NCBI GenBank assembly: GCA_951406725.2
Contig: OX597820.1
Span: forward strand, 37,510,001 to 37,574,000
Source: Octopus vulgaris
Lineage: Eukaryota
Direction of reading: 5' to 3'
Length of the DNA: 64,000 nucleotides
Part shown: one piece after another, positions 1-64,000 of the stretch
Numbering within the stretch: position 1 is the first letter of the stretch
How the letters are laid out: each line of letters begins with the position of its first letter
Program-made: the position numbers and the translations under genes
Notes under the pieces: model-generated
Told to the model about the DNA's origin: nothing
Database searches by the model: none
What the model saw: only the letters and a program-made list of their open reading frames with translations

Positions 1-618
1 GAAAATAATATTCTTCCACTGCTCTAGGTACCAATTCTGTGGGTTTTTAGTTCACTCTAAACACTTTGCAATGTTTGTTTTTGAAAGTAGTGGTTTTCTG
101 ATTGCAGCCCTCCCATGAAATCTGGCTTTGTGCAGCTCCTGGTGAACAGTTTTTGTGGAAACTGAGTTCTCGAGGTGGACTTTAAGCTCTGCTGTAATTT
201 TGTGATCCTTTCTAACAATTCACATAAGAGTCCGACAGTCCCTATCTGAAAGTTTTGGTTTTCTTCTGGAGTTTTGTTTTGATGAGGAGGTTTTTCCCTC
301 TTTCTCAAGGGCTGTCATTACTTTCAAGACAGTATTTCTTAATACACCAAACATTTCGGCTGTTTTCATTATGCTAGCGCTTGTCATACGAGCACCAACA
401 ATTTGACTTCTTTGAAAGTCCGATAGATCTGTCATTTTAATGAATTTTAACTACCTTTTTCTGATGATATCTGAAAAGAAACAGCAATTTTAGCAAAACA
501 TATTAAGTAACACTAATAATAAATCAAAAAACATAAAAATAAACAAACTTTTGGTGGTTTTATAGATATTTCAAAATTATGATGCTAGGTGTTTCCATTA
601 TTTTGTCCAACCACTGTA
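1..618 (-). mobile_element. Tc1-family DNA transposon, left end and decayed transposase N-terminus (runs off the window start)
   Basis: The minus-strand ORF 220..435 (MTDLSDFQRSQIVGARM...RKPKLSDRD) is a Tc1 paired-like HTH. The same frame continues through stop codons as IVRKDHKITAELKVHLENSVSTKTVHQELHKARFHGRAAIRKPLLSKTN...WKNIIF. A Tc1-type TIR (CAGTGGTTGGACAAAATAATGGAAACACC on the minus strand) ends at 616, followed by TA. Confidence 0.9.
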
Positions 619-649
619 TATGTGTGTGAGTGTGTGTGTATGTAGCCGG

Positions 650-900
650 GACTTTTGACAATATGCTTTGCCTGAGAAGACTCATCAAGCCAAGTGAAAT
701 TATAGTTGTGGCCAATGGTACGTAAAAAGCACCCATTACACTATTGGAGTGGTTGGCATTAGGAAGAGTATCCACCCGTAGAAACCGTGCCAAATCAAAT
801 TGGAACCTCATGCAGCTCTCCAGCTTACAGGTTTCAGTCAAACCATCTAGCCCATGCCAGCATGGAAAGCAGAGGTTAAATGATGAAGATGATGATGATA
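650..900 (+). mobile_element. SINE/retroposon 3' part ('family C', ending GCATGGAAAGC...(GAT)n)
   Basis: The sequence aaaagcaccc...ggaagggcatccagc...cccatgccagcatggaaagc with a (gat)n tail recurs at about 26895-27155, 35500-35673, 39060-39175 (minus), 49690-49775 and 53340-53635. Confidence 0.8.
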
Positions 901-2403
901 TATATGTATATATGTGTATACACACACACACATTGTGTATTGACAAGTTTAGAAGACTTCACTGCTGGATGAAATGCATTTTAGCATACAGGCACACATT
1001 TGTGCACAAAGGCACTTGCAATATGCTCACACACACAAGTCTACATACATAAAACTACATATATACCCACTAGCATAGATAGGGGAGGGGGCGGTGGGGG
1101 TTTCCTGGCCTGGGTAGCAATATGTGTTGTTTGTGGGGTCTGGGGATGGCAAACAGAAGGGACACCCTGGACAGCACACTCTAGCTATGCTAATTTATAT
1201 ACCTTTTGGTCCCAGTCTACACCTGCTGTCACCACTTGTCTCTCTATCACTCCTGCTTCCATCACTCTACTATCTTCTGTATCATTACTATGTAACATAT
1301 CACACTTTCTGTACTGCCAGTCATCACTTCCTCTTCCTTGAGCAACTTCATACTGACATCCATCTTTCATTGTTATCATTGACCAACTCAAACCCTAGCT
1401 CACTATTGGCTACCTACATTTCATGTTTATCTCTGACTGTCTCTGCTCCTATTCTATTCCATCACTCACTATCCTTCTCCATAAACCCTCTTGCAACCAA
1501 TACCCACCCTTCATATACTCATTCTTTATGATGCTTCTGTCACCATGCACTCTTCTGTTCATCTTCTTGGCCATATTAACTTTAAGGCATGCTCTTGCTT
1601 CTCTTCACTATCATGTTTATCTCTCTTTCAGGCACCACTGCTTCCCACCCCTGTCACCTGCATATAATGCAGAATAGTCCTGAATCTCTTCCTGCTCAAT
1701 CCATCCCAATATTCTCTTCATCACTCTCTGAATTTCTTTTACTAACTGTTGACATTACTCCTTGTCTTTCTTCCTATTACTCACTTCCCCAACAGTGTCT
1801 CTATTAGTCTTTTCACTAATACATTCTCAGTACAATAAGTGTTCTTGCATTATATTTAGCTGCTATTTCTAGCAGATCAAGATGCCCCCCCCCCACTGGT
1901 TCATCTTATTTCTAAATATGTTAGAACAATGATATATAACAAATTATCTATTAACTTCATCACTAAGATAGTAAATGTATATAAAATCAAAGACGTAAGC
2001 ATCTCATGCTAGTTAAACTGTGTCTGATTTAGAAGACAATGATAAAAGCAGATAAAAAACTTCAGAGATGAACTAAAAGATAAATTCTTATATTAAAACC
2101 CCATTCTTCACATCCTAATAATTCTGGAAGTTGAAGGAAATGGTTCTATAATATATTTGATCCACTTGTACAGTAGTCAATTTTCCCATCATTTCCAAGC
2201 AAGTCTATGGACTACATTCAGTTAAGAGATGATTAAATGAAGAACACCAGAAGCCTTAATCAAAAGCCATTCACATAAAATTGGTCATTAAAAGGGTGAT
2301 TACATTGGTGATGCCCCAGCATGGTAACAGACTTAGGGCTGAACGATAAAAGAAAAAAAGAATATATATATATATATATATATATATAATACATATATAT
2401 GTA

Positions 2404-3045
2404 TCCCAGAGTCACATACAAAGTGTGATCTCGGGATTGATATGAGCAATGATGCCTTGTTTGACATGCATATCAACCAAGATGATGGCAGTGTGCTGGT
2501 GAATGGTTGGATGGATTCTGAGAATCTTCAGAACAAGGGACCAGGAAACTATGCTGGTTCTATGGAGGACATTTGTCCTCAGCTGTCTGGACTACTGTTC
2601 TCAACTGTGGTGATCCTACAATGTCAGATTAATAGTGGAACTTGAGGCAGTTCAGCAATGTTACACCAGGAAGATTGCATCAATGGAGCAGCTGAGCTAC
2701 TGGAGAGACTGAAAGAGCTGCAACTTTACTCTCTGGAGCGAAGATAGTAGAGGTATGCAGTGATATATGTAGGAAGGATCCTGGAGGGGCTGGCACCAAA
2801 CTTTGGAATCAAAAACTATACCCAATCCCAAACTGGATGTTGCCGCAGTGTTCCAAAGGTCCCAACTATCCCATCTACAGTGAGGACCATGTACTGCAAG
2901 AACTTGGGATTCGAGGACCCACAGCTATTTAATGCCTTGCCAAAACATCTGAGGGATCTTCATGGAGTGAGGGTAGATGTTTTAAAGAAACAACTTGACT
3001 TCCTGCTATCCGAGGTCCAAACGAACCAAAATCAAGGCAGGTGAT
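2404..3045 (+). mobile_element. CR1/L2-clade-like LINE ORF2 C-terminal fragment (decayed)
   Basis: Translates as GWILRIFRTRDQETMLVLWRTFVLSCLDYCSQLW, then LSYWERLKELQLYSLERR, then PQLFNALPKHLRD...LKKQLDFLL. These are typical post-RT motifs of CR1/L2/Jockey-group LINEs. Stops and frameshifts are present. Confidence 0.85.
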
Positions 3046-3430
3046 CAATTATAAAGGAATCAAAAGAGGCAGTTTTAGAAGAATGAAACTGCTGAATTAG
3101 ATAATGAAAGTTAAGGAGAGAGTCATAGCATTATTAATTTGTGACAGAGCAGATCTGAATGAGATGCAGTTGGCTTTGTGCCTGGTAGTGCAATCTTCCT
3201 AGTGAGGTACTGTAGGAGAAATACCTGGCTACAAGCAGACCACTATACTTGGCATTTGTTGACCTGAAAGAAGGCATTTGACAGGGGACCATGTTCAGTA
3301 ACCTGGTGGACACTAAGGAAACTAGATACAGACAGATTGTTTGTTAGGGCTGTACAAGCTATTTAAAAAGATGCAGTTAGTAAAGTGTGAGTTAGCAGTG
3401 ATTACAGTAATAAATTTTGTGTGAAGATTT
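3046..3430 (+). mobile_element. RTE-clade LINE reverse transcriptase fragment (decayed)
   Basis: EKYLATSRPLYLAFVDL...AFDR...WWTLRKL...VRAVQA; homologous to the longer RTE fragment at 12591-13607. Confidence 0.8.
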
Positions 3431-3529
3431 TGTCCTCAAAAATCTTCTCTTCACTCTAGTCCAACAGACTTACATTTATATATGTTCCCACACATACATG
3501 TTTATGTTTGTATATATCATCATTATTAT

Positions 3530-3965
3530 TACTAAGAAAACTGAATTTACAAAATTATTAGCACCCCAGACAAAATGCATTTCTTCTGGCTTTATGTTCT
3601 GAGTTCAATTTACCCCTCCCTTCAAAATTCTGACAGTGAATTGACAGAATCATTAGCACACCATACAAAATGCTTCGCAGCATTTCATCTGGCTTTATGT
3701 TCTGAGTTCAGTTTACCCCTCCCCTGAAAATTGCTGGTCATGTGCTAAAATTTGAAACAGTTATTCTTAAGGCAGTAAGCTGGCTGAAGTGATAGATATT
3801 CGAAAAATGCTTACAGGCATTTCTTCTAAAACCTATGTCCTGAGTTCAAATCCTGCTGAGGTCAAGTTTACCATTCATCCTCTTGTGGATGATATTGGGG
3901 TTGATGTAATCAATTGGTCTTCTCACAAGATTTCAGGCTTTGTGCCTATAATACAAAGTTATTAT
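3530..3965 (+). mobile_element. Three tandem partial copies of tRNA-derived SINE 'family A'
   Basis: aaatgc...atttc...ctttatgttctgagttcaa occurs three times head-to-tail; it matches the less decayed copy at 27157-27362. Confidence 0.75.
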
Positions 3966-4069
3966 TTGTCAGCAGAAGTCACTCAAGAGCTGAGAGTTTG
4001 GTGCTAAAGTGGCTGTGCACGAAACTCTTGACCTTTGAGTCATTTTGTATCATTTGAAGAATAAACATA

Positions 4070-4275
4070 ATGAAGGTTTCAAATTATGGCACAAGGCCAG
4101 CCATTTTAAGGGAGGGTTAAGTCAATTGCATTGCCCTCCCATTGTTCAGTTGTTACTTATTTTGTCGACCCTGAAAAGATGAAAGGCATAGTCGACCTTA
4201 ATGAAATTTGAATCCAGAACTTAAAAAGCTGGAAAATATGCCGCTAAGCATTTTCTAAGGATAAATAATAATAAT
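4070..4275 (-). mobile_element. SINE family A copy
   Basis: Reverse complement of family A (gtcgaccctgaaaagatgaaaggc...aatttgaatccagaac...ctaagcattt). Confidence 0.75.
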
Positions 4276-4750
4276 TTGTTTATTGGCCACAAGGGCTTAC
4301 ATAAAATTACATACAACATAAAAGACAAAAACAGGATGATACAATGGGTTTTACAACGTGTAAACAAGATAAATGATTAAAAATTAAACAATTTAAAACT
4401 CCCAATAGAGGAGACGCTTTAAGGACCTCGTGGAAAAACGCACAAAAGCCACAGGTGCCTGAACAACAGGCCTAAGGCATTTTTTTTGTTTACAAGTACA
4501 CGCTCAGAATTGGTCCTTTCAACAAACTTGCTACAAGACAACACTTCCCTCTCTACCCTCAACTTCCTCTTCAAGTGAAACTTGAAAAAGTTGATTAGTG
4601 TTTGGCCAAAGAGAAAAGTGCCTGTCTTTAGCCCTTTCAAACGGGTCCACCATACTACCTCTTTCGCTACAGCCACTAGACAAATAAAAATTGCCTTCCC
4701 CTCCCGGCCAAAAGAGGGCGGCGGGGCAATCTTCACCACCACCACCACTA
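4262..4750 (-). mobile_element. Tx1/L1-like LINE 3' end (ORF2 C-terminus, 3' UTR, AATAAA and (TTA)n tail)
   Basis: ORF 4419..4748 (AIFICLVAVAKEVVWWTRLKG...FFKFHLKRKLRVERE) resembles the C-terminus of L1/Tx1 ORF2. On the minus strand it is followed by aataaa and then ttattattatt. The clade call is from motif memory only. Confidence 0.6.
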
Positions 4751-4759
4751 CAACACAAC

Positions 4760-4950
4760 CCTTTCTACTATAGGTACAAGGCCTGAATTTTGGTAGGAGG
4801 GGGCTAGTCGATTAAATCAACCGGTACTTATTTTATCAACCCCAGAAGAATAAATAGCTAAGTCGCCCTCAAGCAGAATTTGAATCCAGAACTTTTTGAA
4901 TAAATATGTCACTAAGCATTTTGTAAGGATTAATAAAAAATAATAATATA
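4760..4950 (-). mobile_element. SINE family A copy
   Basis: Homologous to 4070-4275 and in the same orientation. Confidence 0.75.
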
Positions 4951-4983
4951 TTGTATACTGACTTCTATTTATCCAGGTTGTCC

Positions 4984-5072
4984 TATCAATACCCCCCTCT
5001 CTCTCTATCTATCAATCCCCCTCTCTCTATCTCTCAATTCATCAACCCCCCCTCTCTCTCTATCTATCAATA
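4984..5072. repeat. Short degenerate tandem repeat (ctatcaa-Cn-(CT)n unit, 3-4 copies)
   Basis: Directly visible repeated unit. Confidence 0.7.
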
Positions 5073-6863
5073 CGTGCGTGCGCACACACATTTAGTTTGT
5101 AGGATCTAAACGTATCAAATACAAGGATAAATGCAATAAGATCAACATATATCAGATAGATATAGTGCGCAAACAAACATAACTTTTCAAATTTTAAACC
5201 ATATTGCGAAATAACTTATGGACTCTCTTTTCTCAATACTTCCTCCGCCTTCCCTCTCTCCCTCCAACATACACTCACTATTTATGTAACACTCTCACTC
5301 ACGCTTCATAATTTTAAATACTCTTCGGTTATTTAGTGTCATTTTTTTTTATTGTCTTGTCTTATGTGCATATAAAGGAATACAATTCGTCGGCTGTGTT
5401 TTCTATGCAAAACACGCATTGAGGTAAGGTTTTCTCACTTAAAAAAAAATCGTTTTGTTTGGTTTATTTAACATATACTTAGCATGCTTGTTGCTGTTGT
5501 TCCAGTCGTGACCATCCCGTCTGTCGAGCAGTGGTTAGGACCACATTATCTAACTAACGAATCTCTTGTGTCTTTTCGTTACCCCCCTTTTTTTTTCTTC
5601 TTTAAGGCGATACGGTGTGAATTGAAGGAAGTTTAACTGCGAGTTCTATTAGGTCAAGCGACTTATGCAAACGCCTCCGCCTGCAAACCGCTACTCACCA
5701 TATATCGTATTTTGTTATTTAATAAACTCAAATAGGCTTTGAAAGAGTTTTAAGTAAAGTCCTATATTTTGCACGACTAAATAAAATGCATTTTCTGATA
5801 CACTTACATTTACTATGTGAGCTCACACTCGAACGTTTGTTATTTCAGCTTAGTCTTCAGTTAAAATCAACGCTGCACTCAACTTGTCACTTTTCGTCCT
5901 TCTGCAGGTATAGAAAATCAATACCAGTGATATATATATATAAAGCCCAAAGGTTTTCATTGATTACATTTACCGCATCCCCAGTGAGACAAACCCTATA
6001 AAATTCCTTTTTTTTTTTTTTTTTTTCTTTTTTAATGAAGAGAAACTATCTGGTTCGTAAGAAAAACAATCACAAAACCTGTTGTTCGGCAAAAGAGACT
6101 TAAATAGAATAAGTAACAAGCTTTAAAAGAAAAAAAAAATATTGGGAGTGATTCGTTCGACTAAAATCCTTCACAGTGGTTCCAAAACATGACCACCGTT
6201 CAATAACTAAAGCGAGTAAATGATGAAGAAAGGACGATGGTCTTGAGAAGCCCTTTTTTTTCTAAGCAAATATTCAACACTTTTACTAATTCACTAAGCT
6301 TTTTCGCAATGTATATTACTTCGACGACATAACGAGGGAACTTCTTGGCTTGTTTTATCTGCTAGAAATAGTTACCAAACACATTATTGGGTAATGTAAT
6401 CTTAGAAAGACGTAATGGTTGTGACCGGAATGTCATTACTTAATCAGTGCTGATAATATCAATTTGATAGTAAAAAGAGGAAGAAAGGAAAAAATTGTAA
6501 CTAGTCTGTGGAGGTGATTCAAACTCTTCTCTACCCCTCTATCTCTCTTTCTGTCTGTCTGTCATTAGCTGAGAATATTAAAGTGAAAGTAATATCTTAA
6601 ACTCAGAGCGCAAAATACATGCACACACACGCACACACACACACGGTAATATGTAACGGTAAGATCCAAGAATCAAGGTGTAGAAAGTTAGTAAGCTTCG
6701 AGTAGTCCGTAGAAGGTGTAGAAAAACAACTTTCAGGAACAATAGTGGTTTATTGACGTAGAATGTTGTAAATTTTCCCCATATCGAAATTCGATAAGCT
6801 GAAAAAATTTATTTTATAGTTCACGGTTAGCGGCTGGGTTTGGTGTGTATGCGAATAAAAGTC

Positions 6864-7900
6864 CAAATTTAGGGAATGGTGTAGATAAAATCAAAGCTAC
6901 ATTTGTTTCTTAACTTACAGACCACACCCCCTCCATTTTCTCCCAAATTTGATTATTTTTGTAATTTTTTTTTTGCCCAAAATACCCGTTTTCAGATACG
7001 GAGGTTCCGGAAAATTGCCAAAAATCGGTATCGTGAACCCCCTCCCCCCAACTTCAATTTTGACTTTTTTCTTCAACACTAACCCTAAAACCGTAACCGT
7101 AAGTACAGAAATGTTTTGAAATTTTTGTCCGAATCATGATGTCCATATTTTTCTGCATATTTAGAAAAACAAAAAAAAATTCTTAAAAAAAATTTTCAAA
7201 GATTTTTGGAAATTTTTTTCAGAATCATAATCTCCATATTTTTCTGTATATTTTGAAAAAAAAAAATTGTGAAAAAAGTTAAAAATGAAAGAAGTGGGGG
7301 GTAATTTAGAAATGTTGATTTTTGCCAATTTTTTTGCAGATTCCCCGTAGCCGAAAAGGGGGACTTGTGTCGAAAAAAAAAAATGTTAAAAGGGTGGTTT
7401 GGTGGTGGTGATGGTGGGGGACGGGCGGAAGTCTTGCTGAACCTCGGAAGTAGTAATTATTGAAAACGAAGGGTAATCCACTAGCTTCTCATCAGCTCAA
7501 AGATACCTTAGTCGGCAAAGGTAAAGAATACACACACTCAGTGTTTAGGATTTATGTTTAAGGTCACGCTGAAAATGGATGGTGTGCGTATTCTTTACCT
7601 CTGCCCTTTAGTCAAATGAAGGTTACATTGTCAAGGGATTCCATAACTCACAGATTTGATTTAAAATGTGTGGAAAGCACCACATTGGATCGAAAATGGT
7701 GGGCTTTCCACGCTCTACGCATTTTCGATCAAATCTCCTGCGAGTTAACATGGAATCCCTTGATGACAATGTAACCTTCATTTCACTAAAGACGAGCAGC
7801 TAGCGGATTACTCCTCGTTCAGGTAATTTCTACTTCTGGGGTTCTGCTAGCTATGAAACATAAGTAGCCGGGATTTTATCTATTCCATTCCCTAAATTTG
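6864..7900. mobile_element. ~1 kb non-coding element of nested inverted repeats (foldback/MITE-like, family not recognised)
   Basis: 57-bp ungapped terminal IR 6864-6920 / 7844-7900 (46/57 by manual count). Internal IR about 6965-7070 / 7272-7383. Direct repeat about 7115-7183 / 7206-7270. Branched IR block 7433-7850. Confidence 0.65.
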
Positions 7901-7932
7901 TGTGTGCGTACAGACACACGCATGTATGTATG

Positions 7933-7969
<37 letters not shown>

Positions 7970-7970
<1 letters not shown>

Positions 7971-8262
7971 TGGAGGCGCAATGGCCCAGTAGTTAGGGCA
8001 GTGGACTCGTGGTTTCAATTCGCAGACCCGGCGTTGTGTGTGTTTGTTGAGCGTAAACACCTAAAGCTCCACGAGGCTCAGGCAGGGGGTGGTAGTGACC
8101 CCTCTTGTACTCTTTCGCCCCAACTTTCTCTCACTCTTTCTTGGGTAACGCTGCGATGGACTGGCGTCCCGTCCAGCTGGGGGGAACACATACGCCACAG
8201 AAACTGGGAAATCAAGCCCATGAGCCTGGCTAGGCTTGAAAAGGGCGCATAAATAAAAAATA
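7970..8262 (+). mobile_element. tRNA-derived SINE with a Meta-domain-like central region
   Basis: A-box-like tggcccagtagtta and B-box-like ggtttcaattc; central gctgcgatggactggcgtcccgtccag...acagaaac resembles the MetaSINE conserved domain; A-rich tail. Confidence 0.65.
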
Positions 8263-9294
8263 ATACACACACACACACATATATATACACAACTAAAATC
8301 CTTTAGGGCGGTGCCCATGACTGAAGCAAATATTGGTCTATTGGGTCAACCGAGACTACAGTTAGAAGTGCACTCTGCTGTGGGATCAAATCCGAGGCAG
8401 TGATTTTGGACTATCCACCATTCAGCTTACCTCCTGGTAAAAACTTATGCCTTTACACCAAAACCATTTGGGTTACAAAGTGAGTTGTCAAATTTTGCAA
8501 CTGTATTAAACTTTAGGAGCAGTCCTTGAATCTATTTCTCTACTCTACTTTTTTCAGTCACTAGTATGATTTCGTTTGGCCACCGGAGAATTGCATTTTT
8601 TCTTTTAGGTGGTAATGTGGCAGAATTTTGGCTCTCAATGAAAGCGTACATTTTGTGGTGATATTTGAATTAGATATTTTTTCTTTTTAGATTTTCTTCT
8701 TTTAATAATTTGGCTTGCGAAACAAAAACAAAAGAATGAAAATGAATCGAAATAACAAGAAACTGTAACCGATCTGAAATGATTACTTCCCATAGTTAAT
8801 TGTTGCAGTAAATTGAATTTAAATCAACAACACGTGCACGCGCACACAGAGCTAACTTTGAAATATAACCTGTACAATGCAAATAGCCTTTTGTATAGAT
8901 TGAATGTGTTAAAAATGCTTAAAATGTAGCACCACCTACTACAAACTATCAAACCTGTGCAAGAAACAAGGAAGCTTTTCTGTGGTGGCTTGACTTGTTA
9001 GAAATAGCCAAATTTACCTACTGCTTCAAAACTAGACATTGATAGCATAACCATAGGTGTATATCCTGAAAGAAGAAAAAGAAAAAAGACATGATGTTTA
9101 AGGTTGGAATATCTTCAGATCTGTTCATTCAGAGTGCGCTGGGGTTATACAAAAACGATGGAGCTTTTAGAAGCTAACGAGGGAAACATGTGAAGTAACT
9201 TGACCTGATCTCAACAATAAACACCTGATCCTGCTCATGGTCTTTCCACCTGCTAGAAATAGTAGCAAAATCTTCTTGAAATAATGGATTCACA

Positions 9295-9455
9295 TTGTTT
9301 CGAGGGAGGGAGTAAGTCGATTACATCGACCCCCAGTGCTTGACTAGCATTTATTTTATCAACTCCGAAAGTTTGAACTGAGAACGTAAAGACGGACGAA
9401 ATGCCGCTAAGCATTTTGTCTAGTATGCTAACAACTCTGCCAGCTTGCCGCCTTA
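9295..9455 (-). mobile_element. SINE family A copy
   Basis: gtcgattacatcgacccccag...gccgctaagcatttt...ctgccagcttgccgcc is the reverse complement of family A including its head. Confidence 0.8.
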
Positions 9456-9907
9456 GTCATCCTTTACTGTTTTAAAAAGAAGAAAGTCACAATATGTCAT
9501 GTACTCCTAGATACACTATGTCTGAATAATGTATGATTTGGTCATACCTGGAACACCTGTTCTGGTTCAGTCTGTTTTGTGTTTGCTTTTGGTAGAAATT
9601 GTCACTGTAAAGGTCTTTTCTTTGTTGCCATGGTAACAAAGTAGTGGTAAAAGGATTGGTGAGGGTCATAATGCAAATGCTCCTTTTTGGCCCTTTATCA
9701 TAGCTGATTCAGAGAGGGAGAGAGAGAGAAAACTGATTTCAAGATTTGCCTGGGTTCCATTGCTTTTTTTTGATATTCCAAATGTAGAGGCATTCTATAT
9801 ATCTGGTTGTTTTTAATGGTTTTGGTTCATGAATGCTTGCACATTGATGGCTTAAGTATGTGGATATATATCTGTACTGTGTGTGTACAGACATCCATCT
9901 CCTGTGC

Positions 9908-10700
9908 TACAGGGGTAATGTGTTCCTGAAAATCTTATTGTTATATTTAATTTGCCCATTGATTTTCATGTTATAAAGTGATAATGTATTCTGATAGATT
10001 TTTCAAAAATCAACAACAAACAAATTACATGAACATTCTTATGTGTAAAAGTAAGCTTCTAAACCTACACAATACAATATGTATATATGAAAACATTTGA
10101 AGAGAAATATGTTAGGAAATATGTCACAATATTTGTAATAGGGTATGTTCCTACAACAAAAACTGTTGACTACTGTGTCAGGGATGGTGGTGGTGGTGTT
10201 GAAATGAGTGATGCTACTATTTTATAATATAATTCACCATCCCTATCTTGGGAGGCAAAGATCTTATTGAAAATTGTTTGATGTTTATGGCACATCATCT
10301 TTGTACTGCTCAGTGTAGAAACTGAGCTCATTGTAATTTCCTCTTGTAATTCTTATGTTCACTATTAAGATTGTTATCAGCAAAAACTTGCTATTCTTCC
10401 TTTATATGTGTTGACATTTTAGCAATATTGTTTGTAGTTCATTTATGTGAAGATTTTGGAATTTCTGTATTCTCAGCTTGCTTTTGTTCTAACAGCATCA
10501 GTTTCTTGTTAGATACACTATGTAGGACACTAACAATTCAACCACATAATCTTCTATGACATATCCAAACCTTTCATCATTTGCAAGTGTCACATCTTTC
10601 CAAATTTGATGTAGATGTTCATCTTGTAGAAAAGTTGGAAAATCATGGATACAGTTTGGCCATATATTTTTTTGAAGCATCTTTCAAACTTGAGGGTTTA
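9908..10700 (-). mobile_element. Tigger/pogo-like DNA transposon right end (decayed)
   Basis: Minus ORF 10498..10680 (KNIWPNCIHDFPTF...VTLANDERFGYVIEDYVVELL) matches the Tigger transposase C-terminal W..IWP.C.HDF motif. A TA|CAG terminus lies at 9908-9912. Confidence 0.65.
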
Positions 10701-10740
10701 ACTTCCTGTTATGATTCAGACAGAATTTTGTTGAGGCAGA

Positions 10741-10879
10741 TTCCCCTCTGAGATTCACACACTTATTGCAGCAGTCCTTCAGTCTTTCTAAACCCTGTAA
10801 AAAAACTCAGAAGGTTGGGCCTCCAGCCAGACTTTCACAAAACCCTTAATGCCAGGAATTTTTCAGCACCCCCCTTGTA
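10741..10879 (+). mobile_element. Mariner-type MITE, partial copy
   Basis: Homologous to 61807-62021; ends gccaggaatttttcagcacccccctTGTA. Confidence 0.75.
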
Positions 10880-11139
10880 TATGTATATGTGTGTGTGTTT
10901 GTGTGAATACTTGTTTTGTCATCACTTCATGGTTGTAAACAAACTGCGTCATCATAAAAGTCATCGTTTCAGTCTCCTATGGAAAATGTTGTCTTGCCTA
11001 GGTACAAATGAGGATTGGTGACAGGTAGTGTCTGACCATAGAAAATCTGCCTCAACAAAATTTTGTCTGACACATACAAGCATGAAAAAGCAGACATTAA
11101 AGATAACTGTGATAATCATTTTTACAAAGAAGCCATTCT

Positions 11140-11330
11140 ATATAGTTGGTCAATGAGCTAGAAATAGCAACCAAATCTCTTTTATATCACACTTTATATT
11201 TCAAAATAGCAAGGAGATTCTGGATAATGTAGTTCTGAATTTGATATGTCTGAAAATAAGATAGGATTGTCATAGCTGGAGCACCTTTGACCAAACTTCT
11301 TCACCGTGTCTGATGTGAGCTAAACAAAAC
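11140..11330 (+). mobile_element. Abundant old short interspersed repeat ('family F'; gctagaaatagcagccaaatct...ggctaaacaac)
   Basis: The same motif recurs at about 8985, 15150, 21420, 41240, 42300, 46880 (minus), 47340, 47880, 48460, 59420 and 59920. Confidence 0.65.
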
Positions 11331-12204
11331 TTGATTCTTACTGATTGATTTTACTTCCTGATAATTTTCACTAATTTTTGTTCTTGTCTCTTTTTGGCTC
11401 ATCTTCATTTTCACTTAAGCAGTCCCACTCAAAATAATCAGTTCTTTTTATCTGATTTGGTTTAACTGCATTGTTTGTATCATTATCAACATCATTACCA
11501 TCATGAACATTTTTGTTTTATTGCCAATTCTTCACAAGTTAGTAAACAGATCATTGCTATTTGTCTCGATCCAGTGTCATCTTGTTTATCTCTATGATCC
11601 AGCAATAGAATATTGTATAGACTTCTGTGATTCAACTTCAGATTTTCTTTTTGATAGATTTTTTTTCTTTAGATATTTTTTATTCCTCAATCTAATTATA
11701 AATTCTTTTTGAATGCAAATATAAAAACAAACAAACAAACAACCCTGTATCAAAGACTTTTAGAATGTAACATTTCTTCAGAAATTACACTCTCAATGAA
11801 ATTGTTTTTTCATACTTTTGTAAATTCTTATTTTGTGAATGGTATTTTCTGAAGATAATTTTATCAAAGACTAATAATTATATTCAAATAAAAATTGTAA
11901 AAAGCTTTTTAAATTGGGTTTTAGTTCTACTTTGCAGTTGGTAACAAAGAAAATTTTGAAATCTAGTTGTAATTTGGGGTTAGTAAGCAGTATTTAATGC
12001 AGGAATTATCATGGCATTTAAATATCTGTAATTTGTTTTTGGTATGCAATGATAGATGCTAATTGATAAAATGGTAAATGTAAGGTGAAGCTATCATCGT
12101 TACTCATGTATAATACATGTCTGTATAGTGCATATCTCTACTTATGGCTATCAAATCCTGGGAAAATAGACCCTGTGTATAATATACATATACTTTCTTT
12201 AGGT

Positions 12205-12398
12205 TTTTGGTGCATGGTTATGTGGTAAGAAGCTTGCTTTCCAACAACATGGTTTTAGATTCTGTCCCACCACGTGACACCTTGTGCAAGTGTCTTCTAC
12301 TATAGCCTTGGGCTGACCAAAGCTTTGTGAGTGAATTTGTTAGACGGAAAGGGAAAGAAGCCCGTCGTATATATGTATATATATATATATACACACAA

Positions 12399-12445
<47 letters not shown>

Positions 12446-12590
12446 TATATATATATATATATACACACAAACACACACATATATATTTATATATAAATAT
12501 ATATACTTATATTTACATATACACACACGCATAAATACATACATACATACATATATAATGTATATATATACATACACACACACACATATA
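12205..12590 (+). mobile_element. SINE family B 5' half followed by a (TA)n/(CA)n microsatellite
   Basis: tgtggtaagaagcttgctttccaac...caccttgtgcaagtgtcttctactatagcc...gaagcccgtcgtatat matches 49899-50070. Confidence 0.8.
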
Positions 12591-13607
12591 CAAGAAAAAG
12601 CACCACTGATGCTATATTTCTGCTAAGACAGCTGCATGCGAAATTCTCAGCCAAAGATAAATCTCTGTACCTGGCTTTCGTTGACATGGAGAAAGCCTCT
12701 AACAGGTTCCTCCGATCCCTTATCTGGTGGTCAATGTGGAAACGAATGATAGATGAATGGCTAGTGAGAGCTGTGCAAGCCATGTACAGGGATGCTGTTA
12801 GTAAGGTGAGGGTTGGCAATGAGTATAGTGAAGAATACCTGGTAGGGATTCACCAAGGATCAGTCCTCAGCTCCCTCTTATTCATCATAGTCCTCCAGGC
12901 AATAACCGAGGAATTCAAGACAGGATGTCCCTGAGCGCTTCTCTATGCTGATGACCTTGCTCTAATAGCTGAGTCACTATCAGAAGTAGAGAAGTTTCAG
13001 GTGTGGAAGCAAAGTCTAGAATCGAAGGGCCTTAGAGTCAATCTAGCAAAAACCAAAGTCTTAATAAATAGGAAGGCAGACAAATCACAAATCCCTACAT
13101 GTAGATGGCCCTGCTCAATCTGTAGAAAAGGCATAGGTAGAAACTCCATAAGATGTTCCCGGTGTAAGTTATAGACGCATAAAAGGTGCAACAATATTAA
13201 ATGAAGGCTAACTGGGAAGATAGTTTTTATATGTGGCAAATGCTCAGAGGCAACAAACACTAAAAAAATATGCAGAAAACAGCTTCCGTTTTCCAAATCA
13301 GTAGCAGGGGTGGATGCTCTGAGAATGTAGCTGCTAGAATAAGAATAGCTTGGGCAAAGTTCAGAGAGCTCCTACCTCTGCTGGTGACAAAGGACCTCTT
13401 GCTCAGAGTAAAAGGTAGAATGTATGACGCATGTGTGCAAACGGCCATGCTACATGGCAGTGAAACATGAGCTGTGACTGCTGAGGACATGCGTTAGCTT
13501 GCAAGGAATGAAGCTAGTATGCTCTACTGGATGTGTAATGTCAGTGTGCATACACAACAGAGCGTAAGTTCCCAGAGAGAAAAGTTGGACATCAGAAGCA
13601 TCAGACA
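12591..13607 (+). mobile_element. RTE-clade LINE reverse transcriptase fragment (pseudogenised)
   Basis: STTDAIFLLRQL...LYLAFVDMEKA, VGIHQGSVLS, LLYADDLAL, a Cys-rich insert WPCSICRKGIGRNSIRCSRC, and RIRIAWAKFRELLPLL...MLHGSET. Stops and indels are present. Confidence 0.93.
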
Positions 13608-14098
13608 GGAACACTTGTAGAAACACATCTTAGACCTGATATAGGGGTTACAGAAATATATATACCAAAATATGTTGTCATACGCTCAGATAGAAAGGAG
13701 CCATGGTGGAGTTGCTGTGTACATCCGAGTGAACCTCATGCCCCAAGTCCTGCTGTCATATTCTAATTCAGTGTGTGACACTCAAATTGTACACATAAGA
13801 CAACTTAATATTGTTATATGTACTACATATCGCCCACCAGATGCTCCGAGTCATATAGGCAAATTTGAAGACTGCCTAGCAAAGATAGAAGTTCTCATCA
13901 AACTGGAGCAACACATTAATGTATTCCTTTTGGGTGACTATAACTTCTGGAACATGGAATGGCCTGGGGGCCAGATTCTCTCAGGAATAAAACACCAACA
14001 GCAAGCACAAGAAGAGTCCTTGCTCTAACTTACCAATGCCTCTTTCATGGAACTAATCATGCTGCAACCAACCAGGGCAAATAATATACTGGATGTCT
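13608..14098 (+). mobile_element. LINE APE-endonuclease fragment (CR1/L2-like)
   Basis: LVETHL...RSDR, HGGVAVYIR, TYRPPD, LLGDYNF, QPTRANNILD are canonical APE endonuclease motifs. Confidence 0.88.
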
Positions 14099-16117
14099 GT
14101 GTCTCTCTGTGTAGTTTATGTGTATATACATGTGTTTGTGTGTGTATGGGCCGTTTTTGATTGGTCTCAGACTCTGGGACCAATATATATATATACTTAT
14201 GTCAGCTCAATATGGTGAAATAAATTTCATTTTTCAATTTTGTCTTTCTTTTTTAAATCAGAATCTTAAATTGAAATATTATTTCAGATTTTTATGAAGT
14301 GAAAAATGTATATTAAACACTTTTGTATGTAGTATTTTGTATATCATTTCATAGGACATAAATGATTTTGGCTTTGTTTGTGCATTTTATTTACAGCAGG
14401 AATTTCTGTCTAGATAAAAACAAATTGTCAGTTATTTTCTGGTTATTTCATGTCAATGGTTTTGAGCTAAGTAGAATCCTTTGGAACTGTTCCCATCAAC
14501 CTTCAGTATGGAAGGATATAGAAGACATTGCTGAATGCAAACACTTTCATTGTATGTATGTCCATTTAAATACTGTTATTATTGAATACTTTCAATGGAA
14601 GTGTATTTAGTGATGCTTGATTGTAATAATTACAGTATTTCAGGAAGAGAAGTATTTATGTATTATCCTTATTGATTAATTATTATTTTAATCTTCACAT
14701 TACATAAAGTAGTATTTTCAATAATAAAAGTGTTACATTCTGGTCTTATTTTCCTTTTTTGTATTGAAAATTGATTTGGCCTTCTGTACTGAAGGCTGAT
14801 GTCAGTAATTCCATGGGACACGTTTTTACCTGTGGCACCAAACATTTAATGTATTAATTACTATCATAGGAAAATGCAACATTAATTATAGTGATTTTTA
14901 ACTCTTTGTTATACATCACTTAACTTAGACAATAGATATAACTTCTGTCATACCTTCCTAAATGTGGTGGTCCACTTTGGCTGGAAAAAAATGGGTGTCA
15001 TGTACTTATGTATAATGTGCACCCCTAATATTTAAGTTTAAAAATCCAGGGGAAAAATGAATATTATTCACAAATAAATTAGGCAATCACATTATTAGAG
15101 TATTTCGTTTATGTACATATCAGCTCACAACTAAAAGAAAGCCACTCTGTAGCTGCTTTGACTACTAGAAATAGTAGCCATATCTCCTTTAAATCTCATA
15201 CTAACTATCTTAAAATGTATTGTACCTATTACGTAATATATCTGGAAATAAAATGATCTGATAATTATAGCTGGATTGTTTTTGATCATATGTCTGCTTG
15301 ATTAGAACTGACTTGAGAATAAGCAACTAAATTTAGTACTCATTATATTCTAAGCTTTTTGATAAATTGAAAATAGCATTAGCAAAATTTGCAGAAAATT
15401 TCTAACAGGATCCCTAACAAGAACATTTGTGCAGTGGTACCTGTTTCATAGTTTGAAAGTTGAAATATATAGGGCATCCAGTAATGAAAAAAAAACTTCT
15501 GCAACAGGGTGAAAATTTCATGTTTGAAAGAATGCTGTTATGTCATTAATGCTAGCATGAAAAATGGATGTCATTTACACACACATACAAATAAACATAT
15601 AAGTACTGGCATAGCTGTGTGGTAAGAAGTTTGTTTTGCAACTATGTGATTTCAGGTTCAGCCCTATTATAAGGCATCTTGGATGACTGTCTACTATAGT
15701 CCTGGGCTAATTATTACTTTGTGAACAGAATTGATAGATGGATACTGTATGGAATCTCATTGTATATGTGTGTCTGTTTGTGTGCATATGTGTGTGAATG
15801 TTGACTTTCCATAGCCTTTGCTTGTCACCATCTGAGCAAAATAGCAATATGTTTACATTCTTTGTTCCTTGTTGACATTGTGACCAGTTGTTCTGCACTC
15901 TTGAAGTAAATCCCTTACCTAAAAAACAGGCAAGTGCTGGTGACAGGAAGAGCATCCAATTTTAAAATGCTGCCTCAAATAAGTTCTTGTCCAACCTATA
16001 CTAGCATGAAAAAACAAGACATTAAACAAATGAGCTTCTGAATAATGTTTTAGGTCTCAGTTAAGTTAAATAACCTAACCAGTTTAATATCTTGACCTAA
16101 AATATTTATTGATTATT

Positions 16118-16462
16118 CAGTTCTGTATTTAAGAGATGAGGAGTTATGTACATTATTTACATTTGAAAGATATTTGTCCTCATCTTGTTTCTTGTGAACA
16201 CAATGTTTCAGCTTATATACCCTCCAGCCTTCATCAGGTGTCTTGGGGAAATTTTGAATCTGGGTTCTCATTCCCAAGGTATTTTTCGATTATTATTATG
16301 GTCACTGCCTGGAATCACTCTCGGAATCTTGGGGTTAGTAGCCTGCACTCTTAACCACTATGCCACGGACATATGGTGTAGTGGTTAGACACCTGAAGAA
16401 GGCTGGAAGGTATATCAGCCGAAACGTGTTGAGGACAAATATCCTTCAAATGTAAATAATGT
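16118..16462. mobile_element. Palindromic insertion carrying two inverted hammerhead-like cores around a tRNA-like head; Penelope-like
   Basis: Arms 16150-16242 / 16388-16462. Flanking direct repeat ttattgattatt at 16106-16117 and 16462-16473. CTGAAGA..stem..GAAAC on plus (16393-16425) and CTGATGA..GAAAC on minus (16237-16205). tRNA-like segment on minus at 16366-16300. Confidence 0.7.
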
Positions 16463-16924
16463 TATTGATTATTGTTGTGCAGTGATATTTCATTTGCCCA
16501 TAAGTTGGCTTTTTTTTCTTTTTTTTTTTCAGTTAACAGTTCTGCTGTAAACAAAATGCAATTTTTTTTTATTTAGTAAAGAAATAAACATGTAAAGCAG
16601 GTAATAACTTGTCCTGTGTTGTGGAATCATGTTGAGAGTATTTACTCTTAGTTATTTAGCTAAGAAACAGTTATAGAAAACTTCAGACAAAAATCTTAAT
16701 CTTGAGAAATACATAAAAATATCTGAACTACAAAGTATATTCAAAAAATGTTTGACAGGTGATTGTAAATACTAATTCTGACCTTTGGCTAGTCATAGTA
16801 GAAGTTACATAGAGTAATGGAGATCAACTCTGGGTCTTGAGTTCAAATTCACTCCATCCATTTTATTTATATTTTCAGAGTATACTTTATTTCATATGTT
16901 GTGTTTATGACAGTTATATACAAT

Positions 16925-17270
16925 ACCTTTTACTTGTTTTAGTCACTGGACAGCAGCTGTCCTGGAGCATCACCTTGAAGGGTTTAGTAAAAAAAAGAAA
17001 TGACCGTTTTTAAAGTTATGGTAATGTAAACAAACCAACACCAGTTGTCTAGCTGTGGTGGAGGACAAACATGAAGATACGTACACACGTGCATATATAT
17101 ATATATAAATATATATACACACACAATGTTTCTTTCAGTTTCCATCTACCAAATCCACTCACAAGGCTTTGGTCAACCTGGGGCTATAGTAGAATACACT
17201 TGCCCATGGTGCCACACAGTGATACCATTTAGTTGGGGAGCAAACCTTTTACCATATAGCTATATCTGTG
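16925..17270 (-). mobile_element. SINE family B copy (duplicated at about 18785-19130)
   Basis: Reverse complement of family B. Confidence 0.8.
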
Positions 17271-19429
17271 CTTATCAATATTTGTGATAATTATACAAGT
17301 CCACCACAATAAATAAGCTTAAATCTTTGGATGGCTATTCAAATGGAATATTCTGATAATTCAATCTTATCTGAACAGTGCACCTCATAAACTGTCCAAT
17401 ACATTGAGGTAGTAGTTACTTTAGATTGTCCTGACCATGTTTAAACATGCAGAAGGTATGCAATGCCATAATGACAGGATAATAATTGTCTCACAGACTT
17501 AGTAGACACTGTGCAAATTATGTTTATTACAAATAGGTTTCAATAATTTCATTAAAAAAAGTAATTAGATTATTCAGACAGTATAAGAAGGTATTCAAAG
17601 TGTAGTAGAAATATAGAGTTTCCGGTATGCCATGAAACGTCTGGTTGTAAAGAAATATTATCTTGCTTGGAAATTGGTAAGAAGTTGGCGATTGTGAAGG
17701 TTCAGTTTAGAAAATCTTTGACTGTCTAAATTCCAATTATTACCATTGTGAACAGAATTGATAGATGGATGTATGGAATCTCATTGATGTGTGTCTGTTT
17801 TCCAAATGTGAATGTACTGGATAATTTGTTGACAGAGAAATATCAACAAATGTCACCTTCGCAAAGCACAGACTATAAACGTTGTAGGAGACATTTGCCC
17901 CTGGTTCCATGGAATGAGAGTGAACCTGCTAGCTGCAAAGCAAACTTCGTAGCTTAAAAATGTATAAAATAAGTAAATAAATAAATGATTAAATATATAT
18001 GTAAAACATATGTAAAGAGAATATTTACTTAGTGTTGTTAATCATATTTTTCATTTTAAAGATGACAGCTAATTTGTCTTGATTATTCAGTTCTGTATTT
18101 AAGAGATGAGGATTATGTACATTATTTACATTTACCAGATATTTGTCATCATCTTGTTTCTTGTGAACACAATGTTCAGCTTATACTGTTCATCAGGTGT
18201 CTTGGGAGGAAGGTCTCATTCCCAAGGTATGGACATTATTATGGTCACTGCGCAGTAAGCATCATCTTGCAGGTTTTTATTGTCTACTTAATCTCAGTCC
18301 TGGTTGTGGCCCCTAATTTTAGCCTTAGAGTTTGCTTGCAAATTTCTTGAACCATTGAAATGTTTGCGGTGAAAGTTAGCCTACATTTCTGTTTTGTTAC
18401 ATATTATGGCCTACTGGAAAATAGGGTGTGTTTTTTTTAAAAATTATTTGTTGAAGTATGCACAAACATAACAGTTGTTGGAGTGAGTTAAGTTGATACT
18501 CTGAAGTGTCAGTTGTTTGTATTTTCATTAGTTTTCTGTCTAAGTAACCAAGATATTTTATAACTCTTAATGGTTCAGTTCATATAGATGAACTACAAAG
18601 TATATTCAAAAAATGTTTGACAGGTTTGTAAATACTAATGTCTCTTCACATCTTGTTGCTCTTATTGAATTGTGCTTCCCTAGCCCTTCACTCAATAGTT
18701 TACCCACTCCTTTCTTCTTAGAAAAGCCCTTCCCTCACTTTGCATACTTTATTTCATATGTTGTGTTTATGACAGTTATATACAATACCTTTTACTTGTT
18801 TTAGTCACTGGACAGCAGCTGTCCTGGAGCATCACCTTGAAGGGTTTAGTAAAAAAAAGAAATGACCGTTTTTTAAAGTTATGGTAATGTAAACAAACCA
18901 ACACCAGTTGTCTAGCTGTGGTGGAGGACAAACATGAAGATACGTACACACGTGCATATATATATATATAAATATATATACACACACAATGTTTCTTTCA
19001 GTTTCTCTCTCCAAATCCCACTCACAAGGCTTTGTCAACCTGGGGCTATATTCATATTCATGCAAAGAAGTGTGGATGGCAGAATCAGTAAGTTGGGGAG
19101 CAAACCTTTTACCATATAGCTATATCTGTGCTTATCAATATTTGTGATAATTATACAAGTCACCCTTCCAAGGGTTAAAACTGAGACAGACTCAATAACG
19201 TTTAAATTCCAGTAACTCGTTAGTGATGGGGGTTATTGATTAACTGAATTTTTGGAATGCCTTGATAAAAGATGTCATTATCCTTATCATCATGTTTATT
19301 TTTTTTTCCATGCTGCATAGTTGGATGGGACTTTTTGAGGCATTTTTTTACAGTTGGATACTTTCCTGATATCAACCATTTTAGTCACCCCTTATGACAT
19401 GCAGGAATGCATACAGTGTACTCGTTCTG

Positions 19430-19770
19430 TTTTTATCTTTTACTTGCTTCAGTCATTAGACTGACCATGTTGGAGCACTGCCTTGAATGGTTGTAGTTGA
19501 AATTGACTTCAGTACTTATTTTTGTAAGCTTGGTACTTTTTTGTCTCTTGCCAAACCACTCCGTTATAAGGACATAAACAAACCAACATCAGTTGTCAAG
19601 TGGTGATGGTGGTGGGGTGCAAACACTAACACAAAGACACACAAACACACACACACATGACTGGCTTCCACACAGTTCTCATCTACCAAATTTATTCACA
19701 TGGTATTGATTGATCTTGGGCTATAGTAGAAGACAGTTGCTCATGGTGCCAGACAGATCCCAAAACCACA
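19430..19770 (-). mobile_element. SINE family B copy, 5'-truncated by the adjacent inverted-repeat insertion
   Basis: cttttacttgcttcagtcattagactg...ctatagtagaagac...ggtgcc is the reverse complement of family B. Confidence 0.75.
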
Positions 19771-19786
19771 GGGCCAGACAGATCCC

Positions 19787-19985
19787 ACTATCCGAAATCC
19801 ATACTTTAATACACCATTACAAAGGCAATATATAAAATGAAATGATATACAGTAATAGTAAAAGTAAAAAGATAAAGAGATATAAGTTTCTCAAAACTGA
19901 CAACCAATCAACCATACCTATAAAAGCCTCTTCAGAGAATTAAATTAAATTTGTTATAATAGTGAAAAATATTATATAATCATAT

Positions 19986-20018
<33 letters not shown>

Positions 20019-20165
20019 ATACACATTTGTACAAAAAGGAAGGTAAACAGAACAATATAAAACAAAATATATAACAGTGTATATATTAATATTAATAAGT
20101 ACCGATATTATGGACTTGGTGCTAACTTAACTGTATCTATTTTTAGTATTTTTTTATTATTATTA

Positions 20166-20203
<38 letters not shown>

Positions 20204-20806
20204 AGTAATTTTTATTAACTTTTATAGCTTTAGAATTTTATGAACTGTACCACGGATTTAATTATTATTTTTCATCTCCATATGTGTTAGCCCTTTTTTT
20301 ATAAAAAAAACTATTAGCCAAATATGTATAATATCGGTACTTATTAATATTAATATATACACTGTTATATATTTTGTTTTATATTGTTCTGTTTACCTTC
20401 CTTTTTTGTACAAATGTGTATTATATTATATAAGTGTAGCATTATGATATATAAGTTTTTATATTTTACATTTTTATATTTTTATATTTATATGTATATG
20501 ATTATATAATATTTTTCACTATTATAACAAATTTAATTTAATTCTCTGAAGAGGCCGTGGGGCATCCTTGTTAATGCCTCATTTATACCTGCCTTTATGG
20601 CTTATAGGTTAAATGAGGTATGACTGTCCTCACTGCCGAAACAGCTGTCAGTTTTGATTTATTTGCATATTATATTTGAAATTTTTTACTTATATCTCTT
20701 TATCTTTTTACTTTTACTATTACTGTATATCTCATTTCATTTTATATATTGCCTTTACTCATATGTAATGGTGTATTAAAGTATGGATTGAGTATCATCG
20801 GATAGT
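19787..20806. repeat. Large inverted repeat (arms 19787-20111 and 20328-20806) around a (TTA)n spacer
   Basis: 20010-20111 is an almost exact reverse complement of 20328-20432. Further blocks pair: 19925-19985 with 20495-20555, and 19787-19888 with 20688-20806. Confidence 0.9.
20540..20655 (+). ncRNA. Hammerhead ribozyme (type I, Penelope-type minimal stem III, extended stem II)
   Basis: CTGAAGA 20546-20552; stem II ggc/gcc closing an ~85-nt hairpin 20553-20637; GAAAC 20638-20642; palindromic AGCT loop; GTC triplet 20647-20649; short stem I (ct/ag plus imperfect extension). Confidence 0.75.
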
Positions 20807-21039
20807 TGATGTTTTACTGATTTAAGTATGTTTCTCCATTCTCTAATTTTGTAGTATTAATTTACGGTAATATTATTACCTTTACCCATTTAATACAATA
20901 GATGAACTGATTGCTTGACAATTTTTAACATCTATGTATTATTTTTGTTGGGTACCTATCTAGCAGTATATTGGATATATATTATCCCATGGTGGGTTGA
21001 AAGTTTCTCAACCAATCAACCATACCTATAAAAGCATCA

Positions 21040-21040
<1 letters not shown>
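20745..21040 (+). repeat. Interspersed AT-rich repeat downstream of the hammerhead; second diverged copy at about 28390-28660
   Basis: Both copies contain tttgttgggtac...ctagcagtatattggatatat..tatcccatgg..ggttg with colinear upstream similarity. Confidence 0.75.
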
Positions 21041-21082
<42 letters not shown>

Positions 21083-22364
21083 TGCGGATGCTAAACGATG
21101 ATGATACATATACATACATATATATTTTTTCCCTTTTTTGTGGAAATCTGTGTATTCATCTATACTGTGATAGGTTATATAATCTAAGCAAATTGGAGGA
21201 TATTTTCTTGGGTTATATTTAGTAGAACAAATCAACTAGAAAAACCAAAATAAGAATAATGCAATTTAGCAATGCTTACAGCAGTGTCTAAGCAAAGACC
21301 TTGATCACAGATACCGTTCTATTTTTATAATATACTTAATGAAATATACATATAAATCATACATGAAAATGAAAATTCATCATAAACTTTTATGACTCAT
21401 TGACCAATAAGAGAACCTCTACATGGTTGCTCTGCTTGCTAGACATAGCAGCCAAATTTCCTGCAAATCACACCCTATGTATGTATATGTATTAAAAATG
21501 AAGGACAATGTAAGTTTTGATGTTTCATGGTTGTGATGTCTTTGAGTAGTGTATGTTCTATTATGAACCACAGGGGATACGATATATATAATTGTATACT
21601 TCAGCATTCTGTAGATATTAAGTAGATTAAATCACACTTTTGAGTACAACATTTTGTATCTTTTCTCCATTTAGAAAAACTGACGTATCTAGGCATAGCA
21701 GTATCAGTATACCGCTGGCTTGTTGATGACTAATATCTATATAGTATAAAATAATATCTATATACTATAAAATAAATTCTCTATGATAAAATTGTTAGGG
21801 TATTTATATATATATATCTCCATCCGTGTGTGTATGTATATCTATCCACACACATACACACACGAACTCTCTCTGTCTGTCTGTCTCTCTCTCTTAATTA
21901 GGCTAGCGATTTTCTCCGTCCTTTCCTTTTATTAAATGAAGATAAAAAATATTTATGAAAGCAGTCAGGTAGGAAACTAGTTAAACTTCCTTCTATTTCT
22001 GTCAGAGACGCTCATTAGTTTTATAGAATTGTTACTGATTATGAAGGATGGTCTTATTGATTGCTGAAGCATCTGTTAATATTTCAGTTGTGTGCAATTA
22101 CATAACACCTGTTCGTCTACCTGTTCATTCTCAATCGTTCATTGTCTTTTTAAATGGTTTTGATGAAGATTCTGTTGCTGTTATTGTTGTAGATAGAGCT
22201 GTGAATTGTTACAGTACTGGATTACTAACTGAAGGGTAATGGGATTTTTTATACTGTCAATGATGCTGTACTATAATTGGCCAGTAACATTCAGTACTAA
22301 AGTGATAGCATACTTAATATAGTAAACCAAATAATTGTAATTTAGTAAAATTTTATCATTAATA

Positions 22365-22580
22365 ATGGTTTTGAAAATTTGGCAGAAGGCCAGCAGTTTC
22401 CATGGGAGAAGGTTAGTTGATTACATTGACCCCAATATTCAACTGATACTTATTTCATTGACTTCAAAAGGATGAAAAGCAAAGTTGGCCTCCACTGAAT
22501 TTGAACTCAGAATGTAAAGAACTGGAAGAAGTGCCACTAAGCATTTTGTCTGTTGTGCTAACTATTCTGCCAGCTTTAGA
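22365..22580 (-). mobile_element. SINE family A copy
   Basis: Reverse complement of family A. Confidence 0.75.
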
Positions 22581-22834
22581 TTTTATCCTTAATAATGGGA
22601 TTGATTATTGTCTAAATGACAAATTCTGATCAAAAGAGGTAAGAATACAAAAATCCCTCAAATTTTAACCTATTAAAACAAATTAAATATGGAATGCACT
22701 GGTGAGGTGAGTATAATCTTCAGCAGTATGGTGATAGTCCAGTTCTAGCTCTAGCTATATATTTTTTTTTTTTCTAGCTGAGTGATAGGGAAAATGGTAG
22801 AATCTGTGACCTTATGCAGGATCTCTGAGATCTA

Positions 22835-23198
22835 TTTCTTTTATTTGTTTCAGTCATATGACTGCAGACATGCTGGAGCACTGCCTTTAGTCAAACAAAT
22901 CAACCCCTTAACTTATTCTTTGTAAGCCTAGTACTTATTCTATCAGTCTCTTTTGCCGAACTGCTAAGCTATGGGAACATAAACACACCGGTATCGGTTG
23001 ACAAACACAGACACACATACATATACATATATACATGATGGGCTTCTTTTAGTTTCCGTCTACCAAATCCACCCACAAGGCTTTAGTCAGCCCTAGGCTA
23101 TAGTAGAAGACACTTGCCCATGGTGACACGCTGAGGGACTGAGCCCAGAACTGTGTGGTTGGTAAGCAAGCTACTTACCACACAGCCACTCCTGCGCC
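22835..23198 (-). mobile_element. Near full-length SINE family B (tRNA head, CORE-like ccttgggcaag region, internal microsatellite)
   Basis: Reverse complement of 49899-50287; head ggcgcaggagtggctgtgtggtaag. Confidence 0.88.
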
Positions 23199-24344
23199 TA
23201 TGGTGGTGTTGAGTGGAAAATCATTTTCCAGCATACATTTCTACATAGTATAGTAGTATAGACATGTAGTGTAAACATTGTCACTATTGTGCCAAATCCT
23301 GTCACATTTCACATGGAATTTTTGGTCCTTCAAATTACCTTGGTGTATAGGTCAACTTACCTTTCTTGGTTGTAAACTTTAGTTTGGAAAATATGGTAAC
23401 TATTGGGTTGCTTCATTAGGAAGCAACATGCCAAGATAGCAAATTAGGTAGCTGGTCTGGGTCTCCTGTCCTGTATTTTATCCTCTCTCACTCTATCCCA
23501 TTCTCTCTTTCTTTACTGAAGATACCCATTGTAGGATTCAAACATCTCACTGTTTACTGCAGAGATGAGAGGACACAGTGATTAACTTTTTTATTATTAG
23601 CTTACTGTATGGTCAGATCAACCCTCTCTTCTGGTTATAACTTGGTGAGAGATGATAGTGATGGGTTTCACTTGACTGACATGCTAAATTACATTACATG
23701 AAAAAATGAGATTATTAGTTGTTCTTGTATGATCCACTGGATTATGAAGTCCCAAACTTTTATTGAGTAGTTCTGGTTTGCTCTATTTGAATAAGACTGG
23801 GAAAGATATAGCTGTTAAATAACTCAGGAGAGGCATGCAAGTTCGACACCTTCTGATGTGCTATATTTCTATTTAGTTGGAGACCACTCTATATTCTCTC
23901 TTGGGCAGTGGTTGTGTTGTGACTGCAATGTAACAGTCGAGAATAACAATCCATATATGCTCACCCACAATAACTAGGACAGTTTCTTCAGCTTGGTTTG
24001 GGACTACTTTGTGTATTTTGTCATGCTGTTGTTTGAGTGTGACAATCAGGTTTCAGGCATTCATTTCATTGTTCTGTCTAAAAGTAACAGTTGCAGACGT
24101 AGTGAAAATGGATTAATATGAAGTTGTTTTTTTTGGATTTAGTAGTGTTAGCAGAATTTGGTCATTATTGTGTTTAGTGAAACTATGTTGTAGTAATGAA
24201 GCTATTTTACTATGTATATGTGGGTATATGTATGCAGTTGTGGAAATTTTTTTTTTTTTTTAATATTTGCTGCTTTAACAAATTTGTGGGATTATTGATA
24301 TCTGGCATACGATACAAGGTCCCATACATTTGGATGGTCTAGTT

Positions 24345-24572
24345 TGGTGGTTCTCAACTGGGGTCCATATAACATTTTGCTGTTAAAATTTATGTGCAAT
24401 AAATTGTTTATACTTTTACAATACACAAAATATTTTAATCATTTTATACAATTCCTAATATCTAATTACAAAATTACAGATTTTTTTTATATACATTGAA
24501 TGTCTCTGGAGGTCCAGTAATATAAAATGGGAATCCAAAGGGGTCATAGGCAAAAATGGTTGGAAAACACTG
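24345..24572. mobile_element. hAT (Charlie-like) MITE
   Basis: Ends tggtggttctcaac / gttggaaaacactg. 8-bp TSD gtctagtt (24337-24344) / gtctagtg (24573-24580). Confidence 0.75.
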
Positions 24573-24787
24573 GTCTAGTGGTTACATTTGACTGATACTT
24601 CTTTTTGTTTCATCAAAGCTAGAATGACAAATGGCCTAGCAGGATTTGAACTCAGAATTGAAAGCAATGTAAATAAATACTCTAAGGAATTTTCTCTGTT
24701 AGTTTTTTTACCACCACTCCACTGCTGCCCAATAAATAATTTTGCCAATCCAGTGCATTGTAAGTAATTTTGTGATTACATCATCTT

Positions 24788-25015
24788 TTAACTCTGTAGT
24801 GTTTAAACTGTCCATATCCGGCCGAAATATTTTACCTGTTTTTCACTTATACTGGCTAGATCTGGCCTCTCATACCTACCCTACAATCTCATTCTAAAAA
24901 TAGGCAATCACATCATTGAAATCTTGAAGCAATGAGATAACACATGATAAATTCAAATCAATGTGAATAAACAAGCATTATGTTTGACATAATAATCTGA
25001 ACGCTAAAGATTTAA
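24788..25015 (+). mobile_element. piggyBac-like MITE (TTAA-flanked); other copies at about 38148-38315 and 44120-44328 (minus)
   Basis: TTAA at both ends, imperfect TIR ctctgtagtgttta / tgaacgctaaaga, and the shared core ccatatccggcc.aaatatt in three copies. Confidence 0.7.
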
Positions 25016-25572
25016 GTAATTTGACCAGTTCATTGCCCTATTTTTAAGTACCACCAAAAGAGATACAATACATGCTTGGAGCTGTCAGGAATGCTATAAT
25101 TGATAAATGTTTCATTAGCTTGCAATACTATGCTCCAGTTTCCAATGGTTACATGAGTGTGGATGAATGCTATCAGTAATATGTGTGCTCTGTGTGAATT
25201 AAATTTAATCTGCAACAAAGTATCACTGTGTGCAGTTATTCTACAGCCCACCTTTCTTCTTTTTGATTATCTTTGAGATCACAATCACCTGGATAAGTAC
25301 TCTTAAGTACTCTTTCTAGCTTCATAGAAAGCTATTTCTGGATTGGATAGTTTTATACCCATTTATCTCCTGTTGAATCTTGTTACGGTCCATGTCATCT
25401 GGTAATACATGAACAGTGCATAAAGCAAACAAGCCAACTTAGTTGGTGTGTAATTTTTTTACACTTTGGACCAGGGACATTTCATCATGCTACTAGCATT
25501 ACAGAGGTTGTCAATGGCTAGACCAAAGAATTGATTTTACCCTGCCCTCCTAGATGGGTAGCTTGTGATGTA

Positions 25573-25895
25573 AAGGGTAAAGACTCCCTTTGGTCATGAA
25601 TGGCCATAGAATTGCACCTAGAAAGTTACCCTCTGAGGCACAAGTCTGAGCAAGGTTCTTTATAGAAGACTAGCAATCCTCTCTCCACACCACTAATGTT
25701 ATTCAAGGAAAAGGCAAAGGCTGATACAGCTTGGCACCAGTGACATCTCAACTCATTTCTACAGCTGAGTGAATTGGAGCAATGTGAAATAAAGTGTCTT
25801 GCTCAAGAACACAACATACAACCAGGTCTGAGAATTGAACTCACTACCTCATGTTTGTAAGCCTGACACTAGAACCACTGAGCTATATGCCTTCA
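25573..25895 (-). mobile_element. CORE-like tRNA-derived SINE with an 11-bp TSD
   Basis: Minus head ggcatatagctcagtggttctagtg...gagttcaattctc, then cttgagcaagacacttt. TSD cttgtgatgta at 25562-25572 and 25896-25906. Confidence 0.8.
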
Positions 25896-25967
25896 CTTGT
25901 GATGTAGCTTAATGGTTATAAGGTATATATATATGCTAGCATGGAAAACGGATGCTAAACGATGATG

Positions 25968-26004
<37 letters not shown>

Positions 26005-26520
26005 GCCTTCTTGTATTTATGAATTCCTTTATTTATGTAGAATATCAACACATGTGGTGCTTATAAATTTGTTTCCAAAATGTTCTCACACACACAGGCA
26101 CACACACACACACACCTGAGTAAGTGCATAAATACGAAGCAAGGTGGAGGTAGAGTAATATGGTTTATTAAAAAAGCTGCAGTAAGAAAGAGAGAGAGAT
26201 AATGATGTAAATAAAAACACAAAAAAATATACATGTATATAAGCAGTTTTATTTCTTTATTTGCATCACTATCTCCATGTCTACTTACCTGGATTCCTCT
26301 TACAGACACTCTTTACCCTGTAGCCTTAGTCCTTGGTAAAGATTTCAGAATGTAAGTTCAAATCATTTGAATGCTACTAAATGTTTTCTATATTGAGCAT
26401 CTTTGATTCTCATTTGTTGACTCTCTCTCTCTCTCTTTCTGTATATCCACACGACTAAGCAGATAAATGCAAGACAAGGTGGAAAAAATAGTACTCAAAT
26501 ACCGAAGGTAGAATGATAGG

Positions 26521-26678
26521 CTTTTTTACTAAAGCTACAAAGGCATCACAAAAACTGTTACTCAGTTTCCTGTTCCTCGTTGTGATCAAGAATTCTTGAT
26601 CACAACTATTCAACAAACAGGAATATGAAACTCTTGAGTAATAATTTTTGTGGTGTTTTTGCTGCTTTAATAAAAAAG
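26521..26678. repeat. Palindrome with a perfect 28-bp centre; the arms carry a decayed hammerhead-like motif
   Basis: gttgtgatcaagaattcttgatcacaac at 26579-26606 is self-complementary; imperfect arms extend to 26521 and 26678. Confidence 0.85.
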
Positions 26679-26846
26679 TATATATATATATGTCTTTTGT
26701 CTATTTTCATAAAGCTTCCCGTTATATATATATATATATATAATTACATTATATAAAAGGGCTTAGTAAAATAAATTACTTCCCATACTGAACTCATTAG
26801 AAATAGCAGCTAAAAACTTTTTAAAGCTATTTCTAATATAAGAAAA

Positions 26847-26894
<48 letters not shown>

Positions 26895-27360
26895 TGGTGA
26901 CACATAAAAAGGACCATTTGAGTATAACCGATGCCAGTGCTGCCTGACTGGCACCCGTGCTGGTGGCATGTAAAATCACCCACTACACTCTTGGAGTGAT
27001 TGGTGTTAGGAAGGGCATCCAGCTGTAGAAACCTTTCCAAATCAGATTGGAGCCTGATACAGCCTCCCAGCTTGCCAGTTTTCAGTGAAACTGTCCAACC
27101 CATGCCAGCATGGAAAGCAGATGTTAAACGATAACATCAACGATGATGGTGATGACACGTTAGTGTGCCAGGCGAGATGCTTAGCGGTATTTCGTCTGTC
27201 GCTACGTTCTGAGTTCAAATTCCGCCGAGGTCAACTTTGCCTTTCATCCTTTTGGGGTCGATAAAGTACCAGTTTTGCACTGGAGGCGATATAATCAACT
27301 CAGTCCCTTCGTCTGTCCTTGTTTGTCCCCTCTGTGTTTAGCCCCTTGTGGGCAGTAAAG

Positions 27361-27362
<2 letters not shown>
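26895..27362 (+). mobile_element. SINE family C followed directly by a young SINE family A copy, between (TA)n tracts
   Basis: The family C body and (gat)n tail end at about 27155; family A (27157-27362) retains many CpGs. Confidence 0.85.
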
Positions 27363-27397
<35 letters not shown>

Positions 27398-28696
27398 TAT
27401 ATGCACTCTATAAAATAAATATTTTCCAGAGAAGTAACATTTTGAAGAATCCCAACTTATAAAGATAAAATGAAGTAAAACAAAGAACAAACCCATCATA
27501 CCATTGTATTACATTGCAATAATAGTTTTTTTTGGTGAAATCTTTTTTTTATATATATAATGCACACACACCTCACACATATGGTGTCTCTTTTAGTACA
27601 CTTTAAAAGGGTAGATGGGGAAAGAGCAAGATGAGAAGAGAAATGGTATATTGATTATTTTACCTTGTTAATGTTTTATGTAAGATCATATATTGATCTG
27701 AATGTAAAAAATTCATTAATGAATGTAAAAATTGATTTATTCTAACACTTCTGTTTGCTTCACACATTGGTCACCTGTTACATTTTTCTTTACACTGTTT
27801 GCACACAACTGTTAAATCACTTTTAAAGAAAGTATTTATTTCACTTTCATTTATATATTTTAAACAAAACCTTTGTTTCTTTGAATTCGTGGGTTGGATT
27901 GGGAGTCCTGAAATACATCTTACACATTTTGATGATCTGTGGGGCTAGATCTGAAATTAGGTGTGAAGTTTGGGTTCTTCTCATTGAGTATTTAGCCATT
28001 AGAAATCTTTCTTCGCTGTTTTATTTCCAGTTCTTAGCTATCTTCTTTCCAGTTTTCCTGGGACAGTGGAAAGTCTTTCTTTTCTCAGTTACTTTTCACA
28101 GACGTTCCTTCATCATCAGCTCAACATTCATTTTTCTCTTCTCACATGGTTTGGGTGGAATTCTGTTGAGATGGATTATCTATGGCTGGATGCCCTTCCT
28201 GTTGCCTGTTTCCATGCAAGGTAATATTTTTCCATGACCTGTTTGCATTGAAGATTGGAAATGGACACCACTTGCATGACAGTTATACTTGTTTACAGTT
28301 ATCACTTGATGTCAAGGCAAGAAGGCTGCAGCACACACATCTATATACACAAACATGTACACGCACATATATAAATAAATACAAGAGTATTTATATATAG
28401 GAGTGTGGTGGTTTAATAAAGTATGTGATTGGGTATTATCTGGTAATTGATATTTGATTTGGATGTATTTCTCCATTTTCTTATTTTGTATTATGAATTT
28501 GTAGTAAAACATTTTACCTTTGCCCATATAATACAGTAAATGAATTAATTGCATCGCAATTCTTAACATTTATGTATTAACTTTGTTGGGTACTTCACTA
28601 GCAGTATATTGGATATATGTTATCCCATGGAGGGTTGCATTTACAACCCCTATCTCAATTTGTACATATATAAAGATATATATATATATATGTATA

Positions 28697-28744
<48 letters not shown>

Positions 28745-28849
28745 TCTCTCTCTATATAAATATATACATATATATATGTTTATGTATATGTATGTATATA
28801 TAAGCAATAATAAATCTCTGAACGAGGTATAAACAGTAGCTGCACGACA

Positions 28850-29080
28850 ATGTGAAGTATATTTGCCACTTAAATGTTGCTAACAACTAATGGTGGATAC
28901 TACTGTAGCTTGTAGCCTCAGGAGAACATCTTCTCCAGCTGGCTATTGAGACACTTTCTGTACCCTATCAGTATTTGCAAAGGGAAGTCAGCTGGAGAAG
29001 ATGTTCTCCTGGAGCTACAAGCTACAGTAGCATCCACCCTTAGTGGTTAGCCACATTTAAGTGGCAAATATACTTCACAT
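28850..29080. repeat. Inverted repeat, 95-bp arms, 41-nt spacer
   Basis: 28850-28944 is an ungapped near-exact reverse complement of 28986-29080. Confidence 0.92.
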
Positions 29081-29183
29081 ATATACATACATATATGATG
29101 AGCATCTTTCAGTTTCTGTTTACCAAATCCACTCAATTATCTGGTCAGGCTGGTTGTGAAGACACTTGCTTCAGACACTATGC

Positions 29184-29328
29184 AAAAAAATTCATCAGCC
29201 TTTTTGCCAATGTAGAACATCAGAACATCAAGTTGAGTGTTTTTTTGTTCCGTAGAGAAAACTCTACAAAACAAAAGAAACACTCAACTTGATGTTCTAC
29301 ATTGGCAAGAAGGTTGATGAATTTTTTT
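29184..29328. repeat. Long hairpin with a 4-nt loop
   Basis: The arms pair up to gtagag-aaaa-ctctac (29252-29267). The left arm has an 8-bp tandem duplication (agaacatc). Confidence 0.9.
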
Positions 29329-29744
29329 TTTTTAGCTAATGGAAGTTTCTTCTATAAATGATATGGAGTGATGACATTATTTGGCATACTTGTTTGAGCA
29401 TTAGACAGAATACCTTGTGATATTGATTCTGAGTCTTTTACATTCCAGTGTCAAACCCTGCTGAAGTCAACATTGCATTTTATTTTGTCTTTTCTGAGTC
29501 TATGAAATAAAATATCAGTCAGTATAAGTTCCTACCCCAATCCTACTCAAATATAAGGTCTTGTGCCTATGTTGGGAAATACTACTACAACTGCTACTAC
29601 TACTACTACTACTACTACTCAATTATAGTGACTCCTGTATTTAGCTGGTACTTATTATTTTAATTGACTCAAAAATATGAAGGGGAAAGAAGATGCAATG
29701 TAATTTGAATTCAGAACCTGAAGAGGACATTACTGTACAAATAT

Positions 29745-29895
29745 TGGTTTCAAATTTTGGCTCAAGGCCAGCAAGTTTGGGAGAGGGGGTAAGTTGATTA
29801 CATTGACCTCAGTGCTCAACTGGTACTTATTTTATTGACCCCCGAAAGGATGAAAGGCAAAGTTGATCTCGGTGGAATTTGAACCCAGAATGTTA
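29745..29895 (-). mobile_element. SINE family A copy
   Basis: Reverse complement of family A. Confidence 0.75.
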
Positions 29896-32800
29896 AGAGA
29901 TGCAACTAAGTCCTACAATCATTTCTACTTGATGTGATGCATTTCTGTAATGTACTCCACGTAATGCTTGCCACTTAATGTAAGCATCATATAGCAATCC
30001 TATAGCAAAAGAGCTCAAACACTGTTCTTGAGTTTTATTCATACTTTGATTTACATCTATGCACTAGAACAGTAAGCATACTCTAGTACCAGAAATTTTG
30101 GAGGAAAGTCTGAAGTATGTGTCCTTCCATATTTTGTTGACCATATTAAATGTATAGAATAGTTTCTCAACTTATTTTCTGTTCTCTTTTACAGACTTAG
30201 TTATTTGTATATAACAAATAAAATTTTGTTCAATTTTTTTCTTTTAGTTAAGTTAATTATTTTTTAAAAACTGTATCATGGCTATGTCAATACCAGTACA
30301 CCATGTTGAAGTAGTGGCTATCCTATTTTACTGGTATTATGTTGAGTGTTAGACTTAACATGCCACTTACACATCACCATGTGGTTTTCGAGTGTTTGTA
30401 ATGGAGATCATTTTATTACAAACATTTGGACCAGATGCCCTTGTCTGCTTATGTCTTAGCAGCAGACATTCACCAGCAGAGAATTAGCCAAGGAGTAGGG
30501 TGGTCTGCAGAGGTCATGAGTACTGCTCTTATTCTGATTGTTGTGTGTTGAAGACCCTTTTATAACTTCAACACACAGTGTTTGCTCATTACTAGTTGAT
30601 GGAACAAATGAGCTTGTGGAAGCTGCCCTAACTCAGTTTAAATCTCTTTATTGATTCAGAACATTAGAAACTATAGTGGTTTAAAAACATAAAAAGCCAA
30701 ATGAAAAGATACAATATAATTTGGCCTTTTGAATAATAATTTTTTGCTACAAAGTGACATTGTACAGAATATAGTTGTTGTTTGTAGTTTGAAGTTAGCC
30801 CTAGCAGAAGATTTCTGGCACTTACCTAGTCAGCTGAATGACTAACTGCATTCCACAGATCCAAAGAACAGGACCACATAAAATATTAACATGCATTAGT
30901 TTATTACATGTGGTGCAGTGTTTAAGTTTGAACCTGTTGCCCATTGGTCTAGTCTGTATGTCTCTTGTTTTTCATTTGGCTCCAGGTTGATTTTAATTGA
31001 GTTGACTTGTGATCACAAGCACTCTAGCCATTATCAGCCCAATTTTAAATTCTTATGCATTTCAAGCAGTGCACTGATTGCATTATCCAAAGTGGCCCTC
31101 TCTTTTCAAGATGGTAGAGTATTATTTGAGAGATGTTTGGCTGCAATTTTTAAAAGGTTAGGTAACAACATAGAGAATATCTTGCTAGCTTGCATGTTTG
31201 TAGATTTTGGTGGTGATCACAACAATGCCAGGGCAAGGTGAACTTTGAACATATCTGCTGTTTCATTGCATCTATGTGCTCTGTATCAGGATTAACCACA
31301 CAACTGATAATGCTGCTATTAGGATGGAGTTGTTGTTATTTAATCCTAGGTGAGTCCCAATCAAACAGATTTATGATCAATCACAATCCATCTGTAATAT
31401 TCCTGTCTTTTCAGAAATAGTTTATACAGTACTACATAATTGTATGTTTTTTATAACACATTAAAGTGTGATTTGAAACATTTGGCTGCTGTTTCAAACC
31501 AGCTGAGATTGAATATCATGGTTGCCTGGTGTACTTGTAGGATGCTGTCTGTAAATGTGTTTGAGGGTGTTATAGAAATGTCTTTTTTTTTTTTTGGTGG
31601 GCTAGATATTGTATGCAGTGGCAGAGACTGTGATTGTTGAAGCTTACTGCAATAACAAACTACACACGCTACATATTCCGGTGCTTTTCAATTCTAGTAT
31701 TTTTGTTTGCTTCATTACACAAGCAGTCTATGGGTATTGTAAGTATGCAACCTGTGATGTTTTGTATTCTTTGTAACTTATGATTTGTTGGGGAGAAAAT
31801 GGGGACCCAGGTTGGACTGGCACAATCCATGATGCATCAGTTGTATAGCTTGTACATTAATGTTGTTGTTTGTAAGTATATTTGTGTGCCATTTGCTATT
31901 ATAACTATGTACTGTGAATATCATAGAGATGTTGTATTATGTCTTATAGAGAGCTTATATTCTTGTATTTTGAACCAGTTCTCTTCCAATTGGATGATGC
32001 AAAAACATTAAGCTGAAATAAGGATATAGCCTTGGACAAATAAAGTTTCTAAGGTGATAATTATGGCAAGAAATTTTATACAAACTTATTGCATTAATCT
32101 GATCAGTTGATGACCATTAATATCTGCTTGATTTGTACTTGTGAGATATATTGATTTTTCACATGCACACAAGGAAATGATAGATACTATGTTAAAAAGT
32201 ATTAATGACATAAGGGAAAGGGAACAAAAGAGGATATAGCTGACAATTGAGAAAAATGAGTTGTGAACTTGACTAGTTGAGTGTTTACCTCAACTCTCTG
32301 AAAATGAGCAATTTCTTACATAAAGGAAGGAAAAAGATTGAGTGATGTTCATGCTTTTCTCTGGTGTATTTGTAGTGTTACTTGAAACAGTTACAACCTA
32401 CAGCTGAAATCAGGATTGAAATTTGGCTCTTCAAAGTAGAAGTTGAAGCTTATACGTACAATGTGATATTTGTCAGCAGTCAGTACTTAGCTCCAGTTTC
32501 ATAGAGATAAATCCCTTCAGGCTGTTTGAAAATACTAGATAATTTGGTGCCTACTCTAAACTGCAATTTGAACCTAGGTAATGTAATGTAAAGTGTTCTG
32601 TTCAGATCACAGCAAAAATGCCAGCTACAGATTTGAAACTCACGATCCATGTGTAGGTAGTGCATTATTTAACCAACTTAACCTCTTTCCTCTGTACTGT
32701 GGTGTTCATTGGCAGTTTGTATTCATTTTATAGTACCAGCTATGAACTTGCCTCTGCTTTGTAGAACTTGCTGTAGCCTTACCTCTACAATACAATGCTC

Positions 32801-34954
32801 ATCTCTAGCTTACCTATACTGCATAACACTGACCATAAATTTTTCTCTACTGTACAATACTCACCTCTATCTAACTTTAACTGTTCAATGCTCACTGCAA
32901 ATAACCTATTCAACAACTATTTTAGGTTCTCTCCTTCATTTAGTATTTTCAAATGTTTCTTTTTCTGCTTTTTCTTCAAAATCTTTACAAATACATTATG
33001 AAAATTCATACTTCAGTTATTTTCAATAAATATCTACATATGTTGTTCACCTACTAATTTTTATGAGCCAATTGTGACCTCCCCTGTGTAACACTTTGTG
33101 GATTATTGTTTGAAATGATTTACAAGTTTTGAATGAGTGTAGACATTGAAGGCACAGCTAGAAGCTATTCTATTTGACCCATTGCTAATTCATCATGAAG
33201 GGGTTGAAAATAACTTATTGTTCCTTTACTCTATAAATCTGGTTTTATGCTTTTGTGAGGAAAAAACAGTTTGCTTATAGATTTAATCAATGTTATAGAG
33301 TGTTTTTAGAAAAATACATAAACTTATTCAATATCATCATCATTGTTGTTTTAATGTCTACTTTTTCATGCTTGTATGAGTTAGATGAGAATACATTGAG
33401 TATGAGTACAGGAGTAGAACTTACCTTATTTACTTGTGTATAAGCTGCACTGAAGTACAACTCAGACCTGGAGCAAAGCTAAAACTATGAAGGGAAATTT
33501 TGCCCCAAGATTCAACATTATTGTATGGGTTCAACTTAGACATGAATAGATATAGTATTTTGTTTGGTAAATTAAAGCAGAATTGTATCTCATGTTGCTT
33601 CAGCATAGAACACAGCTGTTGTATGGTATGAACTCACAAACCATGTGCTTCATCATCACACTCATCATCAACATTTAATGTCCACTTTTTTATGCTTATT
33701 TTGACCAAGTACTCCCATAATTCCTTATTAAGAGGCCATTTTTCTAATAGGAGAATAATTGTCCTCTTAAACCTTTGTGGTATTGATATTTTGAACATTT
33801 CAAGCAGAATCATCATCGATTATACATACATAAATGGTTGTGTGGTTTAAGTTTGCTTTTCAAGTACATTATTTTAGGTTCTCTATCACTGTCTTCTATT
33901 AGAGCCCTACGCTAACTAGTCTTGTGAGTGCATATAATAGACAGAAACTGAAAGGAGCTCATCTCTGTCTGTCTCACATGTATAAATGTCTATGTGCATG
34001 AGTGTGTGCTTGTCTCTTTGTCTTGACATTGTGTGATAGTTGTAAACAAACACCATCATCATACAAGCAGTGACATTCATTTGCAAGCCATTGTGTTTGT
34101 GTTTGAAAGTCTAGAAGAAATATTACTTTTCCTGGAACAAGTGAGGGTTGGTGACAGGAAGAGCATCCAGCCACAGAAAACCTACCACACTGAACTCTAC
34201 TTGACCTTTGCATGAAATTAGTGTAGATGTTAAAAATGAATATATATATTAATGATAGAGAGCCAGCAGAATTGTGTATGTTGCGTAGGTGTAAAGCACA
34301 TTGGCTGTTCTAAGATATGGACTCACAGCTAGTGTATTTCCAAACTGCTGGATCAATAATAATCATACACACACATGCGTATTGGTTTTTTTCATTCTTA
34401 GAAAAATATTATTCTGTAATCTTTTGTAATCATATAGTCTTAGTGTCTGAGTAGTTTTTCGTATTGTGAAAAATAGATTCTTCTTTCATTCATTATATAA
34501 TTTATCTCATTGATTAGATAGAATTCTAGAGTCAACAATTTTAAGTTTGAAAACTTATTTTTTTCAGTTAACCATCACATTTACTTTTAAACCATAGGGA
34601 GGGCTGTCCTTCTAGGACAAACTTGAGAACAGCTTGACTAGTTTTGACTGGTTATTGTCATCTTACAAAAGTATTTGCTCATGTTCATCCTTACAGAGGG
34701 AAAGAGTAACTTAGAGATGCTCTTAGGTAACAGGCACAAAGCTTACTCCTTTGCTTGTGAGACAGACTATACATGGATAACTGCACGTGAGTAAAGTTAG
34801 CACCTGTTACTCAGAAATATTTTATAAGTAGCTTTAAGCTACTTCCTCTCTTTGGGGGATGAACATAAGTAGACAATCTTGACAAGGAAATAGACAATCT
34901 CAATAAGATAACCATAACCAATTGAAATTAGTGAAGCTCTTCACTGGTTCATCC

Positions 34955-34985
<31 letters not shown>

Positions 34986-35673
34986 TGTGTATGTGTGAGA
35001 GGGAGAGTGAACTAGAGAGCTCTGGTCTGACCTGCAGTGACTCTAAACACAGTGATGTTGAATGTAGGTTTATCAAATGTATATATGTCAACTTATTCAC
35101 AGTGTGTTTTTTTTAGCTTTTAGGTTGTTTTAGCTATTAAATTTAAGGTCATCATACTGGAATGGAATGCTGTTTTCAGAGTTGAATTTGTGTTTCCTCT
35201 CTGTGTATGTCCACGCATCTAATGTTTTTCCTTGCTATTTTTTTTTGTCTTTTTTAAATAATGTATGCCATTTTTAATTGGTGGATCAATAAGTGGGTAA
35301 AGGCTGCTCTGATTTAGTTAGAGCCATTTTCAGATGGTTGATTTGGGATGCTAGAAAGAAATTTTATTTAAATACCTTTTAAAAGTTTCAAGGGAAACTG
35401 GTCATGCTTCCCAAATCTTTGGATGAGTATTGTACAGTTGCAGGCCATTAAATGACACACTTTTACTGTATAAGTGCCTCTTTGTGTGTGTGTGTGTGTG
35501 GTGCTATATAAAAAGCACCTAACACACTCTGTAAAGTTGGCATCAGGAAGGGCATCCAGCTTTAGCAACTGTGCCAAAACAGATTGGAGCCTGGTGCAGC
35601 CCTCTAGCTTCTCAGTTCCTGTCAAACCATCCAGCCCATGCCTGCATAGAAAATGGATATTAATGATGATGAT

Positions 35674-35704
<31 letters not shown>

Positions 35705-36615
35705 ATATATATATGTGTGTATGTATATATATATGTGTGTATGTATATATGTGTGTGTGTGTGTGTATATATATGTGTGTATGTATATATATGTGTGTGT
35801 GTATGTATATATGTGTGTGTGTGTATGTATATATGTGTGTGTGTGTGTATATATGTGTGTGTGTATGTATATGTGTGTGTGTATGTATATGTGTGTGTGT
35901 ATGTATATATGTGTGTGTGTGTATGTGTGTGTGTGTGTGTATATGTGTGTGTGTATGTATATGTGTGTGTGTATGTATATGTGTGTGTGTGTATGTATGT
36001 GTGTGTGTGTGTGTGTATGTATGTGTGTACATACACGTGTGTGTGTGTATGTGTGTACATACACGTGTGTGTGTGTGTATGTGTGTACATACACGTGTGT
36101 GTGTGTATGTGTGTACATACACGTGTGTGTGTGTATGTATGTGTGTACATACACGTGTGTGTGTGTATGTATGTGTGTACATACACGTGTGTGTGTGTAT
36201 GTATGTGTGTACATACACGTGTGTGTGTGTATGTATGTGTGTACATACACGTGTGTGTGTGTGTATGTGTGTACATACACGTGTGTGTGTGTATGTATGT
36301 GTGTACATACACATGTGTGTGTGTGTGTGTGTATGTATGTGTGTACATACACATGTGTGTGTGTGTGTGTGTATGTATGTGTGTACATACACATGTGTGT
36401 GTGTGTGTGTGTATATGTATGTGTGTACATACACATGTGTGTGTGTGTGTGTATGTATGTGTGTACATACACATGTGTGTGTGTATGTATGTGTGTACAT
36501 ACACGTGTGTGTGTGTGTGTGTGTGTATGTATGTGTGTACATACACATGTGTGTGTGTGTATGTATGTGTGTACATACACATGTGTGTGTGTGTATGTAT
36601 GTGTGTACATACACG

Positions 36616-36646
<31 letters not shown>

Positions 36647-36695
36647 GTGTACATACACATGTGTGTGTGTGTGTGTATGTGTGTACATACACGTG

Positions 36696-36726
<31 letters not shown>

Positions 36727-36735
36727 GTGTACATA

Positions 36736-36774
<39 letters not shown>

Positions 36775-37628
36775 GTGTACATACACATGTGTGTGTGTAT
36801 GTGTGTACATACACGTGTGTGTGTGTGTGTGTGTGTATGTATGTGTGTACATACACGTGTGTGTGTGTGTGTGTGTATGTATGTGTGTACATACACGTGT
36901 GTGTGTGTGTGTGTATGTATGTGTGTACATACACATGTATGTGCTTGTGTATGTGTGTGTGTGTGTGTATGTATGTGTGTACATACACATGTATGTGCTT
37001 GTGTATATGTGTGTGTGTATGTATGTGTGTACATACACATGTATGTGCTTGTGTATATGTGTGTGTGTATGTATGTGTGTGTACATACACATGTATGTGC
37101 TTGTGTATATGTGTGTGTGTATGTATGTATGTGTGTACATACACATGTATGTGCTTGTGTATATGTGTGTGTGTATGTATGTATGTGTGTACATACACAT
37201 GTATGTGCTTGTGTATATGTGTATGTGTATGTATGTATGTGTGTACATACACATGTATGTGCTTGTGTATATGTGTATGTGTATGTATGTGTGTACATAC
37301 ACATGTATGTGCTTGTGTATATGTGTGTGTGTATGTATGTGTGTACATACACATGTATGTGCTTGTGTATATGTGTGTGTGTATGTATGTGTGTACATAC
37401 ACATGTATGTGCTTGTGTATATGTGTGTGTGTGTGTATGTATGTGTGTACATATGTATGTGCTTGTGTATATGTGTGTGTGTATGTATGTGTGTACATAC
37501 ACATGTATGTGCTTGTGTATATGTGTGTGTGTATGTATGTGTGTACATATATATGTATGTGCTTGTGTGTATGTGTGTGTGTATGTATGTGTGTACATAT
37601 ATATGTATGTGCTTGTGTGTGTGTGTAC
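35674..37628. repeat. ~1.95 kb compound micro/minisatellite (TA, TG, TATG, then 25-55 bp units with gtgtacatacac)
   Basis: Directly visible; it accounts for the six 641-735 aa low-complexity ORFs. Confidence 0.97.
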
Positions 37629-38689
37629 AATTCTGTGTGTTTAATTCTTTGAATTTTTTTCTAAAGAAGGTATTGGTTTAGCTTTATCATTGGAATTCAA
37701 ATAATGACATCAAAAGATATATGTTGAATTTTCGGAAAGTTTTGTATATGTTTGCTTTTCCACTTAGAGATTTAATATATAGAGTGCGTGTTAGCTGGTG
37801 AGTTTTCTTTACGTGAAGACCATAGCTTTTAGAGAGAACTGTTCCAGATGCTTATCAATACAAGTGTGAACTTATAAACTGGTTAGAGAAGTTGTAGGTT
37901 TTGAAGCAGATGTTCGCAGATGTTATCTTTCTCACTGGTTTTGCACCGTGACCTTCCCAGCTATATATAATTTTGTTTTCTTGTCTCAAACAATTGCAGC
38001 AGGCCTGTAGTCCTTACTGTTGGCAGACATTTGTATGGGAATGTTCCACCAGCACCTCTTGTGTTGAAATGTATGAATGTATTCAATTTTTGAAAAGTTT
38101 TCTACATATGTCCTGGAGCTTTTCTGACCGATTGAGTTTTATATTATTTAACTCTAGCATTTGAACCGGCCATATCTGGCCAAAATATTCTACCTCTTTT
38201 ATGTTCAAACTGACCAGATCCAGCATTTTCCACTGATCCTACAATGTCATTCTAAGAATATAACAGTCATATCATTGAAATATTGAAGCTACGAAATAAT
38301 GCGTAATTAATTCAACATCATGCTATATTGAATGGTAATACCTTGATATTTTTTAGCAGCTACTGATCATGTGTAATGTAATGTCTTCCACAAAGATGTA
38401 ACATAATTGACATTTTCAATTGCATTTTCGTGGTTTCAGTATTTCACATTTGTTTAAAAGGTATTTTTTTCATTTTATGTGTGTAGGCATGACAGAATAA
38501 TCAAGAAGTTGGCTTTCTAATCATGAGCTTCTGGATTTGATCTCACTGCGCAGCACCTTAGGAAAATGTTATTTTTCACATAATACATTTTATTTTGGTT
38601 GTACAGACACACACTGAACCTGAACCATGTGGTTGGGAAGCAAACTTTTGAACCAAAAGAAAATGTAATTTATTATTTTCAATAAGTTG

Positions 38690-39930
38690 ATTATCTTGAT
38701 TCAAATATTGGCTATACTAAATCTGGCAAAAGATATCTAGAAAAAATATTGGTGCTTTTGAAAATTACTGATTCCATAGAACATAAAGTCAGTATTGTTG
38801 CTTGTCTATTAAGGGCATAGTAAACCTTACTGTGCAACCATTTAATGATTAAGAACATACCATTTAAATGGACAGATAACTGTCAAAGTTTTGATGACTT
38901 GAAACAAATGACAGATCACACAATTCATGTATTGCACTGAAAATTGCCACTAATTTTTGTAGTAGATGTGTCACCAGTCTCTGTTGGAGCAGTTTTGCTA
39001 CAAAGTAAAAGTGGGGGTTGAACAAAGCTCATGCCTTTAAAACACTAAATGCACATCAATGACCAGCATCCGCTTTCCATGCTGGCATGGGTTAAGATGA
39101 TTTTACTGGAACTGGTAAGCTGGAGAGCTGTACCTGGTTCCAGTCTGATCTATCATGGTTTCTACAGCTGGATACCCAATGACATTTTGAATTAATCATT
39201 GATCATAAGACACTAACAGATATTATCACCAAATAAAAATATACTGGTGCTTCAATCTTTGCAATTACAATGTTGGGTGGCTTTCTTTGTGTCTTTCAAA
39301 TATATGATATAATATAAAACTCTGAAGCAATATTGAAAATGCCAATGCGTTCTTAAGACTACTGATAGGATTTAATTAGAATTTTGATGGAAGATGTAAA
39401 AATCATTCTATCTGGATTTGTTTGAAATTATTCATGTAAGTTTTGATGGTATGCCAGTTACCACTAAAGAAATTGAATCAGCCATGAAGTCTGACATTGA
39501 TATTATTTGAATTAATTGATCAATAATGGGTGACCAGTAAAACTGAATTTCAATGATGAACTGTAAGAGAATATAGGATAAATTGTGATGCAATTAATTG
39601 TCATGGGAATTTAATCTTGAAGTCCAATTCTCATGGAGTAATTATTCTAAAAATATTCCAAAATTAAATTGTGATCGTCTGCATGAATGTCATTGGGATA
39701 TGGCCTAAATGAATTGAATGATTCGTAGATACTGTTATTGGTCAAAAATGCAATCCAGTGCAGATGTGATAGCCAAATCATGTTCAGCATGTCAATCAAT
39801 TGCTGCTGCATCTGATTAAGAATCTAAAGAGTGGATAAAATCATCTGGACCATGGTAATAAATACATATGAACTACCTTAGACCATTTTTACTGACAAAA
39901 GTATGGCTAAAGATAACGGAGAAAGAAATA
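38690..39930 (+). mobile_element. Ty3/Gypsy LTR-retrotransposon pol relic (RNase H to integrase), interrupted by a SINE at about 39060-39175
   Basis: Manual translation: KLPLIFVVDVSPVSVGAVLLQ from 38941 (cf. LxxDASxxGVGAVL); DHKTL near 39200 (cf. TDHKPL); from 39673 DRLHECHWDMA*MN*MIRRYCYWSKM...AKSCSACQ...GPW**IHMNYLRPF (integrase zinc finger and PWxRIHxDYxGPF). Confidence 0.85.
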
Positions 39931-40049
39931 TGGACATGAGAGTTAATTTGTTGGGATAAACTGGAAAAGACTGTCATGAGGCCTGCAAGCTAACCTCTGC
40001 CTTAGCTGGAAATGACTTAAAATGTTTGTTGTGCTATATTGTATTATTA

Positions 40050-40245
40050 GAGCTAGCAGAATTGTTAGAATGCCAGGCAAAATGCTTAGTGGCATTTCAC
40101 TCGTCTTTATGTTCTGAGTTCAAATTCCGCCAAAGTTGACTTAGACTTTCATCCTTTCAGGGTTAATAAATTAACTACCAGTCAAATGTGATCGACTTAT
40201 CCCTCTCTACAAATTTGAGGCCTTCTGCTTATAGCAAAAGGACTA
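40050..40245 (+). mobile_element. SINE family A copy
   Basis: gagctagcagaattgttag...gttctgagttcaaattccgcc...ctttcatcctttc. Confidence 0.8.
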
Positions 40246-41639
40246 TTTTAATGATTCAATAACAACTTTTATGCTGAAGTAAAATTTGAATAAGCTGGAA
40301 GTGTGGTTGGGAAGAAATTTTTTTTTTAATGGTTTGAAACTTGAAGAAATGCAAAATTACATGTATAATGAGAATATAGAATATATTATTTCACATCAAT
40401 TAATAATTCTTCTAATATTCATTTAAGTTTTATATATTCATATGTATGTATGCATGTATTATATTAGTCTCTGAAATAGAACATGTATGAAGCAGAGAGT
40501 GTAATGGTATAGAATGGTGTTATATTGCAGTTCAGATGCTATAACAACAAAGATGTTCTATCGCAACAGTTCATGCTTGCTTTTCTTTTCAGTTCTCTTC
40601 TTTCAACTCTTCCTAATCTTCCCCATTCTTTCTCACTCTCATATTCTCCTGTTATCCCTCCACTTGTTCATTTTCACCCTCTTATTCCTTTCCTATCCAT
40701 CTTTGATCCATTCCCATGTTATTCTTTATTCTTTCTGTGTCTTACCAACACCTCTGTTCTTTCTCTCCCTATTATTTTTTGTTCTGTTTTTCTGAGTTGC
40801 TATTACTTTCTTCAACTCTCCCTATGCCTCCATAATTTTCTTGTACTATAGTATATTGGTGTTGGTTATACTGTAAAGTTATCTAGGTTTACAAATCCAC
40901 ACCTAACATGATGCTCCACTTCTTCCACCACTCTCACTAGACTCACTGGTCAACCTAAATTTATGCAATATATACAACTATGTTTCATAATTCTATGCAT
41001 GTTGCATTGTAGTGGATCTTTTGTACCATCAATAACTCAAAGTCTAAGGACTGATATAACATTGAAAATTGGTGTTTCACTTTGACCTATGTAGTGTTAA
41101 GTAGCTGAGAAACTAATCTCTTTGGACAGAATGCTAGCCTATTGCAGATAACTTTTCTCTTACATCTGTTGCTGGCTCTGCATCTCAATAGACTGATGTA
41201 AATGATCAAAACCCCAGGATTTGAAAAGTTGGTGGGTGAGCTTCTATGTGGTTGCTTTATTTACTAGCATCAGTAGCCAAATCTTGAAATTATGGCCTAT
41301 TGTCTTTAAAAAAAAAAAAAAGAAATTGGATTGTCGTGGTTGCGAGGTCTTTGCTCACAAGTTCACTCATTGAAGGCTGACTCGAGGCTCAACAACAACT
41401 GATGTAATTAACATAAGTATTTTGTCTGGAGAAAAGGGCAAAGTCAACATAGGAATATGAGCTTGCAACCTGCTAGTTTCTTGTTTGATCATCTCCATGT
41501 ACCAGGCCTGCAGGCTTCAATGATCATGGACCTCCTCCACCTTTCGCCTCATACACAACCTAGCAGATTATGGGTTAGTCTTTCTGTAGCTAGTTAGTAA
41601 GGCTGTCAAATGTTTTCTTTCACTATCTTCTCCTGTTTC

Positions 41640-41822
41640 TTCCCCAACATTGCTTGACAACTGATGCTGGTGTGTTTATGTCCCTGTAACTTAGCAATTC
41701 AGCAAAAGAGACTAATAGAATAAGTACTAGGCTTATAAAGAATAAGTCCTGGGTTCAATGTGCTCGACTAATGGCAGTGCTCCAGCATGGCTGCAGCCAA
41801 ATGACTGAAAAAGTAAAAGAAT
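41640..41822 (+). mobile_element. SINE family B 3' half
   Basis: Matches 50095-50287. Confidence 0.8.
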
Positions 41823-43714
41823 ATATGTAACCAAAATACTATTTTACTTTTTCCTCAATTTCTGTGAAAACACTTTGCTCACCAAAAATACTGTACTAAT
41901 TTTATTGTATTAATCTGTTTCTTTTCTTTCTAACCAGTATCTTTTGCCAGTGATGATTGTAGTGGTTGGTGATATTTAGCATTCTTATTTCTTTTTCGTT
42001 AAGGATATAGAAGTTATCAGAAAAATGAACACACCCTATGGTCTTTCAGCTACCTAAAATGCACAAACATTGGCCTATAACTTGGAACATGCATCCATAC
42101 GTATGCGTGCGCACACACACACACACACACACACAATTATATATTAAGATGATTGTTTCTTATCTTGTTCTGTACAATATCAATGTTCTTGCAGCTCTAA
42201 CCAGAAGGGCTGCCTTGCATAGAATTGAAGTTTTCAGTGATGTTTCTATGACTTTGCGGGTTATATAACACCACCTCCCCTACTACCATAACTACTGTAG
42301 AGGCAGCCTCTATTTGGCTGCTCAACCTGCTAGAAATAGCAGCCGAACTTCCCTAAGTTATGCCATAACATCCTGAAAATTAAAAACTATATTGGTTAAT
42401 TTTGTTTTAGATATATGATGCTTGAGAGAAGGGCAGAATGGTTATGGTTGGAATGCCTTTGAGCATAGATTTATTCAGTCACAGCAGGCTTGGGGTTAAA
42501 CAGCAGCTACAACAACAAAACTGCATTGACTTTCAAGGAGAAAACAAGAATGTGAATGTAATTCATTCCGCGAAACTAAAGACGATTGTGGTTGATTAGT
42601 GTGTGTGTGTGAGTGTGTGTATTCTGTTTACTTTATTGATCATATCATTTAGGTCGAATTCCCTCTCCACTCATACCTTCTTCCTTTTAGAAGAAATTGG
42701 ATACATCTATCAAATCACTTCTCTCCAGCAATATTATTTTTTTTTATTCTTTTTTTATTTGTAAAAAATCTTTATATTTTTGTATTTTCATTGTTTATAT
42801 TTACTCATTATTACAAAATGTTAATTGCACTGTTGCAGTGTACCAATTTTAAACTCTTTGTTTTGCAAGAATCAGTTAATGTATACAATGTCTCTTGATG
42901 GAATTAAGAGAAACATGTGCAAGTCAGTGGTGTATTGATTTTTGTTTTTCTCTCTTTCTTTTTTACTCTTTGAAAATTTAGCTTGTCGTCACATTTAGTG
43001 TATGCTTGGTCTTCCTTCTACTTTTGTGTCTGTTTTATATTATCATATACTTTAAAAAAAAAAAGTTTCTCATGTTTATGTATAGGTGTGTATGTTGATT
43101 TTTATTTTAGCTTCTGGTCATCTCTAATCAAATAGATTGGGGGTCAGCGAAATGGGGTAAAAACGAAATTCTTGGGGGGTAACGAGGACTCATTAGACAT
43201 AAGTAAAACTATATAGAAAACATGTTCCTTGTTATGAGGAGGTAGTCAAAATGTTGTTGACTTTTGTAACAGCCTACCTTTGCAAACAAGGATTTTCATT
43301 CTAATGAACATGAAAACAAAGCAGAGTGATCGATTGCACCCTGATGACTGTATCTAAATTTCTCTGGCACCAAAATGCCCCAATTTTGATGTAATGGTAA
43401 CAAAAATGAAACGTCATTTCTCCAAAACTTGAAGTGAAAAAGTTTCTGGAAAAATTCTCTTGTTTCATAATGAGGATATTAATTTGTTTTATAGTTTTTA
43501 TATTTATAATTGCACTGTCTATAAAAATAAATTCAATAAGAATCAATGATTTTCTTCTTTCCAAATCAAGGTTGGCATAAATATATTTTGGGGTAATTGG
43601 TTAAAAAAGTTTCCCAACCCCTGAAGTTGATCAGTGGTCTAAAGCACTCCAATCTGTTATTTTAACCATTTTTAAGATGGTTAGGTGTTATGTGAAGGAG
43701 TGTATAAAATAGAG

Positions 43715-43833
43715 CAGTCATGGACACACCTAACAAAACAGAAAAATGACCGTCACTTCTTTTAGTTGTGTAGTTTGCCTGATATTGAGCCAAATCATGT
43801 GGTCTGCTTTTCAAAAAAGGTTGTCCATTCCTG
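43715..43833. mobile_element. Small hAT-like MITE
   Basis: Ends cagtcatggaca / tgtccattcctg; imperfect 8-bp flanks aaatagag / cactagag. Confidence 0.5.
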
Positions 43834-44839
43834 CACTAGAGGTTCTTAATATTCTTGACTTTATAGTGCACTAAATATCAAATAAAAACTACTGATGTAC
43901 CTAAGATAGAGAAAAAAAAGGCAACACTTTTTTCTCTTGTATTTCCTAAGATTTCTAATCAAGTGATTTGTCTCTCTATTAATTTTCATCCTTTCATTGT
44001 TGTTGTTCCCTCCAGTAAGAAATGTTCCTCCTCTAATAGTTTCTTTCCTCAAGTATCTGTCTTATGGACCCCTCTTCTTTCTTGTTTTCTAGACAGATAT
44101 GATCTTGACTCTTTAAGCATTCAGATTACTCTGTCAAATGCATTGCTTATTCACATTGTTTTGAATTTATCATGCATTATCTCATAGGTTTTAGATTTTA
44201 ATGATATTGTTTATTTTTTTTAGAATGACATGGTAGGGTAGGTGTGACAGGTCCAATCTGGCTGGTTTGAACATAAAAAGGTTGGCTATTTGGGCTGGAT
44301 ATGACCAGTTTAAATGCTAAGAGGTTAATTCTTTTAAATCTTGTGTTGACTATTTTTAAAGACATTCTTTTCATTCTTTTCCTTTTGTAACTCTCATAAT
44401 ACGAGGTGGTTGCTTGAGGCTGTTCAAGCTTGGTTGCTGGCCACCTCGGAAGTAACTTCTAATGAATAAATAAAGAAAAAGTTCAAAATTTTGACATACC
44501 GGATCTACTCACAAGGCTTTGGTTGGACTGAGGCTATAGTAGAAGACACTTGCCCAAGGTGCCATGCAGTGGGAGTGAACCTGAGAGCATGTGATCAGGG
44601 AGCAAACTTCTTACCATATATCCATGCCTCCACCTAGCACATTTTTTAAATGCTCAAATGCTAGTATGGATTTTTTGAAGTCTTATATATTAAAAAAAAA
44701 AATTATGGCACACTTGCTTACTCTTTGCAGCATGTCAGTGTGACACTGTGCATTATTTGAGAACCATTGGCAAAGATGTTCTCTGGTTTTTCATTTGAGC
44801 GATTGATCATAGGAAGCTGTCAAGCACATACATATGAGC

Positions 44840-45243
44840 CAGGCATGTACCGTCAGTAATTATTCAGGATAGGCAGTTGGTGACGTTTATGTAGTAAAAC
44901 ACACACAAAAAAAATAAGCAAAACACAGGCATGTGACTGAGTTGGAGGCAGATTTACTTCTGCCTTTATAGCACGTAAAGAAAACGTAGGAATGTATGCA
45001 GCATGTGTACTACGGCAGTACTATGTGTAGCTTTAATACTGAGATTGAAAGGCAGGGGTTAATTATGCCTACCTAATCTATAAAAACTAAAGTATTTTGC
45101 ATTTTATGCATAGTAATCTGAGTAATCTTCATAATTTTATTGAATTAGGTGCATATTTTGCCATAAAAGGAAAATGTTACTATCGATCTATTTTATTCAG
45201 AGTAGGCACTGCCTACCTTGCCTACCCAGATGGCATGTCCCTG
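44840..45243. mobile_element. hAT-type MITE with a perfect 8-bp TSD
   Basis: TSD atatgagc at 44832-44839 and 45244-45251. Ends caggcatgtaccgtc / gatggcatgtccctg. Subterminal taggcag/ctgccta motifs. Confidence 0.85.
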
Positions 45244-46168
45244 ATATGAGCACATGGATGAGGAGTCAAAGCTGACAAAAAGGTCAGGTGTTAGTATTTT
45301 GTCATGACACTGTTGTGTCTATGGAAAGATACCAAACTCTTGAATGGCCCAACATACAAAACTGTAAATAGGTACCATAGGAGGGGAGCAACTGATTGCT
45401 TTAGGCAACAACTGCACTATAAAATAACAAGTGTTTTAATGACATGTAGTACTGGGCTCAACTCTTCCTGTCTGAATGGTCAGAAGAGAATGAGTTGTTG
45501 AGGGTGTCTTTACATGACTCTTGCTAGAAATAACAGTCATATCTCACTTATAACAAATTGTAGTGTATTTGAGGGACTAGATTCTGCTGGTGTCATTTAG
45601 GTACTAGTTAGTCTCTATATCCCTTGATAACTATTAGTATAAATAGTTGATTTGATTGTTAGACAACTGAGTGGTATTTGCAGCTACAATATGCATCTAA
45701 CATTGTCTTAGTGTTATGTCACAATAACATACCATGTCCCTTGAAAAAAGATTTTTTTAAGGCCTAACATGCCAAATAGTTTATGACCTAACATACATAT
45801 ATATTAGCAGAGTTCACTCTGATGCAAGCATTTGAACATTGAGCTGCAGGATATTGACTTAAAGATGGTCTCCATGATCATGATCACAACCTCTCCTTAT
45901 CTTATGAACTTGAAAACAATACATATGTACCCCCCACACACACACACGTGAGTGCATAATTACAGAGACACTTTCTTTGCCCTCTGGAATGTTGCCTTCT
46001 TTCATCCTATCACCATACAACCAGCTGCACATGCAGAAACCTGTGTCTTGCTACTATTGTCTTCTTACAAAACCATGCCCTGAGTGTGCTTTGATGCACC
46101 CTATACACAAGCAAGTACTGTAGGAATATAGTGCATCTGTGACATGGTGTCAGACTAGACTGAAATAT

Positions 46169-46209
<41 letters not shown>

Positions 46210-48984
46210 TACAACCAAATACACATGCACATAGCTGCTCTTAAGCTAACCTGTAGTAAAAAAAAAGCAACAACAAAAAACAAACAAAAAGTACAAACAA
46301 AAGGAAGGAAAATGCATATCTAATAACATTGACTATTTTTCTCTTGTCAAATATGATACTGCTCTTCTGGCAAAAAAGAAAAAGATAAATTATCGTTATT
46401 ATTAATATTATTTGTGTAGCCTAGAGCTTCAGGAATTATCAAGTGTATTTTTAGGTTACATTCCAATTGTTATTAGCTGAGAGAATACAACATTTCGATA
46501 TCAGGACACTATTCTGCTATGAGATTATCACGCACAGATAACTAGATCTATCTTTATATGGTTTAATCTATTTACTTGTTTCTTAGTATTGTTAGACAAG
46601 AGAAGCTTAGTCTGCAGAAATTTCCTGGTTTGGAGTAAACTATCTGATGTGTTGTAGACGTGTTGTGAACTTGGGACGACATTTGGAGTTCTGGCTGGGA
46701 CAAACCTTGGGCATACATGGTAAAATAGCTATTTTCTTTGGAAATTATATATATCATTTGTATCATTTATTTTTCTTTATTGAAAAAATAATAACAGAAA
46801 TTCTCAAAACAGGAACAACTATTAATATGTCCTAAAACAAAAACATAGCCTGTTATAATCATCATCTTTGGTTTTGTTTCTCTTGTTTAGCTGTGGGTCA
46901 GTGCAGGATTGAGCTGATTTATTACTAAAAGCATTCCACCTGTAATATCCCACATCTTTTTTTTTAATTTAAAAAAGTTTTTATTTAGATGTTGTATTTC
47001 TAGAACTAAATTATTCAATGTTCTTCTTTTTCTAACATGAATAATTTGAGGAGATTTAGATGCTATTTCTGGCAGGTTGAGCAACAACATAGAAGCTTTT
47101 GTTGGTTTGCTTATGCTCTGTCGTTTTCTTTTTTTCCATTATAGTATGGCTGAGGCAAGCTTGCTATATGGCAAATAGGATATGATTGGTCACTTTGTGA
47201 GAAATTATCATCTAAGGTTTTAGACAGTCTTCCATTGGAATACCTAGCTTACCTTCTGCTTTTACTTGCATTGTGTTGACACTTACCAATGAAAACCATC
47301 ACGACTCTCTTCACACTAACAAGAGAACTAACTATGTGGTTATTTAGTATGTAAGTATTAGCAGCCAAATCTCCAAGTTGTCCCCTACTGTTTTAAAAAA
47401 TCAATGCAAAAAGCAACCAAACCAGTATGTTCCTAGTTAAAATGGCTTTGATCATAGGTCTGCTCAGTCAAAGCTAACAGGTTAACAAACACCATTGCTA
47501 GTTTCCATGTATCCTAGTGGTTACATTAAAACATACATACTTTCCATATGTTTTTTTTTTCTATGTCATCTTTTCCAGTTATGAGGCTAACTCTGGCCAC
47601 TTCCTTGATCTCCCTCCACTGTACATTGCTAATTTCCTTCCTTTCATTAAGGTTATGTATTTGGTTTGCATTTAATTTTCTCTTTTGTTGCTGCTCTTGT
47701 TGTTGTAGTAAACTAACACGGGTTGGATGCTTCTGGAAAGTTTTATATATTTTCAAGTTATTCTTATTTGTGTATGTGTGGGGGATGTAAATTTTTTTTT
47801 CCTTTTTGTGGATGAAAACATTTTCTAATTTTAAGCAGTTCTGCCTGAAAATGAGTGAGTAAATTTCTATGTGCTCTATGACCTCCTAGAAAAGAAAAAT
47901 AGCAGCCAAATTACACACAAATCATACCTAGCTATCTTATGTAAGGAAAGGACATATTACTTAATTTAGTCCTAAAAAACAGGATGGGTCACACTTGCAA
48001 AGCCTTTGATCACGAATTGCTGCACTGGGTTTAAACAACAAAACAATCATTCATCCATAAAGTAGGACCAGTACATTTCGTGTGAGGTTCATTTATTTCT
48101 TGTGATTCAACTAGCTTATAGCTGGAAATATTAAGATTTCCAGTTATTTATAGGATAAAATGAATTTGATTTATTATGGAGCTTGGGTAGAACGCTGTTT
48201 AAAAGTACTTTGGCAAAACATTCTATCTAGAAATTTCTACACTGTACCCTACTCCATGGTACAAATTTACTGTTAAATGGTTTGGTCAGATTTTCTCTTT
48301 TGGTTTTACTATTGAATCCAACAAGCAGTGTCTGTAACTTTTATAGGCTTTTCCAGATGGGTGGGGTCGATTTAGTTGATGTTCAGCTTGAACTTTTGCT
48401 GAGTGGTACTTGTGGATTAAAATGAAGGTCAGGAAACCAATAAGGAGGTCTCATAAGTGTTTGACTGAGCTCCTAAAAATAGCAACCAAATTTTCTTCAA
48501 ATTACATTGTACCATCTATAATATAGTCATAGATATATTAAGTATGAATAAATGATGAGATGATTATGTCCAGTGTGCCTTTTAGCATAGTCCTGGGGAT
48601 AACAGTAATGCTGTTAAGAAGGGAATTTCAAGGGACTGTAGTTTTATGATGGAAACATTTAGCAACATGTTTTATTGTAAGGATAGGAGGGATTAAACAA
48701 TGTATGTTGAGAGGTGGATCTGGTGTTCTTGGATAGTTTCAGCTCCTACTAGTTCAGAGGAATTGAAACCATTGCTGTGTTGGATTATGACATGCTTGTG
48801 GAAGGACATTAACCTTTAATCATGTAGCTTATAGTCTTACTGCCTGTTGACCCGCAACAGTCTGCAGCCACTTGTTGAATATTATGTTAGAATTAATAAT
48901 TCTATCATATTGGCATGATATATACAGAAGGCAGCAATAGCTGGTGCTTAAAGTCCATTATCACTATTTAAGTAGAGGTTAACC

Positions 48985-49260
48985 TCCTGACTCCATGACA
49001 ATCTTTTCCATATTGTCTTATCTACTACACCCTACTTACACTCTTGGCCTTATTTTCTTCTCCATCATCTTTCTCAATCTTCTTTACCCAGTCATGTTCA
49101 TCCTTCTTCAGCACATGGCTCAGCCATTTCATCCTATTTCTCTTTGCAATTTACATCATTGGCTATATTCCCATCATCTTCTACAATTCACTACACCTTT
49201 CTCTCTGTCAAATAACACTCTACTCATCCAGTGAACCTTTCTCATTTTTGATCTTCCCCA
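48985..49260 (-). mobile_element. RTE LINE 3' coding remnant
   Basis: The minus strand reads AKRNRMKWLSHVLKKDEHDWVK (cf. RTE R.RL.W.GHV.R....WVK). Confidence 0.6.
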
Positions 49261-49554
49261 CCATAAATCACTTTATTTCTTACATATACAAACATTTTTC
49301 TTCAGTTTCAGTGAAGTTCAAGGAAGAACCTTTTACCTTTTACTTGTTTCAGTCATTGGACTGTGGCCATACTGGGGCAGTACATTGAAGGGTTTTAGTA
49401 GAATGAATTGACCTTAGGACTTATATTTTTTAAATCCTGGTACTTTTTCTATCAGTCTCTTATGCCACACTTCTAAGTTATGGGAACATAAACAAACCAA
49501 TACTAATTGTCAAGCAGTGGTGGAAGACAAACACAGACACACATGCATATTTAC

Positions 49555-49605
<51 letters not shown>

Positions 49606-49898
49606 AGTGGTTATAATCCAAGCTGTCTCCTCATGAAGCACATCTGTATGTTTGCATTAATCAAATGTTTGTATATAGACACAGAAGTTTGGTGCAGTCT
49701 TCTGCCTGGTCAGCTTATGTCAACTCATCCAACCCATACCAGCATGGAAGGTGGACGTTGAACAATGATGATGATAGATGTTTTATTTTGAATGAGATGC
49801 ACATAGCAATTGAAATTTCTAGTGAATTCTATTTGCAGAGTAATTACATATTTACATATCAAAACAGAGATTGCAGACTTATCCAGTCTTTTGTTTGA

Positions 49899-50287
49899 TA
49901 GGAGTGGCTGTGTGGTAAGTAGCTTGCTTACCAACCACATGGTTCCGGGTTCATTCCCACTGCATAGCACTTTGGGCAAGTGGCTTCTACTATAGCCTCG
50001 GGACGACCGAGCCTTGTGAGTGGACTTGGTAGGTGGAAATTGAAAGAAGCCAGTCGTATATCTGTATAGATATGTATGTGTGTGTGTCTGTTTGTCCCCT
50101 AACATCGCTTGACAACCGATGGTGGTGTGTTTACTTCCCCGTAACTTAGCAGTTCAGAGAAAGAGACCGATAGAATAAGTACTAGGTTTCTAAAGAATAA
50201 ATCCTGGGGTCAATTTGCTTGACTAAAGGCGGTGCTCCAGCATGGCCGCAGTCAAAAGACTGAAACAAGTAAAAGAGTAAAAGAGTA
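49899..50287 (+). mobile_element. Full-length young SINE family B, nested inside a minus-strand family B copy (49335-49550 and 50288-50437)
   Basis: A box tggctgtgtggtaag, B box ggttcattccc, CORE-like ttgggcaag, internal (TG)n and a gtaaaaga-repeat tail; many CpGs retained. Confidence 0.9.
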
Positions 50288-51808
50288 ATGGGCTTCTTTC
50301 AGTTTCTGTCTACCAAATTCATTCACAAGGCTTTGGCTGGTCTGGGGCTGTAGTAGAAGACATTTACCCAAGGTGCAATGCAGTGGGTCTGAACGCAGGA
50401 CCATGTAGCTTAGAAGCAAACTTCTTACCAAACAGTCTTAACTAACATTTCTTTTAACAGTTCGTCAGAGGAGGAGAGTGCATAACTGGGTAAAATGATG
50501 CTGATAATGCCCAACATGCAATATCTGCTGTAAAACTGTTGAGTGGAAGGGTGAAAAAAATTGGGGACCCTGTCTGAATGTTTGCAACAAATGAAAACTC
50601 TACTGAAGCCCCCCCCCCCAAAAAAAAATGGGAAAAAAATAAATAAAGTGGTTGTGGATTTTATGAACCAGCCAGGTGACTTATTTCATCTTACTTTTAA
50701 ATACTAAATAGTTAAAGGGTATTCTATAGGGAACCTCCATGTTTTAATAAACCTCTTTTTAAAATTTTCTACAATGAGAAAGCAGGGGTTATGCTCAAAG
50801 CTATTTTATAATTTTACACTGCAGTCATTGAGGTAACTGGTTGCACTTATTGATGATCAAAGAGTGCTGAGCTTCTTGTGAGCTAGACAAATTTATTTCA
50901 GGACTGAACCATTATGGTTATTGCATGAGCAAGTGTGATTCTGTGGTTGTGATTGTGTGTGCATGTTCAAGGTCAGCTTGTGTGTGCATGTGGGAGCTAT
51001 GTGTGTACATAAATATAAACTTGCAGGAGTTTTTCCGTGTGTATGTATAAGTATGTAATTTGTGTGTGGTGTGTGTATGTAAGTAGGTTGTGGGTGTGAG
51101 TATATGTGACATGGGTTGTAGACTGTGTGTATGTGCATGTATGTGTATCTGAACATGTGTAAAGAATTACTCAGATGTGGGTGGTGAATGGTAGATAGTA
51201 TTGTTTTTTGGCGTAGGATGTTAGTTCATAAGTAGTTTCTTAGTTTTAAATTGATAATATAGTAGAAAATTGTATTTGTGATTCTCAACATATGTCCATA
51301 GAAAAGTTTTGGTGGATTGGGGTGGGTGGATCGTTGATAAGGTTTTTATATTTGAGTACAAGGTCACTTTAAATATTGTCACTTGCTAACCTGCGTTGGT
51401 GTGTGTATGCAGGTGTTGTGTGTATCTGAATTTGTGCACGAGTTTGTGTGTATCTTCATGTTATCTTCACGTGTTCTGTGTGTGTGTGTGCTTGCACATG
51501 CTTATTTATATGTATGTGTGTGGGTGTGTGTGATATGCATTTGCACTATTCTAGGTAGACTAGGCCATATATTTTGGTTGGAGAAAGTTTCCCAAGTAGG
51601 ATTTGGCTAACAGCTGAACAGAAAGAAGTTTTGTCTTATAATTGATTGGATAATCTCATTAATTAAAAGTATCCAACTCCCTATTAATTACATGTGGTGA
51701 TGTATCACATTGAGGTTATATGCACCAGGCTTCACATGAAGGTCCAACTTTTTATGGCATGAGTACAAAACAAAAAAAAAAAATTTAACAACACTTATTT
51801 TAGTGCTG

Positions 51809-51850
51809 TTGACACTGCCAGATTGACACTGCCAGATTGACACTGCCCAG
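51809..51850. repeat. 3 x 14-bp tandem repeat (ttgacactgccaga)
   Basis: Directly visible; followed by the inverted motif gtgtcaa. Confidence 0.85.
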
Positions 51851-53059
51851 GTGTCAAAACCATAATGATATCTGTGGGGCAGCTGATGATGGAGGTATGT
51901 TGGATTGTTGACATGACTGTTTTTGTATATGTGGAAAAGTATTATAACACATCCTTTTGATATATACACACACACATGCATGCACACACACATACACAAA
52001 TCCTGTGGCAATCACAGAAAGCTTCTCCAGTGGGCCCAGCTACCATACCACATAGTAACCCAATACAGAAGAGTATAATGTAGAGTTCTATACAGCTGAA
52101 ATCCAGGCGATCCAATCTATGAAATTATTTCTTAATAGTTGTATGGATCATAAAAAGCCAGGAGGTATGAGAAGTGAATATATTTATTTCACCACTTGAT
52201 ATTCATAAGATGATGGTTGTTTCACACCTTTTATCATGTAATAATTTCAGTGTATAATAAATTATTTTACATGTCTGCACCAATATGCATGCTGCACATT
52301 GCACAGTACTATCCATACATTTACAAACCAATGCAGATATAGAAGACTAGCTCTTCAGATCAACAGAATATTATGGTTAAATCAATGCTTTAACTTGGCT
52401 GTGTACAAACAAAATCAGGATGTAAATAAATATATTCACCTCTCATATCTCCTGCCTTTTTATGATGTTGAACTGTTAACCTTTACACATTTTTGTCTCT
52501 CTCCGTTTCTTTTTTTTCATTCCCTCTCTGTTTTTTTCCCTAAATTCTTTCTGCCAAAGAGCATAGGGTTGAAAATTAAGACTTTTCCATTCTTCCTTAG
52601 TGTTATACTAACACACCTGCTTGTTGTTCTTTCACTTGTTTTCATCTTTTGTTTTCTGTAAATTTGAACTACACACACACAAAGTTCTTTGTGCACAGTT
52701 AGCTATGTAATTGCTACTGGTGTATTTAGAACTCCACATAGTTTATTGTCATCTAGTCAGTTGGAAGCAATATGGTATGGTTACTACTATACTTATTAGA
52801 ATCAGTAGTCATCAAATCCATGGCAAATATAGGAAAAATGTGATGATGATGACAATGACTTCACCCATTTCTGCTGTTGTTGTTTAAAGCAGGATAAGCT
52901 ATGCTAGCCATAGTTATCATGCTGAACATCAGGTCATATTAAATGTTGTATATTGGAGATTGGAGAACAGAGATTCCAGGTATAGTGTAGTGAAATGCAT
53001 CTCAATTGCAGCCCCAATACTTATGTGTGACCCTATCATAGTTTAGAATATAGGCTTAC

Positions 53060-53292
53060 TTTCTTTTACTTGTTTCAGTCATTGTAGTGAGGTCATGCTG
53101 GGGCACCACCTTGAAGGGTTTAGTTGAACAAGTCACCCCTCATTACTTATTTTATGTCTGGTACTTATTCTGATAGTCTCTTTTGCTGACCTGCTAAGTT
53201 ATGGGAACCTAAGCAAACCTACACTGGTTGTCAAGCAGTGGTGGGTACAAACTCAGCGATACACACATATATACATGTGTGCATACGTACAT

Positions 53293-53337
<45 letters not shown>

Positions 53338-53795
53338 CGACTGGCCTCATCTGATCGTGACTGTTGCCAGCCTCGCCTGGCCCCCGTGCTGGTGGCATGT
53401 AAAAAGCACCATCCAATCGTGGCCCGTTTGCCAGCCTCGTCTGGCACCTGTGCCGGTGGCATGTAAAAAGCACCCACTACACTCACAGTGGTTGGCGTTA
53501 GGAAGGGCATCCAGCTGTAGAAGCATTGCCAGATCAGACTGGGCCTTATGCAGCCTTCTGGCTTCCCAGACCCCAGTTGAACCGCCCAACCCATGCTAGC
53601 ATGGAAAGCGGACGCTAAACGATGATGATGATGATACACATACATACATATATTCTTTCATTTTCCATCTACTCACAAGGTTTGGGTCAATCCAAGGTTA
53701 CAGGAGAAAATGCTTGTCCAAGGTGCCATGCAGTGAGACTTGAACCCAAGACCATATGGGAAGCAAGCTTCTTAATCACACAACCATACCTGCAC
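53060..53795 (-). mobile_element. SINE family B split by a plus-strand family C copy (53340-53635) inserted at its internal microsatellite
   Basis: Family B halves flank the insertion. The family C copy has an internal ~66-bp tandem duplication (tgccagcctcg...ggtggcatgtaaaaagcacc x2). Confidence 0.85.
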
Positions 53796-54234
53796 ATATC
53801 TGACTTGCTAAGAAGTTTTCACATCAGCATGAAATTTGCGATCATATGATTATGATGTGAAGTCCCCAGCCGCTTGGCCATGTCTTTGCTTATTTGGGTC
53901 TTAACATTCGGTTGTCTATGTATTGGTTCACTTAGATGTGACAGTATAAGGTACAAGATTTTCTGGTAATGTTACATGAAATTGGCTGGTCATAATCGTC
54001 TCGTAAAAGAGAGGATAGGTTATATTTATCTCTTGTATACTATATCATGAAATTTGATCCAAGTGTCAACTGTTCAAACCACTGCTTTTCCATCTCAGAA
54101 ATCATGTACATTTTAACACTTGGATAGCTTTCTTTACTTTACTGGTTGTGGCTTGTGTGTGTGTGTGCATTCATGTGTGTAAGATCTTGCCTGTGCAAGT
54201 TTTTGTTTGGATGTGTATCTATTCTATCTATGCT

Positions 54235-54295
<61 letters not shown>

Positions 54296-55159
54296 TTGTA
54301 TGTGTGTTTGTGTATATCTGTATGTCTCTGCTCTAGTGTAGGTCTGCATATTTATTGCTTCATAAATATATTTACAGCTGTTAATGTCTGAAATATTTTC
54401 TGGCTTCATCAGAGGAGACTCAATATTTGTGATGCAATCTTGGCTCTCTGGTAAATGGAGTGTTTCCTTAAGTTGTCAGAGATTGTTAGCCAATAAAATA
54501 TCATGAGAAATGTTTGGGCAGCCTGTGTTGTTGTTAATGAGGTGTGACTGGTTCTTAATTTTTTTTTTTTTGTACTTTCTCTCTTGTTCACAATTCTAAC
54601 TTCAACCTTTTCTTGCATATAGCAAAAAGCCCTGCCGAAAAACAAAACAAACTAACCAATAAAAAAACAACCTGTATATAAGACAATTTATTTTACATAA
54701 TGTTACTAGTGTTATGTTAATCTAGCATTATTAGCATTCTTAAAAATCAACATTAAAGAAAATAAGATACATCTAGCAAAAAACAACAAAGAAAAGCTCT
54801 TCAAATAATGGTAAAGAATTTTTCCATATTAAAACAAATGCCCCACTGGAATCTTCAGTTTTCTTTCTGGAATCCTAACATCCTTGGCAGGGAAATTTCC
54901 CCTGCCTGGTTAAAAAATAGGATGTTATCTATCATACAGGATGATTCCCATTGAACTGTGTCAGTGACTGTTTGATTCCTGATTAATCCAGCTCATTTCA
55001 TTTCTTTCTTCATTTGTTTAGTCCCAGGTTAGCCCTAGTGAAGCAGACATTTGATCAAAGGTGTTCCAGCTATTATAACTCCATCTTTTCATACAACTTC
55101 AACTGCATTATTTAATGTATTGTTTCCATATTTTAAAGCAGTGTCTTCAGTTATTTTAG

Positions 55160-55485
55160 TTTGTCTTCATTTACACATTTCAGTCGTTGGACTATGGTCT
55201 TGTTGGGGCACTGTCTTGAAGGGTTCTAGTCAGCACTTACTTTATCGGTATCTTTTGCTGAACTGCTAAGTTATGGAGATGTAAACAAACCAACTCTGGT
55301 TGTCAAGCAGTGTTGGGGACAAACACATACATGTTGTATCTTCCACACAGTTTCCACCCACCAAATTCACTCATAAGGTTTTGCTCAGCCCAGATCTTTA
55401 GTAAAAGACATTTGCCCAAGGTGCCATGCAATGGGACAGAACTCCAAACCAGCAAGCTTCTTAATCACACATCTATTCCTGCATC
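55160..55485 (-). mobile_element. SINE family B copy (decayed)
   Basis: Reverse complement of family B. Confidence 0.7.
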
Positions 55486-58400
55486 TATGATACTAAAAAT
55501 CCACTTCAGTGTAGTTTAGATGCTATTTCTTGTAGGTTGAGTACTGAATTTATAGTTTTTGTCAACAACTTGAGGAAGAATTAGTTCTGCTAACCTAGAT
55601 TACTTTTTAAACACCATATAAAACTGAAACCTTCAGTGCTAACCCCTAAAACTTAAGGATCGTGACCTATTTTTATTTCAGTATTTACTATGGGGGTGTA
55701 GTGTTTATAGGGTTGTTTCTTTGAAAAGCTGTTTCCTCGTGTGTTCGAGGTCATGGGTGAAGTTGGTGTCAGGCTGATCTTGCAGAGCAAAATATTTTGG
55801 GATTTGGCAGGTTTAATGTTGCTCTGGTTCCTAATTCTAAGTCTAAGCCTATGTGTTTAACCCCCAGGTCACTCCTGTTGGAGGAAACCTATGTCCAAAG
55901 ACATTTCAATAATGAACACCTCATTTTTACAAGCTTAATTAATTTTGAACTACATTATCCATTATGTGGTTTTCTTGTTTTTAAAACTTATAGTTATTTG
56001 AGAGAGATTTAACTGATATTTTTAGCAGGACAAGCCACCACTTTGTGTGTGTTTTAGCAGTGGTTATGGTGGTAAATCCTCTATACATTTCATTTCCCTT
56101 ATACAAGGCGGTGAGTGAAAGAAAATAATAGAATTCAGTTCAAATGAAGCATTACTAAAACAACACTCCCACAAACCCCACTCAAACAAAAATGTTTGTG
56201 AACTTAGGTAGAAGAGAAATTTAAGCCCCTTAAATGTATTATCATCTAGTTTTCTGAGGAAGTATAAGAATTATATAGAATAATTGAAGTATAAAAATGT
56301 TTGCAATTTTAGATTAGAAAGTTAACTCTTGGGTGAAGAAGGACTATGATCTGGTTTTAACTCCTGATATGAGTTATATATCATGCTTCAGTATTCCCTG
56401 CAACTGTGCTAAATGTTCATTCATGCAGCATTAGGGTTCTAGTTGCACCCAGTCAACTCTGCTTGAGAAAATCTAATGTTCAGAGGCAAACAACATATTG
56501 GGTATACTGAAATTGCAGTTTAGTAAATAAGAGCATTGACAATTCAAAGGAATACGCTACCTTGAAGCAAATTAATATTCTGATTGAATGAAAGAGTCAT
56601 TGGACTTGTAGCATAGAAACGATATATTCATTTTGAATTTAAAATAAGTTGTATGTGCATATATGACATCCAAAGGCAGTCGGAAAATGCATTGATTTAA
56701 TCATGGTATTGAGAGATTAAATCAAGACAAAATCAAAATTTCATGAATCTGTTCTGCCATAAAGAAATGTTTTGGCTAGTCCAAAATGTGCCCAAATTGA
56801 GCAACCCTATGATCATAAGTGTTCCAGCCATTAATATTTCAGCTGTTATTTTCAAACATATTATGTCTATGAATTTTACATTATTGTGTCATGAGGGTAA
56901 TTTAACCACTATTTCTAGAGAAAGAAAAGTAATTTATTTACTGCCTAGCATATTGCAACCCTCTCAATAAGGGATCAACACTAATGACTTAGTTTTTTGT
57001 TTCTGAAATATTTTCTTGTTCTATATTTTTTAAACATGTTTAATGTGTAACTGATATCAAAATTAAATTACATCTATGACATACCATAAAAGCATAATTA
57101 GTTCACAAACAAAAATTTCACTTGTTTGTTGATCACATGATATGTTTACATTCTTTCTATCCTATCAGGTATCAGTTTGTTGGTTGCTCAGTTATGTGTA
57201 TAAGTACATACTCAGCCTTTTAAAATATTTTATTTTAATGGTTTCAGAAGACAGGAAGAAAGCCTTCTGTAACTGATTGTACTGATGTGGTTGTTGCTTA
57301 GCTTTAACAGCTGCATGTCAACCCATTTAAGGAAAGATGATTGCTAAGGGAATTGCAAGGGGTTGACATCTTGTAGAGGAAGTATTGGGGAAATTGGTTT
57401 GTGTTAGGACTTAAGGAGAGAGGGACAAGAAGAAGAGTCTCAGGTGAGGTTGAAGAGATGTCACATGTAACTAAATTGCTCTGAGGTGTGTAGATGCCAT
57501 TACAATAGTGGTAGAAGATAACACATATGGGTCTGTGGTGTGGGCTAGAGGATGGTGCATGTTAATTAGTGGGTCCTTCCTAACAGCTGGTTAGCTTTTG
57601 CTGATTGCTCCACTATATATATATATGTGTGTGCACACACTGTTAGAACAAGTTTGTGTGCTTTGGTTGCTTATTATGTCATCACTTGTCACATCAGACC
57701 TTCTTTCTCTTCAGCTTTCCCTAAAAGACCTCCATCCACAGTTGTCACTTTCTAGCCTTTATGTTTTGTTTATGCCTCAATTATGAGGTGGGATCACACC
57801 CCATGATCTTTGCAGATCCTACTCCCATGAGAGCATGTGCCCTCTTTTACTTCATTGTATAATACATGATATGATCTGAATTTAAAAAAGAAATCTACTT
57901 TAGTAGGTATTGTTGTCATCATGTTTGTCATTACCATCGTAGTGAATATTTCTTCCATCCTCGTCTTATTGCCTTTGCTGTTTCTTCTAACCTTCCTCCT
58001 CCTCCTCTCTCCCTCTATCATTGCTATTTTACTTATTATTTCTCTTCTATCTTTTCCTCCTCCTCACCTCTAGCTTGTTCTTCAATAGAACAAGGAAGGA
58101 TAAGTAAAAGTATAAATTACTGTTTAGCTGAAAGGTAAGTTCTTTTCAGATTCAGAAAGCGACTGTGACCTGCTTTTGATTTTGTGTGTGTGTTTCTTTG
58201 TGTCACTTTGTGCCAGTGTCTTTAAGAAAAGGAACAACTGTCACACTGCATGCTTGCTTTCCTTTTTCCTATAAATCTGGTGCATTCTGCCAAGTCAAAA
58301 GAAACCAGTCGATATTTATGAAGAAGAATAATGAAGTTGGTAGAAAGGATTGACTGCTGAAGTAAATGATTTAGTGTATTTAATTTCATCTGTCTGGATT

Positions 58401-61400
58401 ATAGTTTCAAATCTTTCTAGGATCATATTTGCTCTTAATCTTATTGGATAATTATTTTCATACTCATGAGTGTTATAATGTTTTTTTTTTTTTTTTTGGT
58501 GATGTAAACATCATTCTTGTGGGACATTTCCCTACTTTTTACTAACTTAATAATTTCAATGTTAACACTCTGTAGCATGAGCAATTTTAGAATCTTTGAG
58601 TACAAGAAACACAGTGTCTTTAATAAACAGCTTGAAAACTTTAAATAAAAATAAGCAATTAGTCATCTAGTTAGGTTCAGGTAGTTTAACTGATATCATT
58701 TTAAAAATGAAAATACAATTTTTTAAACTTGGAGATAGCAAATGTCTGTTGAATGTATTTCTCCTTAAGTAAAGGTGAAGAACCAAATCTATTCAGTGAT
58801 CAAGTAACTAATTGATCTTTGAATGGATTCTGTTCTTTTCTCTTATTGATTTTTAAGAGAAACACCTTTTTAAATTTTTAACCCTTTGAATTCTCAAACC
58901 ACATGATCTGACTATCCAGTTTACTTTTTCAATTCAAACCATTAAAACCCATTAAAGGGTTTTTTTTTGTTCTTTTCTTTTTTTTTTTTGCTCTTTACCT
59001 TTCACCTACCTTTGATTGCACCTTCCTTCTGTTTTGTTTACTTCTAAGTAGGACACTAATGTGTTCTCTGAGTTTGCTTCCACTCCCTCAATAAATCTAC
59101 TTGATTCACTCACCTACTTCTGTATCTCATCTGACAAACCTTATGCTTAAAACTCTTTATCTAGTCCTCCTCTACTATAACATCTGCTTGGAATTACTAT
59201 GCCACTCAATGTATCTTCAGATATTCACCTGAATATTAATTCCACTCACCCCACCTTACTTCTTCCCAGTCTAGGAGGGTCTTTCAAAAGATTATCAATT
59301 TTTGATCTTCTTCAAACTTGCAAATAAAGTGTGAAAATAGAACCTTTGATACTTTGCACGAGATTTTCAGACTGACACGTCTACTGCATCAACAGAGTAT
59401 CTGCAAGCTAATAATAGAAACTCTACATTGTTACTAGAAATAGTAGGTAAATCTCTTTCAACTAATACTCTGTCTTGTTAAATTAAAGGACACATATTCA
59501 TAAATTCATGGCCTGAATAAAGATGAGACAGTCCCACTTACAACACTTTTGATTATAGATTTTATATTCCACCAGGGTTGACTTGGGGCTAAACAACAAC
59601 TGAAGCAAATAAAGTGTAGCAACAGACAAAGAACAGGATAAATTAGCACTCACTTGGTCAAGTAGAAACTTGATTGAATAGAATTCTCTGACAAATAAAA
59701 GAAATTATCTCTGAATTGTAGCATTTGGAATTTTCCATTAACAAAAAAAAAAATTAAAAAAATTTTTTTTTTTAAAACAGATTTTGTTTCTAAATGGTTG
59801 TCATGTTTCCATGTAATTAGTTATGAATGCCTTGAAACCATCTGTTTTAACATGTTTTCCACCGATCACAGTCACTGTTATAGAGATTATCTATGTAGCA
59901 ATGAATGAACACTGCTATGTTGTTGCTAGACCTGCTGAAATAGCTGAATAGTTAAACTATCCTCAGATAATACTGTGCCATTTTGAAATGAGTTGGACAT
60001 TCATTAATGTAGTCTTAGATATGCAATCTTAGGGACAAAAATAAAAAAGATAGGATGAGCAGAGCCTTTTATTCTAGGTTTGCTCAATCAGTACTGACCT
60101 ATTGTCATATATATTCAAGTAAGAAAGTTAGAGCAACATAATTTTTTTTCTTTCAAAATTCATGATTGTTACAATATATATATTTTTTAAAATCTCTTTT
60201 TCAAGTGAATTTGGATGTCTTCTAAGAAGCTGGTGGCTACTTTTGGTTGATATACTCTTAAAGTATACTGAAAGCCAAATCTCATCCCATGGATAGGACA
60301 CCAGGCTTGCCCATGTTGACTTTTCTTGTGGGCACAACTGAACTCGCCATTGCAATTCTGCAAAACACTTCCTATTTTTTATAGCTAAACTTCTGCTTGT
60401 GCTTCTGTTTTGAGTTGTGAGTTGTATATAATATATCACCACCTAGACATTGAAGGCCTTTGACAGAGTCCATTTTGTTGCAAGAATTAGGGTTGTATCT
60501 CTGATCTGAGAATAACTCCTCTTCCTCTCACCAAACTTAAAGATCTTGAAAAAAAAATCTTGGACTCTGCCCTTTCCTCCTATGGCTAAGACAAAAAAGA
60601 AAGTGGGCTGGTACATTTAATAGTTAAATGTTGTGGACAGAAATTCAAAGTAGTATTGAATTGTAGTGACAGGTTATGAATTCTGAGCTCCTTGCTAATT
60701 GTTCATTTAATGCTTTGTTTTTCCGATGTTAGTATGGGTTTGAATGGGGCTTTATTTGAAGCAAGATGTTATGGCTTGATACTCTTCCCGTTGCCAACTT
60801 TTATCTGCTTTTCAAGTAATGGGTAGCTTTACCCTACAGATCTGTTTCCATTTCCTTTGAGAAGTGAGTGACAAGTGGTTGATAGTTGACAGAATCAGAG
60901 AGAATGGAACATTTGGTAGCATATTTATTTGGGAATGGGACATACTGTCTGTATATTCCCAAAGATTGAGAGAGATTGAGAGAGAGATTAAAAGAGTTTG
61001 ATAAGGATACATTTAATTTAGCATGTAGGGATTGGATGCAATTAAAATCAGTTTAGCATTGTCTTAGAGATTCTTGGAGGCATTTACATAGCATTAAAAC
61101 ATCACACACACTCATCTGCCCAATTATTCTGTCTTTTTCTCTTTCTCTCCCCTGTTTAATGTGTAGGTGTATCTGTTATGTCTAGATTCAATTTTGTGAA
61201 CAATTGAAATGGGTCAATATTTTTAATTTAGATTTTGCTTCAATTAGGTTAGTATTATTTTAGTTTGTGTTATTTGATGTTAATATGTTTCTTTATTTTC
61301 CTACTCTGTTTTATCTTTTCAATTTTCATTTTATTTCATATATAGTTTTATATTTTATTTAGTGTTTTTTTTTCTGCTTTTTTCTTTCAATTCACATACT

Positions 61401-61806
61401 GACATATGTATTATTGGATTGTATAAAAAAGAAACAAAAATGAATAAATATTATCATGTGCCTGAAATATGTTACTTTTAATTAAAGTTCTATTGAATAA
61501 GAATGCAGTCAGCCTATATAGGCAGGTATATTAGAGAAATTTTTTCACTTTTGTTTCAAATTTTCTATTATGCAATTTATTTCTTTTATTATTTCATTGC
61601 TGGAAGTAGACATGTATACTTAATTCACCACATACTATAAACTAGTACTATAAAGTCAGCCTATTTCTGAGACTGTATTCATAGGTTCTCTAATTTTCAT
61701 GGATACACATATACACTTAGTCGCCACTACCATGCATATATACATAAGACCATCTCTCTCTTCTCTAAATCCATCAAAACTTTTGATACACATCTTTACA
61801 TATATA

Positions 61807-62021
61807 TACAAGAGGAAAGTTCCTGGCTTTGGGTAAAAGAAGATACAGAAAAATCAATCAATTATGATTTTGTTCAACATATTTCCCTCTCAGATTCACA
61901 TACTTATTGCAGCGGTCCTTCAGTTTTTGTAAGCCCTGTAAAAGAATTTGGAAGGTTGGACCTCCATCCAAGCCTTTTGCAATACCCTTAAAGCCAGGAG
62001 CTTTTCAGCACCCCTTTTATA
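61807..62021 (+). mobile_element. Mariner-type MITE flanked by TA
   Basis: TIR remnants aaagttcctggcttt / aaagccaggagcttt, TA-rich flanks, and a second copy at 10741-10879. Confidence 0.8.
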
Positions 62022-62915
62022 TATATGTGCTTGTGTATGTGTTACATGTAAACATAAATATGTACATATGCTAGTACATGTCTATGCTTGTGTGCTTTGT
62101 ATGCAGATATTTAGGTGTATATGTAATTATATCTTTGTGGCAATACATCTAAATCTAACAAAGTTTTGGAGCCCACACACCTCTCCTCAACTTATACAGG
62201 ATACATAAAAACATGACAAAGGACACAGCCATTATGTTAATGGTTTTTTGTAGTAATTTGTTGCTTTTCATTCAAGTTCTGTTACATATTAACTGGTGAT
62301 AACTTCCTTTTAGGTATGAGATGCAATCAATCAAACTTCATTTTAGATTTAAAAAACAGACATAAATTCATCTGCCCATTCACTGAATACTCTTATTTTT
62401 TTAGTTGATGCTTATGATAGAAAGATGTGGGAGACAGAAACTTACAACATAGACGACAACCGGGGTGTTTCTATAAGATAACTTGCAGAGAGCTGCTGAA
62501 CTGATCTGTGGCTGGTACAAGTCCCTGGCAAGGAAGGTGAATGGTGATGGAATAACAGCTAAAAGACAAGCTATTGCTTACTGATGTTTCAGTAGAATGG
62601 TGCCATATAACAATTTGATAGGAGCTATAGAAAAATTCTGTCTCTGTATATCAAAAAATATACATGTTCTACTTGTCTTAATGCATCTGAAGGAGTTTAT
62701 AGATATTTGGGCTGCTTAGGTTGCTGCGATTAAGTTTGTTGATGTTTATACTCTCAAATGTTCTAAGCATTCACTTCCATTCCAACCATTCTCAGTTCCA
62801 TATGATGATCTGTCCAATACTGAGTTTCTCTCATTTTACAGGTAAATATTACATCTATGAGATCTATCTGTCTAACCATGCTGAAGTCAATGAGATGACA
62901 TTTTGTTTTGATTTG

Positions 62916-63168
62916 GTAGCATTCCCAAATGATCTGGTGTCTATTGCTATCAACTAAGTGAACATAACTTATCAAAAATAAGAGATTCAGTTTAGACATG
63001 CAAAAAATGCTTGCAGCAGATTTGACCAAATGGCCTAAATATTCCAACAGCTTTTTGCCTTGACCATCAAACCATACCAAGTAAAGATAAAAGTCTGAAT
63101 CTCTTATTTTTGATTGGTTTGTTCACTAAGTTCTTGGGAATAAGTACCAGATCATTTGGGAATGCTAC
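62916..63168. repeat. Nested inverted repeat (~250 bp hairpin)
   Basis: Perfect 23-bp pair 62916-62938 / 63146-63168 and perfect 20-bp pair 62971-62990 / 63095-63114, with imperfect pairing between them. Confidence 0.88.
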
Positions 63169-64000
63169 TTGTGATGAACTAGCATTCATTCCAGGAAAAT
63201 TATATATCTACTTAATGTTATGAAACTGTAGCTCAGCATTTTCCATATAACTTCACCTAATATTTCCAAAACTATCTTTTCTGCTTTCTGAGATATGTAG
63301 AAATAACAACAACTTAACAATTCTAATGTTGGTATGTCACAGAGGGAAGAAGTGAGAGAAAGAGAAAGAGATGGAGAGAGAGAGAGAGAGAGAGATCAAC
63401 TGGTGATACTGACTGACCAGTTTAAATTCCACTAGGTTATAACATAAAAATATTGTGAGGTGTTATGATTTGGATTTTTCACATATTACTCATAACTTTT
63501 TGATAAAAAAGTCTAGAGGTAAATCTTGATGTGTAAAATAAATAACTGTAGTGCTGAAAAATTATCTAGTTATTAGAATGAAGAAATGCATGAGGGAAGA
63601 AAGTTGCTGGTGTATTGGGGTGGGATGTTTTTGCAATGTTTAAGTCTTAAGGTGAAAATGTATGCTGTGAAAGTAAAGCAAAAATGCTGTGATTTGCTCT
63701 GTGGTAGTATCTAGAAAGTGTGTGCATATTTATGTAGATCAGGAGACTTGAAATAATTACACTATCATGTGAGGGAGCTCCCACTGAGAGAAAAATCAAT
63801 AAAGGACAGTAATTATGTATATTTATTTAATTTTTTTTCAGTGTTTCTTGTAACATTTTTTTTTGTACATTAATATGGTTTTAATAAATCTATACATTTG
63901 CATGAGTGCTTGGAGCAGGTATTTTACTTCTTAATGTACTTTCAAACTTTTACATATTTAGGATGTAGAGTATATCAGTCTGTGATAATGAGGTTGTATA

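Follow-up and report, generated by a model that had tools for sequence, protein, structure and literature searches.

What produced the branched, self-complementary DNA at positions 6864-7900 of the 64-kb stretch analysed here (the window, 35% G+C, with many microsatellites)? The original prediction saw either a modular foldback or non-autonomous element, or an integrated copy of an RNA or ssDNA replicon. The repeats that it listed are real, but they are not parts of one single element. Its first answer came close, and fails in one respect: the modules do not belong to a single element but are separate nested insertions, each with its own 8-bp flanking repeats. The region probably consists of two non-autonomous TIR elements (MITEs) inserted into an older foldback MITE; it is likely to be a commonplace pile-up of miniature DNA transposons that have since decayed, and no new RNA or ssDNA replicon.

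The predicted terminal inverted repeat (6864-6920/7844-7900) matches without gaps at 46/57 positions, a score reached by none of 645 windows of the same length, and can be extended to 6921/7843 (47/58). The branched block at 7433-7850 is also confirmed, with a folding energy of -202.6 kcal/mol (60 shuffles, z -19.5); z is -14.6 for 6864-7900 as a whole (25 shuffles) and only -3.3 for the left branch alone (40 shuffles). In the complete fold 72-73% of bases are paired, and the two polarities fold equally (-384/-389 kcal/mol). The best of 424 tiled 418-nt windows is 28683-29100 (-212 kcal/mol vs -203 for the branched block when its exact coordinates are used), a plain foldback adjoining a microsatellite; a 231-bp foldback at 28850-29080 folds as strongly as the branched block.

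To compare the two sides of the palindrome, the reverse complement of 7701-7925 was aligned to 6840-7700, with long gaps made cheap and boundaries not preset. The two are collinear over 6864-6912, 7432-7492 and 7606-7680, and long gaps are confined to 6913-7431 and 7493-7605. Both gaps are filled by hairpins that pair with themselves in the fold (6913-7432 and 7514-7605). The right arm (7701-7900) is a continuous inverted copy of the left side, minus the contents of the gaps. The longer of the two inserts is referred to as B and the shorter as H1; the features of the locus are as follows.

6645-6863, no strand: segment of the left flank that may be related to B and the outer end; 10 of 551 windows are as similar to B.
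6864-6871, no strand: outer 8-bp flank CAAATTTA; matches 7893-7900 at 6/8 positions directly and at 8/8 when inverted.
6872-6921, plus strand: outer foldback left arm, segment 1; begins GG and pairs with 7843-7892.
6914-6921, plus strand: left 8-bp flanking repeat of B, CTTACAGA; 6/8 to 7433-7440, with one copy on the opposite arm.
6922-7432, no strand: insert B, 511 bp; missing from the opposite arm, with its own branch in the fold.
6965-7071, plus strand: left arm of the subterminal inverted repeat of B; 75/111 columns with 7271-7381, 0 of 644 same-length windows reaching this score.
7079-7088, plus strand: telomere-template-like CTAACCCTAA in B; chance alone would give about 0.007 occurrences of its first 9 nt.
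7106-7175 and 7197-7266, plus strand: direct repeats of B; 84% identical over 70 nt, spacing 91.
7271-7381, minus strand: right arm of the subterminal inverted repeat of B, partner of 6965-7071.
7391-7428, plus strand: G-rich tract at the right end of B; 24/38 G.
7433-7440, plus strand: right 8-bp flanking repeat of B, CTTGCTGA, from the flank comparison.
7441-7505, plus strand: outer left arm, segment 2; 7433-7493 pairs with 7791-7850 (48/62).
7506-7513, plus strand: left 8-bp flanking repeat of H1, CCTTAGTC; 7/8 to 7606-7613, P 6e-4 for k=8.
7514-7605, no strand: H1, a MITE-like insert of 92 bp; 24-bp inverted ends (22/24) and GG...CC termini.
7606-7613, plus strand: right 8-bp flanking repeat of H1, CTTTAGTC, from the flank comparison.
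7614-7694, plus strand: outer left arm, segment 3, with the central loop; adjoining pairings are given in the text.
7695-7892, minus strand: outer right arm, unbroken, with both empty sites; terminates CC.
7893-7900, no strand: outer 8-bp flank TAAATTTG, partner of 6864-6871.

Further in, 7606-7674 pairs with 7714-7791 (63/78, with three 3-nt gaps) and 7669-7686 with 7695-7711; the divergence of the three outer stems is mutually compatible (p=0.18). Excising H1 and B, each with one flank, leaves 418 nt that form one long hairpin with a small side loop: the number of hairpin loops falls from five to two, and the arms of this core align with 163 matched and 29 mismatched columns (85% identity). 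The branched shape thus exists because two insertions sit in one arm of a palindrome. Nesting does not account for everything: 12 extra nt at 7494-7505, which are partnerless on the right arm (a 13-column gap in the arm alignment), and three 3-nt bulges on the same arm are left without explanation.

The flanks of the inserts carry much of the argument. For both inserts the best flank match among k=2-12 is at k=8 (H1 7/8, B 6/8), and the chance of both matches jointly is about 4e-5 with any common k allowed. Each 8-mer is present as a single copy on the opposite arm, that is, as an internal empty site. The left H1 flank, CCTTAGTC, is non-palindromic and unpaired in the fold. The flanks of B agree at a junction that was fixed independently (P 0.006), which fits the 8-10 bp target-site duplication (TSD) of Mutator/Foldback elements. 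By eye, the opposite-arm 8-mer at this site shares position 4 with the right copy and position 6 with the left, a mixed agreement that is expected from one ancestral site duplicated once. The earlier claim that no TSD is evident is therefore true for the ends at 6864/7900 alone.

By its own structure, H1 resembles a known class of transposon. Its fold as DNA (z -5.15) is matched by none of 200 shuffles. Merlin elements are defined by GG ends, TIRs of 24-462 bp and TSDs of 8-9 bp (PMC8101967); both ends of H1 read GGCA, its TIR is 24 bp long and its 8-bp flanks agree at seven positions. It is thus more likely than not that H1 used a Merlin-family transposase. Merlin is reported to be abundant in O. 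bimaculoides, with 191 sequences (PMC8101967), and according to PMC13282606 it has 18 families (2.19 Mb) in O. vulgaris, alongside 55 Mutator families. In the 64-kb window we saw no partner with ends matching H1, and a Merlin transposase remnant (DDE_Tnp_IS1595) was absent among 300 of the 407 window ORFs left after filtering (Pfam). Paired H1 ends gave no match in the GTDB genomes, and of four 13-nt end motifs sought in 11 supplements of PMC8101967 three were absent, the other occurring twice, internally, in unrelated records.

Insert B is harder to place. It runs from a C-rich start through a subterminal inverted repeat, a telomere-like motif and two direct repeats to a G-rich end; the inverted repeat, the direct repeats about 90 bp apart and the G-rich tract had all been predicted, and each stands with the values listed above. 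The G tract complements the C-rich start weakly, 27 of 1193 windows being equally good. Two telomere-like motifs had been proposed, and one holds: CTAACCCTAA is present at 7079-7088, whereas 6822-6845 contains merely degenerate GGTTAG. Why a telomere-like 10-mer should lie in B is left without explanation by nested insertion. A clean TIR was not found at the very ends of B, which read CCAC and, on the other strand, ACTT, not GG; the 107-bp inverted repeat is set in from the termini by 43 and 51 nt. B is unclassified, and perhaps Mutator/foldback-like. Its arms differ at 32/107 positions vs 28/186 in the outer stems (p=0.004), although nesting makes B the younger component; on that account the repeats of B would have been imperfect from the outset.

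The outer ends can be read in more than one way. The status of CAAATTTA is ambiguous, since it may be a TSD flanking the outer element, or the inverted repeat of that element may itself begin with these 8 nt: with ends at 6864/7900 a TSD is absent, and with ends at 6872/7892 the element reads GG...CC with direct flanks of 6/8. Those flanks are at the same time perfect inverted complements, and elsewhere in the window palindromic words in long inverted repeats imitate TSDs. A TA or TWA target-site reading also fits. The first 14 nt from 6872 agree with the left end of H1 at 10/14 positions (P 6e-4, uncorrected); over positions 1-11 the agreement is 7/11, below the 10 of 11 by which Repbase assigns ends to the same superfamily (one mismatch allowed; PMC4455052). 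Among 32 GG...CC-bounded inverted pairs in the window, 8- or 9-bp flanks with at most two mismatches are found in H1 and 6872-7892 only, two such pairs against 0.28 expected (P=0.03). Perhaps the outer element also used a Merlin-family transposase, the chance of which we put a little short of even. In GTDB a 21-nt pattern of the outer end had one match, in Pedobacter, where about 1.1 were expected; homology stops at 23 nt.

Beyond these ends the picture is less sharp. The original prediction that the left boundary may extend to 6645 is unproven; 6645-6863 folds no better than shuffles (z -0.2). A degenerate inverted repeat said to link 6790-6880 with 7040-7130 is recovered at those coordinates (52/77; 0 of 644 windows) but fades when the whole flank is compared with the whole of B (57/551); masking homopolymers lowers that count to 10/551 and makes a direct alignment the best one. 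A link of 6790-6880 to B is borderline once the search space is counted. The word GGTGTAGA occurs at 6677-6684, 6715-6722 and 6878-6885 (the last inside the outer end), and once more elsewhere in the window.

That CpGs are retained is correct, but the property is regional and not specific to the element: the CpG observed/expected ratio is 0.78 in the element, 0.96 in the flank at 5100-6600, 0.6-1.0 over 5-9 kb and 0.23 window-wide. This suggests that the CpG-rich 5-9 kb is unmethylated DNA near a gene start. The region 5001-9000 is a CpG-island-like zone with splice-like sites at 5423/5424 and 5907/5908 (by eye), and is probably the 5' end of a plus-strand gene; on regional CpG content, the candidate promoter zone of the original prediction is plausible. 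A cellular-gene domain was absent among 300 of the 407 window ORFs (Pfam). One candidate exon, 14398-14550, has one weak match (E 4e-4).

Several other features of the window deserve record. Right of the element, after a (TA)n(CA)n run, lies a 56% GC repeat (7973-8250) that we take to be tRNA-SINE-like; a tRNA scan of the window found none. An inverted pair at 16150-16462 carries two hammerhead-like cores (16206-16237, minus strand; 16393-16424, plus strand), both below the Rfam gathering score, and is presumably of the kind found in Penelope-type repeats. A nested inverted duplication occupies 19796-20789 (19796-19887/20688-20789 and 19926-20111/20328-20555), and by eye a hammerhead-like CTGAAGAG...GAAAC lies near 20545-20615. 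Further local palindromes or TIR-like pairs are present at 26196-26275, 26521-26678, 29184-29328, 52147-52466, 62916-63168 and 10710-11076; that at 52147-52466 has 43-bp ends (93%) and 6/9 flanks and is a possible MITE. Coding remnants comprise a Tc1-type transposase (55-219, minus strand) and a broken reverse transcriptase (12497-13171, plus strand), of which 12584-12931 has 13 matches, including one from Argonauta hians, two from Octopus bimaculoides and one labelled Escherichia coli; these matches make an octopod host likely. There is also a TG/TATG microsatellite of about 2 kb (35674-37626) with a higher-order period of 50-54 nt, and a recent direct duplication (16882-17301 and 18744-19161; 92% over 429 nt).

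How might the locus have been assembled? In cut-and-paste transposition a DDE transposase acts in trans on inverted ends. A palindromic non-autonomous element would first have entered CpG-rich DNA near a gene start; H1, and separately B, would then have inserted into its left arm, a DDE transposase supplied in trans binding their inverted ends and a staggered 8-bp cut leaving the flanking duplications. All parts would afterwards have decayed neutrally, by about 8% per arm. The branched fold would be a geometric by-product without selected function, though long double-stranded RNA would be part of any transcript that crosses the region. On the premise that the outer arms started out identical, their divergence (JC 0.084 per arm) corresponds to about 23 My (15-34), an estimate that assumes both this premise and the rate of PMC13282606; the distance is close to JC 0.09, at which that source places a TIR expansion. 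Nesting of MITE in MITE has been documented in plants and mosquitoes (PMC5172404).

Coding capacity is absent from the element: the longest stop-to-stop frame is 86 aa, none of its eight ORFs has a Pfam match, and a 70-aa ORF (7562-7771) has no homologue among proteins of 38-123 aa. Nor did any of the three layers (H1, B, outer element) turn up again elsewhere in the 64-kb window, so that family status is unproven. One candidate copy, 30427-30592, was rejected, its likeness being at chance (1/25 and 16/25 shuffles). The segment 28803-28856 resembles the outer right arm (39/56) and beats 100 of 100 shuffles; its nhmmer E-value is 1.6, and it has no left-arm support. The families of H1, B and the core may already be catalogued in the O. 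vulgaris consensus library (Zenodo, doi:10.5281/zenodo.19138903, cited in PMC13282606); a limited literature search, confined to top-ranked results, found no publication on the element at 6864-7900.

The main rival reverses the order of events. If the outer palindrome were a younger local fold-back duplication, then H1 and B would be older insertions into the host DNA, skipped as the polymerase slipped between their 8-bp flanks. Such an origin would account for the arms of B, whose divergence is about double that of the outer stems and would reflect a greater age, and it sits well with the ambiguity of the outer TSD. Local inverted duplications are moreover frequent in the window (nine were used as controls), and one of them, at 28.7-29.1 kb, equals the branched block in the strength of its fold. 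The cost is that two exact skips are required in one copy, that chance must account for the GG termini at 6872/7892 and for the 10/14 agreement with the end of H1, and that the 8-mer at the right-arm B junction is not a simple left/right hybrid. This alternative thus explains the age of B better and the outer GG ends not, and we regard it as unlikely.

Less probable again is that the nest was built once, in a master copy, and that the 1-kb composite then moved whole as a foldback family by means of its outer ends. The inserts lie between two outer ends that are still intact, and PMC8101967 describes Merlin families whose TIRs are imperfect and which contain internal tandem repeats; against this stands the single copy in the 64-kb window. 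Decay in the flanks of H1 and B is similar in extent to that in the outer arms, which is compatible with both readings.

A different class of explanation holds that the three-way fold itself is selected, in a transcribed 1-kb structured RNA made from transposon parts, either viroid-like or a cephalopod telomerase RNA. Here the mismatches are informative. On the plus strand, and with the weak G-tract pairing left out before the count, the six element stems contain 17 G-U and 18 A-C mismatches (35 transitions) and 30 transversions; nine control inverted pairs from the window contain 17, 15, 32 and 25, respectively, and no contrast is significant. The transversion clusters emphasized by the original prediction are not unusual, 7/11 mismatches in the terminal inverted repeat comparing with 25/57 in control foldbacks (p=0.33), and clustered mismatch runs are no commoner in the element (11/49) than in controls (8/45; p=0.62). 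RNA-type selection was accordingly rejected, there being no excess over controls of G-U, transversions or clustered mismatches. The spectrum fits neutral decay; selection on both strands, or on ssDNA, remains compatible with it. We consider a selected fold very improbable.

Of its two forms, the integrated replicon (viroid-like RNA or ssDNA), its branched fold kept by selection for replication, can point to the 72-73% pairing, to the equal folding of both polarities and to three regularly spaced 3-nt bulges on one arm. The search results run the other way. No Rfam family reached its gathering score in the 64-kb window, and the 16 weaker matches in 5500-9500 are mostly microsatellite or generic hairpin and include no ribozyme family. 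A hammerhead core is absent from the element and from its joined end, although that scan picked up two such cores in other parts of the window. The 70-aa ORF has no homologue and the eight element ORFs no Pfam match, 6645-7900 is without a blastn match in phage and plasmid collections, and the branch points coincide with TSD-flanked inserts. With G-U and A-C mismatches in balance, no ribozyme and no coding homologue, the replicon of the original prediction is unsupported, and we give it scarcely any weight.

In its boldest form, the idea of a structured non-coding RNA gene would make the locus a cephalopod telomerase RNA, in which 7079-7088 would be the template and 7433-7850 a P4/P5/P6 three-way domain. 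CTAACCCTAA lies on the plus strand directly 3' of a long stem and has the length of 1.5-2 repeats expected of a template, and a stem with two abutting long hairpins recalls the protostome eCR4/5 (PMC8480181). The 21 molluscs in the table of that source include no cephalopod, and a limited literature search (top-ranked results) found no publication on cephalopod telomerase RNA. The remaining features disagree. No candidate for a mollusc-pattern P2/P3 pseudoknot was found in 7090-7440, using a pattern derived from the protostome alignment of PMC8480181 and not benchmarked on a known telomerase RNA; the fold has no P1.1 hairpin ahead of the motif; the sole ANANNA in 7843-7910 (at 7858) is within the terminal stem, the next ACA lies in a microsatellite, and there is no Rfam H/ACA match there. 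Mollusc telomerase RNAs span up to about 410 nt in PMC8480181, a G-U bias is wanting, and what looks like P5 is H1, which has a TSD of its own. Of all the explanations this is the least credible.

If nested insertion holds, the locus is ordinary transposon archaeology, with some points of wider use. A palindromic host retains the pre-insertion sites on its other arm, so that a single locus records the order of insertion; octopods may have a Merlin-type MITE family, defined by H1; and nested MITEs can imitate a viroid-like fold in genome scans. Given its CpG-rich site near a probable gene start, the locus could yield long double-stranded RNA. Cephalopods are known for heavy A-to-I editing.

Several known systems invite comparison with the locus. 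Helitrons and Helentrons have terminal motifs and a 3' hairpin and lack a TSD; the 8-bp flanking repeats of both inserts argue against membership. Viroid-like circular RNAs and retrozymes share with the element a length of about 1 kb, about 72% pairing and folding of both strands; the element differs in having neither ribozyme nor ORF homologue, in its neutral mismatches and in its TSD-flanked modules. Protostome telomerase RNA, as presented in PMC8480181, shares the template-like CUAACCCUAA and a stem with two long hairpins, but the element is more than twice as long and its ends pair together. With Tm1, a Mutator/Foldback element of Meloidogyne that has an 8-10 bp TSD and in which nested TIR elements are likewise reported (PMC3169594), B shares inverted repeats that are long and imperfect, direct repeats in its interior and a flank of 8 bp. 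The arms of Tm1 average 93% identity and contain its direct repeats, whereas the repeats of B are subterminal and 68% identical, with the direct repeats between the arms (PMC3169594). Non-autonomous elements of the Merlin superfamily (IS1016/IS1595-related) are like H1 in their GG termini, 24-bp TIRs and 8-bp flanking repeats, and like the outer element in GG termini and, if it starts at 6872, arms of about 200 bp, its TSD being ambiguous. A parallel is offered by the nested MITE multimers described in PMC5172404 (Tourist and Stowaway in maize, rice and sorghum; MITEs of mosquitoes): there, as here, small TIR elements lie inside one another near genes. Those multimers have other hosts and another TSD length, and in the octopus locus both empty sites survive in the opposite arm of the palindromic host.
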